From: Candidatus Poribacteria bacterium
GTDB lineage: Bacteria; Poribacteria; WGA-4E; WGA-3G
Direction of reading: 5' to 3'
Assembly (NCBI GenBank): GCA_965198235.1
Contig: OZ240248.1
Coordinates: 1-64,000, forward strand
Length of the DNA stretch: 64,000 nt
Part shown: positions 1-64,000 of the stretch, piece after piece
Layout of the letters: each line of letters begins with the position of its first letter
Position numbering within the stretch: the first letter of the stretch is position 1
Notes under the pieces: generated by a model
The model's input: only the letters and a program-made list of their open reading frames with translations
Database searches by the model: none
What the model was told of the DNA's origin: nothing
Program-made: the position numbers and the translations under genes

Positions 1-39
1 ACATAGTGGAACGGTGACCAGATTTAATGGCTTAAAAAA

Positions 40-822
40 ATGGAAAACTTAATTACGTTGCCAACAAATTTCGCTGATTACTTGACAATTGAAAACGCCG
101 ATCTCCGTTTCGCTGAGGCGACTGAAGTCGCAGAGCGTGTCATGGGGGCAGGCGTTGAAATCTACGCCAACATGGATCACGCCGCAATTTTCTGTGATCC
201 ACCTCATCTCGTTGCTGATGGTTTGAAACAACTCGGCTATGTCAACGGATGGGATGCGCGGTGTTATCCATCACCTGTTGACGGTTGCGATTATATCAAT
301 GTCTCTGCCCAATTACCGCTGGATTGTCCAGCGCGCGATAACGGATGGTTTGACTACGTTGCTGTCGTGCATCCCGTTGACAGAACAGCACTGCAACACA
401 TGCTCGGGCAGGGATATGGAAATCCGTTTATCCATCACCTGACATGGGGACTTGTGCCACCAGAACGCGCCGTCACCGATGATTTTGAATATGCCAGCCG
501 CGTCGTCCCGTTTATGGTAGAAAGACGAAACGTCATCGGCGACGCAATCGGCGACGCTCCCGGTACGCTGATTATTGCAGTGCCGGATCAGGTCATCGCA
601 CACCCGAACTTTGAAGAGGCGTTACCAGAGTGGCTTGGAGATCTCGACGAGGAGGCGTATCAGGTCGAATCGATGCAGGGGGGTGGTTTCCTGATTCAAT
701 TCTTCGTGCTAACAGGCGGAAGGATTGAGGTTGCGCTCCGCGTGGACACAACACAGACGTTTAACCCGAAAAGCGTCCACAAAATTTCGGAAGATGAAAT
801 CAGTGCCGTGCAAGGAAAATAG
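40..822 (+). CDS. Hypothetical protein, possible VOC/HPPD-like fold
   Basis: 260 aa ORF; motifs DHAA, FIHHLTW, FLIQFF, RIEVALR are ordered like VOC/HPPD-type dioxygenase motifs. Confidence 0.6.
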   Translation: MENLITLPTNFADYLTIENADLRFAEATEVAERVMGAGVEIYANMDHAAIFCDPPHLVADGLKQLGYVNGWDARCYPSPVDGCDYINVSAQLPLDCPARDNGWFDYVAVVHPVDRTALQHMLGQGYGNPFIHHLTWGLVPPERAVTDDFEYASRVVPFMVERRNVIGDAIGDAPGTLIIAVPDQVIAHPNFEEALPEWLGDLDEEAYQVESMQGGGFLIQFFVLTGGRIEVALRVDTTQTFNPKSVHKISEDEISAVQGK

Positions 823-911
823 TTAAGACGTTTGTTTTTTTACAATAGATAAAATTGGACATATAAGAGCGCGGTCTGTTATACTGAATCTTTGGAAGGA
901 GGTCATCTTAA

Positions 912-1517
912 ATGGCGTATAGCAATTTTACCTTAGAGACTGTGCGCCGAGAGTTTCAACTGGAAATCGTTGAATCCGCTGGCATCTTTTCTGAAGCGTC
1001 AACGGTAATGCCACAGGACCGCTTTATGGCAGAGCTAGCGGAAAAAGTAGAGTTAGCCATTTCCAGCGGGACAGAGAAAGCACGCTCGGAACTAATTGTC
1101 ACCGACGTACTGTTTGAACTCCGAAAACACTTCAATCGCCGCATCAGTTTTTTTTCGGGCATTGAGTTCAGCGTTGATACGGAAAGCGGATTAACGGGTG
1201 TCTGTGATTTTTTGGTGAGCCTGTCACCGATACTCTCTTTTTTAGAGGCACCGGTCATCATTCTTGTTGAGGCGAAGCGGGAGAATTTGACGATCGGCTT
1301 TGGTCAGTGTGCCGCTGAGATGCTCGCCGCACAACGCTTTAACAAGGAAAAAGGAAATGCCATCCCCCACATTTATGGGGCTACCACTTCAGGGACAGAG
1401 TGGCGATTTCTCAAATTGGAAGGGATGAGACTTCATATTGATAGAGCAGTCTACCCAATCGCACAATGCGGCAAAATCCTCGGTATCCTCTCAAGTATGG
1501 TAGAACAAAAGGTGTAA
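912..1517 (+). CDS. Putative PD-(D/E)XK nuclease-fold protein (HsdR N-terminal-like), paralog 1
   Basis: GGAGG RBS; E..GVCDF..LVEAK..GQC.AEM motif pattern; paralog immediately downstream. Confidence 0.7.
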   Translation: MAYSNFTLETVRREFQLEIVESAGIFSEASTVMPQDRFMAELAEKVELAISSGTEKARSELIVTDVLFELRKHFNRRISFFSGIEFSVDTESGLTGVCDFLVSLSPILSFLEAPVIILVEAKRENLTIGFGQCAAEMLAAQRFNKEKGNAIPHIYGATTSGTEWRFLKLEGMRLHIDRAVYPIAQCGKILGILSSMVEQKV

Positions 1518-1540
1518 AGCTTTATAGGAGGTTCTAACAA

Positions 1541-2146
1541 ATGGCGTATAGCAATTTTACCTTAGAGACTGTGCGGAAAACGTTTCAGTTGGAGACCGAT
1601 GAAGCAGCAGACATTTCTTCAGGCATAGCGTCTGTAGCACCGAGTGACCATCTCACAACAACATTGTCGCGCAATGTGCCGTTAGTTCTCGCTATAGGCA
1701 CAGAGAAAGCCAGTTCGGAACTGATTGTTGCCGACATTCTTGTTGAACTCCGTGAAAAATTTGAGCATCGGATTAGTCTTTTTTCAGGTATCGATTTTAG
1801 TGTTGATGTGGAAAGCGGTTTGACGGGGGTATGCGATTTCTTGATAAGCCTCTCACCTACCCAATTTCATTTAGAGGTGCCTATTATTGTTCTCGTTGAA
1901 GCAAAGAAAGATAATCCGGTGCTCGGTTTCGGGCAGTGTGTTGCTGAAATGCTCGCCGCACAACGCTTTAATACAGAGAGAGGAAACGATATCCCTTTCA
2001 TTTATGGTGCCGCCACGACAGGTACAGTTTGGCAATTCCTCAAGTTGGGAGGAAATAGTCTGCACATTGATAAGACTGTCTATGCGATTGGGCAGTGCGA
2101 TAAAATACTTGGCATCCTCTCCAGCATGGTAGAACAAAAGGTGTAG
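1541..2146 (+). CDS. Putative PD-(D/E)XK nuclease-fold protein, paralog 2
   Basis: Same length (201 aa) and same N- and C-termini (MAYSNFTLETVR...ILSSMVEQKV) as 912..1517. Confidence 0.7.
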   Translation: MAYSNFTLETVRKTFQLETDEAADISSGIASVAPSDHLTTTLSRNVPLVLAIGTEKASSELIVADILVELREKFEHRISLFSGIDFSVDVESGLTGVCDFLISLSPTQFHLEVPIIVLVEAKKDNPVLGFGQCVAEMLAAQRFNTERGNDIPFIYGAATTGTVWQFLKLGGNSLHIDKTVYAIGQCDKILGILSSMVEQKV

Positions 2147-2207
2147 TCTTTCTGAGGCGACTGTAACCTTGGAAATCTGAAATCACATCTACAGAAAACA
2201 AAATAAT

Positions 2208-2236
2208 TTGCAATTAACATGCAAATGTGGTATAAT
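2208..2236 (+). promoter_or_regulatory. Sigma70 promoter of the pyr operon
   Basis: TTGCAA-N17-TATAAT with TG extended -10. Confidence 0.7.
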
Positions 2237-2268
2237 ATAATAAGAAGCAGAACGTTAGGTGACAAGAA

Positions 2269-2304
2269 CCCTTTTTAATCCAATCCAGAGAGGTTGAAAA
2301 AAGG
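2269..2304 (+). promoter_or_regulatory. PyrR-binding RNA stem-loop (anti-antiterminator)
   Basis: AATCCAGAGAGGTT (2282-2295) fits the PyrR consensus ARUCCNGNGAGGYU, closed by a CCTTTTT/AAAAAGG stem, upstream of pyrR. Confidence 0.85.
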
Positions 2305-2368
2305 ATGCAAAAGCACAATTTGAATTGGAATCATAATTTAGACTGTCCATTGGAATCGGTTGGATGAT

Positions 2369-2410
2369 GCCTTTCCCGTCTCATCAGACGAGAGAGGCTT
2401 TTTCTTTATT
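2369..2410 (+). terminator. Attenuator terminator of the pyr leader
   Basis: GCCTTTCCCGTCT-catc-AGACGAGAGAGGC hairpin followed by TTTTTCTTT. Confidence 0.8.
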
Positions 2411-2447
2411 AAGAAAACGCAAGCGATAAACTGATACGGGACAAAAA

Positions 2448-3017
2448 ATGCCAATAACAGTTTCCACGGGGCGTGAAAAAGCACAAGTAATGAACACCGA
2501 AGAAATGCGCCGCGCCTTACTCAGGATCGCCCACGAGATTTTAGAGCACAATCATAAACACATCGACGATCTCGTACTCGTCGGTGTTAAAAGTCGAGGT
2601 GATATCCTGGCACATCGCATTGCCGAAAACCTTGAACGGATCGAAAACGTTGAGATTGATGTTGGTGCGATTGATGTCACCCTCTACCGTGATGATATCA
2701 ATCTCCATGAGACGCAAATCCAAGTCAACAGCACCGAACTTCCCTTTGACATTACCGGGAAATGGGTCATTTTAGTGGATGAGGTACTCTACACTGGACG
2801 TACCGTTCGGGCTGCAATGGACGCGCTCATGGATTTCGGTCGTCCAGCTGCAATCCAATTGGCGACTCTGATCGATAGGGGACACCGCGAATTGCCAATT
2901 GCCTCCGATTATGTCGGTAAAAATGTACCCACCTCCCGCAAAGAGTTCGTCAGAGTGCAGCTCGCCGAAGAGAGCGGAGTAGATTCGGCGGTGATTTATG
3001 AAAGGGACGAAGAATGA
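2448..3017 (+). CDS. pyrR: Bifunctional pyr operon regulator / uracil phosphoribosyltransferase PyrR
   Basis: [28 protein letters not shown] motifs. Confidence 0.97.
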
Positions 3018-4324
3018 GCGACGCGTTTATCACTAACGGGCGTATCATCGATCCTGCTAATAACATTGATGAAGTTGGCGACCTTTCTATCGCCAACGGC
3101 AAAATTGCTTCGGTCGGTGGTGTGGAAAGACGATCCGAATCCCAGAACGCCGAGTTCCATGACGCAACGGGGCTGATTGTTGCCCCGGGATTAATCGATA
3201 TGCATGTCCATCTTCGTGAACCCGGCTTTGAGCATAAAGAAACGATTGCCACTGGTACGGCGGCAGCAGCAGCGGGTGGATTCACGTCGGTTGCTTGTAT
3301 GGCAAATACGTCCCCTGTGATAGATACGCCCGAAAAGATTGAGCAGATTTACGACATAGCGCGAGAGAGCGCGGAGACAAACGTATTCCCTTTCGGAAGT
3401 ATCACCAAAAATCTTGCGGGGGATGAGCTTACGGATATGCGGGGAATGCGTTCCGCTGGTGCCGTCGGCTTTAGTGATGATGGTGTGACTGTCATGAATG
3501 CCGCCCTCATGCGCGATGCACTCGCCTTGAGCGCGGAACTCGGTTTTCCAATTATGGTTCACTGTGAAGAGCACAATCTCAACGCAGGAGCTGTCATAAA
3601 TTTAGGGGAAACGTCCCGAAAATTGGGACTTATCGGAAGCCCAAACGCTGCCGAGGACATCATCGTCGCACGCGACATCATGTTAGCAAAGATGACAGGT
3701 GGACATCTTCATGTTCTCCATGTCAGCACCGCAGGTGCAGTTGAGTTGATACGTCAAGGAAAACGCCGAGGGGTCCATGTGACTGCCGAGGCATGTCCAC
3801 ATCACTGGATCCTCACTGACAAGGAAATAGAAAAACAGGGGACGAACGCCAAGATGCATCCACCATTGCGCACACAGACCGATATTGACGCTGTTATTGA
3901 AGGTTTGCGCGATGGCACAATTGACGCAATCGCGACTGACCACGCGCCGCACGCACCACAAGAAAAGGCACAAGGCATGCTTGAGGCACCAAATGGAATT
4001 ATCGGCTTGGAGACCTGTGTACCGCTTGTATTTACATCCCTCGTCGAACCGGGGCACCTCACAGTGGTGGAGGCAATTGCGAAAATGACGGCTATTCCAG
4101 CAGATATACTCGGTATTAATCGTGGAACACTTGCTATTGGCGCAGTTGGAGATGTGACAGCAATTAATCTGGACTTAGTTAATCAGGTTGACGTGACAAA
4201 ATCTCGTTCAAAAAGTCAAAACACTCCTTTCGGAGGTTGGAAACTTAAGGGGTGGCAGGCTATTACACTTCGGGAGGGCAGCAGAATAGGAGTGAGCCCC
4301 AACTCGCGACAAAAAAGCGCGTAG
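3014..4324 (+). CDS. pyrC: Dihydroorotase (class I)
   Basis: [26 protein letters not shown] metal/catalytic motifs intact. Confidence 0.95.
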
Positions 4325-4409
4325 CCTGCAACAACGGCGCAGGCGGATATACGGAGAGGACCGTTCCTCATGCAACCCGCCTGAACGAACCGCAAGGAAA
4401 ATTAAAAAA

Positions 4410-5606
4410 ATGAAAGCGATTCTCGCATTAGCGGACGGGACAGTCTTTGAAGGCGAGCAGTTTGGCGCGACGGGCGAAACTCTCGGCGAAGTCGTCTTTA
4501 ATACCAGTATGACGGGCTATCAGGAAGTTTTGACCGATCCCTCCTACAAAGGACAGATCGTGACAATGACATATCCGTTGATAGGCAATTACGGTTGTAA
4601 CGAAGCAGACGTAGAGTCTGTCGGTCCGCAGGTGGAAGGGTTTGTTGTTCGTGAATACAGTGCATACTATAGCAATTGGCGTTCAAAATGGAGCTTGGAT
4701 TCTTACCTTGCTGAGCATGATATTATTGGCATCCAAGGCATTGATACTCGCGCACTCACCCGCCGTCTCCGTGTACATGGCGTGATGAACGGATGCCTCT
4801 CTACAGAGGATCTGAATCCTGAGAGTCTTGTCACGAAAGCCAAGGCGTGGCACGGCTTGGTAGGTTGGGACTTGGTGCAACGGGTAACGTGTCCGAGTTC
4901 GTATGCCTGGCAACAACAAGATAGCGGTCAGCAGTCGGCAGTCAGCAGTCGGAAACCAGAGCTGTCTGTGGCGGAAAGTCATATGCAACCGCCACACGCC
5001 GATAGCCAAACAGTTCTCACTGCGAAGCAAGCCGATAGCCACATTGCCAAATATCGCGTCGTCGCCCTTGATTTCGGCATCAAATATAACATTTTGCGCC
5101 AACTGACTGAGCACGGTTGCGAGGTACAAGTCGTACCAGCGAGAACATCTGCTGAAGAGATTCTCGCCGCGGAACCGGATGGTGTGTTTCTCTCAAATGG
5201 TCCGGGTGATCCTATGCCGGTTGACTATGCAACCCAAACTATCCGAAGCCTAATAGGCAAAAAGCCGCTTTTCGGCATCTGTTTGGGACATCAGCTTTTG
5301 GGACTTGCACTTGGTGGGAAAACATTTAAACTGAAATTTGGGCACCGTGGTGTCAACCAACCCGTCAAACATCTTGAGACCGACCGAGTCGAAATTACCT
5401 CACAAAATCATGGGTTCTGCGTTGATATTGATTCACTACCGAATAGTGTTGACGTTACACACGTCAATCTGAACGATGACACACTTGAAGGGATACAGCA
5501 TCGAGAGTATCCCATTTTTTCTGTGCAGTATCACCCAGAAGCATCGCCGGGTCCGCACGATGCAAGTTATCTCTTCTCGCGTTTTACAGAGATAATGGAT
5601 TTTTAA
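4410..5606 (+). CDS. carA: Carbamoyl-phosphate synthase small subunit
   Basis: [33 protein letters not shown]; enlarged interdomain linker. Confidence 0.97.
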
Positions 5607-5616
5607 CTATGGGCCT

Positions 5617-5735
5617 CTTGGGTAAAGAAACACCCAAGCAATACGCAGGGAAATCCGCAGAAATGCCCTATCAATACGCAGGGAAACACCCTATCAAAAA
5701 CCCCAAGCAAAAACACCCCTATCAAAAACACCCCT
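5617..5735. repeat. Modular short-word repeat cluster (CCCAAGCAA / GAAATCCGCAG / CCCTATCAA)
   Basis: Same words recur at 30379-30439, 36215-36312 and (reverse strand) 63521-63560. Confidence 0.8.
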
Positions 5736-5885
5736 CCACTTCGCTTCGGGCAGGTTTCTGGTGAAGTTGCAGCTGGGTTGGGCTCGCTGATGCCTTTCAT
5801 AGTAAAGACAGTTGGAATTAACCGAAAACCACCGCGAAACGGAGTGGAGCGGTGACCAGCGTTAATAATTAAAAAAGTTAAAAAA

Positions 5886-8800
5886 ATGCCAAAACGAACA
5901 GACATAAAAAAAATCTTAATTATCGGATCCGGTGCCATTATCATCGGACAGGCGTGTGAGTTTGATTACTCCGGAACGCAGGCGTGTAAGGCACTCAAAG
6001 AGGAAGGGTATGAAATTACCCTTGTCAATAGCAACCCTGCTACCATCATGACAGATCCGGATTTCGCCGATCAGACCTACATTGAGCCGATTACAGCGGA
6101 CACAGTGGCACTTATAATTGCCAAAGAATGTCCGCAGGCATTGCTGCCGACACTCGGTGGACAAACCGCTTTGAACGTGTCTGTTGAACTCGCAGAATCT
6201 GGTGTGTTAGAGAAATATGGGGTTGAGCTCATTGGAGCGAAATTGCCTGCTATCCAAAAGGCAGAGGACCGTGCGCTCTTCAAAGAGGCAATGGTAAAAA
6301 TCGGATTGGCAGTCCCGCGGAGTGGTATTGCCCACTCGGTCCAAGAGGCACTCGCGCTCGTTCACGAGATCGGCTTCCCTGCGATCATCCGTCCTGCGTT
6401 TACGCTTGGTGGCACAGGTGGTGGTATCGCTTACAACGTCGAAGAATACGAAAAAATGGTCACGTCGGGGCTTGCACTGAGTCCAATCAATGAACTGCTC
6501 ATTGAAGAGTCTGTCATCGGGTGGAAGGAATTCGAGTTGGAAGTCATGCGCGATGGTGCGGACAACGTCGTCATAATATGCTCCATCGAAAATGTTGATG
6601 CTATGGGAGTCCACACCGGCGATAGTATTACAGTCGCACCTATCCAAACGTTGACGGATAAGGAATATCAACTGATGCGGGATTCAGCGATTAAGATTAT
6701 TCGTGAGATTGGTGTGGATACAGGCGGTTCCAATATCCAATTTGCTGTTGATCCAAAGACTGGCAAACAGGTCGTCATTGAGATGAACCCCCGCGTTTCC
6801 CGGAGTTCCGCACTTGCGTCGAAAGCGACTGGGTTTCCAATTGCGAAAATCGCAGCGAAACTCGCTGTCGGCTATAATTTAGATGAGATTCCCAACGACA
6901 TTACTGCTGAGACACCCGCCTGCTTTGAGCCGACCATTGATTACGTGGTCGTTAAGATTCCGAGATGGGCTTTTGAAAAGTTCCAAGGGACCGATGAGAC
7001 ACTCACAACGCAGATGAAGTCTGTCGGCGAGGCAATGGCTATCGGAAGAACCTTTAAAGAAGCGTTACAAAAAGGATTGCGCTCGTTGGAGACCGGATGG
7101 CACGGTTTAGATAACCATCCACTTGATGAACTACCGCTATCTGAATTGCCAAGTAAACTAAGTGTACCGAACGTCAAACGAATCTTTTACATTAAAGCTG
7201 CACTCGCACGCGGGATGAGTATTGAGGAAATTTACGCTTACACACACATCGACCCATTTTTCCTCTACAATATAAAGGAAATCGTTGATTTTGAAAACGT
7301 TCTGTCCGAACCTGATACCCGACACTATATAGATCAACATTTACAAAAGCCTGAAACAAATGGAGAGTTCACGAAAAAACTTCTGCAACAAGCAAAACAG
7401 TTTGGGTTTTCGGATCGGCAGTTGGGGGATATCTACGATGTCTCTGAAGAAACCATCCGCGAATGTCGGAAGGGACTCGGCGTTAACGCAACTTTCAAAA
7501 CTGTTGACACTTGTGCTGCGGAGTTTGAAGCAGAAACGCCTTACTATTATTCAACCTGTTCGAGTGAAGATGAGGTGCGTCCGTCTGATAAACCGAAAAT
7601 CATGATACTTGGTGGCGGTCCAAACCGTATTGGGCAGGGGATCGAATTCGACTACTGTTGTGTCCATGCCGCCCTCGCACTCAAAACTGATGGTTATGAA
7701 ACCATCATGGTAAACAGCAATCCAGAGACCGTTAGTACCGATTATGACACATCCGATCGACTCTACTTTGAGCCGTTGACCTATGAAGATGTTCTAAATA
7801 TTTATCAAAAAGAAAAGCCATCTGGTGTCATTGTTCAGTTTGGCGGGCAGACCCCGCTGAACCTCGCGATCGCACTCAAAGATGCAGGTGTTCCGATTAT
7901 CGGCACGAGTCCTGAGGATATAGCCCGTTCCGAGGACCGGCGTCTTTTCAAAGCGGTTTTAGACGACATCGGGTTAATGCAACCGCCTAACGGAACTGCA
8001 ACATCGAGTGAGGAGGCTGCCCCTATTGCTGCGGCACTCGGCTACCCCGTTATCGTTCGTCCGTCGTATGTTTTAGGCGGACGTGCCATGCAGATCGTTT
8101 ACGATGAAGAACTCCTGCACGAATACATGCACTCCGCTGTTCAAGCTTCACCTGAACATCCTGTACTCATTGATAAATACCTTGAAGAAGCGATTGAAGT
8201 GGATGTTGATGCAATATCCGATGGAAACCTTACCGTTATCGGTGGCATCATGGAGCATATTGAGGAAGCTGGCATCCATTCAGGGGACAGTGACTGCGTG
8301 TTACCACCTTATACGCTCGTGGATGAACAGATTGAGAATCTCAAAACCTTTACCTATGCCTTGGCGAAAACACTGCATGTATGTGGCTTGATGAATGTCC
8401 AATACGCGATAAAGAACGATGAGATTTATGTGCTTGAGGTGAATCCGCGGGCATCCAGAACCATTCCATTTGTTAGTAAAGCCATTGGTGTGCCATTAGC
8501 AAAACTCGCGGCACGTGCGATGGCTGGCAAGACCCTCGCTGAGCTTGGATTTACGAACGAAATTGAACCTGCACATTTCAGCGTCAAGGCTCCGGTATTT
8601 CCTTTTAACCGCTTCCCCGGTTCAAATACGCGCTTGGGTCCTGAGATGAAATCGACTGGGGAGGTCATGGGAATTGATACTGATGTTTCCCGCGCCTTTG
8701 CCAAGGCACAAAAGGCGTGTGGTTATACTTTACCGATCGGCGGTAAGGTCTTCATCAGTGTCAGAAATAAAGACAAGCGTGCCATTATCTTCATCGCCAA

Positions 8801-9143
8801 GAAACTTACCGACATGGGTTTTGAGCTTATCGCTACGCACGGAACCGCAAAGGTACTACTTCGCAACGGAATGGAGTCAGAGCTGGTTTTCAGTATCGGT
8901 AAAGGAAGACCGACGATTCATGATTACATCAAAAATCATGCCGTGGATTTAATTATCAACACACCGACCGGTGATTTACATCGTCCTAATGAACTTCTAA
9001 TTCGCGAAATGGCGATAGCACATGATATCCCGATCTTCTCAACCATACCCGGTGCGGCTGCGGCTGTTAACGCTATTGACGCGTTGCAGCGAGGAGATAT
9101 TACAGTCACGCCACTCCAAGATTATTTTCAAATACTTCAGTAG
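5886..9143 (+). CDS. carB: Carbamoyl-phosphate synthase large subunit
   Basis: [16 protein letters not shown] start, two ATP-grasp halves, C-terminal MGS domain, 1085 aa. Confidence 0.98.
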
Positions 9144-9204
9144 TTTTTTGTCTGATGGAAGTCAGTCCTTTGTACCAAAGACAAAAATCAAAAAGGATAT
9201 ATAA

Positions 9205-9972
9205 ATGGCGAATGATTCTATACAAAGAAACACCCGGTGGGTTCAGACCTTCGATCGAATACTTGAGTTGCTAAACCTTGATGCGGAACGTCCTGTGAGT
9301 GTTCTGCAAATTGAAGATGGTAGGGAAGTCGTCGTTGTACAACCCAATGCCTTCACTATCTCGCGCATTTACGCGACCGGTCGACCCGATGGTATGCGTC
9401 CACACGGTGTAGATTCCTATTACGATTACTTCTTCGCAAGGTTGCGAGAGTACGAAGAACAGCATGGAACCCGTGAGGGGTTTCAATTGGAGTCGGAGGA
9501 ATGGGAAACCCTTTTTGAGGAATCTTTTCATCGTTATACCCGTTACCTTCTATTTGCAGGTATCAAACGGTGGGAAGATGTTCAGCACGATACTGCTACT
9601 AATCTGGCAGTAACAAATTTGGCACGCGAATGTGCGCCATCCGAAATCGCTTGGCGGAGTTACCAATATAAGGGTTATATGCTCATGATGCACAGCATCG
9701 CCAAAGCAGAATTGAGTCTGCAAGAGGATGATACAGCAGCAGCATTGCAACAGATTGATACTGGGATTCAACAGATTGGGGAGTTCTGCGGCGAATGTTT
9801 ACGCGAGGAACACGGTGAAGCAGAAAATATTACTCGTGAACGCTATCTCAGCAACCTCATAGAATTTCGATCTGATTTGGAGGCACTCGATACAGACACG
9901 ACCGAGGCGGAGAGCGACGAAGAAGATATTTTGGCAGAGTTGGAAAGATTGCTAAATGAAGACGAGGAATAG
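9205..9972 (+). CDS. Hypothetical helical protein with GRPDGxRPHG motif
   Basis: 255 aa ORF with AAGGA RBS; acidic C-terminus. Confidence 0.7.
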   Translation: MANDSIQRNTRWVQTFDRILELLNLDAERPVSVLQIEDGREVVVVQPNAFTISRIYATGRPDGMRPHGVDSYYDYFFARLREYEEQHGTREGFQLESEEWETLFEESFHRYTRYLLFAGIKRWEDVQHDTATNLAVTNLARECAPSEIAWRSYQYKGYMLMMHSIAKAELSLQEDDTAAALQQIDTGIQQIGEFCGECLREEHGEAENITRERYLSNLIEFRSDLEALDTDTTEAESDEEDILAELERLLNEDEE

Positions 9973-10029
9973 GGTCAGGTTCTATTAGAACTTTTATTCT
10001 ATAGTGGCTGTTGCTTTAACTATCGTTCA

Positions 10030-10677
10030 CTATCTCTCGTCTTCATGTGGTGCTTGTATCAGGATACCTCCAAAGAATAGGAACGCGATGCCTCGGATGA
10101 GCACATGTAATTGTATCCCGAAGTCTAAAAGAACGCCTACTGGAAAGGCAATCACTGCAACAAAGAACAGATAACCAGCAACTTGATTTCCCCACGAGTG
10201 GAGCGCGGAACCGTAGCAAATTGCGAGAAGCGCACAGAGGAAGGCACCAGTCATGAAGAGGGCTTCGCCCCACTCTGCCCACAGTGCGTAGAGTGACGTG
10301 CCAATTGCAGCGGTCGTTGATTCACCCGCAAGTTCGGATAGCGAGTTTAACGGAGCAGTTTGTGAGCAATGGGCTATCAATTCTATGATAAGCCAAGGGA
10401 TGGCGAAACTTGCTCCCAAAGTACTTCGTGAGCCGGCATCTGAAGAGAGTAAACCATACCCGGCTAATAGAGTTGGCAGAAGTAAAATGGTCGAAACGAC
10501 CCCTATTCCGTGATAAACCCCGATTTTTCCTATGAGTTCAAACTGTTCTTCTGATGGGAGTGAAGAAATAGTCGATAAACCAAAAATAAACCAAATACTT
10601 GACGCAAGCATGAGAAAGCCACTCAAGCTGCCTGTGAGCCCACCGAGTCTATACAGTGAGCTGAGCTTTTTGTCCAT
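10030..10677 (-). CDS. Hypothetical integral membrane protein
   Basis: About 6 hydrophobic segments; GGAGG RBS. Confidence 0.75.
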   Translation of the reverse strand: MDKKLSSLYRLGGLTGSLSGFLMLASSIWFIFGLSTISSLPSEEQFELIGKIGVYHGIGVVSTILLLPTLLAGYGLLSSDAGSRSTLGASFAIPWLIIELIAHCSQTAPLNSLSELAGESTTAAIGTSLYALWAEWGEALFMTGAFLCALLAICYGSALHSWGNQVAGYLFFVAVIAFPVGVLLDFGIQLHVLIRGIAFLFFGGILIQAPHEDER

Positions 10678-10840
10678 TCATTCCTCCGAAAAAGTGCAAA
10701 TAAAATTCTTCGTATCAGATATTATAATTCTATTGTATATTATGATTTTATAGTTTACATGAATTCGCAATTTTAAACAAATATTTTTTTAATAAAATGC
10801 CTTGAGCGGAAAATCTGGGATTTTGGAAGGTGCTCCGAGT

Positions 10841-12265
10841 ATGAACACGCAGAAAACGGTACTTATTGTAGATGCCGATAGGACCGAACGAGAACTTGTT
10901 TGTGAAACACTTGCAGGTCAAGGACTGCGTCTTGTCGTTACAGGGAATATGTATCAAGCGTTTCATCATATTGAGCACCTCAAGGTAGATATTCTCATCG
11001 CACAATTGAGAGCAGAACGGATTGATGGATTGACCCTGCTCGATGCTGCGGCACAGCATCAACCTGATGTCGGTGTGATTTTTATTACAGAGCCTAACAT
11101 TCTGGAAACTGATATTGGCATCAAAGCGATGCTGGCATATAAAGACACCTTTTTTCTACCAAAGCCGGTTAATCCTGTTCACCTGGCGGCACTTCTGCAT
11201 AGGACGCTCGAAAACCAGCGCCTCGCTTTTGAAAATCGGCAATTACAATCACAAATAGATGAGAAAGAAGGATTACGCCGCCTCACAGGGAAGTCACCTC
11301 AAATCACAAAAATTCGCGACATGATTACGCAGATTGCACCGACAAAATCGACTGTGATGATATACGGTGCGCGGGGTACGGGCAAAGAATTGGTTGCCCG
11401 TGCGATTCATCATCGGAGTTTACGACGTGGCTCTCTTATTGCCTTCAATTGTGCAACGCTAAACGAAAACCTCGCAGAATCTGAACTCTTTGGTCATGAG
11501 CGCGGCGCGTTTAGTGGGGCGTATCATCAACGCAAAGGGAGATTTGAGCTTGCACATGGAGGCACCCTATTTCTTGACGAGGTCTCGCAGCTCAGCCTAT
11601 CCAACCAAGCACGTCTTTTGCGCGTCCTCGAAGAACGCGAATTTGAACGGGTCGGTGGGAGCAAAACAATTCAGGTTGATGTCCGTGTTGTATGTGTCAC
11701 GAACCACGATCTGGAAACCGCATCCAAAAAGCGAGAATTCCTGCCGGATCTCTATGACCGGCTTAACGTAGTGCCTATCTATCTTCCTACGCTTCAGGAA
11801 CGTATTGAAGATGTTCCGTTGCTCGTTAAAGATTTCCTCAAAGAGTTTAGTCAACAGAACGGGAAATCTCTGATAACAATCGCACCGGAGGCGGTTAGAA
11901 CGTTGATGAAATACGACTGGCCAGGGAATGTCCGCGAATTGAAAAACTGCATTGAAGGTATGGTTGTCATGTCCAACCAATCGACAATTCAGCAGATTCA
12001 CCTGCCCGAACGCATTCTCAAAGCAACGGGAACAGAGTTTTCAAATTTACTTTCGGTTCCTGATGTCTGGCAAGTTAGTGCGAATAACGGTGGGCAACGT
12101 TTAAATGTAGAAGTCGGCATGTCGCTTGATGAGATTAACCGGGAGGCCCTGCGCGCTACCCTCGAATCCGTAGGCAATAACAAGGCAAAAGCCGCAGAAA
12201 TCCTCAAAGTGAGTCGCCGAACAATCCAACGGAAAGCAAAAGAGTACGGTCTGTCCGACGAATAA
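10841..12265 (+). CDS. Sigma54-dependent activator (NtrC family) with atypical receiver domain
   Basis: GARGTGKE Walker [29 protein letters not shown], Fis-type HTH; ATG at 10841 preferred over TTG at 10802. Confidence 0.92.
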
Positions 12266-12338
12266 GAATTGTCACAGTGCCCTATTTTCCGCACTCTTAT
12301 TTGGATTTTCAAGCGTATCAGTTTCACGCAGTAGAAAC

Positions 12339-13130
12339 TTAGTGTCCCTGAGACAATAGTTTCTGCTTGTTCGCATAAACCTGTTTATAATAATCTACGC
12401 GTTTCAATTGCGAAGCCGCTGCCTCGTCGATGATGACAACCGTGCGGGGATGCATCTGTAGCACCGATGCTGGCACCTCCGCTGTGATAGGTCCCTCCAC
12501 GGCGTGGGCAATCGCTTCCGCTTTCGATTCACCGTTTGCCAGCAGCAGACACTCTCTCGCTTCCATAATCGTGCCTACCCCCATCGTAATCGCCATTCTT
12601 GGCACTGCATCCACGGTTCCTCCGAAATGCGGTGCGTTCGCCTCCAGCGTACCCCGAGTCAAAGTCTTGATGCGAGTCCGGGATCCCAGAGAGGAACTCG
12701 GTTCATTAAAACCGATGTGTCCATCTTTCCCAATACCGAGCACTTGAATGTCAATACCACCAGCATTTACAATTGCTGCTTCGTACTGCTCACAAAATTC
12801 CTCGTGTGCCACAGCCGTACTCTGCGGGATATGGCAATTCTCAGCGGGAATATTAACGGCGTTAAAAAAGTGGGTCGCCATGAAGGTGTGGTAACTATGC
12901 GGATGGTTCGGTGGAATCCCGACATACTCATCAAGGTTAAAAGTCGTCACGGACGAGAAATCAAGTCCCTCTGCTTTGTGCATCCGTGCCAAGGCTTCAT
13001 AAAGTCCGATCGGCGTGCTACCGGTAGCCAGTCCCAAAACGAGGCTCGGCTTTTTTCGCAGCGCGTCTCGGATAATTCCCGCTGAAACCGCCACAAGTTG
13101 CTCATAAGTCGGTTGAATAATAACTTCCAT
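12339..13130 (-). CDS. nagB: Glucosamine-6-phosphate deaminase
   Basis: GLATGSTP, FNLDEY, GIGKDGHIGFNEP. Confidence 0.96.
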   Translation of the reverse strand: MEVIIQPTYEQLVAVSAGIIRDALRKKPSLVLGLATGSTPIGLYEALARMHKAEGLDFSSVTTFNLDEYVGIPPNHPHSYHTFMATHFFNAVNIPAENCHIPQSTAVAHEEFCEQYEAAIVNAGGIDIQVLGIGKDGHIGFNEPSSSLGSRTRIKTLTRGTLEANAPHFGGTVDAVPRMAITMGVGTIMEARECLLLANGESKAEAIAHAVEGPITAEVPASVLQMHPRTVVIIDEAAASQLKRVDYYKQVYANKQKLLSQGH

Positions 13131-13185
13131 TTACTTTGTAGGGACACCTTCCAATTCAATTGCGTTAGTATTTTTGGGTTTGGCA

Positions 13186-13308
13186 TTAGACATTTCCAGC
13201 GATAATCCTGTCCATATCATCGCTGATACTATGCACCCTGCCCTCCGGATTGTCTCCGTCAACAGGGAGTTCTGCAGTCATGTAGTCGTCATATCCGATA
13301 TCTTCATC
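13186..13308 (-). pseudogene. Possible C-terminal remnant of a sugar phosphate isomerase/epimerase
   Basis: Headless frame DEDIGYDDYMTAELP...ISDDMDRIIAGNV* resembles the xGYDGxxxxE ending of TIM-barrel isomerases. Confidence 0.4.
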
Positions 13309-14663
13309 TATTTCTCCTTTTGCGCCGCCTGAATTTTCAATTGGAGTTTGTTGTATGCGTCTGTACCTGGTGCGAGAGCGATGGCTTGGTGAATCGCTTC
13401 CAAAGCTTTCGCATATTGTGCGTTGCGGTAGTAGGTGTATGCAAGCGTGTCATAGTGTCTCGCAGTTGGTGCCAAAGAGACAGCGTGCTTTGCTAAGTCA
13501 ATCGCCTGTTGCATCTCTTTACCGAGTCCGGCATAAACGCGCGCCAAGTTGTTATATGCTTCTGCTGCTGTGCTATCTACAACAATTGCACGCTTGAACG
13601 TTGCGATCGCCGGTTCAAACTGCTGTTGGTTGATATAGATGACTCCTAACTTCAGCCACGTCTGTGAGTCGTCTGGTGCGATTTCTGTGGATTTCTGATA
13701 TGCCAATGCCGCTTTTTCAAACGCTTGCTGTTTGATGAAAACTTCACCGAGATGAGTATGTGCTGGCAAATAAGACGGATGCACTTGTGTGGCAGTTTCG
13801 TAAATCCGAATTGCTGCTGTTAAATTGTTATATGCTTCGTGAATTTCCCCTAATTTGATGTATAACATCGGCAGGTTCGGGTTTGTGTAAAGTGCTTCCC
13901 GATACTGATGTACCGTATCCTCGTAAATTTTCAGGTGTTGGAACTGTGCCATGGCAGCCGCTGCTTGTTTACTGTTTCCAAGCTGCCGATAGGTAAGGGC
14001 GCGCCGGTAGTGCGCCTGTGATAGATATTGATTTCGCACAAGCGCGGCATCGTAATATTCCATCGCCTGTTGCAGGCGATTCTGCAGTTCCGACACCCTT
14101 CCGAGTCCGTAATAGGACTCAGTATGGTCAGGATTTAAGCGAATACCCTCACGATACGCATTTTCAGCCGCGTTCAATCGGTGTCGCAGCACATACACAT
14201 CACCGAGATGAATGTGTACTTCTGAAGTTTCAGGCAGCAGGGTAAGTGCTTGTCTGAGATGGTTTTCAGCAAGCGTCAATTTGCCTTGCGTTTTGTAGAC
14301 GATGCCTAAATGGAGGTGCGCGGTTCCATGTACATCCTGCGGTGCTTTCAGTGCCAAAGCACTCTGATATGCCGATACTGCCTCGCTTAAGCTATTGAGC
14401 TCCTGATAGACAATACCGATATAGCATTCGGCGAGACTCCCAACATTCTCTGATGTCGCAAATTCCTTCCGGATGTTTTGAAATTCGGCGAGTGCCAGAT
14501 CGTACTGTTCCGCGTCAAGGTAGCGTACACCGCGTTCAAACCTACTGTTCAGCTCCTGTTCAGTATCGCACCATCCTTGCATCGGTGTGAGCAGAACGGG
14601 TAGAACAAATAAGGTAATTAGGGTTTTCACTGTGGGGAGTAGACGGCATTGATGCGTAAACAT
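13308..14663 (-). CDS. Tetratricopeptide repeat protein, probably exported
   Basis: Multiple TPR-pattern repeats; hydrophobic N-terminal segment. Confidence 0.9.
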   Translation of the reverse strand: MFTHQCRLLPTVKTLITLFVLPVLLTPMQGWCDTEQELNSRFERGVRYLDAEQYDLALAEFQNIRKEFATSENVGSLAECYIGIVYQELNSLSEAVSAYQSALALKAPQDVHGTAHLHLGIVYKTQGKLTLAENHLRQALTLLPETSEVHIHLGDVYVLRHRLNAAENAYREGIRLNPDHTESYYGLGRVSELQNRLQQAMEYYDAALVRNQYLSQAHYRRALTYRQLGNSKQAAAAMAQFQHLKIYEDTVHQYREALYTNPNLPMLYIKLGEIHEAYNNLTAAIRIYETATQVHPSYLPAHTHLGEVFIKQQAFEKAALAYQKSTEIAPDDSQTWLKLGVIYINQQQFEPAIATFKRAIVVDSTAAEAYNNLARVYAGLGKEMQQAIDLAKHAVSLAPTARHYDTLAYTYYRNAQYAKALEAIHQAIALAPGTDAYNKLQLKIQAAQKEK

Positions 14664-14683
14664 ACGCCGATGAGAGAGTAGAT

Positions 14684-14710
14684 GTGGGACGGCACGGGAG
14701 CCGTCCCTAC
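14684..14710 (-). repeat. GTAG-type REP-like palindrome / possible terminator after LamG gene
   Basis: Minus strand GTAGGGACGGCTCCCGTGCCGTCCCAC; related hairpins at about 15901-15929 and 16994-17022. Confidence 0.6.
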
Positions 14711-14726
14711 ATTTCAGGGTGTGAAA

Positions 14727-15518
14727 TTAGTCACGATTTCTTTTCAGTTGCCCCCACGTAGTGGAGAGTTTATCCTCAGGTTCAACAGGAAGCAGTCCAC
14801 CCTCCATAACGTCTACAACCTCTTTATCGCTGAGGGCTCTGTCGTAAACGTAGAGATCGTCGATGTAGAACTTCGCAGCGTTATAACCCGTTTTACCAAT
14901 GTAAAGTTTCTCTGCCCCTTGCGCGTGATCCTTCGGAACAGCTATTTTTACAACTTCTTTTCCATCAATATAGAACTTCAACTCGGCATTCTCTTTGACC
15001 CCTGCGACGTGATACCATTTACCGGTATCAAACTCGTCATTTTCTCCCTTGGGACCTGCACAGTGCGTGCCTGCGTTACCGGGATTAAACCGGTAGTGGA
15101 TGTACAGCGGCACACGGTTACAGGTCCATATACCGGGTGAACGGTCAGAGCCAGGGGCTTTTTTCGCAATAATTTGATCCCAGCTACCGGAGTTCTTTTC
15201 AGTGAAGTTGAGCCAGAAGAGATAGGAGTTGTCCCTATAATCTTCTAATTCTTTGAAGGAATCGACCTGCACACCGTCACCGGGCTTTGCGAATAACATT
15301 GAGCCTTTACCGTGGACGACTTCATCCTTGGCAATCTTCGCGCCATCAACTATTTCACCATCATTTCCGCCACCGGTTTCATCTACAAGTTTTCCGCCTT
15401 TTGCTTGATCGAAACTGAAGTAAAGGATTAAACCTTTATCTTGGACTTCGGCATGCGTGGAAAGTGCGCTGCCTACCATTAGTAGAGCAACGACGAACAG
15501 ATACATTATTGAACGCAT
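14727..15518 (-). CDS. Secreted LamG-like jellyroll protein, copy 1
   Basis: Signal peptide, LYFSFD, WYHVAG, IDDLYVYDRALS; C-terminal VEPEDKLSTTWGQLK. Confidence 0.9.
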   Translation of the reverse strand: MRSIMYLFVVALLMVGSALSTHAEVQDKGLILYFSFDQAKGGKLVDETGGGNDGEIVDGAKIAKDEVVHGKGSMLFAKPGDGVQVDSFKELEDYRDNSYLFWLNFTEKNSGSWDQIIAKKAPGSDRSPGIWTCNRVPLYIHYRFNPGNAGTHCAGPKGENDEFDTGKWYHVAGVKENAELKFYIDGKEVVKIAVPKDHAQGAEKLYIGKTGYNAAKFYIDDLYVYDRALSDKEVVDVMEGGLLPVEPEDKLSTTWGQLKRNRD

Positions 15519-15634
15519 GAGTATACCTCCTCATGTCTGAAATGAAATTAACGTGCCATGCGAGTCGCTTATAGAGCATGGCTTGCAAGCCTATTGTGAA
15601 ATAATAAGAGACCCGCGTTTTAACTCACAAAAGC

Positions 15635-15663
15635 ATTGTAAAAGAAATACTTAAATATGTCAA
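15635..15663 (-). promoter_or_regulatory. Sigma70 promoter, LamG copy 1
   Basis: TTGACA-N17-TACAAT on the minus strand. Confidence 0.75.
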
Positions 15664-15938
15664 GAGGAATCTGTGTCTGGAACTTTCTGATCCACCGATA
15701 AAAGAATAGGTGATGTCGGATTTCGGCTATGTGTGTTTATATTTAAACGAAGGAGGATTAGAGACGGACGGAACTCAAGGCATTTATTGTGTTGCTGCGG
15801 GCTTTCGGATGCGTGTCTATCTGCTGTGGCGATAGAGGGGGGTTCGCTTTGGGAAACAGGTAAACCTTGACGAACAGGCAGACACAGACGAGAAGATGAA
15901 TGTGGGACGACCTTAGAGTCATCCCACATTTCGGGCAC

Positions 15939-16730
15939 TTAATCACGACGTGTTTTCAGTTGTCCCCACGTAGTGGCGACCTTGTCCTCAGGTTCAACAG
16001 GAAGCAGCCCACCTTCCATAACGTTTACAACCTCTTTAGCACTGAGGGCTCTGTCGTAAACGTAAAGATCATCGATGTAGAACTTCGCAGCGGCAGAACC
16101 CGTTTTACCAATGTAAAGGTTCTCCGCCCCTTGCGCGTGATCCTTCGGAACAGCTATTTTCACAACTTCTTTTCCATCAACATAGAACATCAACTCGGCA
16201 CTATCTTTGACACCTGCGATGTGATACCATTTATCGGTGTCAAATGTGTCGTTTTCTCCATCGGGACCTGCGCAGTGCGTGCCTGCGTTACCGGGATTAA
16301 ACCGGTAATGGATGTGCAGAGGTACACGGTTACAAGTCCATATCCCGGGTGAACGATCAGAGCCAGGGGCTTTTTTCGCAATAATTTGATTCCAGCTACC
16401 GGAGTTCTTTTCAGTAAAGTTGAGCCAGAAGAGATAGGAGTTATCCCTATAATCTTCTAATTCTTTGAAGGAATCGACCGTCACACTGTCACCGGGCTTT
16501 TCAAATAACATTGCGCCTTTGCCGTGGACAACTTCATCCTTGACAACCTTCGCACCATCAACTATTTCACCATCATTTCCGCCACCGGTTTCATCTACAA
16601 GTTTTCCACCTTTTGCTTCATCGAAACTGAAGTAAAGGATTAAACCTTTATCTTGGACTTCGGCATGCGTGGAAAGTGCGCTGCCTACCATTAGTAGCAC
16701 AACGACGAACAGATACATTATTGAACGCAT
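15939..16730 (-). CDS. Secreted LamG-like jellyroll protein, copy 2
   Basis: Highly similar to copy 1, same 263 aa length. Confidence 0.9.
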   Translation of the reverse strand: MRSIMYLFVVVLLMVGSALSTHAEVQDKGLILYFSFDEAKGGKLVDETGGGNDGEIVDGAKVVKDEVVHGKGAMLFEKPGDSVTVDSFKELEDYRDNSYLFWLNFTEKNSGSWNQIIAKKAPGSDRSPGIWTCNRVPLHIHYRFNPGNAGTHCAGPDGENDTFDTDKWYHIAGVKDSAELMFYVDGKEVVKIAVPKDHAQGAENLYIGKTGSAAAKFYIDDLYVYDRALSAKEVVNVMEGGLLPVEPEDKVATTWGQLKTRRD

Positions 16731-16846
16731 AAGTATACCTCCTCATGTCTGAAATGAAATTAACGTGCCGTGCGAGTCGCTTATAGAGCATGGCTTGCAA
16801 GCCTATTGTGAAATAATAAGAGACCCGCGTTTTAACTCACAAAAGC

Positions 16847-16875
16847 ATTGTAAAAGAAATACTTAAATATGTCAA
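16847..16875 (-). promoter_or_regulatory. Sigma70 promoter, LamG copy 2
   Basis: TTGACA-N17-TACAAT, identical to copy 1. Confidence 0.75.
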
Positions 16876-17037
16876 GAGGAATCTGCGTCTGGAACTTTCT
16901 GATCCACCGATAAAAGAATAGATGCAGGGACAGGCTTCGCTCTGGGAAACAAGTAAAACTTTGAGGAATAGGCAGACACAGGTGGGAAAATAAGTGTGGA
17001 ACGACATGAGAGCCGTCCCACATTTTATGCTGTGAAA

Positions 17038-17829
17038 TTAATTACGATGTGTTTTCAGTTGTCCCCACGTCGCAGCGAGTTTGTTTTTCGGTTCGACAGG
17101 CGTGAGAAGACCACCCTCCATGATATTTCCTACCTCATCTGCACTGAGTGCTCTATCGTAGACATAAAGGTCATCAACGTAGAAGAGCGCGGAGGCGTAA
17201 CCCGTTTTACCGATATAGAGTTTTTCTGCACCTTGCGAGTGGTCTGCCGGAACACTCTGTTCATCAACCACTTCACCATCAATATAAAATTTGAATTGGT
17301 CACCCTCTTTGATACCACCAATGTGGTGCCAGTCACCGGTTGCAAATTCATCACCTTCTCCTTCGGGACCAACACAAAGACTGCCCGCGTTCCCCGGATT
17401 GAACCGGTAGTGGATATGCAAGCTCGCGCGATTACAGGTCCATATACCCGGAGAACGGTCAGAACCAGGTGCCTTTTTTGCTATAATTTGATTCCAAGCG
17501 CCGGAATTCACGTCGGTGAAATTGAGCCAGAAGAGATAGGAGTTGTCCTTATATTCTTCTAATGCTTTAAAAGAATCAACCGACACACTGTCATTACCGT
17601 CATCGCATAACAACGATCCGTTGCCGTATACAACTTCGTCGGTGGCAATCTCTGCTCCATCAACTACGCCATCATTTCCACCGCCGGTTTCATCTGCAAC
17701 TGTCCCATTTTTTGCTTCATCGAAACTGAAGTAAAGAATTAAGCCGTCGTCTTGGACTGTAGCGTGTGTGGTGAGCGTGTTGCCTACCATTAGGAGTCCA
17801 ACAGCAAATAAATACAACATTAAACGCAT
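17038..17829 (-). CDS. Secreted LamG-like jellyroll protein, copy 3
   Basis: More diverged paralog sharing QIIAKKAPGSDRSPGIWTCNR. Confidence 0.9.
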   Translation of the reverse strand: MRLMLYLFAVGLLMVGNTLTTHATVQDDGLILYFSFDEAKNGTVADETGGGNDGVVDGAEIATDEVVYGNGSLLCDDGNDSVSVDSFKALEEYKDNSYLFWLNFTDVNSGAWNQIIAKKAPGSDRSPGIWTCNRASLHIHYRFNPGNAGSLCVGPEGEGDEFATGDWHHIGGIKEGDQFKFYIDGEVVDEQSVPADHSQGAEKLYIGKTGYASALFYVDDLYVYDRALSADEVGNIMEGGLLTPVEPKNKLAATWGQLKTHRN

Positions 17830-17911
17830 GAGTATACCTCCTCATGTCTGAAATAAAATTAGCGTACCGTGCGAGCCTTAGAAAGGGACCCGCGTTTTAA
17901 CTCATAGGAAT

Positions 17912-17940
17912 ATGATACAAGAAACACCCAAATATGTCAA
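17912..17940 (-). promoter_or_regulatory. Sigma70 promoter, LamG copy 3
   Basis: TTGACA-N17-TATCAT. Confidence 0.7.
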
Positions 17941-18054
17941 GGAAAATCTGTATCCGCGTAATTTCTATTGGAAATGGGTGATGTCGAGATTCAGATATGT
18001 TGTAATTAAGACAGCCATTGGACTGTTACTGATGTTCCGGTGTATAAAAATCCT

Positions 18055-18083
18055 TTGACATACCTTTATTTCTGTGGTATGCT
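18055..18083 (+). promoter_or_regulatory. Sigma70 promoter
   Basis: TTGACA-N17-TATGCT with TG extension. Confidence 0.65.
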
Positions 18084-18167
18084 AAGTTGAACTTCAATGG
18101 ATTTAAATAAATGATTCTGAATTGGCGAAGATTGCCCTATTTTATTTTTTCTGAAAGGGATGTCGAA

Positions 18168-18737
18168 ATGAAGAGGACCGATGATCGATCCATCTATGTC
18201 GTTGCCATCTGTGGGAGTCTGCGACAGGGTAGCTCAACGCATGCTGCGCTCCAAATCGCACTCTCCGCTGCCAAAGACGCAGGTGCTGAAGTTGAGTTAC
18301 TTGAACTCGGTGAATACGACCTCGTTTTTCAAGGTTCTGTTGCAAGCGAAAGTGACTATCCACCTGGCGTTTTCAAGTTACGGGAAAAGGTAAAACGCGC
18401 ACACGGCATACTTCTCGGATCCCCTGAATACCACGGGAGCTTCAGCGGTGTCCTTAAAAGCGCACTCGATTTGATGGGATTTGATGAATTTGAGAATAAG
18501 GTGATCGGGCTCATCGGTGTATCTGGGGGACGAATGGGCGCGGTGAATGCCTTATCTATGTTGCGGACGGTAGGCACTGCTCTTCACGCATGGGTCGTGC
18601 CGAATGACGTATCAATCCCAAACTCATCTGAGGCGTTTGACGCGGACGGTAATTTACACGATGCTGAATTGACTGCACGCGTCAAAGCAGTCGGCGAACA
18701 GGTTACCGAATTCGCCACACTTCGAAATTCAGCATGA
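18168..18737 (+). CDS. NADPH-dependent FMN reductase
   Basis: GSLRQGS, SPEYHGSFSGVLKSALD; start taken at MKRTDD. Confidence 0.92.
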   Translation: MKRTDDRSIYVVAICGSLRQGSSTHAALQIALSAAKDAGAEVELLELGEYDLVFQGSVASESDYPPGVFKLREKVKRAHGILLGSPEYHGSFSGVLKSALDLMGFDEFENKVIGLIGVSGGRMGAVNALSMLRTVGTALHAWVVPNDVSIPNSSEAFDADGNLHDAELTARVKAVGEQVTEFATLRNSA

Positions 18738-18786
18738 GAATGAGATTAACACAGGAACGTGAGACAAATAGAATCCAGTAGACAAA

Positions 18787-19521
18787 ATGAACGCAATACA
18801 CAATTGGGACACATGGATTGGCACGGATGAAGCAGGAAAGGGCGATTATTTTGGTCCGCTCGTCGTCGCAGCCGTTTATGTAGATGCAGACTGTCGAGAA
18901 ACCTTCTCCGATTTGGGCATTACTGATGGGAAAACGTTATCAATTAGTCGTATACGTGACCTTGCTGAATTGATGCACCATCGCTATGAACGGCATATCG
19001 TTGTCGTGCAAAGAATGCCCAACGAGTATAATTCCCTTTATGACGACTTCCGTAGGCGAGGACAAAACCTAAACCACCTGCTTGCATCGCTCCATGCAGA
19101 AGCTATTCATACCTTGGCGACCCGGGTAGGCGCGAAACACGCGCTTGTTGATAGGTTTTCTAAAGACGACCTCATCACGCAGCAGCTACGCCAACGCATG
19201 AAGGGAAAACCACGTTTGCAACAAGGTGCCCCTGTTCCATTTCAAGACAGAATTTCCGGTGGTATCCACTTAGGGATGGAGATGTTGCAGGTTCCAAAGG
19301 CAGAGCGGGATATCGCCGTTGCTGCAGCCTCTATCATCGCCCGTGATGCTTTTCTGAATGCCATGGAAACTCTGTCCGAAAAATATGAGATTCGTTTGCC
19401 AAGAGGCTCGTATCAAGTCGTGGAAGCAGGTAAAGAATTCATCGCATTGCATAGAAGTGAGGCATTGGGACATGTCGCAAAACTCCACTTTCGTTTGACA
19501 GATATTGTTCGGGCTTCGTAA
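18787..19521 (+). CDS. rnhC: Ribonuclease HIII-type enzyme (catalytic domain only)
   Basis: IGTDEAGKGDYFGPLVV, VAAASIIAR, AKLHF. Confidence 0.8.
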   Translation: MNAIHNWDTWIGTDEAGKGDYFGPLVVAAVYVDADCRETFSDLGITDGKTLSISRIRDLAELMHHRYERHIVVVQRMPNEYNSLYDDFRRRGQNLNHLLASLHAEAIHTLATRVGAKHALVDRFSKDDLITQQLRQRMKGKPRLQQGAPVPFQDRISGGIHLGMEMLQVPKAERDIAVAAASIIARDAFLNAMETLSEKYEIRLPRGSYQVVEAGKEFIALHRSEALGHVAKLHFRLTDIVRAS

Positions 19522-19545
19522 GCAGCGAATCTATTTTAAAGAATT

Positions 19546-20703
19546 ATGGAAGAATTATTTAGTGTTCATTACGCCGAAATTGGACTCAAGGGCAAAAATA
19601 GGGTGTTTTTTGAGAAACGGCTTGTGAATAACATCAAACTTGCCCTGCGCGGCACAGAATACGCAGAAGTAGAGCGACTTCACGATAGAATTCTCGTGCA
19701 TCTTAGGCAGAATACTGACATCACTGAAGTTAAGAGATGTCTGCGGCAAGTCATGGGTATCGCCCATTTTGAACTCGCATGCCGTACCGAAAGGAACATC
19801 ACCGCCATTAAAGAGGCTGCCCTACGGCAAATCCAAGATGGCTGTTACGAGTCCCTTAAAGTTGAGACACGGCGGACAGATAAAACCTTTCCGTTAACCT
19901 CTCCGCAGGTGAGTGCTGAGGTCGGTGGGTATCTCGTTAAGGAAACGGGCACGCGTGCCGATATGCATAATCCCGACTTGGTTTGTTGGGTCAAAATAAC
20001 ACACAATGCGGCGTATATCTCCATCGAGAAGATTCCGGGGATTGGCGGATTGCCAGTCGGTGTAAGTGGTAAAGTGCTTGTCATGTTGTCCGGTGGGATT
20101 GATTCCCCAGTCGCCGCGTGGCAAATAATAAAACGTGGCGCGAAAGCCGTTTTTATCCACTTTTACAGTTATCCGTATACCGATAAAGCCTCCTTAGAGA
20201 AGGTGATTGAACTCGCTCAGATCTTGGCGGTGTCAAACTACCGCAGTACTGTCTATCTCGTTCCGTTTGCTGAGCTCCAGCAGATTATCGTCACCGCGAC
20301 ACCGACACCCTTCAGGGTCCTACTGTATCGGCGAATGATGACACGCATTGCACAGCGTGTTGCGACTATGGAGAATGCAGAAGCACTCGTCACCGGCGAA
20401 AGCCTCGCACAAGTCGCTTCCCAAACCCTAACAAACCTCAGAACGATTGAAGCGATCGCCGACATCCCAATTCTGCGTCCACTTATCGGCGAGGACAAGG
20501 CTGAAATTATCGAAAAAGCACAACGGATCGGTACTTTTGATGTATCCACACGCCCACACCAGGATTGTTGTTCGCTCTTTGTACCCAAGCACCCTGCTAC
20601 CCGCGCATCGCTTGCCGACTTAGCCGACGCAGAATCGGGTTTAGATATAGACACGTTGATTGAAGATGCGTTAAATAATCTTGAAAAACAGGTCGTTGGT
20701 TGA
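19546..20703 (+). CDS. thiI: tRNA 4-thiouridine synthase ThiI (no rhodanese domain)
   Basis: EIGLKGKNR, THUMP region, SGGIDS PP-loop, QVASQT, DCC. Confidence 0.95.
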   Translation: MEELFSVHYAEIGLKGKNRVFFEKRLVNNIKLALRGTEYAEVERLHDRILVHLRQNTDITEVKRCLRQVMGIAHFELACRTERNITAIKEAALRQIQDGCYESLKVETRRTDKTFPLTSPQVSAEVGGYLVKETGTRADMHNPDLVCWVKITHNAAYISIEKIPGIGGLPVGVSGKVLVMLSGGIDSPVAAWQIIKRGAKAVFIHFYSYPYTDKASLEKVIELAQILAVSNYRSTVYLVPFAELQQIIVTATPTPFRVLLYRRMMTRIAQRVATMENAEALVTGESLAQVASQTLTNLRTIEAIADIPILRPLIGEDKAEIIEKAQRIGTFDVSTRPHQDCCSLFVPKHPATRASLADLADAESGLDIDTLIEDALNNLEKQVVG

Positions 20704-20707
20704 ACAG

Positions 20708-21733
20708 ATGGCTTCCCAAAAAATACTGCTCATTCGCCTTAGCTCCCTTGGCGACATCGTGCTTACAACACCCGCTATCCGAGCAGTCCGCGCCCATTTC
20801 CCGGATGCGTATATTGCTATGCTCGTAGGAAAACAGTCGGCGGATGTCCTTCGAGAAAATCCACACCTTGATGAGATAATTACGTTTGATCGGTTCGCTA
20901 AAGACAAGGATACACGCGAGATGTTGCGGACTGTCCGAGTCCTGCGTGAACACAAATTCACGCTGGCTATTGATCTCCAGCGGAAATTTCGAACGGCACT
21001 GCTGATGTATTTCAGCGGTGCCGCCGAGCGTATTGGTAAAGGCGCACTCTGTACTGTCCGGGTCCGTGAGGAGGGGAACAAGCACGCCACAGCACACTAC
21101 TTTGATCTGTTGCATGCAGTCGGAATTCCAGCAGTAGATCAAAGGCTCGAACTGTTTCTTGCTGAGTCGGAGCGGACTGATGCCTCGCAGCGATTTGACG
21201 CTGCAGGCGTTACAGAGACGGGTTTAAAGGTAGGGGTCTTTCCGGGGGCAGGGTGGAAGTTGCGCGAATGGATGCCCGATCGCTTCGCCGTGATTGGGGA
21301 CAGGCTGGTTCAGCACTTTAATGCCGAGGTCCTGATTTTCGGTGGACAAAAGGAGTCGGAGCTCGTGCATACCGTTGCGAATCTGATGGATGCGCGCGCC
21401 GTTCCGTTTGCTGGAAATCTTCAGGTTCGGGAGTTAGCCGCCTGTATTGAAAAATGCGACCTCTTTCTCACCAACGATACCGGTCCGATGCACATTGCCG
21501 CAGCGGTCGGAACTCCCACTGTGTCCCTGTTCGGTCCTGGCAATCACATCCGATTTCAACCGATCGGTGCATTGCACCAAACCATCCGTCACGACGTTCC
21601 ATGCAGCCCCTGTAAGCAATTCACAGATACATGCAAAGATAATATCTGTATGAAAAAAATCACTGTAGATGAGGTGTGGCAGTCTATCTCCGATACCTTT
21701 GCCTTATCCGCACGCCGCCTCAAAAACACGTAG
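20708..21733 (+). CDS. Glycosyltransferase family 9 (LPS heptosyltransferase-like)
   Basis: RLSSLGDIVL, NDTGPMHIAAA, LFGP. Confidence 0.92.
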   Translation: MASQKILLIRLSSLGDIVLTTPAIRAVRAHFPDAYIAMLVGKQSADVLRENPHLDEIITFDRFAKDKDTREMLRTVRVLREHKFTLAIDLQRKFRTALLMYFSGAAERIGKGALCTVRVREEGNKHATAHYFDLLHAVGIPAVDQRLELFLAESERTDASQRFDAAGVTETGLKVGVFPGAGWKLREWMPDRFAVIGDRLVQHFNAEVLIFGGQKESELVHTVANLMDARAVPFAGNLQVRELAACIEKCDLFLTNDTGPMHIAAAVGTPTVSLFGPGNHIRFQPIGALHQTIRHDVPCSPCKQFTDTCKDNICMKKITVDEVWQSISDTFALSARRLKNT

Positions 21734-22756
21734 GTGATTTTCGCCAAGCACTTTTCGGATATCTTCGTCAGTATAGCCACGATCACTTAAACCTTCAGCA
21801 ATCTTGATGAACTCGCTGGCATCCTTGAGCAGATCGCCACCACCGTCAAAGTCTGATCCGATGCCGACATGGTCGATCCCTGCAATGTCGATTGCGTAGG
21901 CGAAGTGATTGAGCAGTTGTGCCAAGGGGGGCATTTTCGTCCACCCATCGGCGGTGATAAACCCCGGAACAAAAGTGATACCGACAACCCCACCGTTAGC
22001 CGCTAAAGCTTTTAGTTGCTCATTACTCAGGTTCCGCGAGTGCCGACACAACGTTTTACAATTGCTATGGGACGCAATGACAGGGTGTTCCGATATTTCC
22101 AGCACATCCCAAAATCCACGCTCACTAATGTGGGAGACATCCACGAGCATTCCGAGGCGATTCATCTCTTTGACTAATGCCATGCCGAATCGCGTCAAAC
22201 CGCCACCCATGTCCTCTTCATCGTTCCCTGCCGATGCCCATGTATTCAGGTTATGGGTCAATCCAATTGAGCGAACACCAAGCGTATGCAGCGAGCGGAG
22301 AATGTTAAGACTTCGTTCGACGGCTTCGCTATTTTCAATGACAAGAACTGCGGCGAGTTTGCCCGATGCTTTCGCTTCACGAATGTCGCTTGCCTTCCGT
22401 GCGATACAGATATCGTTGGCGTTTGCTGTCACTTCTGTCTCAAACCAGCCAAATGCATCTAACGCATACGCGAGGTGATTTTTCCATGCGCGTGTCACGT
22501 CAACAGCGAAAAATGCCGCATCAATACCTCCCTGCCGCATTTTCGGTATGTTGAGTTGGATGCCGATAGCTTCTTCTTCAGGGGGAACAGGACCGCGCAA
22601 GTAAGCGATAGTGCCAACGGAATCTGTGGTACTTTGAGCGTTTTCGTCAGCGAGGCTGACATTGCCTCGGCGGATATGCGCCACGATGGCATCGTTATGC
22701 GAATCTATCACGAGTGCCTGCTCGTGCAGTTCGGAAATTTGCGTGTTTAATGTCAT
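21704..22756 (-). CDS. Membrane dipeptidase (peptidase M19)
   Basis: DSHND, DVSH, ASHSN, HVGIGSDFDG. Confidence 0.92.
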   Translation of the reverse strand: MTLNTQISELHEQALVIDSHNDAIVAHIRRGNVSLADENAQSTTDSVGTIAYLRGPVPPEEEAIGIQLNIPKMRQGGIDAAFFAVDVTRAWKNHLAYALDAFGWFETEVTANANDICIARKASDIREAKASGKLAAVLVIENSEAVERSLNILRSLHTLGVRSIGLTHNLNTWASAGNDEEDMGGGLTRFGMALVKEMNRLGMLVDVSHISERGFWDVLEISEHPVIASHSNCKTLCRHSRNLSNEQLKALAANGGVVGITFVPGFITADGWTKMPPLAQLLNHFAYAIDIAGIDHVGIGSDFDGGGDLLKDASEFIKIAEGLSDRGYTDEDIRKVLGENHLRVFEAACG

Positions 22757-22797
22757 TTTTTCGTTTTCTTCTCCATGTCCTCAGGGATCGCGTTGCT

Positions 22798-22818
22798 GGC
22801 GAGGTTTCAAACCTCGCC
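22798..22818. repeat. REP-like palindrome GGCGAGGTT-tca-AACCTCGCC
   Basis: Perfect 9-bp inverted repeat; another copy at 29505-29525. Confidence 0.75.
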
Positions 22819-22845
22819 GGCAAAGGGAGTTGGATGTCCTCTGGC

Positions 22846-23880
22846 TTAATCTAATATGGTTTGTATCGTCCGTTCGGCAATGTCAGAAGTGATCCGTAAA
22901 GATGTCGCGACGGTATATGGGAGTTGGTGTTGCGCAACGTAGTCGGATAGGTTAATAAGCGTTTCGGCAATTGCCTCACGGGTAACAGCCGACGGAAAAT
23001 AGTTGATCTGCAAACACTCCAACGCGTGACGGTACTGCGTCCAAGGTTGCGATTGCAACACAGCCATCAGTAGGATGCCGAGCCCTACCAATTCACCGTG
23101 TAAAAGGGGGCATCCCTCTTCACCGGGGGTCAAATGATTCTCAATTGCATAGACAAAGTAATGTTCGCTTCCCTCTTCAACACGACTATGTCCGCATTGA
23201 TAGCAGAGTTGGACCTCCATACAGAGCAGATCGAGTAGAAGTTTCAAGCCGGTTGGGGTCCCACGACCGATTTCCCGTGCGTTATCCAGAAGCGTTTGGA
23301 GAAGGGTGCCTGCTATGTCAACCGCTTGGGGTGTCAGTTGTTGGTTTGATGGGTTCGCACCCATCTTCTCCGCCTCCTGCCAATCCCAGAGCGCTGTCGC
23401 GATTGAGAGGACATCCGCAGCACCGCTTGCCCGCATTGAGGCAGGGGCGTTGCACAAGACATCAATATCTATAATAACAGTGTCCGGTGCTTTTGAGGAA
23501 AGATAATGGACACACCCATTTTCTCTAACACCTGTCGCATCCGTAAGAAAAGCATCAGTTGATAGAATGGTGGGAAGTGCAACGAGTGGCAACCTTTTTT
23601 TAGCCGCAACATATTTGGCAGTATCGATTGCTAACCCTCCACCGATACCGTAAACCACTTCCCCCTTACACGCCTCCGCGAGCACAGCCATATCTGCCTG
23701 CGTATTACCCTCAACGTAGATCGGATGTTGCGTGTTAACGTCAATACCAATAACAGCCTTCCATGCCGGAGCCGTTGTTAAAACGATAGCCTCGCGATGC
23801 TCCTTAATATTCGCAAAAGGACATCTCACAATACTTGGCAATCGTCCAATCTTTTCATGAGAACAATCATCTCGAAACAT
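22846..23880 (-). CDS. Glycerol-1-phosphate dehydrogenase-like / iron-containing alcohol dehydrogenase family
   Basis: GIGGGLAIDTAK, PTILSTD, GSEH and LHGE metal-binding His motifs. Confidence 0.8.
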   Translation of the reverse strand: MFRDDCSHEKIGRLPSIVRCPFANIKEHREAIVLTTAPAWKAVIGIDVNTQHPIYVEGNTQADMAVLAEACKGEVVYGIGGGLAIDTAKYVAAKKRLPLVALPTILSTDAFLTDATGVRENGCVHYLSSKAPDTVIIDIDVLCNAPASMRASGAADVLSIATALWDWQEAEKMGANPSNQQLTPQAVDIAGTLLQTLLDNAREIGRGTPTGLKLLLDLLCMEVQLCYQCGHSRVEEGSEHYFVYAIENHLTPGEEGCPLLHGELVGLGILLMAVLQSQPWTQYRHALECLQINYFPSAVTREAIAETLINLSDYVAQHQLPYTVATSLRITSDIAERTIQTILD

Positions 23881-23925
23881 CGGAATCCTCTATGAGATTC
23901 AAGGGACTTTACTGTACGGGCTGGG

Positions 23926-25089
23926 TTACCCAGCCCCTACGGATGGTAACTCCACGAGATATACCTGTCGGGAGTCTTCATGCACTGAGTCGAAGGTAAT
24001 CGTTTTTCCATCGGGTGCCCAGCGTGGATGTAAATCACATCGGATATCTCCAACAAACTGTTCTTCGTGATGGAATTCGCCCAAAACAATCTTTCGGTTT
24101 TCAGTGATATTGTAAACCATAAGTTGTGCCAAACGTTCTGTCCCGCGGGGGTACGTATCACAAAGCAACCACTCGCGGTCTGGTGAGAATGAAGCGTGTC
24201 CATCACTCGGCAAGATACCGCGTCCGATCGGCGTGAAATCGCGGACCCCATCTGTGAATTCAACAAATCCCATCTCACCGGATATGTCTGAAGAGACAAG
24301 AATCCGCGTGGGGGTCCGCCAGTCGAAATGAGACACTCGATAGTCGAATGGGATTTGCATTTCCAAATCGGAGCCGTCAGAATTAACTGTCCAGAGTGAG
24401 GTGTAGTGACCTATTTCCCGACGGACTCGACAGAAGAATAGAAGTCGTGTTCCATCTGTATTAAACAGAACGTGATTGAACCAAGTCCGTTTGCCTACCA
24501 TCCGTTCGTCTCCGCTTGCTCGGATGACATCTGCGATAGAGAGGACAAGTTTAGAACTTCCATTTTGGAGGTTGAGTTGATATAAACCGTCGTCCTCCGG
24601 TTGTGCTATAACCTCACTGGATTTAGTGTGTGTAGCGTAGCCGACGACAGCACGACAGTGTGCCATCCGTCCGTAGTTGAGTCCAATCGCGAGTGGGGCA
24701 GTCGGGGACACAGCCGCAATCGCCCCCTGAATTGTTCGGATAGCACCCGTCCCCGGATTTAAAGCACGTGATACAAGGTTGTCATCTTCCCAATCGTTAA
24801 ACGTGAATTCCGCACGAGCAGCGTCGTGTTCGCCGTTCTTGCTGCCGTTTATCCAATGCAGCATACTTCCCTGTTGGAGGTTAAAAGCGGCGGTCTTCGC
24901 GTGCGGGATAAATTCGTGCGTTTCGCGATGAATCAGCCCAACTGCCGCTATATCTTCGGGCAGAGGGCGGTGCGTATGAAAATCTGTCTCTAACGCCAGG
25001 TGATACCTTGTCGTGCTATCCCACGGATTAATTCCATAGTATCCGAAGAAATGGTGCTTTGGACTCGCGGATAACCTTTCTATGTGCAT
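23926..25089 (-). CDS. Beta-propeller protein (oligogalacturonate lyase/TolB-like)
   Basis: HHFFGYY, NLQQGSML, RCDLHPRW motifs. Confidence 0.75.
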   Translation of the reverse strand: MHIERLSASPKHHFFGYYGINPWDSTTRYHLALETDFHTHRPLPEDIAAVGLIHRETHEFIPHAKTAAFNLQQGSMLHWINGSKNGEHDAARAEFTFNDWEDDNLVSRALNPGTGAIRTIQGAIAAVSPTAPLAIGLNYGRMAHCRAVVGYATHTKSSEVIAQPEDDGLYQLNLQNGSSKLVLSIADVIRASGDERMVGKRTWFNHVLFNTDGTRLLFFCRVRREIGHYTSLWTVNSDGSDLEMQIPFDYRVSHFDWRTPTRILVSSDISGEMGFVEFTDGVRDFTPIGRGILPSDGHASFSPDREWLLCDTYPRGTERLAQLMVYNITENRKIVLGEFHHEEQFVGDIRCDLHPRWAPDGKTITFDSVHEDSRQVYLVELPSVGAG

Positions 25090-25370
25090 GTTTACCTTAT
25101 TGATAGCAAATGCTCAAATTTCGACGAAATGATTACAAGGGTTTGGGTTCTATTTCTACTTGAAAAATCAGAAGTTTTTCTAATTTGTAGAAGATCGCAG
25201 TTTAGGCGATTTATTAATTTGACATGTTCGTTTAATTTTGGCATAATTGATGTTTAGGACATCCATAATTAATATATCATATAATTGAAATGATTAACCC
25301 AATATACTTTTTTTAGACTTCGCTGCGAATTTTGAAACCGAAATTTAACTTTCATCGTTTTTTTATAGTA

Positions 25371-25472
25371 CAGGACTTACGCAAATTGAACAAAAAAGGG
25401 CATATTTCGTTGTATTTAACCCCCTAAATCCCCCTTATCAGGGGGACTTTAAGAGAGAATGCGTAAGTCCTA
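25371..25472. mobile_element. 102-bp MITE with 13-bp terminal inverted repeats and TAGTA flanking duplication
   Basis: CAGGACTTACGCA...TGCGTAAGTCCTA; TAGTA at 25366-25370 and 25473-25477. Confidence 0.8.
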
Positions 25473-25591
25473 TAGTAGTCAACATTCCAAAGAAGATATG
25501 TGGTTTTCCTGAATGAACCTGGCACCTGCCTGAATAAGCAAACATAAGCCTTTTTGAATTTTTAACCACAGACGACCCGGGCGACAGAAAA

Positions 25592-26326
25592 ATGCAGTTT
25601 GCAGCAAAAACAGACACAGGTAAACTTCGTGAAAGAAACGAAGACCGATACTATTTTGATACGCAACTCCAGTTATTTGCCATCGCTGATGGTATGAGTG
25701 GGCATGAAAGCGGTGATGTTGCAAGTCTTATTGCTCTTGAAATTATTCAGGAGTGGGCGAAAACCCAAGCATCTCCGCAAAGCGATTTAGGTCCCATGAA
25801 AAGGCTCGCAGTTTTGACCGAACTCGCGGAGGAAGCGAATCAAAGTATCTACACTGCCGCCGAGAATAGTGGCAAAGCGCGCGGTATGGGTACAACCCTC
25901 ATTGCCGGCTTTGTTACCTTCAGCTACCTCACTTATGTCCACGTCGGGGATAGCCGGCTCTATGTCTTACGCGATGGAAAGATCACACAGATAACAACAG
26001 ACGATACTTTCGTTCAAAAGATGGTCGAAAAGGGTGAAATAACTCCGGAAGAGAGTCGTGTTCATGAAAAACGAAATATCGTTACACAAGCTGTCGGTTT
26101 GACACCCACTGTCACTGTCAGTGCTGATGCCTACCCGCTTGGTCCAGGTGACATCGTCCTCGCCTGTACCGATGGCTTGCATGACATGATTATCGACGAT
26201 AATGAGATTGCTGAGATTATCACGGCTGCCCGCAATATTGAAGAGGCGGCAAAAAACCTCGTCAACAAAGCACTCGATTATGGCGGCACCGATAACGTCA
26301 CAGTTCTCCTTTTTGCCATCGATTAA
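25592..26326 (+). CDS. PP2C-family Ser/Thr phosphatase (Stp1-like)
   Basis: RNED, ADGMSG, GMGTT, HVGDSR, CTDGL, GGTDN. Confidence 0.95.
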   Translation: MQFAAKTDTGKLRERNEDRYYFDTQLQLFAIADGMSGHESGDVASLIALEIIQEWAKTQASPQSDLGPMKRLAVLTELAEEANQSIYTAAENSGKARGMGTTLIAGFVTFSYLTYVHVGDSRLYVLRDGKITQITTDDTFVQKMVEKGEITPEESRVHEKRNIVTQAVGLTPTVTVSADAYPLGPGDIVLACTDGLHDMIIDDNEIAEIITAARNIEEAAKNLVNKALDYGGTDNVTVLLFAID

Positions 26327-26394
26327 CCTACCTAAGTGATCTTCCCTGTTTTCTCTACTCCAGATTTTTAGCGACTCATCTCGCCAAGACGCAA

Positions 26395-26850
26395 TTACCC
26401 CTCTGGCGTGCTCTTCTCCTGTTCACCAAAAACCAACGCACCATCAGGATCCATCTCTTCTTCCCATGTTTCTTGGTAGATAGGCATCGTTAATTCTGGC
26501 AATTCAATCCGGTTTGCCTCAGCCCACAAGCGTTCAAGGTTATAGTAGGAACGTCTATCGGAAAGAAAAACATGTATGACAAAATCCACATAGTCTAACA
26601 GAATCCAGTCTGCTTTGCGCTCACCCTCCTGATGCCAAGGACGCTGTTCCCAGTTCGTTTCGAGTTCCTCAATAACGGCTTGCGAGATGCCTTCTACTTG
26701 AATATCAGAAGTGCCACTAAAGATTGCAAAAAAATCCGTGAAGCCATCAAGTTCCCGCAGATCGAGAATGACTCCGTCCTGTGCACGTCGGCTCATCGCT
26801 GCAGATGCCGCAGCTTTTACGATATCTAACGTATTCTTTTCGGTTCCCAT
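26395..26850 (-). CDS. rsfS: Ribosome silencing factor
   Basis: WILLDYVDFVIHVF, YYNLERLW. Confidence 0.95.
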   Translation of the reverse strand: MGTEKNTLDIVKAAASAAMSRRAQDGVILDLRELDGFTDFFAIFSGTSDIQVEGISQAVIEELETNWEQRPWHQEGERKADWILLDYVDFVIHVFLSDRRSYYNLERLWAEANRIELPELTMPIYQETWEEEMDPDGALVFGEQEKSTPEG

Positions 26851-26910
26851 TGTGATTTTCCTTCCTGGTCTCTATTCCTATACGGCGGCGCACGGAAACC
26901 GCCTCTGTTT

Positions 26911-27513
26911 TTAAATCTCGCCACCTTCTAACGTACTGTTGTAGGTATGAAGCGTATTCGGATGAATCAACACCCCTTTTTCTAAGAGATACACAATCTC
27001 TGTACGTGCCACATGATGCACTGCTCGGTCCAAATCCGTGTAGGCTAACTCCCGCACGACATCGACCTCCTTATGGGTCCGTGTTGGTTCTGCAAAGTCC
27101 GCAACATATAATATCTGTGCAATAATACCCATTGATGGGCTACCTGTTGTATGGTTCCGAATGGCTTCGAGGACTTCGAGTTCCGTTACAGCAAACTTCT
27201 CTATCGCAATTTTTACGCCGATGAATGGGTGCAAAAGAGATGGATTTTGCTCTTCAATCGGATCGAGACGAATCCCGTAGCGTTTGATTTCGCTGTGTAA
27301 TTCTTGAGTACGCATCCATTTTGCACTATCATGCAAAAGCGCAGCGAGGTTGGCATGCCAGACGTTGGCTCCATGAACATGTGCTAAATCAACGCTCATC
27401 TCTTGTACAGAGAGGACATGCTGATAGCGTTTTTCACTTAGCTTGTCTGAGAGGTACTTCTGAATTTCGATCGACTTCGGGTGCGCCCGGAGTTCCGCTA
27501 ATGTGCAATTCAT
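26911..27513 (-). CDS. yqeK: HD-domain Ap4A hydrolase YqeK
   Basis: RYQH, LLHDSAK, HTTG, ADFAEPTR; nadD/rsfS context. Confidence 0.9.
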   Translation of the reverse strand: MNCTLAELRAHPKSIEIQKYLSDKLSEKRYQHVLSVQEMSVDLAHVHGANVWHANLAALLHDSAKWMRTQELHSEIKRYGIRLDPIEEQNPSLLHPFIGVKIAIEKFAVTELEVLEAIRNHTTGSPSMGIIAQILYVADFAEPTRTHKEVDVVRELAYTDLDRAVHHVARTEIVYLLEKGVLIHPNTLHTYNSTLEGGEI

Positions 27514-27564
27514 CTAATATTGACGTGGTTTTTAAACCTTACCCTCTTCCGCTGCTTCAATCAG

Positions 27565-27807
27565 TTAGTCGGTGTCATCGTCAGAGCGAACGCCCAATTC
27601 GGCGAGTTCGGCAAGAATCTCATGTTCGGTGTCCGACAAAATTGTATTTGGTAGTGCGGTGTTAATAGTGTATTCCTCGTTCAGCCACTTTGACAAGTCT
27701 GCTGCTTTACACCGCGCACTACAGAAAGGGAAGTTTTTCGGTAAAGGCGTTCCCTCTTTCCACACAAAATCGTATACTGTTCCGCACATACTACATGTGT
27801 GTTGCAC
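27565..27807 (-). CDS. yacG: DNA gyrase inhibitor YacG
   Basis: CSMC...FPFCSARCKAADLSKW. Confidence 0.88.
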   Translation of the reverse strand: MQHTCSMCGTVYDFVWKEGTPLPKNFPFCSARCKAADLSKWLNEEYTINTALPNTILSDTEHEILAELAELGVRSDDDTD

Positions 27808-27865
27808 GTCTTTTGTTTCCTTATTTTTTAATTTCTGACTTGATTTTTTAAACGGACTTCTTCAA

Positions 27866-28486
27866 TTATAAATACAACTGATGCTGCTGGATATACGCTT
27901 GGACCCCTTCTGGCACGAGATACTGGATTGAAAGACTTTTCCGAACTCGCTCCCGGATAACTGTAGCGGATATATCAACGCCTGTTATCGGAAAGGTGGT
28001 AACCCGTTTTCGGATTTCTAAAGGAACCCGATTCAGGTCGTAATTCGGACGTGTTGTTGCGATCATAACGCATCGCTCCAACACTTCGTCGAAGTCTCTC
28101 CAGACTTTATACTCAATAAGAGAGTCTGCTCCAATAATCCATGCCAGTTCAGTCGTCTCTTCATATAATTCTTTCAAGGCTTTCAAGGTTTCGATGGTAT
28201 ATGACGGACCTGCGCGTTCCAATTCAATTCGCGACGCTTCAAAATGCGGGTTCTTTGCAATTGCTAACAGCACCATTTGATACCGATGTTCCGGTTCGAT
28301 AATATCAGCGTCCGCAACCTTATGCGGGGGTCTCGCAGAAGGGATGAACAGAATCTTATCGTAGCCTAACTCTGTCCGAACCTGTTCAGCACTGATCAGA
28401 TGCGCGTAGTGAATCGGGTTGAATGTTCCACCCATCACTGCGATTCTTCTGGTAGTTTTCGGCATCGGAATGTCCATCGGATGCAA
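27866..28486 (-). CDS. nadD: Nicotinate-nucleotide adenylyltransferase
   Basis: GGTFNPIHYAH, SYTIETL, ISATVIR. Confidence 0.95.
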   Translation of the reverse strand: MHPMDIPMPKTTRRIAVMGGTFNPIHYAHLISAEQVRTELGYDKILFIPSARPPHKVADADIIEPEHRYQMVLLAIAKNPHFEASRIELERAGPSYTIETLKALKELYEETTELAWIIGADSLIEYKVWRDFDEVLERCVMIATTRPNYDLNRVPLEIRKRVTTFPITGVDISATVIRERVRKSLSIQYLVPEGVQAYIQQHQLYL

Positions 28487-28572
28487 ACTTGCCTCAGGAA
28501 GCCCAGCGTTCTGTGTACTTCTTAAAGTATATAGATTTGTGGGAGAAAAGTCAACGGAAAAATCGTGGCGTG

Positions 28573-29340
28573 CTAACTACCTTGAACGCGAGCTTTATAA
28601 TCGTCATAAGCCCTCTCAATCTGCCTCGCTGATTCTTCCGCACCGAGGAAATGAGCACCGGTCAACACGACAGGAGGTTTCCCACGTTCTGTCAGGAGTT
28701 CAGCAACTCGGCATTTAATAGCATTCACAATCGAAAGCGTGCCGATGCTGGACGTAGGTCCCACAGGGTATGCTAAATTCGGAATGTCTACGACGGCATC
28801 TCCCGGCGGATTACAGTTGTCGATCGTTAGATCTGCGACTTCAAACAAGCGTTTGCCGGAGGCGTGTTTTGAGGACGAGGCGCTGCTGTGTGCGACTGAA
28901 CTCACTGCGATGACAGGCAGGTTCCGTCCCTTCGCTCCCATCGCCATTTCGATCGGTAGAATGTTTGTGCCGGAATTGGAAAACACCATCATGCAATCGT
29001 GTGGACCGAAGGTGAAGTTGCGGAGAATTACCTCTGCGTATCCTGAGACGTTTTCCAGAAAGAGTGCTTGACGTTGACCGTTGCAACCGACGACTTGGTT
29101 GTGGAATGTAACCGCTAATTCTACGATCGGAAAGAAACCCGGAAAACTGCCGTAACGTGGGAAAATTTCTTCGACTGGCATGCGAGAATGCCCAGATCCG
29201 AATAAGTAGACGAGACCGTCTTCTGCTATAGTCTCTGCGCATATCTCAGAGGCTTGTGCAATCGTCTCGGTTTGTGTCGCCTCAATCTGTTTCAGAACGT
29301 CTTGCGCAACATGTAGATAACGTAAATGGGAAATACTCAT
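28573..29340 (-). CDS. SIS-domain sugar isomerase family protein
   Basis: FGSGHS, FSNSG, VGPTSS. Confidence 0.88.
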   Translation of the reverse strand: MSISHLRYLHVAQDVLKQIEATQTETIAQASEICAETIAEDGLVYLFGSGHSRMPVEEIFPRYGSFPGFFPIVELAVTFHNQVVGCNGQRQALFLENVSGYAEVILRNFTFGPHDCMMVFSNSGTNILPIEMAMGAKGRNLPVIAVSSVAHSSASSSKHASGKRLFEVADLTIDNCNPPGDAVVDIPNLAYPVGPTSSIGTLSIVNAIKCRVAELLTERGKPPVVLTGAHFLGAEESARQIERAYDDYKARVQGS

Positions 29341-29465
29341 AATATTGTTGTCTGGTATGACCTTGATCGTTTGATTTATGGATTCCTAATAGGGACTATG
29401 ACAAAATGTCGCTGTTTATTTTATCATAATTCGCATGCTGTTGCAACCATTTAACACTGTTTGTT

Positions 29466-29790
29466 GTAGGGGTGATTTCCGAATTGAGACCCTTCACCTT
29501 CGCTGGCGAGGTTAGAAACCTCGCCTTTTTGCTTTATGCTCCAGAGCGGTAAGTGCGGTTTCTAACCACACTGGTCAAAGCGGAAATAATCTCGAAACGT
29601 ACAGGCTTTTGGTCCTATAGTAAGGGTCAGACTCTTAACTCCACTGGCGGGTTTGTAAGCCGCTTGTCCCTTTCAAGCTCTGTAGAGGACAACTGTGTAG
29701 AACCAAATTCACACCAGAAAAGTAGATTAAGGAAACCTCGCCAAACAGGTTAAGAATCGTCGGGCGCGATAGGAAACCGCGCGCCTTGTA
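29466..29790. repeat. Cluster of REP-like palindromes
   Basis: GGCGAGGTTAGAAACCTCGCC, GCGGTTTCTAACCAC, GGAAACCTCGCC and GGAAACCGCGC variants. Confidence 0.6.
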
Positions 29791-29938
29791 TAAAATAAAC
29801 ATTAAAACAACAGGGACGTTAGAAGAGAGCTTCACGTATTTCAGCTCACATGAGTGAAAGGAGATGGTGACACCGATACGTATACGGTCCCTCTGAAACT
29901 CTGTTTTTCATAGGCGCGCGTATCTGGTATTAGTCATG

Positions 29939-30136
29939 TCACACTGCAGTTATCCGCTCTGAAACCGCATTTTGCGTTGCTACCATAGCACTCCGCAGTG
30001 CTTGGAAATAATTCCGCTCAGCTCTCCTTATTCGCTTCTTATCGCCTTCAGTGCGCGCTGATACGAGTGTTTCCCAATTTAACGCCAGCATACGGTTGTA
30101 TTTCTGTAGTACTTTCCAATACGCTTCCGAAGTCAT
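29939..30136 (-). CDS. Small hypothetical protein (65 aa)
   Basis: AAGGAG RBS precedes MTSEAYWK; the longer upstream extension lacks support. Confidence 0.6.
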   Translation of the reverse strand: MTSEAYWKVLQKYNRMLALNWETLVSARTEGDKKRIRRAERNYFQALRSAMVATQNAVSERITAV

Positions 30137-30378
30137 TGTGGTTCTCCTTACGCTATTGGTGGTGTGTTCATTGAGAAGATAGAAGCACCATTTTCTTTCC
30201 TCTACACTTCTCATCCATGAAAATAAAAACGTTAGACTACAGATTTCGGTTTCAAATGTTGACCCTCTTAATGAGTCTGAGATCCGTGCACGACGTTTAC
30301 TGGCAGCTGACTGTGGATAACTGACTACTATTCTTCTGTAGGAGAGATCTCCCAATCACGCCTTTTTCTCATGACAAC

Positions 30379-30439
30379 GGCGAGGTTTCCTGGGGGAAAT
30401 CCGCAGGGAAATCCGCAGAAATACCCAAGCAACCTCGCC
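30379..30439. repeat. GGCGAGGTT/AACCTCGCC palindrome with modular insert
   Basis: Loop contains GAAATCCGCAG x2 and CCCAAGC. Confidence 0.8.
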
Positions 30440-30456
30440 TTTTCCTTCCTTACGCC

Positions 30457-31470
30457 TTAGCGGATCCGATATCGTTCAACGGCATCCATATCGAGACTGA
30501 TACCCAATCCCGGTGCATCTGATAGATTGATTGCACCATTTGAGAGATCCATGCTACCGCCTGATAAATCATCAATGCGAATGTGTGGGAGCTCATCGAT
30601 CGGCATCGTGCAGTTCGGCAAGGTACATGCGATGTGTGCAGCGAACGCCGAGGCGACACATGAACCGAATGCAAAGATTTGCACCCAAATCGGCAGATCA
30701 GCGGCTTCGGCAACGGCGGCACTTTTGCGGAGCCCGGCAACGTTTCCACCCATATTGACCGCATCCACCGCACCTGCAAGGATGTTCTCTAAAATCCCTG
30801 GGGGGGCGCCTAAATGTCGAGCGACTGGCACCTCCACTTCCTCTCGCATCTGACGGTACCAAGACAAATCCTCAAATCGGATCGGGTCTTCGTAGACTTC
30901 AATGTTATAGGGAAGCAACTCTTCTGCGAGTCGGAGACCGGTCTCCAAATCTCCAAATTCTGTGTTTGGATCGACACGAATCTGGAAATCAGGTCCGCAC
31001 GCTTCTTTGATAAGACGCGCGGTTTCGACAATATTCGCCTTCCGAGCCTTGAGTTTATGTACCCGAAACCCCATGTTCGCGGCACGTTCCGCCTCTGCCG
31101 CTGTCGCTTCCGCCGGCATCGGTGGCGACCAGTAAGCGAGTTCAACGCTATCCCTATATTTCTCACCGATTAACTTATGCGCCGGCACCCCCAACGCCTG
31201 TCCTGCCAAGTCGTAAAAGGCGCATTGGAAAACAAATGACTCCGAGGCAAGGTCAATCTCCCAAAGATTTCTGCCGACGTATTTTTCGGCAATCTGGTCG
31301 GCTTGGTCGGTAATATCGCTATTCAGGGAATTGCTCTCACCCAATCCTGTCAGTCCTTCATCTGTATGCACCCAAACCAAGGTGGTCGGGTAATCCATGC
31401 CCGAGTGTTCCTGTATCGCTGGGATGAATGGGATGGAAATGGTCCGGTATTCAAATCCTGTGATCTTCAT
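30457..31470 (-). CDS. Mandelate racemase/muconate lactonizing enzyme family
   Basis: TDEGLTGLGE, HKLK, RVDPN, YEDP. Confidence 0.9.
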   Translation of the reverse strand: MKITGFEYRTISIPFIPAIQEHSGMDYPTTLVWVHTDEGLTGLGESNSLNSDITDQADQIAEKYVGRNLWEIDLASESFVFQCAFYDLAGQALGVPAHKLIGEKYRDSVELAYWSPPMPAEATAAEAERAANMGFRVHKLKARKANIVETARLIKEACGPDFQIRVDPNTEFGDLETGLRLAEELLPYNIEVYEDPIRFEDLSWYRQMREEVEVPVARHLGAPPGILENILAGAVDAVNMGGNVAGLRKSAAVAEAADLPIWVQIFAFGSCVASAFAAHIACTLPNCTMPIDELPHIRIDDLSGGSMDLSNGAINLSDAPGLGISLDMDAVERYRIR

Positions 31471-31694
31471 CGGTTCCCTCCAATCTCTGGTTTCTCGTAA
31501 CTGGAATTTTATGCGATTTATCGGATTGATGTCAAACATATTATGAAATTTCGCTGTGTTTCCTACGATAGGTTTCCCTGCATTGACACATTTTCTTCTG
31601 GATTTTAGATTGGAAGTCTGCTATAATTTCCCTATATCCTGTAATCACAAAGGGCGCGACCTGTATGCCCATATAAAAAAGGAACCTGTTTGTA

Positions 31695-32645
31695 ATGAAG
31701 CACATAAAAATTCCCGGAGTTAGCAAAGACATCTCGCATCTGATTCTGGGTACCATGATGTTTTCACCTGTAAAATTCGACTATAGCACCGAAATGCTCG
31801 ACGCTTTTTTTGAAGCCGGTGGAAATGCCCTCGACACAGCACACGGTTATGGCGGTGGTGATAGTGAAATGCTCATCGGTCTCTGGATGCGGCAACACGG
31901 TAACCGAGAGGGAGTTTTTCTCATTGACAAGGGTGGACATCCACAAGGCAGAGTACCGCGTCCACGTCTCTCCCCCGAAGAACTCAAAAGCGATCTTGAT
32001 GAGAGTCTCATCCGGCTCCGCACCGATTATATAGACCTTTACATGCTCCATCGCGACGACCCCGTGATTCCGGTTAAAACGATTATTGATTACCTGAACG
32101 AGGAGATCGGTGCAGGACGCATCCGAGCTGCTGCCGCCTCTAATTGGCAACCTCAGCGCATTATTGATGCCAACACCTATGCCGCCGAAAACGGGTTAGT
32201 GGGCTTTGTTTCTTGTAGTAACAACATCAGTCTCGCAGTACCGATGGAACCGATGTGGGGGGGTTGCGTTTGCGTCGACGATGCCGCTCGCGAATGGCAT
32301 AAAGAGAGCCAGTTCCCGTTGATGCCCTGGTCCTCGCAAGCACGAGGTTTCTTCAGCGGCGCGTTTACACCGGAGAACCGCGAAAACGGAGATATGATGC
32401 GCGTCTATTACAATAATGGCAATTTTGAAAGACTCGCACGCGCAAAGAAATTAGGCGAAAAATACGGCTATTCCGCAATTCAGGTCTCCCTCGCATACTG
32501 CTTGAATATTCCATTCCCCGTTTTTCCAATTGTTGGACCTGCAACCTTAACGGAGATGGATTCCTCTGTCGGTGCCATGGGACTTGAACTTTCTGATGCT
32601 GAAATGCGGTGGCTCAACTTAGAAACGGATGGAGACCCGCTATGA
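31695..32645 (+). CDS. Aldo/keto reductase
   Basis: DTAHGYG, YIDLYMLHRDD, PWSSQARG. Confidence 0.93.
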   Translation: MKHIKIPGVSKDISHLILGTMMFSPVKFDYSTEMLDAFFEAGGNALDTAHGYGGGDSEMLIGLWMRQHGNREGVFLIDKGGHPQGRVPRPRLSPEELKSDLDESLIRLRTDYIDLYMLHRDDPVIPVKTIIDYLNEEIGAGRIRAAAASNWQPQRIIDANTYAAENGLVGFVSCSNNISLAVPMEPMWGGCVCVDDAAREWHKESQFPLMPWSSQARGFFSGAFTPENRENGDMMRVYYNNGNFERLARAKKLGEKYGYSAIQVSLAYCLNIPFPVFPIVGPATLTEMDSSVGAMGLELSDAEMRWLNLETDGDPL

Positions 32646-33721
32646 TCGCAAGAATTCTTTTTCTATTGTTCTGCTTTCAATTCATCTTTCTACCCCTCGG
32701 TTTTTCCCAAGAAAGCTGAGGCGCGTGAAGCAATCCCGCAATTCCACGAGGCGGGATTGGTGAAGTCAGTTTGACTTCAGAAGAGATGAAGCGATTTCAG
32801 AGTACTGTCAGTATGATGCGGTGGTTTGATGCACAGGGTGGACACCTCGAAACAAAAGGGATTTCCGCAGGTGGAAAGGTGATAGATATCCCGGTACATC
32901 GACACCATGTTACCCTGAATATTTTTCGCGTTGATATCGGCTTGAAGTATCAATTCGGTTCTCAATGGATGCTTGAAGCGAATGTGCCCTACGAGACCAA
33001 AGTCCAAGAAGCAACTATTGAAGAAATTGAGACAGTCTCACAAGTGGAACGCGAAGCAATTGTACGCAATCGCGACAATCATCATCGAAATGAGACCTAC
33101 ACGGGACTCACTGACCCCGATGTTTTTCTGGGATACCATACGGTAAGCCTTTTTAAGGAAAACGATTTCTTAATGGGGCGCATCGGAACCACGATTCCAT
33201 TTGGCAAAACCGAAGAAGATCCGTGGAAGTTGGGGGATGCTGGATTTGAACATCTCCATATCCAGTTCGGAACCGGGACCTTTAATCCGGTCGCAGACCT
33301 TCATTACAGCCTCCCTCTCTATAAAGGGTTGGGGGTAAATGCCAGTGTCCGCGGGAAGTTTCCGTTCTATGAAAACAGCAAAACCTATCGCGGTTCCAGG
33401 GAACTTACATATACGGCGGGGCTGAGTTATCGTTTCAGTGACTGGCTTTCGTTACAGGCAGGCTACCTCGGCTTTTATCAAGCTTATGCGTATTGGGCAG
33501 GTGAGCAGGACATCAATACCGGACTCCGTTTCAGCATGGCATCCGTGGGCGCGTCAATTGCAACGCCTTATAACGTTCCGTTGTCTCTGATGCTGATGTT
33601 GCCTTTGAGCCAAGAAACGCTTTATGATGATACCAGCTCTTTACTGGGTGGTGCGTATGAAGAGAGCGACGCTTTTGAATTCGGACCATTGGTGTCGTTA
33701 ACAGTTTTATATGCCTTCTAA
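32642..33721 (+). CDS. Putative outer-membrane beta-barrel selenoprotein with N-terminal UxxU motif (359 aa if both UGA are recoded)
   Basis: ATG overlaps the AKR stop (ATGA), GGAG RBS, signal-peptide-like MIARILFLLFCFQFIFLPLGFS, in-frame TGA at 32717 and 32726, frame continuous with the 32771 ORF, C-terminal Phe. Confidence 0.75.
32731..32759 (+). promoter_or_regulatory. Candidate bacterial SECIS hairpin
   Basis: CAATCCCGC/GCGGGATTG perfect 9-bp stem starting 11 nt after the first UGA. Confidence 0.6.
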
Positions 33722-33802
33722 ATTTCGGTTACCCACTGGGAAGCACCGCACACGGTGGGATCAGTTTTCAACTGCTCGGAATCTTGATTAGGTGTTTAAG
33801 TG

Positions 33803-34047
33803 TCGTCGGTTGGGTTGAACGGGTAAGATCGAAACTGTATGAGACGCAAAGCCAGTGCGTTCTGGTCTATGCTATTGTCCGTGAGAACTACCGGGTGAAC
33901 CCAACGTTTTCCCAAATTTCTATTCCTTCTTGGTAGAAGCGGTTTTCAACCGCTCCGGGTGAAATCCAACGTTTTCTTGAATAGTAGGTTGGGAACGAGA
34001 TTTGTATATTGCAAGTCTTAAGTCCCATAGGGACGACATCTTTATAG
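33803..34047. repeat. Mosaic of REP-like repeats
   Basis: GTTGGGTTGAAC...GTGAACCCAAC, GCGGTTTTCAACCGC, GTCCCATAGGGAC. Confidence 0.55.
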
Positions 34048-34061
34048 ACTTTTGAGGAAGA

Positions 34062-36200
34062 ATGATGCAAATCATATTGTCGAAATTTTCAAGCCGATAT
34101 TGCGTAGCCTTAACACTGGCTCTTTTTTTCTTTGGTTGTGGTGTGCCAAATAATCCATATCCGAAATCTGAACATAATCAAGAGATTTACTACAACACGT
34201 TCGTTGCAGAGCCGAAGCACTTCGATCCAGCGATCTCCTACAGTTCGGACGAATACAGGTTCATTCAGCAGATTTATGAGCCGCCATTGCGATATCATTA
34301 CTTGAAAAGACCCTATGAACTCATCCCGTTGACCGTAGAGGCGGTCCCACAACCCCGCTACTTTGATGCCAACGGACAGCAGTTATCGCCCAATGCTCCT
34401 GCGGAATCAGTGGCGCGTGCCGTTTATGAAATTCGCATCCGTGCAGGGATTATGTATCAGCAACATCCCTGTTTTGCGAAGACTGAAGACGGGGAGTGGC
34501 GTTACCGTAACTTAGCGAAATCAGATGTCAAGGGCTTTAATGAGGTCAAAGATTTCTCAATGACGGGCACGCGTGAACTCATCGCTGCGGATTATGTCTA
34601 TCAGATCAAACGGATGGCAGATCCGAGCGTTTCCTGCCCTATTCTCAGCACCCTGAAGGATTATATCCTCGGCATGGAAGCGTATTCAACCGCTATTGCT
34701 AACGGACAGAAGGATGCTCCTTTTCCCGGTGTTGAGGTCGTGGATCGGTACACCTATCGGATTATCCTCAAGACGAAGTATCCGCAGTTTGTCTATTGGT
34801 TAGCGATGCCATTCTTTTCGCCAATGCCTAAAGAGGCTATTGATTTTTACAGTCAACCTGCTGTCGAAGATCGGAACATCACGATTGACAGGTTTCCTGT
34901 AGGAACTGGTGCTTATCGGATAGAAACCCTTCTCGCCCACAAAGAGATAGTTCTCGTGAAAAATGAGAATTTTCGGGTGGTACGTTACCCATCAAGTGGA
35001 GAACCCGGTGATAGGGAAGCCGGACTTTTGGACGACGCATGGGAAATTGTTCCCTTTATTCCAAGAATCGTCTACAAATTGGAGAAGGAACACATTCCGC
35101 GCTGGAATAAGTTCTTGCAAGGCTACTATGATAGTTCCGCTATCTATTCGGATACGTTTGACAGTGCCGTCACGTTTAACGATACAGGCGATCCGAGGAT
35201 AAGTGAATCAATGAAAGCGAAGGGTATCGTGCTACGTACCAGTGTTGAACCGACGACGAGATACCTTGCTTTTAATATGTTGGACGATACCCTTGGTGGG
35301 AACACAGTGGAAAAGCAGAAACTCCGTCAAGCCATTTCGATCGTTTTAGATTATGAGGAGTACGTTGAAATTTTCTACAATGGACGCGGTGTTAGTTCCC
35401 AGAGTCCCATTCCACCCGGTATCTTTGGTTACGAAGCGGGCGAGAGCGGCATGAACCCTTATGTCTATAATTGGGATGCCGTGAAGCAACGTCCGGTTCG
35501 CAAATCCATTGAAGAAGCGGGGCAGCTTCTCGCAGAAGCCGGCTACCCAGATGGACAGGATAGGAACGGAAACCCTCTCGTCGTCACTTTTGACAACGCA
35601 TGGAACTCCGCAGGTGCTACATCGCACATAATGTGGATGCGGAATAAATTAGATCAACTCGGCATCACCATGGAAAACCGAACGACTGATTACAATCGAT
35701 TTCGTGACAAAGTAAAGAACGGGAACTTCCAAATCATCTCATGGGGATGGCACGCAGATTACCCGGATGCAGAAAATTTCCTGTTTCTCCTCTACGGACC
35801 GAATGCCAGAGCCATTCACGGTGGTGAAAATGCGGCTAACTACGATAACGCCGAATACAACAAACTCTTTGAGCAGATGAAAAATATGGAAAACTCACAA
35901 GAACGGTTGGCAATAATTCGCGAAATGAATCATCTGCTTCAACGAGATGCACCGTGGGTCTTCACCTTCCATCCTGTTACTTTCGGTTTGTCGCATCAAT
36001 GGGTGAAGAACAGCAAGCCGAGTGCCTTGGGCGGCGGATCCCTGAAATATCTTCGCATTAATGCTGGCCAGCGGACGGAAAATCGGCAGGCATGGAATCA
36101 ACCCGTCGTCTGGCCCCTGTGGGTATGTATCGCTTTTCTCATTTTAGGCACTATTCCGGCTGTGATCACAATTTGGAAACGGGAACGAGGAACTCCGTAA
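34062..36200 (+). CDS. ABC transporter substrate-binding protein family 5 (lipoprotein with C-terminal TM helix)
   Basis: FFFGC lipobox-like motif, PVGTGAY, WHADYPDAENF, hydrophobic C-terminus. Confidence 0.9.
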   Translation: MMQIILSKFSSRYCVALTLALFFFGCGVPNNPYPKSEHNQEIYYNTFVAEPKHFDPAISYSSDEYRFIQQIYEPPLRYHYLKRPYELIPLTVEAVPQPRYFDANGQQLSPNAPAESVARAVYEIRIRAGIMYQQHPCFAKTEDGEWRYRNLAKSDVKGFNEVKDFSMTGTRELIAADYVYQIKRMADPSVSCPILSTLKDYILGMEAYSTAIANGQKDAPFPGVEVVDRYTYRIILKTKYPQFVYWLAMPFFSPMPKEAIDFYSQPAVEDRNITIDRFPVGTGAYRIETLLAHKEIVLVKNENFRVVRYPSSGEPGDREAGLLDDAWEIVPFIPRIVYKLEKEHIPRWNKFLQGYYDSSAIYSDTFDSAVTFNDTGDPRISESMKAKGIVLRTSVEPTTRYLAFNMLDDTLGGNTVEKQKLRQAISIVLDYEEYVEIFYNGRGVSSQSPIPPGIFGYEAGESGMNPYVYNWDAVKQRPVRKSIEEAGQLLAEAGYPDGQDRNGNPLVVTFDNAWNSAGATSHIMWMRNKLDQLGITMENRTTDYNRFRDKVKNGNFQIISWGWHADYPDAENFLFLLYGPNARAIHGGENAANYDNAEYNKLFEQMKNMENSQERLAIIREMNHLLQRDAPWVFTFHPVTFGLSHQWVKNSKPSALGGGSLKYLRINAGQRTENRQAWNQPVVWPLWVCIAFLILGTIPAVITIWKRERGTP

Positions 36201-36214
36201 TACGTTCCTTTGCT

Positions 36215-36312
36215 GGCGAGGCTGCTTGGGGAAATCCGTAGAAATCCGCAGGGAAATCCGCAGAAATACCCTATCAAAGACCCCAAGCAAAAACCCCTAT
36301 CAAAAACACCTC
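36215..36312. repeat. GGCGAGG palindrome arm with long modular insert
   Basis: GAAATCCG(T/C)AG x3, CCCTATCAAA x2, CCCAAGCAAA. Confidence 0.8.
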
Positions 36313-36342
36313 ATTTATTTTCAACGAGGCAATTTTTTTTTA

Positions 36343-37335
36343 ATGATCACTTATATTGTCCGACGGATCCTTTACGCAATCCCAATCTTGATCGGTGTGA
36401 ACATCACTGTATTTCTACTTTTCTTTGTCGCCAGTTCTCCCGACCAGATGGCACAACGAATTCTCGGTGAGAAAAATATTACGCAAGAAGATATTGACAA
36501 TTGGAAGCAGCAAAACGACTATCACCTGCCCCTCTGGTTCAATACCAAGGCATCTGGAACCGAGTCTTTTACACAGACTATTTTCTTCCAGAAATCGGTT
36601 AAACTCTTTTTCTTCGATTTTGGGACATCAGATGCCAACAACATTGACATCACAGCACAAATTTCTCAACGCATGTGGGCGAGTCTCGCGATAGCTCTCC
36701 CGACCTTTCTGGTTGGCGTTCTGGTAAATATCACCGTTTCAATGATTGTCGCTTACTACCGCGCAACCTACGTCGATTTCTGGGGCACAATCCTTGCGGT
36801 TATTCTCATGTCTGTTTCAACACTTTTCTATATTATTGGTGGGCAGTGGGTGTTTGGAAAAATATTGCGACTCTTTCCAATCTCTGGATATGATTCCGGT
36901 GTAGACATGCTGAAGTTCGTTATTCTGCCAGTGGTTATCGGCATTATTGGTGGAGTCGGCAGCGGTATCCGTTTTTACCGGACGATATTTCTTGAAGAAG
37001 TCAATCAGGACTATGTACGTACAGCACGGGCAAAAGGGTTGAGTGAAGCGGTGGTTCTCTTTAAACACACCCTGAAGAACGCAATGATTCCGATTTTGAC
37101 GAATGTGGTTTTGGTAATCCCCTTGCTCTTTATGGGAAATTTGGTGATGGAAGCGTTTTTCGCAATTCCGGGACTTGGGGGATTTACGATAGAAGCCATC
37201 CACGCACAGGATTTCGCCATTGTGCGGAGCATGGTTTATCTCGGTTCTGTGCTGTATATCGTCGGTTTATTACTAACAGACATCAGTTATACGCTGGTTG
37301 ACCCGCGCATTCGGCTTGGATCTTCTGCCGCGTAA
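36343..37335 (+). CDS. Peptide/nickel ABC transporter permease (DppB/OppB-like)
   Basis: MITYIVRR start, DYVRTARAKGLSE EAA loop, VDPRIR; upstream extension runs through repeat DNA. Confidence 0.93.
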   Translation: MITYIVRRILYAIPILIGVNITVFLLFFVASSPDQMAQRILGEKNITQEDIDNWKQQNDYHLPLWFNTKASGTESFTQTIFFQKSVKLFFFDFGTSDANNIDITAQISQRMWASLAIALPTFLVGVLVNITVSMIVAYYRATYVDFWGTILAVILMSVSTLFYIIGGQWVFGKILRLFPISGYDSGVDMLKFVILPVVIGIIGGVGSGIRFYRTIFLEEVNQDYVRTARAKGLSEAVVLFKHTLKNAMIPILTNVVLVIPLLFMGNLVMEAFFAIPGLGGFTIEAIHAQDFAIVRSMVYLGSVLYIVGLLLTDISYTLVDPRIRLGSSAA

Positions 37336-37387
37336 ATTACCTGCAAATGTGCGTTGTAGATACCTCTATTCCGCACTTGGGGCAAAA

Positions 37388-37825
37388 ATGGTCTCACGCA
37401 ATAGAAACTATCAAATTATGCAAGGGGTAATGAGCCTCATTCTGGGGTGTTTCAGTATCGGTTTGTTGATAACACTCCGGGGTTCAGGGTATCCAGCCGT
37501 AATTCTCTCCATCTTTCTGGTCGTCGGAATCGCCCTAATCTTCTCTGGAGATTACCTCCTGAATCCGTTCAAATTGCCAGTCACTCCTCGAAAACAGGAA
37601 TTGGCGAGTGACATCGGTCTTATCGCTTATGGAACGCTGTATTTCGGCATCGCTATGTCAAAACTCTTACAACCCCGTTGGTTCATCGTCAATTTGCCGA
37701 TCTTTTTACAACCGATTTGGGTACGGCGCGGCTTAGCAACTGTCGGGATTGTCTTGATTGCTGTCGGCATTTATGGGATTTATAAGTTACTCTCGGAGGG
37801 ATTGCCGTTAGAGTCTTCAGAGTAG
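37388..37825 (+). CDS. Hypothetical membrane protein (about 4 TM)
   Basis: Four hydrophobic segments. Confidence 0.65.
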   Translation: MVSRNRNYQIMQGVMSLILGCFSIGLLITLRGSGYPAVILSIFLVVGIALIFSGDYLLNPFKLPVTPRKQELASDIGLIAYGTLYFGIAMSKLLQPRWFIVNLPIFLQPIWVRRGLATVGIVLIAVGIYGIYKLLSEGLPLESSE

Positions 37826-38000
37826 AGTGAACACGAATTGTGTAAAACGCGGTTATAATGAAGATTAATGATTTAATTCGGTAATGCAAAGAAGGTTATG
37901 TGGGAGGGGTTTCTAACCCCGACTTTTCTTGCGGAAGTTCTAACCCCATATACGAAGTATCTCTTCAAACTTCATAAAACCGCGCCGAATTGCGATGGGT

Positions 38001-38306
38001 TCACTTCGCGATAATCACGGCGTAGCGAAGGGGTCCCTCACCCACATTACGTATGCCGTGTAAAACTTGACAATCAACATGGACGGCTTCGTTGTCGCTG
38101 ACACGGTGCGTCTGATCACCAAATAAGACTTCGCCTTCACCGGAAAATACATAGAAAATTTCTTGACCTTCGTGTGTATGTGGTGGATGCGCCCGGCTTC
38201 CCGGTCCGACTTCGGAGATGTGAAGGTGAAGTTGTTCCCGGTCCGACCCGGCTTCAAATATAAAACGATCAATACCTTTGATGTCGTTTCTAACCTCTTT
38301 TTCCAT
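38001..38306 (-). CDS. Cupin domain protein
   Basis: HPPHTHEGQEIFYV...HGIRN. Confidence 0.88.
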   Translation of the reverse strand: MEKEVRNDIKGIDRFIFEAGSDREQLHLHISEVGPGSRAHPPHTHEGQEIFYVFSGEGEVLFGDQTHRVSDNEAVHVDCQVLHGIRNVGEGPLRYAVIIAK

Positions 38307-38556
38307 GAAAATTCTCCCTTTCAACTGAGTTTGTCACACAGAATTGGGTCTAAAAAGATTGGTGTTAACTTAACACACCCGTCAGAAATTGTCAATTGCC
38401 AATCTCAACATGAGTGCGATTTACTGAAAACTGAATGCCTCTGACTGTGCTCTCATTTTGAATTGACTTAGTTTTTTAAGTATGCTACAATGCGTAGATA
38501 CCGTTTGAGTCCGACAGTTGATACGGCACATTCAATTGTCAAAGGAGAACGAAACG

Positions 38557-39552
38557 ATGGATAGACCTGAGAAACAACCACATAAAAAGGCGGCAATGCA
38601 CGTCGGTGTTCAAGGCATCGGAACATCTCTTAAAGAGTTGGCATTCCTCGTGCGCCACGGTGTAACGCACATGGATGCCTCCGTTGGCGATACTGAAACC
38701 GAAACGCTGGTTCGGCACAAAGCGGAAGCGGCAGAAGTGGGTGTCAGTCTTGAGATGATTCATATAGGGCTTCCGAGGAGCATTACGCTTGCCCAAGATG
38801 CGCAGCGCGATACGGATATTGATGCCGTTTGCAAAATGATCGAGAATGCAGCAGCGGCAGGACTGCGAGGTTTGAATTATAATTTTTGCATCCTAAATCA
38901 TCAGCGGACCGAGAGTACACCCGGACGTGGTGGCTCAAGTTACAGCACATTCGACTTCTCCAAGTACAATAACGAAACGCTCTCGGAGGCAGGTGAGGTG
39001 AGTCGCGAAGAAGCGTTTGATCGGATCGCGTATTTCCTCGAGCGTGTGATTCCAGTCGCCGAGGCAAACCGAGTCCAGATGGCGTGCCACCCGAACGATC
39101 CACCCGCGCCTGTGCTGAGGGGCGTTGAACGATGGAATTACCCCATCTTTGACGGCTTGAAACGTTTCGCTGAAATTGTGGATAGCCCGTATCACGGCTT
39201 TAATTTCTGCTGTGGAACAGTTTCGGAAGGTTTAGATGATCCGGGTACCGAATTCTACGAAATTCTTCACTATTTTGGAGAGCAGAAGAAACTTTTCAAC
39301 ATTCACTTTCGTAATATTCGTGGCGGACTGCACAACTTCCAAGAAGTCTGGCCCGACGAAGGACACTTGGACATGCACAAGGTTGCACAGGTCCTTCGAG
39401 ATGTAGAGTATCCGTATATGCTGATGCCCGACCATGCGCCATCACACGTGGATGACACATCGCCACCGGGTGTTTCTGGTAGGGTTCGACAGGCATGGGC
39501 ATTCCAGTTTGGATATATCATCGCCCTGATTCAGGTGGTAAATTCGGAATAG
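38557..39552 (+). CDS. uxuA: Mannonate dehydratase family protein
   Basis: CHPNDPP, FCCGT, IHFRNI, MPDHAP. Confidence 0.8.
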   Translation: MDRPEKQPHKKAAMHVGVQGIGTSLKELAFLVRHGVTHMDASVGDTETETLVRHKAEAAEVGVSLEMIHIGLPRSITLAQDAQRDTDIDAVCKMIENAAAAGLRGLNYNFCILNHQRTESTPGRGGSSYSTFDFSKYNNETLSEAGEVSREEAFDRIAYFLERVIPVAEANRVQMACHPNDPPAPVLRGVERWNYPIFDGLKRFAEIVDSPYHGFNFCCGTVSEGLDDPGTEFYEILHYFGEQKKLFNIHFRNIRGGLHNFQEVWPDEGHLDMHKVAQVLRDVEYPYMLMPDHAPSHVDDTSPPGVSGRVRQAWAFQFGYIIALIQVVNSE

Positions 39553-39636
39553 TTGGTTAATTAGTTTCAGTTAGAGGGACACACTCAGTCAAAACGTCCC
39601 TTAATTAATGGTAAATTCAACCTTGAGGAGGTAAAA

Positions 39637-40425
39637 ATGAAATCCATTATAGTTTGCTTAGCGATCATCACCATCAGTGTGACCTTCACGGTACATACTT
39701 ATGCGGAGATCGACTTTGAAACCGCAAGAGGAATTTGGCTACTCGACGAAGGTAAAGGTGATAAAATTGAGGATATCTCTGGAAACGAGAACCACGGTGA
39801 ACTTCAGGGCGGAAAATGGGTCAAAGGACCAGATCGGCGTCCCGCCGCCCTAAGTTTAAACGGACAAAATGATCGGGTTATCATTGCTGACTCCGACAGT
39901 ATGTATCTGGAAAAGGCGTGGTCAATTACTGCCTGGGCTTATGTGAACAAATCCGAGAACGGTTATGGACATATTCTCGGCAAAAGACCTGCGGGGGGTG
40001 TGGTGGCAAATTATGCCTTCAGGACAAGCTCCAGCGGCACCGGCTGGGAAGCTTACTTTTCGAACGGCGGCTGGAAAGGGGCTTGGAATCAAGGTCAAGT
40101 GAAAAAAGATGAATGGTTGTATATGACCGCAACTTATGACGCAAAGGATACCATCAAGATCTACGAAAATGCTGAGGAAATCGCTTCTGTTGGCGGGATG
40201 GGGAAACCAGCACCTCAGAATGAGACGGATGTCAACATCGGGGGTTGGACCAACAACACTTCAGAGACCCTTGATGGTATACTCTATGAGGTCGCAATTT
40301 TCAGTTCCGTACTGGAAGCAGAGGATATAGAGAAACTGATGGAGAAGGGAATCGAAAAACTACTGCCTGTTGAACCTGCTGATAAACTTGCCACTACGTG
40401 GGCGAGTCTCAAATCTCGGCAATAG
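39637..40425 (+). CDS. Secreted LamG-like protein
   Basis: Signal peptide, WLLDEG, C-terminal VEPADKLATTWASLK. Confidence 0.88.
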   Translation: MKSIIVCLAIITISVTFTVHTYAEIDFETARGIWLLDEGKGDKIEDISGNENHGELQGGKWVKGPDRRPAALSLNGQNDRVIIADSDSMYLEKAWSITAWAYVNKSENGYGHILGKRPAGGVVANYAFRTSSSGTGWEAYFSNGGWKGAWNQGQVKKDEWLYMTATYDAKDTIKIYENAEEIASVGGMGKPAPQNETDVNIGGWTNNTSETLDGILYEVAIFSSVLEAEDIEKLMEKGIEKLLPVEPADKLATTWASLKSRQ

Positions 40426-40551
40426 ACAAGGCAAACCGAGTGCAGCGGGTGCTACCTGAACGACCGGCTGCACTCATCTTTGAAGGGTTGCTGTAAGGAA
40501 GACAGCATGGCTGAGTATAAGGTAGCAACTTAGGTTAATGTGGAGATTACT

Positions 40552-41829
40552 ATGGCGAAGTCACCGAACGTACTTCTTATTCTCGCCGATGACCACGGCT
40601 ATGGTGATATTTCAGTTCACAACGGTCCATCAATTCAGACACCCAATATTGACAGGATTGCCGCAAACGGAGTGCGATTTACCAAATTTTATGCCAATTC
40701 CTCCGTCTGTTCTCCCAGTAGAGCCTCTCTTATGACCGGACGCTACCCCGACCGAGTCGGAGTCCCAGGCGTAATCCGCACTCATCCAGAAAACAGTTGG
40801 GGATACTTTCGACAGGATGCAGTCACACTCCCTTCAGTTTTGAAGCAGAAGGATTATCATACTGCACTCATCGGTAAGTGGCACCTTGGACTTGAACAGG
40901 AGAACCATCCGTGCAAGCGAGGCTTTGACCATTTTCACGGCTTCCTCGGCGACATGATGGATGACTACTACACGCATCTCCGGCACGACCTTAATTACAT
41001 GCGACACGGCTCCGATACGATCGATCCGCAGGGACACGCCACAGATCTCTTCACGGAATGGAGTGTGGATTTCATCCGTGCGCAGGCGCAATCCTCACAG
41101 CCTTTTTTCCTCTATCTTGCCTATAATGCACCCCATACACCGATCCAACCGCCTGACGATTGGGTGGAACGGGTGAGGGAACGCGAGCCGGATATTTCTC
41201 CACAACGCGCCAAATACATTGCCCTTGTTGAGCACATGGATACTGGCATTGGGCGAGTACTTGATACGCTTGCTGAAACAGATCAGTTGTCCAATACGCT
41301 CGTTATTTACACCTCTGACAACGGCGGGTCGATGGACGTTGGGGCGCACAACGGTCCCTTGCGCGGGCAAAAGGGCGAAATGTACGAAGGCGGCATCCGA
41401 GTCCCGGCGTGTGCAATGTGGCCAGGACACGTTCCCGATGGATATGTCACCGATCAGGTTGCATTGCTGATGGATCTTTTCCCGACAGTATGTGAGGTGG
41501 CAGGGGCACCGATCACTCATGAGATCGAGGGACGTTCAATTTGGCAAACACTCCAAGCGGAACAGCAAGACTTCTCTGACCGCATCCTTTACTGGTTGCG
41601 AAGAGAGGGGGGACAGCGGTTTCTTGGGCAGTGTCAGCATGCCGTACGGCGTGGGGACACTAAATTGTTGCACAACAGCCCTTTTGAGCCATTGGAGCTC
41701 TATGATTTGTCAAGCGATCCACTGGAAACGACAAACGGCTCACAGACACAGATGGACCTTTTTAGAGAAATGAGTCAGTTATTTCAGACGGAAACGCAAA
41801 AGGCTGGGTGTGTTCCGTGGCAGCGGTAA
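40552..41829 (+). CDS. Sulfatase (formylglycine-dependent)
   Basis: ADDHG, CSPSRASLMTG, GKWHLG, SDNG. Confidence 0.95.
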   Translation: MAKSPNVLLILADDHGYGDISVHNGPSIQTPNIDRIAANGVRFTKFYANSSVCSPSRASLMTGRYPDRVGVPGVIRTHPENSWGYFRQDAVTLPSVLKQKDYHTALIGKWHLGLEQENHPCKRGFDHFHGFLGDMMDDYYTHLRHDLNYMRHGSDTIDPQGHATDLFTEWSVDFIRAQAQSSQPFFLYLAYNAPHTPIQPPDDWVERVREREPDISPQRAKYIALVEHMDTGIGRVLDTLAETDQLSNTLVIYTSDNGGSMDVGAHNGPLRGQKGEMYEGGIRVPACAMWPGHVPDGYVTDQVALLMDLFPTVCEVAGAPITHEIEGRSIWQTLQAEQQDFSDRILYWLRREGGQRFLGQCQHAVRRGDTKLLHNSPFEPLELYDLSSDPLETTNGSQTQMDLFREMSQLFQTETQKAGCVPWQR

Positions 41830-42097
41830 GCGTAGTCTCGAACGTGCTGTTTTGTTGAGTTGTTTTTGTTGTCATGGTTTTCAACCCGAAGAACTTGATG
41901 AATTTCAAGTCGCTTGAGCCACTGGGTCAATATATGTTACACTTAAGAAATTACTAAAGTTTGGACAATTTGTGTGCTATCCAGACTTACTTATCACCAA
42001 TGCGTGCCGACGTTTGTTAGAAACCTGAATGAATATTCTGTTGTTTCATTACTTTGATGAAACTCGTAGAAAAAGATTCTCGGCATCAACAGCGAGC

Positions 42098-42174
42098 AGC
42101 CCCAGCGGGGCGAAATGTCTATAGCGCGCGACACATAAATACCCTAAAGCCCCAGCGGGGCGAAATGTCTATAG
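42098..42174. repeat. Two identical 27-bp direct repeats, period 50
   Basis: AGCCCCAGCGGGGCGAAATGTCTATAG at 42098 and 42148. Confidence 0.85.
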
Positions 42175-42223
42175 AAGAAGTATTGGGTTAGAAGAGTGCC
42201 TAAAGTATGGTTTCCATGATGTC

Positions 42224-42511
42224 ATGGAAGCTACCTCAGGAATAGATACGGGAAAGACGGGGGATTCATCAACATCTAAGCGCGTTGCGCGTCCAGTCAA
42301 CTCGGAGGAAAAATCTGGCTATACTTCCCTGCATGATGCGGCACGGGACAATGCTTACAAGGCAGCAGCAGTATTGCTGGAAAATGGCGCGGATGCTAAC
42401 GCTGAAGATGATAAAGGTCATACGCCTTTACACATCGCGGCAGAGAGGAAAGCGCATGAGGCAGTGAAGGTGCTATGCCGTCACCGAGAACGAAGGGGAT
42501 GGTCATGGTGA
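42224..42511 (+). CDS. Small ankyrin-repeat protein (possibly truncated)
   Basis: GYTSLHDAA...GADANA...GHTPLHIAA. Confidence 0.65.
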   Translation: MEATSGIDTGKTGDSSTSKRVARPVNSEEKSGYTSLHDAARDNAYKAAAVLLENGADANAEDDKGHTPLHIAAERKAHEAVKVLCRHRERRGWSW

Positions 42512-42553
42512 TCGTCGTTCAATACGTGAGCTCTAAAGAATTACGGATAGTCA

Positions 42554-44869
42554 ATGACAAATATAGACACAAATAATCTTGTTTTATGGTATCAGAAACC
42601 AGCCGAGGTATGGACAGATGCACTACCCATTGGAAACGGACGGCTCGGTGCTATGGTGTTTGGCGGTGTGGAACGCGAGCGTATTCAACTCAACGAAGAA
42701 ACTCTTTGGGATGGCGGGCCCCGCGACACCAACAACCCAAAAGCTTTGGAAGCACTCCAGAAAGTGCAGCAGTTGCTCTTTGACGACAAAAACGAAGAAG
42801 CCACTAAACTCGCTGGCGAGACGATGCTTGGCGTACCAGAACGTATCAAGTCCTATCAATCCTTGGGCGATCTGTCTCTGGAGTTTTCGTATGATGATGA
42901 TCCTACTGAGTATCGCCGAGAGTTAAATCTGAACACAGGCATTGCAAAGACAACCTATCGCTGCGGAGATGTCAATTTTAGCAGAGAAGTTTTTGCGACA
43001 GCGGTAGACAACCTCATTGTCGTTAGAATTGAATCTGACACAACAGGGCAACTCGCTTTCGATGTCGCGATAACTCGGGAACAAGATGCCACTGTTGAAG
43101 CAATTGCCGCTAATATCCTTAGATTGGATGGGCAATGTGGCAATAATGGAATGCGCTTTTCAGTGTATCTACAGGTGCAAATTAAGGGCGGAAAGGTCCA
43201 GTCGGAGAACGACCAGCTTGCTGTGCGTGACGCAAATGCCGTGACCCTTCTTCTCGCCGCTGCAACAAGTTACATTAATCAGAACGATGTGAGTGGAAGC
43301 CCGCACGCGCTTTGCGAAGGTCATCTCACTAATATTGACGCAAAATCTTATACGACGGTTCGAACAGATCATATTGTCGATCATCAGGACCTCTTTCAAC
43401 GAGTGCATCTGGATCTCGGTACTACCGACGCTACGAATTTCCCTACTGACGAACGTTTGGAAGCAGTAAAGGTAGGCGCATCGGATCCGGAACTTGTTGT
43501 CCTTTACTTCCAGTATGGACGCTATTTGATGATGGGAAGTTCGAGACCAGGATGCTTCCCCGCAAATCTGCAAGGCATCTGGAACGAGCACATGAACGCC
43601 CCTTGGAATAGCGATTTCCATACCAATATCAACCTCCAAATGAACTATTGGATCCCTGAGATTTGCAACCTTGCGGAGTGCCATATCCCCTTATTCGATT
43701 ATATGGATACACTCGTTGGACCGGGGAGTCGCACAGCGAAGTGCCATTACGGTGCCAATGGCTGGGTTGTCCATCATCTTTCTGACGTATGGGGTTTCAC
43801 AACACCTGCTGACGGCATCTGGGGTATTTGGCCCGTAGGTGCCGCGTGGCTATGTGAACATGTGTGGGAACACTATCTTTTCGGTGGCGATAAAGATTTT
43901 CTCATAGGACAGGGCTATCCACTCATGAAAGGTGCCGCCCGCTTCATACTGGATTTTCTCGTTGAGGCACCCGAAGGCACGCCTTTTGCTGGTAAACTCG
44001 TCACGAATCCGTCACACTCACCCGAAAACAGCTTCCTAAAGTCTGATGGCACACGCTCCCTTTTTACCTACGCTGCAACGATGGACCTGGAAATTATTCA
44101 TGAGCTCTTTACCAACTGTATCGCCTGCATTGATGTTCTCGGGGAGGATGCCGAATTCCGTGCTGAATTGGTTTCCGCTCTGGAACGACTCGCACCGCTC
44201 CAGATTAGCGAGAAAACAGGACGGCTGCAGGAATGGGTCTTTGACTACGACGAACCGGAACCAGGACACCGACACATGTCCCACATGTATGCACTCCACC
44301 CAAGTTGCCAGATTACGCTGCATGGGACACCGAAGTTAGCAGCCGCGGCAAAGAAATCGTTGGAATATCGCTTGGCACACGGGGGTGGACATACGGGTTG
44401 GAGCCGCGCGTGGCTCGTCAATTTCTGGGCACGGCTTGAGGATGCCGAGGAGGCATACACGCATCTCCAAGCACTTCTGGCGAAATGCACCTTAACGAAC
44501 CTCTTTGATACACATCCACCTTTCCAGATCGATGGAAATTTCGGGGGAACCTCCGGCATTGCAGAGATGTTGCTTCAGAGCCATGCGGGTGAGATTCACC
44601 TATTGCCCGCGCTTCCAAAAGCATGGGGCACAGGAAGCGCCAGTGGATTGCGTGCCCGCGGCGGATTTGAAGTGGCAATGGCATGGGAGAATGGACAACT
44701 CACCGAGGCACACCTTCATTCCACATTGGGAGAAGACTGCACTGTCCGAACAGCCGCAACTGTTTCGGTGACATGTGATGGTGTACCGGTTGAAACGGAA
44801 CAATCGGAGTCGATTGTCGCATTTGGAACAGAGGCACGAAAAACTTACGCACTATCGGTTTCGAGTTAA
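42554..44869 (+). CDS. GH95 alpha-L-fucosidase
   Basis: [35 protein letters not shown]. Confidence 0.95.
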
Positions 44870-44875
44870 GTCTAC

Positions 44876-45802
44876 TTATATTGGCAAACGTCCTTGATTG
44901 GTATATTGCTTGATCCGCTCATTTGCCAGTTCGACGTATTTCTCCTCAATGTCGTACCCAATATAGTGTCTCCCTGATTTTAAGGCACTCAGGCACGTGG
45001 TGCCGCTTCCACAGAATGGGTCCAGGACGACATCACCTACAAAGGTATAGAGTTGAATTAACCGATGCGGCAACTCCTCCGGAAAAGGCGCAGGATGTCC
45101 GATCCGCTTCGCCGAGACGGACGGAAACGTCCAAACGCTTTTTGTCCACTCTAAGAAATCCTCTTTGCAAATCGAATTCTCTTGGTTCCCGTTGCGTTTC
45201 CGAGAAAAGGAGTCTTTGGAAAAAACGAGGATATATTCATGAACGTCCCTCAGTACGGGGTTCGCTGCCGATAACCAACTTCCCCACGCCGTTGAAGATC
45301 CAGCACTTGAAGCTTTGTCCCAAATAATCTCACCCCGCATATAGTAACCAATCGCTAACATGTCTTCTATGATGTAACTATGCAACGGGATATAGGGTTT
45401 CCGTCCTAAGTTGGCGATATTAATACATGCTCTGCCCCCAGTAACCAATTTTTTGTAGGTTTCAGCGAAAACAGCGTAGAGGAGTTCTCTGTATTCCGCG
45501 AGCGACAAATCCTCGTCATACTCCTTTTTCGCATTATACGGAGGAGACGTAACCATCAGATGAACACTGGCGTCGGGAATTGCGGACATATTTGTGCTCG
45601 AAGCACAATAGAATCGATCAAGGTTTTCAGCAGGGATAGGATTTTCTGTCCACGTGTCGGGTTTTGGAGGTTCCTGATCGGCGTAGAGTTTGCTCCCATA
45701 AAACTCACTGGCATCGTGATTGATTCTTCCAGAGGTTCCGAACGCGCTGGTTTGGGTGCCCTGTTTCCGAGATTCCGAGTTCATTTTACCCATACCTTCC
45801 AT
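44876..45802 (-). CDS. Orphan beta-class amino-DNA methyltransferase (likely N4-cytosine)
   Basis: TSPPY motif IV precedes DPFCGSGTT motif I; HPAPFP. Confidence 0.92.
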   Translation of the reverse strand: MEGMGKMNSESRKQGTQTSAFGTSGRINHDASEFYGSKLYADQEPPKPDTWTENPIPAENLDRFYCASSTNMSAIPDASVHLMVTSPPYNAKKEYDEDLSLAEYRELLYAVFAETYKKLVTGGRACINIANLGRKPYIPLHSYIIEDMLAIGYYMRGEIIWDKASSAGSSTAWGSWLSAANPVLRDVHEYILVFSKDSFSRKRNGNQENSICKEDFLEWTKSVWTFPSVSAKRIGHPAPFPEELPHRLIQLYTFVGDVVLDPFCGSGTTCLSALKSGRHYIGYDIEEKYVELANERIKQYTNQGRLPI

Positions 45803-45807
45803 TCACC

Positions 45808-47025
45808 TCAATACCGGTCTGGAGACCAGAAGATGACATCGCGTTTAGGAAACAGCATTTTTAAAAACGCCGAAACCTCAGCAGATACCGAAGCATCGGG
45901 GCTTATCTGCTCCCACCCTATCTCGCCGAACAGAAGTTTCCAGAAATCTGCTTCGGTTAAGTCTACTCCTAAGTCAACAGCATCAATATCTTCATGAACG
46001 ATTTGCAGCGTGCCATCGGCATTGTGTCGTAGAGCTGCTTGCTGATTGTTGAGAGCGGGCAATTTGACGGTGAGCGGTGGAAACGTCTCTTCGGCATCCG
46101 CAATTCGCGATTCCCACCCGACGACAAGGCGACGCAAAAGCACAGGTAGGTTCACAGCGTAGAGCATCATTGTCGTATCAGTTGTCGGAGTTAATGCGCC
46201 ATTGCATCCTGCTGTGAGGCGTTCTACAAATGGATGTTGAGGCGGGAATGTACCTTCTATTTTCTCAACCTCTTGTGCTTCACACGCTTTCAGAAAATGG
46301 GATACGAATGCCTCTAAGACTCCTGGATTATTAGGGATGTATCCTACCTCACGCACTTCTGCGGTCTTTTCATATATCTCATAGTTAAGATACCCGCCGA
46401 TGTGTCCGTCTCGGCGTGCCACGAGGGTTGGAAAAACACCACGGATGCGGCAGGGGGCCATATCCCAATAAGCGCGTGTCCGTGCGATGGTTCCACTCTG
46501 CTGGGCATTGATGAGGTCGTGTAGTCTCGCCACCGCATCTAAATCTGTTTCTGGGTTGAAAGTGTTTATCTCCCATCCGGATGGATATTCTACGTTCATC
46601 GTCGAGTTGCGCGGCACGACGAAACCGTGCAAAGGGAGGGAGGTCCATCCCAATTGGCGGTAAAAGCCCTCTGGAATGATAGTAAACAACGCACCGATGT
46701 CACATCCCGTCATCCGCAGATAGTCAATTGTATCCCGCATGAGGGCAGATGCATACCCAACCCCACGATACTTCGGATGTGTGCAAACACCACCAATGCC
46801 ACCCATCGTTACGAAGGATGCCCCGACCCGTATCCGTCGTTCCCAGACGCGCAAGGTTGAAATAACTGTGTCGTTCACAACAACAACCCGGGTTTGCGGA
46901 AGTCTGTAACTGCTGTCACCGCGCACATACTGCCAATAACGTTCATGTCCATCGGGATTAAACGCTAAGCAGCAAAGTTCAACGACCTGCTCTAATTCTG
47001 ATTCGCGACCTGCTCTAATTTCCAT
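45808..47025 (-). CDS. Eis-like GNAT N-acetyltransferase
   Basis: VCTHPKYRGVGYA; tandem GNAT plus SCP2-like tail. Confidence 0.85.
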   Translation of the reverse strand: MEIRAGRESELEQVVELCCLAFNPDGHERYWQYVRGDSSYRLPQTRVVVVNDTVISTLRVWERRIRVGASFVTMGGIGGVCTHPKYRGVGYASALMRDTIDYLRMTGCDIGALFTIIPEGFYRQLGWTSLPLHGFVVPRNSTMNVEYPSGWEINTFNPETDLDAVARLHDLINAQQSGTIARTRAYWDMAPCRIRGVFPTLVARRDGHIGGYLNYEIYEKTAEVREVGYIPNNPGVLEAFVSHFLKACEAQEVEKIEGTFPPQHPFVERLTAGCNGALTPTTDTTMMLYAVNLPVLLRRLVVGWESRIADAEETFPPLTVKLPALNNQQAALRHNADGTLQIVHEDIDAVDLGVDLTEADFWKLLFGEIGWEQISPDASVSAEVSAFLKMLFPKRDVIFWSPDRY

Positions 47026-47195
47026 TTTTCTAACTATGGGCTCCTGGGCATCGTTCCACTTCGTTTCACGATGGTTTCTGGTTAGATTCAACAGGGTTTG
47101 GGATATGTGCACCTTTAAGAGTATTCCATCCCTTTATCAAATCTTCCCGCCAAACTCCTGCTTGAGCGGCGGGAGTATGCCAACCTAATGTTCAT

Positions 47196-48245
47196 CTACT
47201 GCATTGAGAAAACAACGCCCAACGCCTCATTCGGCGTTTGAATCAATTTTTCACACCCTTCGGGTGCCTGATCAATCGGAATCATATCTGTAATCAGCGG
47301 TTTCACCTGGACTTTGCCCTCCGACATCAGCCGTAGTGATAATTCTAAGTTGCGCTGTGTGGGCCAAGGGACAAACACCGGTGGGTAATCCGCGCCGTGC
47401 TCATAATCCTCGTCGTGGTAACCGGGTCCCGTGCGAGCCGCACTAATAACATCAACGTTGCCGAGACCCGCCGCAAAACCGTGTGTAATGTTCGCACCAC
47501 CGACGATAACAATCCGTCCAACTTTGTGGGTATCGGGTGCGGTTTTCAGCATCGCACGGATCTGTTGAAACGCACTTGTTCCATCGCCACCGAAGGCGAT
47601 AATTCCGCAATCCATACCGTAACCATTCGTAAATTCATTCGCAATTGGAATCGGATCTGCGTCCGAGACGTTTATCGCGCGATGTATCCCCGCGGCTTCT
47701 GCAATGCCTATCCGTAGCGGCAACCTATCCAATCCAATGACATAGGCACCTGCGACTCTGGCTATCTGACACGCGAATTGTCCGACAATACCTAATCCAG
47801 CAACGACAACGTTTTCGCCGATACGGATGCGCCCGCGTTGCACCGCGTGCAACGCCGTTGCTGTAAGATGAATAGATGCCCCTTCTTCGTCGCTGACGTT
47901 ATCCGGAATCTTCGCGCATAGGTTGTGTGGAACACAGGCATACGTGGCGTGGAGCGCATATCCGCCTCCCATACCAGCCACCCTATCGCCGATCTCAAAT
48001 TCGTCGCAATCTCCCTCTTTGCCAATGACCACCCCCGCGTTCGTATAACCGAACGGACGTTGTCGCGCTTCAGAACCTGGGTTCTCGCGTCGTCGTTTGA
48101 CACCACCGAGTTCCGAGCCGGGACTTACCATCGAAGCATGAACTTCAATTAAGAGTTGTCCGGGTTTCGGTGCAGGCGTTTCCTCTTCATCTGTCCAGAT
48201 ACGTCCCGCTTCATTCATCATCAAAACTTTTCTTGTTTTACTCAT
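47196..48245 (-). CDS. Medium-chain (zinc-binding family) dehydrogenase
   Basis: SPGSE, GYTNAG, GLGIVG. Confidence 0.88.
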   Translation of the reverse strand: MSKTRKVLMMNEAGRIWTDEEETPAPKPGQLLIEVHASMVSPGSELGGVKRRRENPGSEARQRPFGYTNAGVVIGKEGDCDEFEIGDRVAGMGGGYALHATYACVPHNLCAKIPDNVSDEEGASIHLTATALHAVQRGRIRIGENVVVAGLGIVGQFACQIARVAGAYVIGLDRLPLRIGIAEAAGIHRAINVSDADPIPIANEFTNGYGMDCGIIAFGGDGTSAFQQIRAMLKTAPDTHKVGRIVIVGGANITHGFAAGLGNVDVISAARTGPGYHDEDYEHGADYPPVFVPWPTQRNLELSLRLMSEGKVQVKPLITDMIPIDQAPEGCEKLIQTPNEALGVVFSMQ

Positions 48246-48308
48246 AAACAGTCCTCTCTGTTTCTTTATGTTTGTGGGCGCGCTTTGCAAGCGCGCTAAA
48301 CCGAATAT

Positions 48309-49271
48309 CTACCGATAGGGATCCAAATCAATACCCGGATATGCCTGTTCAAGACGTGCAAGGGCTTCCGGCGTATAGTATGCATCACCCGGAGCGGGCC
48401 ACCCCAGAACGCGTCGCACGGCGGGGGTCGTTTGCGCGACAAATTTCATATATTGTGGGCTACCCCAGCCGGGTACAGGGCGCGTCGTTTTGCACCAATC
48501 GGCATTGTCCGCACGATGAAAATGATAGCCCATCCATCCGCGCTGTCTGGTTTTGTTCTGAAACGGTTGCGCTGCGTGAACCAAGTAACTGGAACGGAAC
48601 GCGACACTCCCCGCTTTCGCCGTAAGGGGAATCGGATCTCCGAGTTCTTTAAATTCACGTAAGTCAGGAATACCCATTCCGCCTGCTCTACCCGGGTACC
48701 TCGCCCATATTTTATCCAACTGGTTCTGTGAACCTGGGCAGACGAGCATCGGTGCACCGTCCAATTCGATGTCATGTAGGAAAATAGCGGACAGAATATA
48801 TCCGTAGCGTTGCCAATCCGGATGTGGTGGCAAGGCGGAATTCGTCGCATTGTCAATATGATACCCCTGCCACGGATGTTCACTGTGACGGCTATCGGTG
48901 AGCCCCTCTCGAAGGAAGATTTGTCCATAACTGAGCCGAATTTCTTCTGTGCCTAACAATTGCTGCGCGATTGCGAGATATGTCTCGTTTTCGATGAGCT
49001 TATCCACCACTTCCAAGCCTGTCGGAAAATGCAGTGCTTTACCAAAGGGACCAGCGAGCCGTTGCATATCGCTGTTTTTCTCATAGGCACTTTTCAGTGC
49101 GTCTGGTTGCGGATCCCATTTCGCTCGATATTCGGCGTAAGTCAAGCCATCGTAAGCATTTTGTTCAACCTTTTCTAACGCGGGTGCAATTGCTTTCGGT
49201 GAAAACACGTTGGGCACCACGATTATTCCATTTCGGTTCCATGCTGTCAATTGTTCCGTTGTGAGTTGCAT
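48309..49271 (-). CDS. Phytanoyl-CoA dioxygenase family (PhyH)
   Basis: HID, CPGSQ, LVHAA motifs. Confidence 0.88.
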   Translation of the reverse strand: MQLTTEQLTAWNRNGIIVVPNVFSPKAIAPALEKVEQNAYDGLTYAEYRAKWDPQPDALKSAYEKNSDMQRLAGPFGKALHFPTGLEVVDKLIENETYLAIAQQLLGTEEIRLSYGQIFLREGLTDSRHSEHPWQGYHIDNATNSALPPHPDWQRYGYILSAIFLHDIELDGAPMLVCPGSQNQLDKIWARYPGRAGGMGIPDLREFKELGDPIPLTAKAGSVAFRSSYLVHAAQPFQNKTRQRGWMGYHFHRADNADWCKTTRPVPGWGSPQYMKFVAQTTPAVRRVLGWPAPGDAYYTPEALARLEQAYPGIDLDPYR

Positions 49272-49276
49272 GACAT

Positions 49277-50317
49277 TCACCTCCGTGTGAACGTTTCCCA
49301 TTTATCCTCTTGAATCATTTCACTATCTGCTTTCTGCTGAATCGTCTGCCACCATTCCTGGTTCTCAACGTACCATTGGATCGTCTCGCGCATACCATCT
49401 TCAAATGCAATAATCGGTTTCCAACCCATATCATGGGCAATCTTGCTTGAATCAAGGAGATAACGGCAATCATGCCCCGGTCGGTCGGGAACATAAGTTT
49501 TCAGAGCCTGTGGTTTGTTAAGAATATCCAATATGAAATCGCTAATCTCTTCAATACTCTTCTCCACGCCACTTCCGACGTTGTAGGTCTCGCCGATTTT
49601 GCCGTACTCAAGAACTGCCGCGATTGCCCTGCAATGATCCTCGACGTGCAACCATTCTCGTCGGTTATGACTGCTTCGGTAGAGCGTTAACGGTAAATCT
49701 TGGATTGCATTTGTTGTAAAGAGTGGAATGAGTTTCTCCGGATGCTGATACGGACCGTAGTTGTTCGCACAATTGGAAATCGTTATCGGCATACCGAAAC
49801 TATGGAAGTAGGCGTTCACGAGATGATCCGCTGCCGCTTTAGAGGCGTTGTAGGGCGTCTGCGGACGGTATGGTGCGTTTTCGCTGAATCTGTCAGGTGA
49901 GTCCAAAGGGAGTTCGCCATAAACCTCGCATGTAGAGATGTGATGAAACCGCTGTACACCGTGCTTCCGAGACGCATCCAGTAACACCTGTGTCCCTATC
50001 ACGTTCGTTTCAAAGAAACGCCGCGGATGCAGAATTGCACGACTGTTGTGTGACTCCGCAGCGAAATTGACAATTACGTCCGGATGCTCTTTTTTCAGAG
50101 TGCTTTCCACAAGAGCAGTGTCCAGAATATCACCGCTCACAAACCTGTACCGATTTGGGTGGTGGGTTTCCGCTATGTCCGTCAGATTGGAGAGATTTCC
50201 AGCGTACGTCAGTCGGTCAAAGTTGACGATAACATCGTCCGAATTACATTGCAGCCAGTATCGGATGAAGTTGGTACCGATAAATCCAGCACCACCCGTG
50301 ACCAATAATTTCATCAA
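49277..50317 (-). CDS. rfbB: dTDP-glucose 4,6-dehydratase
   Basis: GGAGFIG, TYAGN, AAESH, YNASK, NNYGPYQHPEK. Confidence 0.93.
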   Translation of the reverse strand: MMKLLVTGGAGFIGTNFIRYWLQCNSDDVIVNFDRLTYAGNLSNLTDIAETHHPNRYRFVSGDILDTALVESTLKKEHPDVIVNFAAESHNSRAILHPRRFFETNVIGTQVLLDASRKHGVQRFHHISTCEVYGELPLDSPDRFSENAPYRPQTPYNASKAAADHLVNAYFHSFGMPITISNCANNYGPYQHPEKLIPLFTTNAIQDLPLTLYRSSHNRREWLHVEDHCRAIAAVLEYGKIGETYNVGSGVEKSIEEISDFILDILNKPQALKTYVPDRPGHDCRYLLDSSKIAHDMGWKPIIAFEDGMRETIQWYVENQEWWQTIQQKADSEMIQEDKWETFTRR

Positions 50318-51084
50318 AGTTTCCCTTCTAAGAGATCGAATAGTTCGGCTTGATCTGGTTCTATTTCTTCGGTCCGGGTGATGTCATCCTCATATATCTC
50401 ACGTTCCCTGCCTATTGCCTGATTTTTCAAGTTTGCTGGTGCTTTTCTTCTTCCTGTCGGCGCGAGAATGTCTAAATCTATTTTTTCATGCGCCGCGGCG
50501 ACCTGTTTTTGAGCATGGTTGAGTTCGTGGCGAACAAAGATAAAATAGGCATCATCACCGTTTGGCATGTCGTCAAGCGACTCAAGAAGATTTAGAAATG
50601 TATTCGGTTCGTTTTCTTCTAACCACTTCATAGACTCGGCAAAGGCAACTCGCGTTCTATATTGATACATGTTATGATTGCGCTCTCGCAGGACAGACCA
50701 AAGCCGTTCCACCCGGTCGATATGTTGTGCTATCAGTGTGCCTTCGCCGTTAAGGGCAAGTTTTCGTCTTTTCCGTTCTGCTTTTGCTGCTACGCGCTCC
50801 GCTGCCTGCTGTGCTTCTTGTGCTGCCCGGTCATCTAATATTGTCTGCTCGCGTGTTTTCCTCCGGGCATCAAACCGATCGTAAAGTGCCGCGACTGCTG
50901 GCTCCATCATAACAGTCTTAAATTTTTCCGGATCCTGACGTTCAACGTACAACAAAGAGTCGTATGCAAGCGGATCCGCATTAGGCGAATTTAACTTCAC
51001 CAACCGCAAGGCTCGCTCAGCATGCTGCTCTGTCTTTGTGCCGACACCATTCAAACGAAATTTACCGCGTTTTTTAGCCATCAA
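50314..51084 (-). CDS. Hypothetical protein with internal repeat
   Basis: AAGGAG RBS; two LNG.GT...QH..R segments. Confidence 0.7.
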   Translation of the reverse strand: MMAKKRGKFRLNGVGTKTEQHAERALRLVKLNSPNADPLAYDSLLYVERQDPEKFKTVMMEPAVAALYDRFDARRKTREQTILDDRAAQEAQQAAERVAAKAERKRRKLALNGEGTLIAQHIDRVERLWSVLRERNHNMYQYRTRVAFAESMKWLEENEPNTFLNLLESLDDMPNGDDAYFIFVRHELNHAQKQVAAAHEKIDLDILAPTGRRKAPANLKNQAIGREREIYEDDITRTEEIEPDQAELFDLLEGKL

Positions 51085-51288
51085 CTGCTCCTTTCAAATG
51101 AATAACTCTATCTTATCAAAAATGAGTGTGGTCTGTCAATCTAAATTCGTTTGTATGAATGAAGATTCCGAGTTACAGAAAACGATAAAACTGTTGACAA
51201 ATAATCGTGAATATCCTAAAATAAAAGACAAATCTAATGCGTAATACTTCAATACCGCAGGGTTCCGTGCCTTGCGAAGGGGGAAAGA

Positions 51289-52227
51289 ATGCGCCAACGC
51301 AAATTAGGAAATACAGGGTTAACCGTTTCTGAAATCGGCATGGGAACATGGGAGCTCGGGGGCCGTGAATGGGGAGACATCGGTGAAACTGACGCTGTGG
51401 ATCTCCTCCGATACGCCTTTGAAAGTGGTGTTACCTATTACGATACAGCAGACCAATACGGTGGCGGCCGTGCTGAACGCCTGCTCGGTGAAGCCTTTTC
51501 GGCACTCGGCAATAGGGTTGTCATTGCAACGAAACTCGGCTATGAATTAGATTCCGATGGCTGGATTAGCCATGGATGGGAGCATCCATCGTTCAACGTC
51601 TCGCCGGACTATATCCGTCTGGCAGTTGAAGGGAGTCTCACACGGTTGAAGCGCGATGTTATAGACATCTACCAATTCCACTCGTCACCCCCCGCAGACG
51701 CATGGGATGACGCGTTTGGAACAATGGAGGAACTCAAAGCCGAAGGGAAAATTCGCTTTTACGGGATGGGTCTCGGCAGCGAGGCAGACGCGCTAAAGGC
51801 AATGGAAGACACCGGTATCTCTTCATTGATGCTCACCTATAACATTCTCACGCAAGGGATGGCGACCCCTGTGATGGAAACCGCCGCCGAGAACGGTATC
51901 GCTGTTGTCGTACGGCAGCCCCTATCGTCAGGTTTACTCTCTGGGCAACTCGGACCGGAGACTGTCTTTGCGGAAAACGATTATCGAAAAACTTGGTCTC
52001 GTGAGAAATTTCTCGCCGATCTGGAGCGGGTAGAACAGGTTAAGTCGATCATTGGTACTAAAGCGCGCAGTCTCCCACAAGCCGCTCTCAAATTTATCTT
52101 GGCACACCCAACTGTTTCCAGTGTTGTCCCAGGGATGATGACACCGGCGCAAGTTGACGACGGGGTTGCGACTTCGGGTTCCGCGCCTTTGCCTGCTGAC
52201 ATTTTGGAACAATTACGCAACGATTGA
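51289..52227 (+). CDS. Aldo/keto reductase
   Basis: LGNTGLTVSEIG, DTADQYG, PLSSGLLSG. Confidence 0.93.
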   Translation: MRQRKLGNTGLTVSEIGMGTWELGGREWGDIGETDAVDLLRYAFESGVTYYDTADQYGGGRAERLLGEAFSALGNRVVIATKLGYELDSDGWISHGWEHPSFNVSPDYIRLAVEGSLTRLKRDVIDIYQFHSSPPADAWDDAFGTMEELKAEGKIRFYGMGLGSEADALKAMEDTGISSLMLTYNILTQGMATPVMETAAENGIAVVVRQPLSSGLLSGQLGPETVFAENDYRKTWSREKFLADLERVEQVKSIIGTKARSLPQAALKFILAHPTVSSVVPGMMTPAQVDDGVATSGSAPLPADILEQLRND

Positions 52228-52390
52228 GGGAGTCCGTATGCAGGCAGAATGACCGATGGTTATTTTCAAATTTAATGAAAAAATAAGTTTGACATTTTTG
52301 GTAACTTGCGCTAAACTGTTTTCGTTAGTTGAACAGAGGCAAAAACCACAACATATTTTTCTACAATCGAAGTACGGAGGTTAGAGAAAA

Positions 52391-53083
52391 ATGAAACGCA
52401 TATTCACGATTATGGCAATATGTGTTATCGGGTTTCTTCTTATGGCACAATTTGCTACTGCCTTAGACAAAATTGAAGGTCCTTGGATGTGGATGATCAC
52501 CGAAAGCCCCGCAGGCGGAGGCGGTGCTGCCGTAACAGATGACGACGGTATCGACGACGCAACAAAGGGTAAACTGACCGAGGAAGACGTTGCAGAACAA
52601 GGACTTACGAAGAAAATTCTGAAGGTCAAATTTGCCGAAAATTACAAATGGACCGAGGGAGAAATCTCCGCAACCGGGGGGAACAACATCAACGACACGC
52701 TCATAAAGATTAAGTTGGGCCCCGGGGGCGATGTCAATGACCACTGCTCCTACGCCGTGATCAACGCTGTATCAAAGGCTAAGAAGAATGGCGTTGAAGC
52801 CCGTGTCGGCAGTGATGATTCCGTTAAGGTCTGGATGAACGGCAAAGAGGTTCACAAAAACGCTATCAACCGCGGTGCGGGTGATTTTCAGGACACATTT
52901 AAGGTAGATATCAAAAAAGGCGATAACGTCTTTATGGTTAAAGTGTGTGAACGCGGCGGTGGGTGGAGCATGTTCGCCGGGATTGACGCGCCTTTGGAAT
53001 ACAACCTGAAGTTCAAGGGACTTCCCGTTGAACCTGCTGGAAAATTAGCGACGCAGTGGGCAGAAATCAAACGTTCTTACTAA
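52391..53083 (+). CDS. Secreted beta-sandwich (PA14/galactose-binding-like) protein, single domain
   Basis: Signal peptide, GSDDSVKVWMNG, C-terminal VEPAGKLATQWAEIK. Confidence 0.8.
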   Translation: MKRIFTIMAICVIGFLLMAQFATALDKIEGPWMWMITESPAGGGGAAVTDDDGIDDATKGKLTEEDVAEQGLTKKILKVKFAENYKWTEGEISATGGNNINDTLIKIKLGPGGDVNDHCSYAVINAVSKAKKNGVEARVGSDDSVKVWMNGKEVHKNAINRGAGDFQDTFKVDIKKGDNVFMVKVCERGGGWSMFAGIDAPLEYNLKFKGLPVEPAGKLATQWAEIKRSY

Positions 53084-53350
53084 GTTGGCATTTTTAGCCG
53101 GTATTATTGTTCCGGGAGTTCGCAATCCGGAACCGTTTTTACCGGCTAAAACCGCACAAAGTTTTTTGTGCTTGATTTAATTGTGGTATATTTGTTAAAC
53201 TACTCTAAAGAAGTTGTCCTATCTTTGTAAGTATCGGCATTATATTGTAGCCACGATTTTCTGATCACGGTGCAACCGGACCCGCGAGAACGGGCAACGC
53301 TAATTTCACTTTGTTTGATTTAAAAGTAAAAAATTAATTGGAGGATTTTC

Positions 53351-54583
53351 ATGTATAGGAAACTTTTTACAATAGGGTTGGCATGTCTCATGACCCTCTT
53401 GGTCATGACGATGACGAACGTCGCTGATGCCCAAGATAAAATTACCGGTCCATGGCTTTGGATGATTGCCCCAACGGAAGCCGGTCAAGGCGGTGCAGCT
53501 GCTACAGATGTCGATTCGCTTGCTGAAGCCAGCGGTGGTGATGTTACCGAAGAGATGATCGCCGCAAACGGTGCCAACGAAGGCGATGCTGTCGGTGATT
53601 TGGCATGGACACTCGGCGAGATTACCGAAACAGGCGGTAATAACGTCAACGATACCGTCACTGATATTGGCTTGGGTGAAGGCGATGTCAATGACCATTC
53701 GTCTTACGCGCTCATCACGCTTGAATCCGATTCCGATCAAGACGGCGTAGATATGAAAGTTGGCAGTGATGACTCTGTCAAGGTCTGGCTCAACGGTGAA
53801 GAGGTTCACAAAAACGCTATTAACCGGGGTGCTGGTGACTTTCAGGACACATTTCAGGTTGATATAAAGAAAGGCGATAATCTGTTGCTCGTGAAGGTCA
53901 GTGAGCGTGGTGGTGGTTGGAGCATGTTCGTCGGTGTCGATGCCGATGTGACTGCTATCTTTAAACCCGCTACTCCGGGTGTAGCTGGAAAAATTACGGG
54001 TCCATGGCTCTGGATGATTGCCGCAACAGAAGCAAATCAAGGCGGCGCAAATTCCACTGATGTGGATTCGCTTGCTGAAGCCAGCGGTGGTGATGTCACT
54101 GAAGATATGGTCGCAGCAAACGGTGCCAAGGAAGGCGATGCTGTCGGTGATTTGGTATGGACGCTCGGTGAGATTTCCGAAACCGGTGGCAACAACATCA
54201 ACGATCTCGTCAACGAGATTGGCTTGGGCGAAGGTGATGTCAACGACCATTCGTCTTATGCACTCATCATCCTTGAAACTTCCGAAGCTCAGGATGGCGT
54301 TCCGGCGAAAGTCGGTAGTGATGATTCCGTCAAAGTCTGGTTCAACGGTGAAGTGGTTCACACAAACGCCGTCAACCGGGGTGCTGGCGATTTCCAAGAT
54401 GATTTCAAAGTTAACTTGATCGCAGGTAAAAATGTCCTCTTGGTGAAGGTCAGTGAACGCGGCGGCGGTTGGAGCATGTTCGCCGGTGTCGGTGGTACAT
54501 GGGATATTTACACCGGTGGATTTGTTTCCGTTGAACCTGCTGGAAAACTCTTCACAACTTGGGGAAGCCTGAAAACCAAGTAA
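53351..54583 (+). CDS. Secreted protein with two tandem copies of the same beta-sandwich domain
   Basis: Internal duplication KITGPWLWMIA...GGGWSMF; C-terminal VEPAGKLFTTWGSLK. Confidence 0.85.
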   Translation: MYRKLFTIGLACLMTLLVMTMTNVADAQDKITGPWLWMIAPTEAGQGGAAATDVDSLAEASGGDVTEEMIAANGANEGDAVGDLAWTLGEITETGGNNVNDTVTDIGLGEGDVNDHSSYALITLESDSDQDGVDMKVGSDDSVKVWLNGEEVHKNAINRGAGDFQDTFQVDIKKGDNLLLVKVSERGGGWSMFVGVDADVTAIFKPATPGVAGKITGPWLWMIAATEANQGGANSTDVDSLAEASGGDVTEDMVAANGAKEGDAVGDLVWTLGEISETGGNNINDLVNEIGLGEGDVNDHSSYALIILETSEAQDGVPAKVGSDDSVKVWFNGEVVHTNAVNRGAGDFQDDFKVNLIAGKNVLLVKVSERGGGWSMFAGVGGTWDIYTGGFVSVEPAGKLFTTWGSLKTK

Positions 54584-54615
54584 TGTTTGGCTTTGCCATG
54601 CATAGTTAAAAAATT

Positions 54616-54659
54616 AAAGGACGCAGTCAAAATGTATCGGCTGCGTCCTTTTCCTTTTT
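54616..54659 (+). terminator. Intrinsic terminator between convergent genes
   Basis: AAAGGACGCAGTC/GGCTGCGTCCTTT hairpin with a T-rich tail. Confidence 0.8.
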
Positions 54660-54667
54660 AAGTCTTG

Positions 54668-55519
54668 CTATCGTCCCATGAGTTCCATAAAGACTGGTAG
54701 CGATTCCCTAAATCCGTCCTCGCGTGTCCCGCCCACCGGCGTGTAGACGCTCTCTAAGGAGATCGCACCGTCGTATCCGTCCCGTTTCAACGCATTCACG
54801 ATGTCATTGTAGTAAGGATCCATCTGTCCTTGGCGCATCGCACAGAAATCGAATGTCGCCGCTGGGAGATTCACGACACCGTCTTTGAGGTGAACATGTG
54901 CAATGTGCTCGCGGATAATTTCGTAGCCGTTCGGATAGGGGATTTCGGTACAATAGAGGGAACTGCACGGATCCCAGAGTACTTTCAGATGTGGCGCGTC
55001 TAATTCATCAATCAACTTTCTCGCAAGGTGTGCCGATGTCACGTTACCGGAGATTGCTGTTTCCATAACGAGCGTAATGCCCGCCGTATCGGCGATTCGC
55101 AACGGTTCCTTTAACCTTTTCAGGAGTGTCGTCCAAGCACCTTCGGAGATAATGGGTTCCGCCCCAAAAAGCACCATCTCTTTTCGGAAACTGAAAATCC
55201 GGACCAGGTTCGTGCCAAGTGCTTGGGCAACATCAATACACCGTTGTAACGTCGCAATGTGTGACCGATATGCCGGCGCATCAACTGTCGTATCCAGAGG
55301 AAGTGCCGTGAGATTGTGATGCGAGATACACGACATCTTTAGATTCCGCTCCTCGATTAACCCTTTGACTCGCTCTATGTCCGCATCCGTCAGATCGCCA
55401 ACCTGTTTTTCCCAAAGGTACTGTAATTCAACGTATTCCAATCCAGTTTCTACCATCGTATCGAGCGCATACTCGAAGTCCCGGCTGATTCCATCTGTGA
55501 TAGTTCCCAATTTGAGCAT
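54668..55519 (-). CDS. Sugar phosphate isomerase/epimerase (xylose isomerase-like TIM barrel)
   Basis: LVMET, WDP, HVHLKD, GYDGAISLE. Confidence 0.9.
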   Translation of the reverse strand: MLKLGTITDGISRDFEYALDTMVETGLEYVELQYLWEKQVGDLTDADIERVKGLIEERNLKMSCISHHNLTALPLDTTVDAPAYRSHIATLQRCIDVAQALGTNLVRIFSFRKEMVLFGAEPIISEGAWTTLLKRLKEPLRIADTAGITLVMETAISGNVTSAHLARKLIDELDAPHLKVLWDPCSSLYCTEIPYPNGYEIIREHIAHVHLKDGVVNLPAATFDFCAMRQGQMDPYYNDIVNALKRDGYDGAISLESVYTPVGGTREDGFRESLPVFMELMGR

Positions 55520-55596
55520 TCAATCCCTCGCAATTTCTTTGTCTTTGTAGGCTTCAAAAATGCTAAATACACTCTCGCAAGATTCCTGCCTCACAA

Positions 55597-56490
55597 TTAT
55601 TTCGTTTTTTGAATCTCGATACCTGCAATGTTTTCAAGGATTTTGATAATCGTCCAGTTATCCTCGTCAGGGTTTACTGCTTTTCCCGCTTGAAACAGTT
55701 CAAAAGCGGCACTTGCCGCGAAGAGTGGCACCCCACAATCACTTGCCATGTTTTTCGCCAAAGTAAGATCCTTATACATTGTGCCGATATTACTTTGTCC
55801 CTTGAAATTCCGATCCAAGATATTTTGTGTTGTGTCTCTGAAAAGGAAATTCCCAACAACACTTGTGCTGACAACGTCGCGAAGTGTTTCCGGTGCTACA
55901 CCCGCCTTCACCGCCAACGTCAGTGCTTCAAAGATACCGGCATAGGTAACGCCTATTAGAACTGCGAGTGCAGATTTGACGGTTTGCCCCATCCCAGCCT
56001 CTTCCCCAACATGATAGATATCCCGTCCGACTGCTTCGAGCACCGGTTTTGATGCTGCAAACGTCTCCTTTGGTGCCGACACCATCATTGTAAGGGTTCC
56101 AGCGGCTGCACCCGGTGCCCCGCCACTGACAGGAGCATCAACAATATTAAACCCTTTTTCTGTCACCAGTTCAGCGACCTCCATCACCTGTGAGCGCCCG
56201 ATGGTCGCCGTACAGATGACCGTGCTTCCCGGTTTGAGTCCTGCCAATAACCCATCTTCTGTAAGAAGTGCTGCTTTGACCTGTTCGACATTCAGCACCA
56301 TGATAAAGACGGTGTCTGCAGCTGCGCCTACTTCACGCGGCGATGTAGCGGCGTATGCACCCTCTTGTGTAAGTGTTTCCAACGGCGCTGGGAGGACATC
56401 ATACACTGTGAGTTCGTGTCCAGCTTTCAGGATGTTTCTTGACATCCCCATCCCCATGTTGCCAACCCCGATTAATCCAACTTTTGCCAT
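55597..56490 (-). CDS. NAD(P)-dependent beta-hydroxyacid dehydrogenase family
   Basis: GVGNMG, DAPVSGG, GQTVK, KDL. Confidence 0.92.
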   Translation of the reverse strand: MAKVGLIGVGNMGMGMSRNILKAGHELTVYDVLPAPLETLTQEGAYAATSPREVGAAADTVFIMVLNVEQVKAALLTEDGLLAGLKPGSTVICTATIGRSQVMEVAELVTEKGFNIVDAPVSGGAPGAAAGTLTMMVSAPKETFAASKPVLEAVGRDIYHVGEEAGMGQTVKSALAVLIGVTYAGIFEALTLAVKAGVAPETLRDVVSTSVVGNFLFRDTTQNILDRNFKGQSNIGTMYKDLTLAKNMASDCGVPLFAASAAFELFQAGKAVNPDEDNWTIIKILENIAGIEIQKTK

Positions 56491-56738
56491 AAATTACCTC
56501 AAGGAGTCTCATAAATAATAGTATGTAGAAATGACACAGATTGCGCATCCTTTAGGAGTTGTATTTTGTATACGATCCCGCTGCAACTATGCCAGCAAAC
56601 ATCGGTTGAGTCTATCACAAATTTTCGGAAATGTCAATCAGTTTCCGATCCGGCGATGCACATGTAATTTTTATGCGAATTTTTCTGGTTTATGCTATAA
56701 TTAGGCATTCATACAAGAAAAAGAAGGAGCCAAAACAA

Positions 56739-57776
56739 ATGGCAGATACCATCAAAGGTGCCGTCCTCGGGTATGGAGCGGCATTTAATATGGGCAAAGC
56801 CCACGCAAATATGATGCAAAATACAGACGGCATCGAATGTGTTGCCATCTGTGACATCGACCCGGCGCGAACAAAAGCCGCGCAAGAGGATTTTCCCGGA
56901 GTCCGCACCTATAACTCGGTTGAAGAACTCAATGCGGACGATGGCATCGATCTTATCGCGAATGTCCTTCCGCATAGTCTGCACTGTGGTCCAACTGTAG
57001 CAAGTCTTAAAGCAGGCAAGCATGTCATTGTCGAGAAGCCGATGTGCGTCACAATCGCAGAAGCCACTGAAATGATTACAACCGCCGAAGAGAATGATGT
57101 TATGTTATCCGTTCATCACAACCGACGGTGGGATGCCGACTTTTGGACGCTTCGTGAACTCGTCCATTCTGGTATCATCGGCAAAGTCTTTAGTGTTGAG
57201 ATGTGGGGTGGCGGCTATGGTAGACCCAATCCAGATTGGTGGCGCAGTGTCAAGGCGATCTCCGGTGGACAATTCTACGATTGGGGTGCCCACTACCTGG
57301 ATTGGCTACTCAATATTATTGAGACACCCATGATTAATGTCATCGGCTTCTATCAACCGAACCTCGTTTGGGACGATATTACCAACGAGGACCATGTCCA
57401 AGCAATTATTCGATTTGCGGGCGGAGAGGTCGTTGCGGATGGAGCGGCGGCGAATATCCAGATGTCTAACATCGCGAAAATTGGTGGACAGCGGTGGAAA
57501 CTGCTCGGCTCACACGGCGCGATTACCTCCGAAGACGGAGGGTTTAAGGTTTTATCCGAAGTCAAGGGACAGCCCAAAGAGCAGCAGGTCGGTCATCACG
57601 GCAGACCGGGACCTACCTACTATGAAAATATCGTCGCCTATTTAAACGATGGCACGCCACTGCTTGTGACACCGGAGTCGGCGCGCCGCGTCATCGCTAT
57701 CATGGATTTGGCGGAAAAATCTGCCAAGACACATCAGGCAGAAACCGTGCCTTACGAGTTTGAATCAGCCGTGTAA
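56739..57776 (+). CDS. Gfo/Idh/MocA oxidoreductase
   Basis: GKHVIVEKP, HNRRWD, DWGAH; AAGGAG RBS. Confidence 0.93.
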   Translation: MADTIKGAVLGYGAAFNMGKAHANMMQNTDGIECVAICDIDPARTKAAQEDFPGVRTYNSVEELNADDGIDLIANVLPHSLHCGPTVASLKAGKHVIVEKPMCVTIAEATEMITTAEENDVMLSVHHNRRWDADFWTLRELVHSGIIGKVFSVEMWGGGYGRPNPDWWRSVKAISGGQFYDWGAHYLDWLLNIIETPMINVIGFYQPNLVWDDITNEDHVQAIIRFAGGEVVADGAAANIQMSNIAKIGGQRWKLLGSHGAITSEDGGFKVLSEVKGQPKEQQVGHHGRPGPTYYENIVAYLNDGTPLLVTPESARRVIAIMDLAEKSAKTHQAETVPYEFESAV

Positions 57777-57813
57777 TGAAATGGAACGGCACCCAGACTT
57801 AATAGTTAAAAAA

Positions 57814-58830
57814 ATGAAAGCTATCGTTTTTGAGAAAATTCAGCAATTACGTATCCATGAGAAACCCATCCCTACACTCACTATCGGTGATGTGCTCATC
57901 CAGATGGAACTCTGTGGTATTTGTGCGTCTGACCTCGCCGCGCTACGTGGAGATGTATCGGATTATGCACCACCCGTCGTGATGGGACACGAACTCGCAG
58001 GCGTAGTGGTAGAGAGTCGACATCCCGATGTCAAAATCGGGGAACGGGTTACTGTCAATCCGATGCTTTCCTGCGGTGTATGTCCCGAATGCCAGAACGA
58101 TCTGGACAAATACTGCAATACCATTGAGGGCATCGGTCACGATATTGATGGTGGCTACGCCGAATATATGCGGATGCCAAAACACGGCGTGGATACCGGC
58201 AAGCTTATCCGAGTGCCCGACAGCGTTCCACCTGAAGAGTTGCTCTTTCTGGAACCCTTGGGCTGCTGTCTGAATGCAATGCGGGAAACCCTTTTCAAGA
58301 ATTCTGTTGCTATTCTGGGTGCCGGTCCCATCGGCTTGATATTCACGCAATTGGCGAAGCGAGCGGGTTTGACAACCTATGTGTTTGAACCACTGGCTCA
58401 CCGCAGGGCTGTCGCCGAAACCCTCGGTGCCGATCTCACTTTTGATACCTCACCCGAGGCTATCGCGCAACTCCAGGACATCACCCGTGGGGGGGTCGAT
58501 ACTGTCATCTCTTCCACAACCAACAATGCGTCCGTAATTACACTCGCTTTTGATATTGTCCGCAGAGGCGGATGCGTCAACTTCTTTGGGCTCGCTCCCG
58601 ATGGCGAAACGCTCAATATCAATTTAGAAGAATTCCACTATGCAGGTCATAAACTGATGGCTTCGTGGGCGTTTTCTCGCGCCAGTCTTGAAGAGGCACG
58701 GCAACTCCTGATAGAAAGAGCATTCAATTTTGAGCCGCTGTTAACAGATCGGTTTCCAATTGCACAAGGTTTAGCAGCGTTCGATAATGCTGGCGCAGGG
58801 CTTGGAGTCAAGACGGTAATCCATCCGTAA
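57814..58830 (+). CDS. Zinc-dependent alcohol/sugar dehydrogenase
   Basis: CGICASD, GHE, CGVCPEC..C, GAGPIG; start MKAIVF. Confidence 0.93.
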   Translation: MKAIVFEKIQQLRIHEKPIPTLTIGDVLIQMELCGICASDLAALRGDVSDYAPPVVMGHELAGVVVESRHPDVKIGERVTVNPMLSCGVCPECQNDLDKYCNTIEGIGHDIDGGYAEYMRMPKHGVDTGKLIRVPDSVPPEELLFLEPLGCCLNAMRETLFKNSVAILGAGPIGLIFTQLAKRAGLTTYVFEPLAHRRAVAETLGADLTFDTSPEAIAQLQDITRGGVDTVISSTTNNASVITLAFDIVRRGGCVNFFGLAPDGETLNINLEEFHYAGHKLMASWAFSRASLEEARQLLIERAFNFEPLLTDRFPIAQGLAAFDNAGAGLGVKTVIHP

Positions 58831-59000
58831 TAACACATGCCTTGGTGATAGCACCCAAACCTAAAGGGTTGGGCTTCGGTTTCATAGCAACTGCGTTTTT
58901 CCCAAAGGGTCAAACGTCTTATTGTCGCTCCACCTGCGGGGATTTATTCCGAATCAGATCGGTTTTATGGTCTCGTTAGACCGCTACCCCTACCCGCAAA
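58825..59000 (-). ncRNA. Predicted omegaRNA (reRNA) of TnpB; 5' boundary uncertain
   Basis: By family rule, the RE region downstream of tnpB plus the flanking guide CAAGGCATGTGTTATT. Confidence 0.55.
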
Positions 59001-60301
59001 ATGTTTTTCGCAGCATTTATATCTCTATCGTGAGAGGTGCTGCATTTCGGACATGTCCAGTCTCTGTCTGATAGTGTGAGCGTCTCATTCTTATGCTCAC
59101 AGACGTTACAGGCTTTTGTCGTCGGTTGCCACTGTCCTGCTTTTGCCAATGTTTTACCGTATTTCGCACATATCCACTGAAGTATGAGAGCAAACTCACC
59201 GAAGGCGAGATCGGAGACTTTCCGACCCCACAGGCGTTTCATGCCATCAAGGTTTAGGGTTTCAATCGCAAGCGTATCATACTTTCGCAGAAGCCGAAGG
59301 GCCAACTTGAAGAACCAGTCTCGCCTTCTATTGGCGATCTTCTTATAGACACGTGCGAGGTGGCGTTTCGCACGATACCAACCATTGGAGAGATATTGCT
59401 TTCGTGAGAGTGCTTTATTTGCTGAACGGATTTCATTCAGGCTTTGCTTATAGAACTCTGGTGATTCTATCTTGATACCGTCTGAGAGTGTGAGAAAGGT
59501 TTTCATACCGAAGTCCGCCCCTGCTACATTACCTGTCAGTGGAAGGACTTCAGTGGGTTCAGGATTTTCACAGACGATTGTTAAATAATAATCACCAACA
59601 TTATCACGTTTGATGGTGACTTTCTTGACTGTGCCAGTGAATTCACGGTGTTTCCAAAAGGTGAACCACTTTTTTAGACAGCCGATATAGATACGATTGC
59701 CTTCAATCTTATACCCCGCTTGTTTCAATGTGAGAGAGTTGTATTTATGCTGCGGTTTGATATGCGGTTTACCCACTCGTCGGGTCGTTTTACCAGACTG
59801 CCGATCTTCTATATTATCAAAGAAACGCTGATATCCTAAATCAATACGCTTCGCAACGTCTTGGATCGCTTGACTTGGAAGTTGTTTCCAATGCGGTTTT
59901 GTCCGTTGTTTTAACTTCGTGATATGTTTGCATATCCGTTCAAAAGACGCATATTTACCATAGATACGGAAATACCTTCGCTGCAACCTTAGGAGGTGGA
60001 CATGCACTTGGTGCATATCGGCTAAAAGATTGCCGATAAGGATCGTATTTGACTGGTGATATAACTCATATCTCTCTGTTTTCACTGGAGTTCACGTATC
60101 GCGCTTTTTAACCCCTTCAGAGTGGGTAGGCAGACACATAACCTTGCGATTATGCTATGAATGTCTGCCAACGTGATACATTAATTATAACACATTTTAA
60201 TAGCAAAGTCACGCTTATTTTTAAACAACGCCTCGGTCTTATTCACGAGGGCGGACTTTCATCCCAAACCTGAAGGATTGGGCTTTCAGTCCGTGAACAT
60301 C
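58845..60301 (-). mobile_element. tnpB-only IS200/IS605-family element (IS1341-like), both ends intact
   Basis: LE: TTAC|15 nt|AAAG-hairpin; RE: GAAG-hairpin...TCAC; the two hairpins are near-identical. Confidence 0.85.
58976..60085 (-). CDS. tnpB: RNA-guided endonuclease TnpB
   Basis: RuvC D (GADFG), E (AIETL), D (DRDINAAKN); CNVC/CPKC zinc finger. Confidence 0.95.
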   Translation of the reverse strand: MKTERYELYHQSNTILIGNLLADMHQVHVHLLRLQRRYFRIYGKYASFERICKHITKLKQRTKPHWKQLPSQAIQDVAKRIDLGYQRFFDNIEDRQSGKTTRRVGKPHIKPQHKYNSLTLKQAGYKIEGNRIYIGCLKKWFTFWKHREFTGTVKKVTIKRDNVGDYYLTIVCENPEPTEVLPLTGNVAGADFGMKTFLTLSDGIKIESPEFYKQSLNEIRSANKALSRKQYLSNGWYRAKRHLARVYKKIANRRRDWFFKLALRLLRKYDTLAIETLNLDGMKRLWGRKVSDLAFGEFALILQWICAKYGKTLAKAGQWQPTTKACNVCEHKNETLTLSDRDWTCPKCSTSHDRDINAAKNILRVGVAV

Positions 60302-60411
60302 GTAATTTTCCAACTTGTTACTTTCACCTCGATAAACCTAATAAATGCAATTAGATTTCTAAAGATTTTTGGACAAACATCCCCCCGTAACGTATTTTAA
60401 ACGCATTTTGT

Positions 60412-60440
60412 TTGACTTCGTTGCTTTTTTGTGGTATCTT
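60412..60440 (+). promoter_or_regulatory. Sigma70 promoter of nfo
   Basis: TTGACT-N17-TATCTT with TG extension. Confidence 0.55.
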
Positions 60441-60534
60441 TAATAATATAGGGTGCTAAATAGGTCTAATCACAGACATATAGGGAGATACCAATTTCGG
60501 TATAGTTTGCGAACCGAAACTTGCAATAACAAAT

Positions 60535-61374
60535 ATGATCCTCGGTGCACATGTATCTACTTCAGGCGGCTTACACAATGCCATTACAAATGGCGATAAA
60601 CTCCACTGCGACACAATCCAAATTTTCTTAAGAAACCCAAACCGGTGGGCGGCGAAACCGCCGACCCCCGCAGTAATTGATAAGTTTCGTGATGCTTGGG
60701 CAGCATCTCCGATTGGAGATGTGATTGTTCACGATATTCACTTGAGCAATCTCGCTTCGCCGAAAACAGATGTCCGTGAAAAATCACGCCAGCAGTTTCA
60801 CGAGCAAATGGAACTTGCGGATACACTCGGTCTCCGATATATCGTGACACACCTCGGCTCGCATCTCGGCGAAGGTGAGGAGCTCGGCTTAAAACTGTTA
60901 AGCGAGAGCTTCGAGTTTCTATTTGAAAACGTTGATGCACCGGATGTCACTGTTCTCCTTGAAACGACCGCTGGACAAGGCACGAACCTCGGCTACTGCT
61001 TTCAACACTTGCGTGATGTCATCGGTAGGTCGAAATACCCAGATCGATTTGGTGTCTGTTTGGATACCTGTCATGTTTTCGCCGCTGGCTACGATATCCG
61101 GACTGAGGTTGATTGCGAGGCGACCTTTAATCAGTTTGACGAGGTTATCGGCTTAGCGCGATTGAGGGCTTTTCATCTCAACGACGCAAAATCGACCTAC
61201 CAGAGTCGCGTGGACCGGCATGAACACATCGGCGATGGCAATATCGGTGCAACCGCATTCGCTTATATCCTCAACGATTCCCGGTTCTCGGAAATTCCAC
61301 TTATCATTGAAACACCACAGATGGAGACAATGCACGAGACAAACCTCACAACCTTACGCAGATTAAGTGTGTAG
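60535..61374 (+). CDS. nfo: Endonuclease IV
   Basis: GAHVS, LETTAGQG, DTCH, HLND, DRHEH. Confidence 0.96.
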   Translation: MILGAHVSTSGGLHNAITNGDKLHCDTIQIFLRNPNRWAAKPPTPAVIDKFRDAWAASPIGDVIVHDIHLSNLASPKTDVREKSRQQFHEQMELADTLGLRYIVTHLGSHLGEGEELGLKLLSESFEFLFENVDAPDVTVLLETTAGQGTNLGYCFQHLRDVIGRSKYPDRFGVCLDTCHVFAAGYDIRTEVDCEATFNQFDEVIGLARLRAFHLNDAKSTYQSRVDRHEHIGDGNIGATAFAYILNDSRFSEIPLIIETPQMETMHETNLTTLRRLSV

Positions 61375-61426
61375 AGTGGTCTGCAGGTTTTCCCTATTGC
61401 GTGTAAAGAACGGCGGAGAGTAAAGG

Positions 61427-61606
61427 GTGTCTATCGGTTTTTGGGAAGTTACCTTTCTCATTATTCTTTTTTTCGGAATCGTCATTGTGTCTCGTTTTGT
61501 TGAACGCTTTCGGATGAAACGTATTTGTCCTGAGTGTGGATTGGCAATTCGTACAGATACGCAAACCTGTCCGTCGTGCAAGTACAGTTTTCCTACAAAG
61601 GCATAA
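61427..61606 (+). CDS. Small membrane-anchored zinc-ribbon protein (59 aa, not in the ORF track)
   Basis: GTG start after GGAGAG; MSIGFWEVTFLIILFFGIVIV TM segment then CPEC..CPSC. Confidence 0.7.
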   Translation: MSIGFWEVTFLIILFFGIVIVSRFVERFRMKRICPECGLAIRTDTQTCPSCKYSFPTKA

Positions 61607-61610
61607 AATC

Positions 61611-61820
61611 ATGGACAAAACAAAATTAAAAATCAGCGGAATGTCCTGTCAACATTGCGTCAAAACCGTAACGGATGCACTCATAGAACTTCCGGGCGTT
61701 CGGCGTGCGAAAGTAAACTTGCGCAAAGCCGAGGCTGTCGTTCACTTCGATGCCTCACGCGTCACCCCTGCAAATCTCACAGAGGCGATAACCGCAGTGG
61801 GTTTTAAGGTTTTTGAATAA
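61611..61820 (+). CDS. copZ: Copper chaperone / HMA domain protein
   Basis: GMSCQHC; start MDKTKL. Confidence 0.88.
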   Translation: MDKTKLKISGMSCQHCVKTVTDALIELPGVRRAKVNLRKAEAVVHFDASRVTPANLTEAITAVGFKVFE

Positions 61821-61924
61821 TATTCAATTGGCTGATGAATTGAAGAGACTATGTATCCCTAAGGTTAAACGGACTGCTTTATAATCACTCATTGGCTGAT
61901 AGCGTCCACGTTTTCAATAAAATA

Positions 61925-62076
61925 ATCCAAGTTGCCACCTATTCATAGACATAGCACCCCTACGGGGTGCGGTTGCTTAAACACGCCATTTTCTATAGAC
62001 ATAGCACCCCTACGGGGTGGGAAGCCCCTGAAAAACCTTGTTGAAACGTCCAAAATTTGTTAGTAGCAACTTGAGT
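61925..62076. mobile_element. MITE-like element carrying two 25-bp repeats
   Basis: Imperfect TIR ATCCAAGTTGCCAC / GTAGCAACTTGAGT with TAAAATA on both flanks; ATAGACATAGCACCCCTACGGGGTG at 61945 and 61995. Confidence 0.65.
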
Positions 62077-62108
62077 TAAAATAACTAAAATAAGAACGGA
62101 GGTAATTG

Positions 62109-62999
62109 ATGAAAAAATTGCTCATTGCAATTTTTATAGTGTCTCTGACTGTCATTGGATGTGAAATCCCTTATACAGGTCCCATGCTAACGGTTGATGA
62201 TGTAGACCAGTATCTTCACTCGACTGGTGAAGACGCTGTCTGCCTGCAAGACGGACTTGACTCTATCTGCGTAAAGCTTACTCCGGGATCCCAGGGACCC
62301 AGAGGACCCCAAGGACCCAGAGGACCCCAAGGACCACAGGGACCCCAGGGGCCCAGAGGACCCCAAGGAGAACAAGGAAGCCCTGGTGTAAACGCTCCAA
62401 CCATCCACATTCATGAAAACAGTATCCTTTACGATTTCTATTATGAAGACAGACTGATTCTGCGCGCAGAAAGGGAAACGGACACCACCCAGATTATAGC
62501 GCAGTTGACAGCACAAGAGCAGGATGGTAATGGTAGTTTCAATAACGGCGGCGATAACGATGATCCGACGGTGCCAACAGTACAGCCAAGTGCTGTCGAT
62601 ACACGCAAGAAAGTAGGGTGGATCGTGTGGATAACCTACCCAGATATAGATGGTGACAGACTCGGTGACACACCCAAGGGGGCAGGAACGAATTTTAATG
62701 TGGACACCGGACTTCAGGTCACAGTACACGCCAGAGATGAAAACGGCTTTGTGGAAAACCTTACTACATCATACGAGAAAGATGAGAATGGTAATAAAAT
62801 TCCCGTAGTCAGGAGTGTCGCACAAACCAAAGGGGGTCCCGGCGGAGATGCCCTTCAATTCTTCGTTTCAACGAAATTAAGTGAAATGGTTATTAGCGTC
62901 ATCGATTTATTCCCCAACCATAAGGCAATATTCACAATGACAGGTGATCAGGGTAGTGTAACGCCAGTAACTTCTACGTTCAAACTAAGTCCTCTGTAA
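62109..62999 (+). CDS. Collagen-like lipoprotein, copy 1
   Basis: LTVIGC lipobox; about 11 Gly-X-Y triplets (GPQ/GPR); GGAGG RBS. Confidence 0.85.
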
Positions 63000-63357
63000 A
63001 GTTGGTGATTTAGCGATTGGCAGAGGCACGTAAGTGGAAGCACCATGGTATCCTTTTAACCCGTAGATTGGCTTGAATGCAGTGAACCCAACGCAACTTC
63101 CTACCGCGAAAAACGCGTCTATACAGATAGCGTCCCCCAACACACGACAACGTTTCAGACACAAAAACTCTTAAAATCCGCAAAATTGACTTAATCCGCA
63201 ATTCAGACAATACACACCACACTCGTTCTGACACTTTATCCCTATTTTTATAGCACTTTTTCGTAACGCCCTCAGAAAAATGACGTTATTACCTTTGTAG
63301 GAAACTATTGAAAATTCGCGCGATTTCAACCGCGCCCGCAAAACAGGATAACCAAAT

Positions 63358-63471
63358 TATAGTGAAATCCAAAAATTTATAGAGGCATGGAACTGGGCAC
63401 TTACTGGCCCATTAGAGAGGTTTCCGAACCGCGTCCGCAACAGTGTATCGGTAATTGTAGATTTTACTATA
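63358..63471. mobile_element. MITE-like element with imperfect TIRs
   Basis: TATAGTGAAATCCAAAAATT ... AATTGTAGATTTTACTATA. Confidence 0.5.
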
Positions 63472-63617
63472 ATGAGGTTTCAGAAAATACCTCGGTAATC
63501 CTATGTTTTCCGCAGGCACGGTAGGTGCGGGGTCTTTGCTTGGGGTTTTTTAACCTCGCCAACTATAGTGTCTAAGTAATTCTAAAATCTACCATAAAAT
63601 AAGAACGGAGGTAATTA

Positions 63618-64000
63618 ATGAAAAAATTGCTCATTGCAATTTTTATAGTGTCCCTAACTGTCACTGGATGTGAGCTCCCTTATACAGGTCCCATACTAAC
63701 GGTTGATGATGTAGACCGATATCTTTACTCAGTTGGTGAGGACACTGCCTGCCTGTTAGCCGGGTTTGATTCCATTTGCCTAAAGGTTATTCCGGGACCT
63801 CAAGGACCACAGGGACCCCAAGGACCACTGGGACTCCAAGGACCTCAAGGGCCTCAAGGACCCAGAGGACCCCAAGGACCACTGGGAAACCCTGGTGCAA
63901 ACACCCCCATCATCCACATTCATGAAAGAAGTATTGTTTACGACTTCTATTATGAAGAAAAACTTGTTCTGCGCGCAGAGAAGCAGACGGACACCTCCGA
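63618..64000 (+). CDS. Collagen-like lipoprotein, copy 2 (runs off the window)
   Basis: [18 protein letters not shown]..., GPQ-rich triplets; same upstream TAAAATAAGAACGGAGGTAATT as copy 1. Confidence 0.85.

Follow-up and report, generated by a model that had tools for sequence, protein, structure and literature searches.

Channels of the COG4313/PF13557 type, such as Pput2725 of Pseudomonas putida (PDB 4rl8), are 12-stranded barrels of about 300 residues, and the protein analyzed here resembles them in both respects. The published account of Pput2725 describes an N-terminal segment, ahead of strand 1, that fills the lumen on the periplasmic side (PMC4493636). Compared with these channels, our protein has a longer N-terminal segment (counted from Q23 up to strand 1, about 29 residues) that bears a UxxU/CxxC-S-N-P motif, its family has seven invariant histidines, and the genomic context of its cysteine-containing relatives is metal resistance, not hydrocarbon degradation. 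The amyloid secretion barrel FapF (PDB 5o65/5o67) is also 12-stranded and is the best Foldseek match, but the similarity is limited to the fold: identity is 12-13%, no fap genes lie near the locus and FapF is without the CxxC motif.

Exported beta-barrels with a predicted selenocysteine (Sec) have already been listed. The GSU2204 family (MtrB/PioB, NF041027) is presented as an outer-membrane barrel selenoprotein (PMC13188914), and a TonB-dependent receptor of Desulfosarcina is among the selenoproteins given in PMC12013277; as these sources describe them, each has one Sec, in contrast to the two predicted here, and both belong to other families, of far larger barrels. The selenoprotein table of the former review contains no COG4313 member (PMC13188914). 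A C/U-x-A-C/U motif that serves in extracytoplasmic handling of soft metals, as we propose for our protein, is found in NF041115 'UxxU_metal_bind', in MerP and in the MerT/CopZ fusion selenoprotein NF045683; these HMA-type proteins have a soluble ferredoxin-like fold, whereas ours is a membrane barrel with no sequence relation to them. SelL, a eukaryotic protein of thioredoxin fold whose SECIS lies in the 3'-UTR, also has a UxxU motif. Our protein shares that spacing but has a barrel fold and no thioredoxin-like match in Pfam or Foldseek. The original prediction for this locus took UxxU to be best known from SelL; the motif is not confined to it, since a 2026 review names among bacterial UxxU families a Prx-like protein, an HMA-like metal-binding protein and FmdB (PMC13188914). 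No selenoprotein family listed in these sources and no NCBIfam model matches our protein, and supplementary survey tables could hold the family as 'hypothetical protein'. Literature on Poribacteria selenocysteine and on sponge-symbiont selenoproteins did not yield the protein by title or abstract.

The gene and its two in-frame TGA codons

The locus lies in a window of 64,000 nucleotides from Candidatus Poribacteria bacterium (contig OZ240248.1, positions 1 to 64,000 of the forward strand), with the following features.

31695 to 32645, + strand: upstream aldo/keto reductase gene (Pfam PF00248, E 3.6e-48)
32631 to 32634, + strand: GGAG ribosome-binding site, 7 nt 5' of the ATG, read from the sequence
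32642 to 33721, + strand: full predicted selenoprotein gene, 359 codons plus TAA, read from the sequence and matched over its full length, with two TGAs, in relatives
32642 to 32707, + strand: signal peptide predicted by eye, residues 1-22, with the cleavage site behind G-F-S
32717 to 32719, + strand: UGA1, predicted Sec26; paralogues and two orthologues have Cys (TGT/TGC) instead, by sequence comparison
32726 to 32728, + strand: UGA2, predicted Sec29; TGA throughout the 108 unique Poribacteria/Acidobacteriota sequences, Cys in the 19 unique ones from Bacteroidota, by sequence comparison
32786 to 32788, + strand: ATG of M49, the false start of public annotations

The start ATG (32642-32644) overlaps the stop of the aldo/keto reductase gene (TGA, 32643-32645) as ATGA, and a single frame runs from there to the TAA at 33719-33721, encoding a read-through protein of 359 residues with TGA at codons 26 (32717-32719) and 29 (32726-32728). 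With translation table 11 the ORF has 316 residues, starts at TTG 32771 and lacks a signal peptide; the best database matches, 302 residues long, start at M49, cover 84% of the query and are likewise without one. Most likely, the public annotation ('hypothetical protein') truncates a genuine selenoprotein gene extending from 32642 to 33721. The original prediction had described the signal-less 316-residue ORF, the extension of its frame to ATG 32642 behind a GGAG, and the two TGAs at CxxC spacing past a likely cleavage site, and the sequence bears out this description.

The read-through N-terminus, MIARILFLLFCFQFIFLPLGFS followed by QESUGAU, displays by eye a positive R4, a hydrophobic core of 17 residues and a cleavage-type site G-F-S/A. 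The same n/h/c pattern and an A/V/S-Q junction are common to all 68 homologues, and Q23, the predicted first mature residue, is invariant in an alignment of 31 homologues. A Sec-type signal peptide (residues 1-22) would thus export the protein, and the predicted mature chain, Q-E-S-U-G-A-U-S-N-P, would start Gln-Glu-Ser-Sec-Gly-Ala-Sec-Ser-Asn-Pro.

The pair of TGAs is conserved. Of the 36 other genomes of the same genus, 34 keep both (full-length matches, 71-90% identity), as do 16 of 18 copies found in three further families of the order (f2-f4, 36-50% identity), and the relatives' sequences, when read, show them at the very codons that carry them in the window gene. Altogether 74 unique sequences are UxxU, including one from an Acidobacteriota MAG whose gene, L116, carries UPAU; for this reason a restriction of the family to Poribacteria was dropped. 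Position 1 has turned to Cys in at least three lineages, as seen in 32 unique CPAU paralogues and in two orthologues (CGAU and CSAU). Among 1.84 billion proteins, a profile search retrieved 12 intact full-length homologues with CxxC-x-N-P (CPAC, CAAC, CAGC or CSGC), and 19 unique Bacteroidota loci carry CPAC (C-P-A-C-S-N-P). At both positions TGA is exchanged with TGT/TGC alone; this, together with the retention of TGA-N6-TGA in orthologues, is the pattern by which the original prediction proposed to be judged, and every check that it had named as a possible refutation speaks for it. Contigs of sponge metatranscriptomes include the stretch with both TGAs unchanged; these RNA-library contigs, which may contain DNA, indicate presence only and reveal neither transcript ends nor expression level.

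The genome has the means to decode such codons. SelA (517.7 bits), the SelB winged helix (70 bits), tRNA-Sec (78 bits, adjoining selB) and selD, itself with an in-frame TGA, are all on the same 5.1-Mb contig as the window, in line with what the original prediction needed. One in-frame TGA is also found in 5 of the 15 AhpC/TSA (peroxiredoxin-family) matches of the genome, and its HMA proteins carry GMT-U-GA-C, so that Sec serves other metal sites in this organism. The comparison strongly supports a reading of both TGAs as selenocysteine, which the organism's own SelA/SelB/SelD/tRNA-Sec would insert, steered by the conserved hairpins that immediately follow the codons.

Hairpins 3' of the TGA codons and alternative readings

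The segment 32705-32800 folds at -30.9 kcal/mol (z = -2.98), and 0 of 200 shuffles fold as well, so that the strong hairpin noticed after the TGAs is real. The segment comprises these elements.

32732 to 32758, + strand: hairpin HP1, register 1; 32732-32739 (AAUCCCGC) pairs with 32751-32758 (GCGGGAUU), from the MFE structure
32740 to 32758, + strand: hairpin HP1, register 2; 32740-32745 (AAUUCC) pairs with 32753-32758 (GGGAUU), loop ACGAGGC, from covariation
32761 to 32779, + strand: hairpin HP2, UGAAGUCA-GUU-UGACUUCA, with a GU-containing apical loop, from folding and covariation

Register 1 begins 12-13 nt after UGA1. Among 74 distinct sequences 84.6% of its cells are paired, with covariation not above that of shuffles; in 6 of 8 representatives its stability far exceeds that of synonymous recodings, and HP1 as a mere by-product of the peptide sequence was dropped because such recodings fold far worse in this register. 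Register 2, beginning exactly 11 nt after UGA2, has 93.2% of cells paired and 28 double-change cells, and HP2 has 93.0% and 18, respectively; covariation is 0.228 against 0.132 for the former and 0.191 against 0.155 for the latter, with 0 of 500 shuffles as high in either case, counts that overstate significance because the aligned sequences are related. Excess stability over synonymous recodings is weak for register 2 (p 0-0.33) and, in most representatives, for HP2. The hairpins are seen in the Sec forms and are absent from the Cys forms. L116 has a hairpin at a similar distance past its TGAs, and six other selenoprotein genes of the genome have one at comparable spacing, 12-14 nt after the UGA. 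A scan of 32600-32900 against Rfam (E <= 10) gave four chance-level matches, none near its gathering score and none of a SECIS family.

Two insertions three codons apart may be served by what we call a two-register SECIS. The 3' arm at 32751-32758 would pair with a 5' arm placed 12-13 nt past UGA1; once the ribosome has advanced by three codons, the same 3' arm would pair with a second 5' arm, 11 nt past UGA2. In this way the hairpin and the adjacent GU-loop HP2 would be kept at the mRNA entrance for both insertions.

Other readings of the two codons can be weighed against these data. Reassignment of TGA to Trp or Gly, or an assembly error, has a negligible probability: two database entries (P0164 and P0165) do show W at the homologous TGAs, presumably a gene-calling artefact under another code, but TGA ends the upstream aldo/keto reductase gene and 7 of the 68 homologues of the barrel gene. 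As TGA still functions as a stop, no change of code is needed, a conclusion that the original prediction had drawn from the neighbouring genes; moreover, the alternative residue is always Cys, and independent assemblies, with 108 unique sequences, show the TGAs again, as do RNA-library contigs. Very improbable, too, is that both TGAs are true stops which separate an upstream ORF of 25 codons from a barrel starting at M49 (ATG 32786) or at TTG 32771. Gene callers do treat them so, and forms of 302 residues dominate the database, yet such a barrel of the outer membrane would be left without a signal peptide, TGA alternates with TGT/TGC only, and the stretch S-N-P-x-I-P, 'intergenic' under the public annotation, is conserved with its frame and directly adjoins CxxC in the intact Cys homologues; indels between the TGAs and M49 preserve the frame in all 68 sequences. 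It is decidedly unlikely, if less so, that UGA2 alone is efficiently read as Sec and that UGA1 is leaky or regulatory, for example in a selenium-dependent attenuation in which, under scarce selenium, much translation would stop just past the signal peptide. The repeated occurrence of Cys at position 1, set beside a position 2 that is never lost among Sec forms, would fit this reading, as would covariation that backs the UGA2 register better than the UGA1 register; against it, UGA1 is kept in the 74 UxxU sequences across the order and a second phylum, a lost UGA1 becomes Cys and no other residue, and the very stable hairpin 12-14 nt past UGA1 resembles those of the genome's other selenoprotein genes.

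The barrel, its histidines and the proposed metal link

The mature part of the protein consists mainly of one domain.

32795 to 33718, + strand: beta-barrel domain, residues 52-359, about 12 strands, C-terminal Phe (AF2 model and Foldseek)

The AF2 model (pLDDT 75.8, pTM 0.73) matches FapF best in Foldseek (E 3e-12, TM 0.5-0.6) and also the COG4313 channel 4rl8 (E 4e-10). These 12-stranded matches and the modelled strands confirm the beta-barrel that had been suspected from the letters, and the C-terminus reads LTVLYAF, as described there. The His-rich motifs noticed at the same time are indeed present, and His68, His86, His88, His147, His148, His204 and His206 are invariant in the 31 aligned homologues. 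Residues 21-50, the segment with the Sec pair, are modelled at pLDDT 41-50, so the model does not fix their placement in the barrel. Pfam PF13557 matches just below its cut-off (21.0 vs 22 bits, E 4e-4), some database relatives bear a precomputed PF13557 match, and Atlas neighbour clusters show this family in 51-75% of members. Twelve barrel ORFs of Bacteroidota/Acidobacteriota gave no Pfam family at E <= 1e-4, the read-through protein no NCBIfam family at E <= 1, and the family profile no PDB sequence at E <= 1. We regard the barrel as a probable distant relative of the COG4313/PF13557 channels.

The cysteine forms have an informative neighbourhood. In 11 of 12 loci the gene stands directly after one for a secreted HMA+thioredoxin fusion (GMTCQSC, WCAPC), and the Acidobacteriota UPAU gene likewise follows an HMA-thioredoxin gene. 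MerT or MerTP is encoded in 9 of the 12 loci and MerA, above its equivalog cut-off, in two (514 and 501 bits vs 454), while CsoR-like regulators, P-type (copper) ATPases with HMA and multicopper oxidases are found in others; homologue P0133 has a fused C-terminal stretch with an HCGMC motif that is HMA-like by eye. As the Cys forms adjoin MerTP, MerA, CsoR-like regulators and copper ATPases, we infer a soft-metal (Hg/Cu) role for the family. The window gene, on its part, lies between the aldo/keto reductase gene, a neighbour with no known functional link to it that recurs at 4 of 5 other Poribacteria orthologue loci examined, and a downstream ABC system with a family-5 solute-binding protein (SBP_bac_5). 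No mer or cop genes adjoin it, its genome (96.3% complete) yielded neither a MerT match nor a MerA above cut-off, and the context of this copy gives no interpretable functional lead. The earlier proposal of a metal-uptake or redox-gated channel thus gains from the mer/cop islands around the Cys forms and finds no such neighbours at the window gene, where it stays inferential.

Taken as a whole, we consider it probable that the gene encodes an exported outer-membrane barrel of about 12 strands whose two N-terminal selenocysteines form a binding or relay site for soft metals. The two selenols and the seven invariant histidines would most likely make up this site, of a Hg(II)/Cu(I) type, on an N-terminal segment that, by analogy with the COG4313 channels, may lie in the lumen on the periplasmic side. 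The barrel with its two selenocysteines could also be real and the pair a redox centre and not a metal ligand, a diselenide/selenol switch that gates the channel or reduces a periplasmic or extracellular oxidant, with the neighbouring HMA-thioredoxin protein acting as reductant, through its thioredoxin half, in the Cys forms. CxxC/UxxU is the classic redox spacing, one source describes most prokaryotic selenoproteins as redox proteins (PMC9312934), in the Cys forms the partner protein bears the thioredoxin motif WCAPC, and the window gene's neighbours are not metal genes. We nevertheless find this alternative unlikely, as that partner also has an HMA domain within clusters that are mer/cop islands, P0133 ends in its HMA-like HCGMC stretch, the seven histidines go with the Sec pair, and the C-x-A-C form is like the HMA loop GMT-C/U-x-x-C of this genome. 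Redox and metal roles of the pair are not exclusive and may coexist.

A broader version of the soft-metal reading is tentative, and we would not expect it to hold in every part. The family would be an undescribed outer-membrane component of mercury/copper handling, in which a C/U-x-A-C/U 'hook' at the N-terminus, within the 12-stranded barrel, hands metal ions on to HMA-thioredoxin and MerT-type proteins of the periplasm; the di-selenolate site would have arisen in Poribacteria and one Acidobacteriota MAG, with its two UGAs decoded by the two-register SECIS. In one paper from the mer-operon literature, the passages that bear on the outer membrane show it only in a generic figure legend (PMC8261052).

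Implications for selenoproteins and metal resistance

The gene would extend the very short list of selenoprotein families known from this fold and cell compartment, and reading it in full corrects hundreds of database entries in which translation is begun at a false Met. It also offers a natural system for studying how bacteria insert two selenocysteines three codons apart under a UGA-SECIS spacing that is regarded as tight. The Cys relatives hint at a missing outer-membrane step, with a secreted HMA-thioredoxin partner, in the mercury/copper resistance clusters of Bacteroidota, and the role of these forms is directly testable in culturable strains. For the sponge symbionts, the finding suggests that selenium is used in extracytoplasmic metal chemistry, alongside the Sec-bearing HMA proteins of the same genome.

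Probable selenocysteine reading of two in-frame TGA codons

The original prediction placed a double-selenocysteine protein immediately downstream of an aldo/keto reductase gene, and its description of the sequence matches what we read:

31695-32645, + strand: aldo/keto reductase gene (Pfam PF00248, E 3.6e-48)
7 nt 5' of ATG 32642, + strand: GGAG, read from the sequence
32642, + strand: ATG start of the predicted selenoprotein gene, overlapping the TGA stop of the reductase gene (ATGA, 32642-32645)
32717 and 32726, + strand: in-frame TGAs (codons 26 and 29, hereafter UGA1 and UGA2), after which the frame is open to TAA 33719-33721

The read-through product has 359 aa (MIARILFLLFCFQFIFLPLGFS, then QES-U-G-A-U-SNPAIPRGG...LTVLYAF). 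Table 11 yields just one 316-aa ORF here, from TTG 32771, and the public database versions, named 'hypothetical protein' of Candidatus Poribacteria, have 302 aa and start at M49. Four sponge metatranscriptome runs, which belong to a single study, yield contigs with the stretch; some of this material may be DNA, and transcript boundaries are not visible in it. One contig of 2475 nt spans 32300-33800 and differs twice, both times outside the TGAs, and a second joins the end of the reductase gene and both TGAs with zero differences.

Four lines of evidence agree on selenocysteine at both TGAs: machinery, conservation, Sec/Cys exchange and the use of TGA as a stop. The source assembly (5.17 Mb, 96.3% complete, 5.3% contamination) carries the Sec machinery, all on the window's contig: selA (517.7 bits), a 671-aa frame with a SelB winged-helix domain, tRNA-Sec (78 bits) some 170 nt away from the SelB match, and selD (G000:C1:3115227-3116150), which has one in-frame TGA of its own. 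One in-frame TGA each is also found in five of the 15 AhpC/TSA (peroxiredoxin-family) matches (L085, L086, L087, L089, L090), and with selD these make the genome apparently rich in selenoproteins; in all six, a hairpin begins 12-14 nt 3' of the TGA.

The TGA pair proved to be conserved. In a six-frame search of 60 relatives, 34 of the 36 other same-genus genomes gave a full-length match at 71-90% identity, interrupted by exactly two in-frame TGAs; the two genomes without an ortholog (G004 and G012) have the paralogue only. Three further families of the order supplied 18 copies (36-50% identity), 16 of which retain both TGAs. Unique sequences over all fetched loci comprised 74 UxxU, 34 CxxU, 19 CxxC and 0 UxxC. 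The genus paralogue clade, with 32 unique sequences at about 59% identity, has QES-C-P-A-U-SNP, where the first site is TGT or TGC; two orthologues also have Cys there (C-G-A-U and C-S-A-U). When 1.84 billion representative proteins were searched with a profile, 502 matched at E <= 0.001; the residues at positions 26 and 29 were Cys in all 12 intact homologues reaching the N-terminus, within C-x-x-C-x-N-P (CPAC, CAAC, CAGC or CSGC). A maximum-likelihood tree, rooted only at its midpoint, groups the Sec forms in a single clade (100/100) that branches from within the CPAC forms. Its CPAU paralogues form the sister group of the genus orthologues (100/99), and UGAU groups enclose both the CGAU and the CSAU copies, so that position 1 returned to Cys at least three times; position 2 never did so in this tree.

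A reassigned genetic code, as the prediction had argued, does not explain the pair, because TGA terminates the upstream reductase gene and 7 of 68 homologues of the window's gene. The W shown at homologous TGA sites in public entries P0164 and P0165 most likely reflects the use of another code (TGA=Trp) in gene calling.

Hairpins following the UGA codons

Folding of 32705-32800 gave two adjacent hairpins, HP1 and HP2 (-30.9 kcal/mol, z -2.98; equalled by 0 of 200 shuffles), HP1 being drawn in two alternative registers. Covariation was scored on 76 ortholog-type sequences (74 distinct) with 500 shuffles per helix; as in the other hairpin statistics, the sequences are related and the counts overstate independence.

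Hairpins and their covariation
HP1 register 1, + strand: 5' arm 32732-32739, 3' arm 32751-32758; 11-nt loop; starts 12-13 nt after UGA1; 84.6% of cells paired, 3 double-change; score 0.104 vs shuffled mean 0.108; 405/500 shuffles as high
HP1 register 2, + strand: 5' arm 32740-32745 (AAUUCC), 3' arm 32753-32758; 7-nt loop; starts 11 nt after UGA2; 93.2% of cells paired, 28 double-change; score 0.228 vs 0.132; 0/500 as high
HP2, + strand: 32761-32779; loop GUU; 93.0% of cells paired, 18 double-change; score 0.191 vs 0.155; 0/500 as high

Over the 74 distinct sequences, covariation in register 1 was thus not above the shuffles; in register 2, a single pair of synonymous third positions supplies most of the signal (AU 20, GC 17, GU 11, CG 4, UG 4, UA 1, unpaired 16). 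When 300 synonymous recodings of the peptide served as the reference in 8 representatives, register 1 was far more stable than expected in six (p <= 0.04), the register being shifted in the other two; p was 0-0.33 for register 2 and 0.05-0.31 for HP2. When hairpin 5' ends were scanned, UxxU genes peaked at 13-14 and 19-20 nt after codon 1, in addition to HP2, and CxxU paralogues had one shifted peak, 8-10 nt after their sole UGA; the Cys forms showed no comparable peak. In six other selenoprotein genes of the same genome the hairpin begins 12-14 nt after the UGA, with loops including GGU, GGA, CGGGU and CGUGAU. The metatranscriptome variant 32749 A>T lies in the hairpin loop and is the letter common among relatives.

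A SECIS-type hairpin following UGA1 is well supported. UGA2 could be served by that hairpin too, by the second register or by HP2, which has a GU loop like other SECIS loops of this genome but sits 32 nt downstream of UGA2. The two registers use the same 3' arm, and the offset between their 5' arms, 8-9 nt, compares with 9 nt between the UGAs; a model in which each register decodes one UGA is attractive but unproven. In one sub-clade (L021-L027, L150, L155, L157, L158), an insertion of 6 nt (two residues) separates HP1 from HP2; register 2 is there a perfect hairpin (AAUCCCGC-GUG-GCGGGAUU), and register 1 is weakened.

Barrel fold, gene neighbourhoods and a possible metal site

The AlphaFold2 model (31-sequence alignment; pLDDT 75.8, pTM 0.73) has a signal-peptide helix, disordered residues 21-50 (pLDDT 41-50) and then about 12 long strands, with one helix (134-147) within a loop. 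Foldseek against the PDB retrieved FapF (E 3e-12), the COG4313 channel Pput2725 (4rl8, E 4e-10) and then FadL/TodX. Pfam PF13557 fell just under its cut-off in the window's protein (21 vs 22 bits), and the language-model neighbours of one Cys homologue were PF13557 clusters and a Poribacteria cluster. The N-terminal 14 residues of Pput2725 are described as occupying the barrel lumen at its periplasmic side (PMC4493636). The Sec and Cys alignments share as invariant positions the two C/U sites, N31-P32, H68, H88, H147-H148-R149-x-E151 and H204-x-H206, and H86 is invariant among the Sec forms. Going by the predicted secondary structure, the invariant histidines would lie close to the ends of strands 1-2 and of the loops that follow strands 3 and 5, which by strand order would be the extracellular half of the barrel.

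The Cys forms occur in Bacteroidota MAGs. Twelve loci were compared, 11 from Bacteroidota and one from Acidobacteriota (L116), whose own gene is a Sec form, U-P-A-U. In 11 of the 12, L116 included, a gene for a secreted HMA and thioredoxin fusion (signal peptide, GMTCQSC, WCAPC) lies directly 5' of the barrel gene, often overlapping it. MerT or MerTP occurs in nine loci (the L097 copy above the MerTP equivalog cut-off, 285 vs 180 bits), ArsR-type regulators in six, CsoR-like regulators in four, HMA P-type ATPases in three and multicopper oxidases in two. MerA exceeds its equivalog cut-off of 454 bits in L097 and L102 (514 and 501), and the L098 reductase fails it. At L116 (4635-13276) the gene pair lies between two DDE transposase gene copies, which hints at mobility.

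Further links to metal handling come from homologue P0133 (442 aa), whose C-terminal stretch with an HCGMC motif is HMA-like by eye, and from HMA proteins of the source genome with GMT-U-GA-C, Sec being at the first metal-binding position (G000:C1:2526692-2527401, L181; G000:C1:1343194-1343364, L183): a pair of small, secreted or lipoprotein-like proteins encoded side by side, and a 532-aa repeat protein that ends in an HMA domain. Flanking the Poribacteria paralogue are genes for a Cys-rich small protein and a His-rich YtkA-like protein; one locus adds a YHS-domain protein and TolC-like genes. At L119 (6398-11688) the neighbours are a Cys-rich 145-aa protein (CPLLC, CC, CC), a His-rich YtkA-like protein, an FMN_bind-like protein and a 497-aa protein that has a CNVCH haem motif and whose barrel-like C-terminal part has F as its last residue. 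Elsewhere in the window, about 28 kb from the barrel gene, is an HMA domain match (58 bits, 100-aa frame) at 61626-61808 (+).

From the Cys-form gene context and the links to metal handling in homologues and paralogue loci and in the Sec-bearing HMA proteins we infer that the N-terminal pair forms a soft-metal binding or relay site, possibly including the histidines; the main rival is a purely redox role for the pair. The metal-uptake or redox-gated channel of the original prediction is supported by the mer and HMA context of the Cys forms but not by the neighbours of the window's gene, among which there are no mer genes; in the source genome, 96.3% complete, MerT had no match and MerA none above the cut-off. 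An aldo/keto reductase lies upstream in four of five other ortholog loci, with no apparent functional link, and a family-5 solute-binding ABC system downstream in three of the five, so that the gene's own neighbourhood is uninformative as to function.

Place among known selenoproteins

The bacterial UxxU families tabulated in a 2026 review are Prx-like, HMA-like NF041115 and FmdB, and its table has one outer-membrane barrel selenoprotein, GSU2204/MtrB-PioB (PMC13188914); a TonB-dependent receptor has been added elsewhere (PMC12013277). The main text of these two papers makes no mention of PF13557, COG4313 or Poribacteria, and NCBIfam, which holds models named in the review table, gave no match to the read-through protein. 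We rate the window's gene as representing a new selenoprotein family, unusual in its compartment, its fold and the two Sec residues at the mature N-terminus, and possibly also in its SECIS arrangement.
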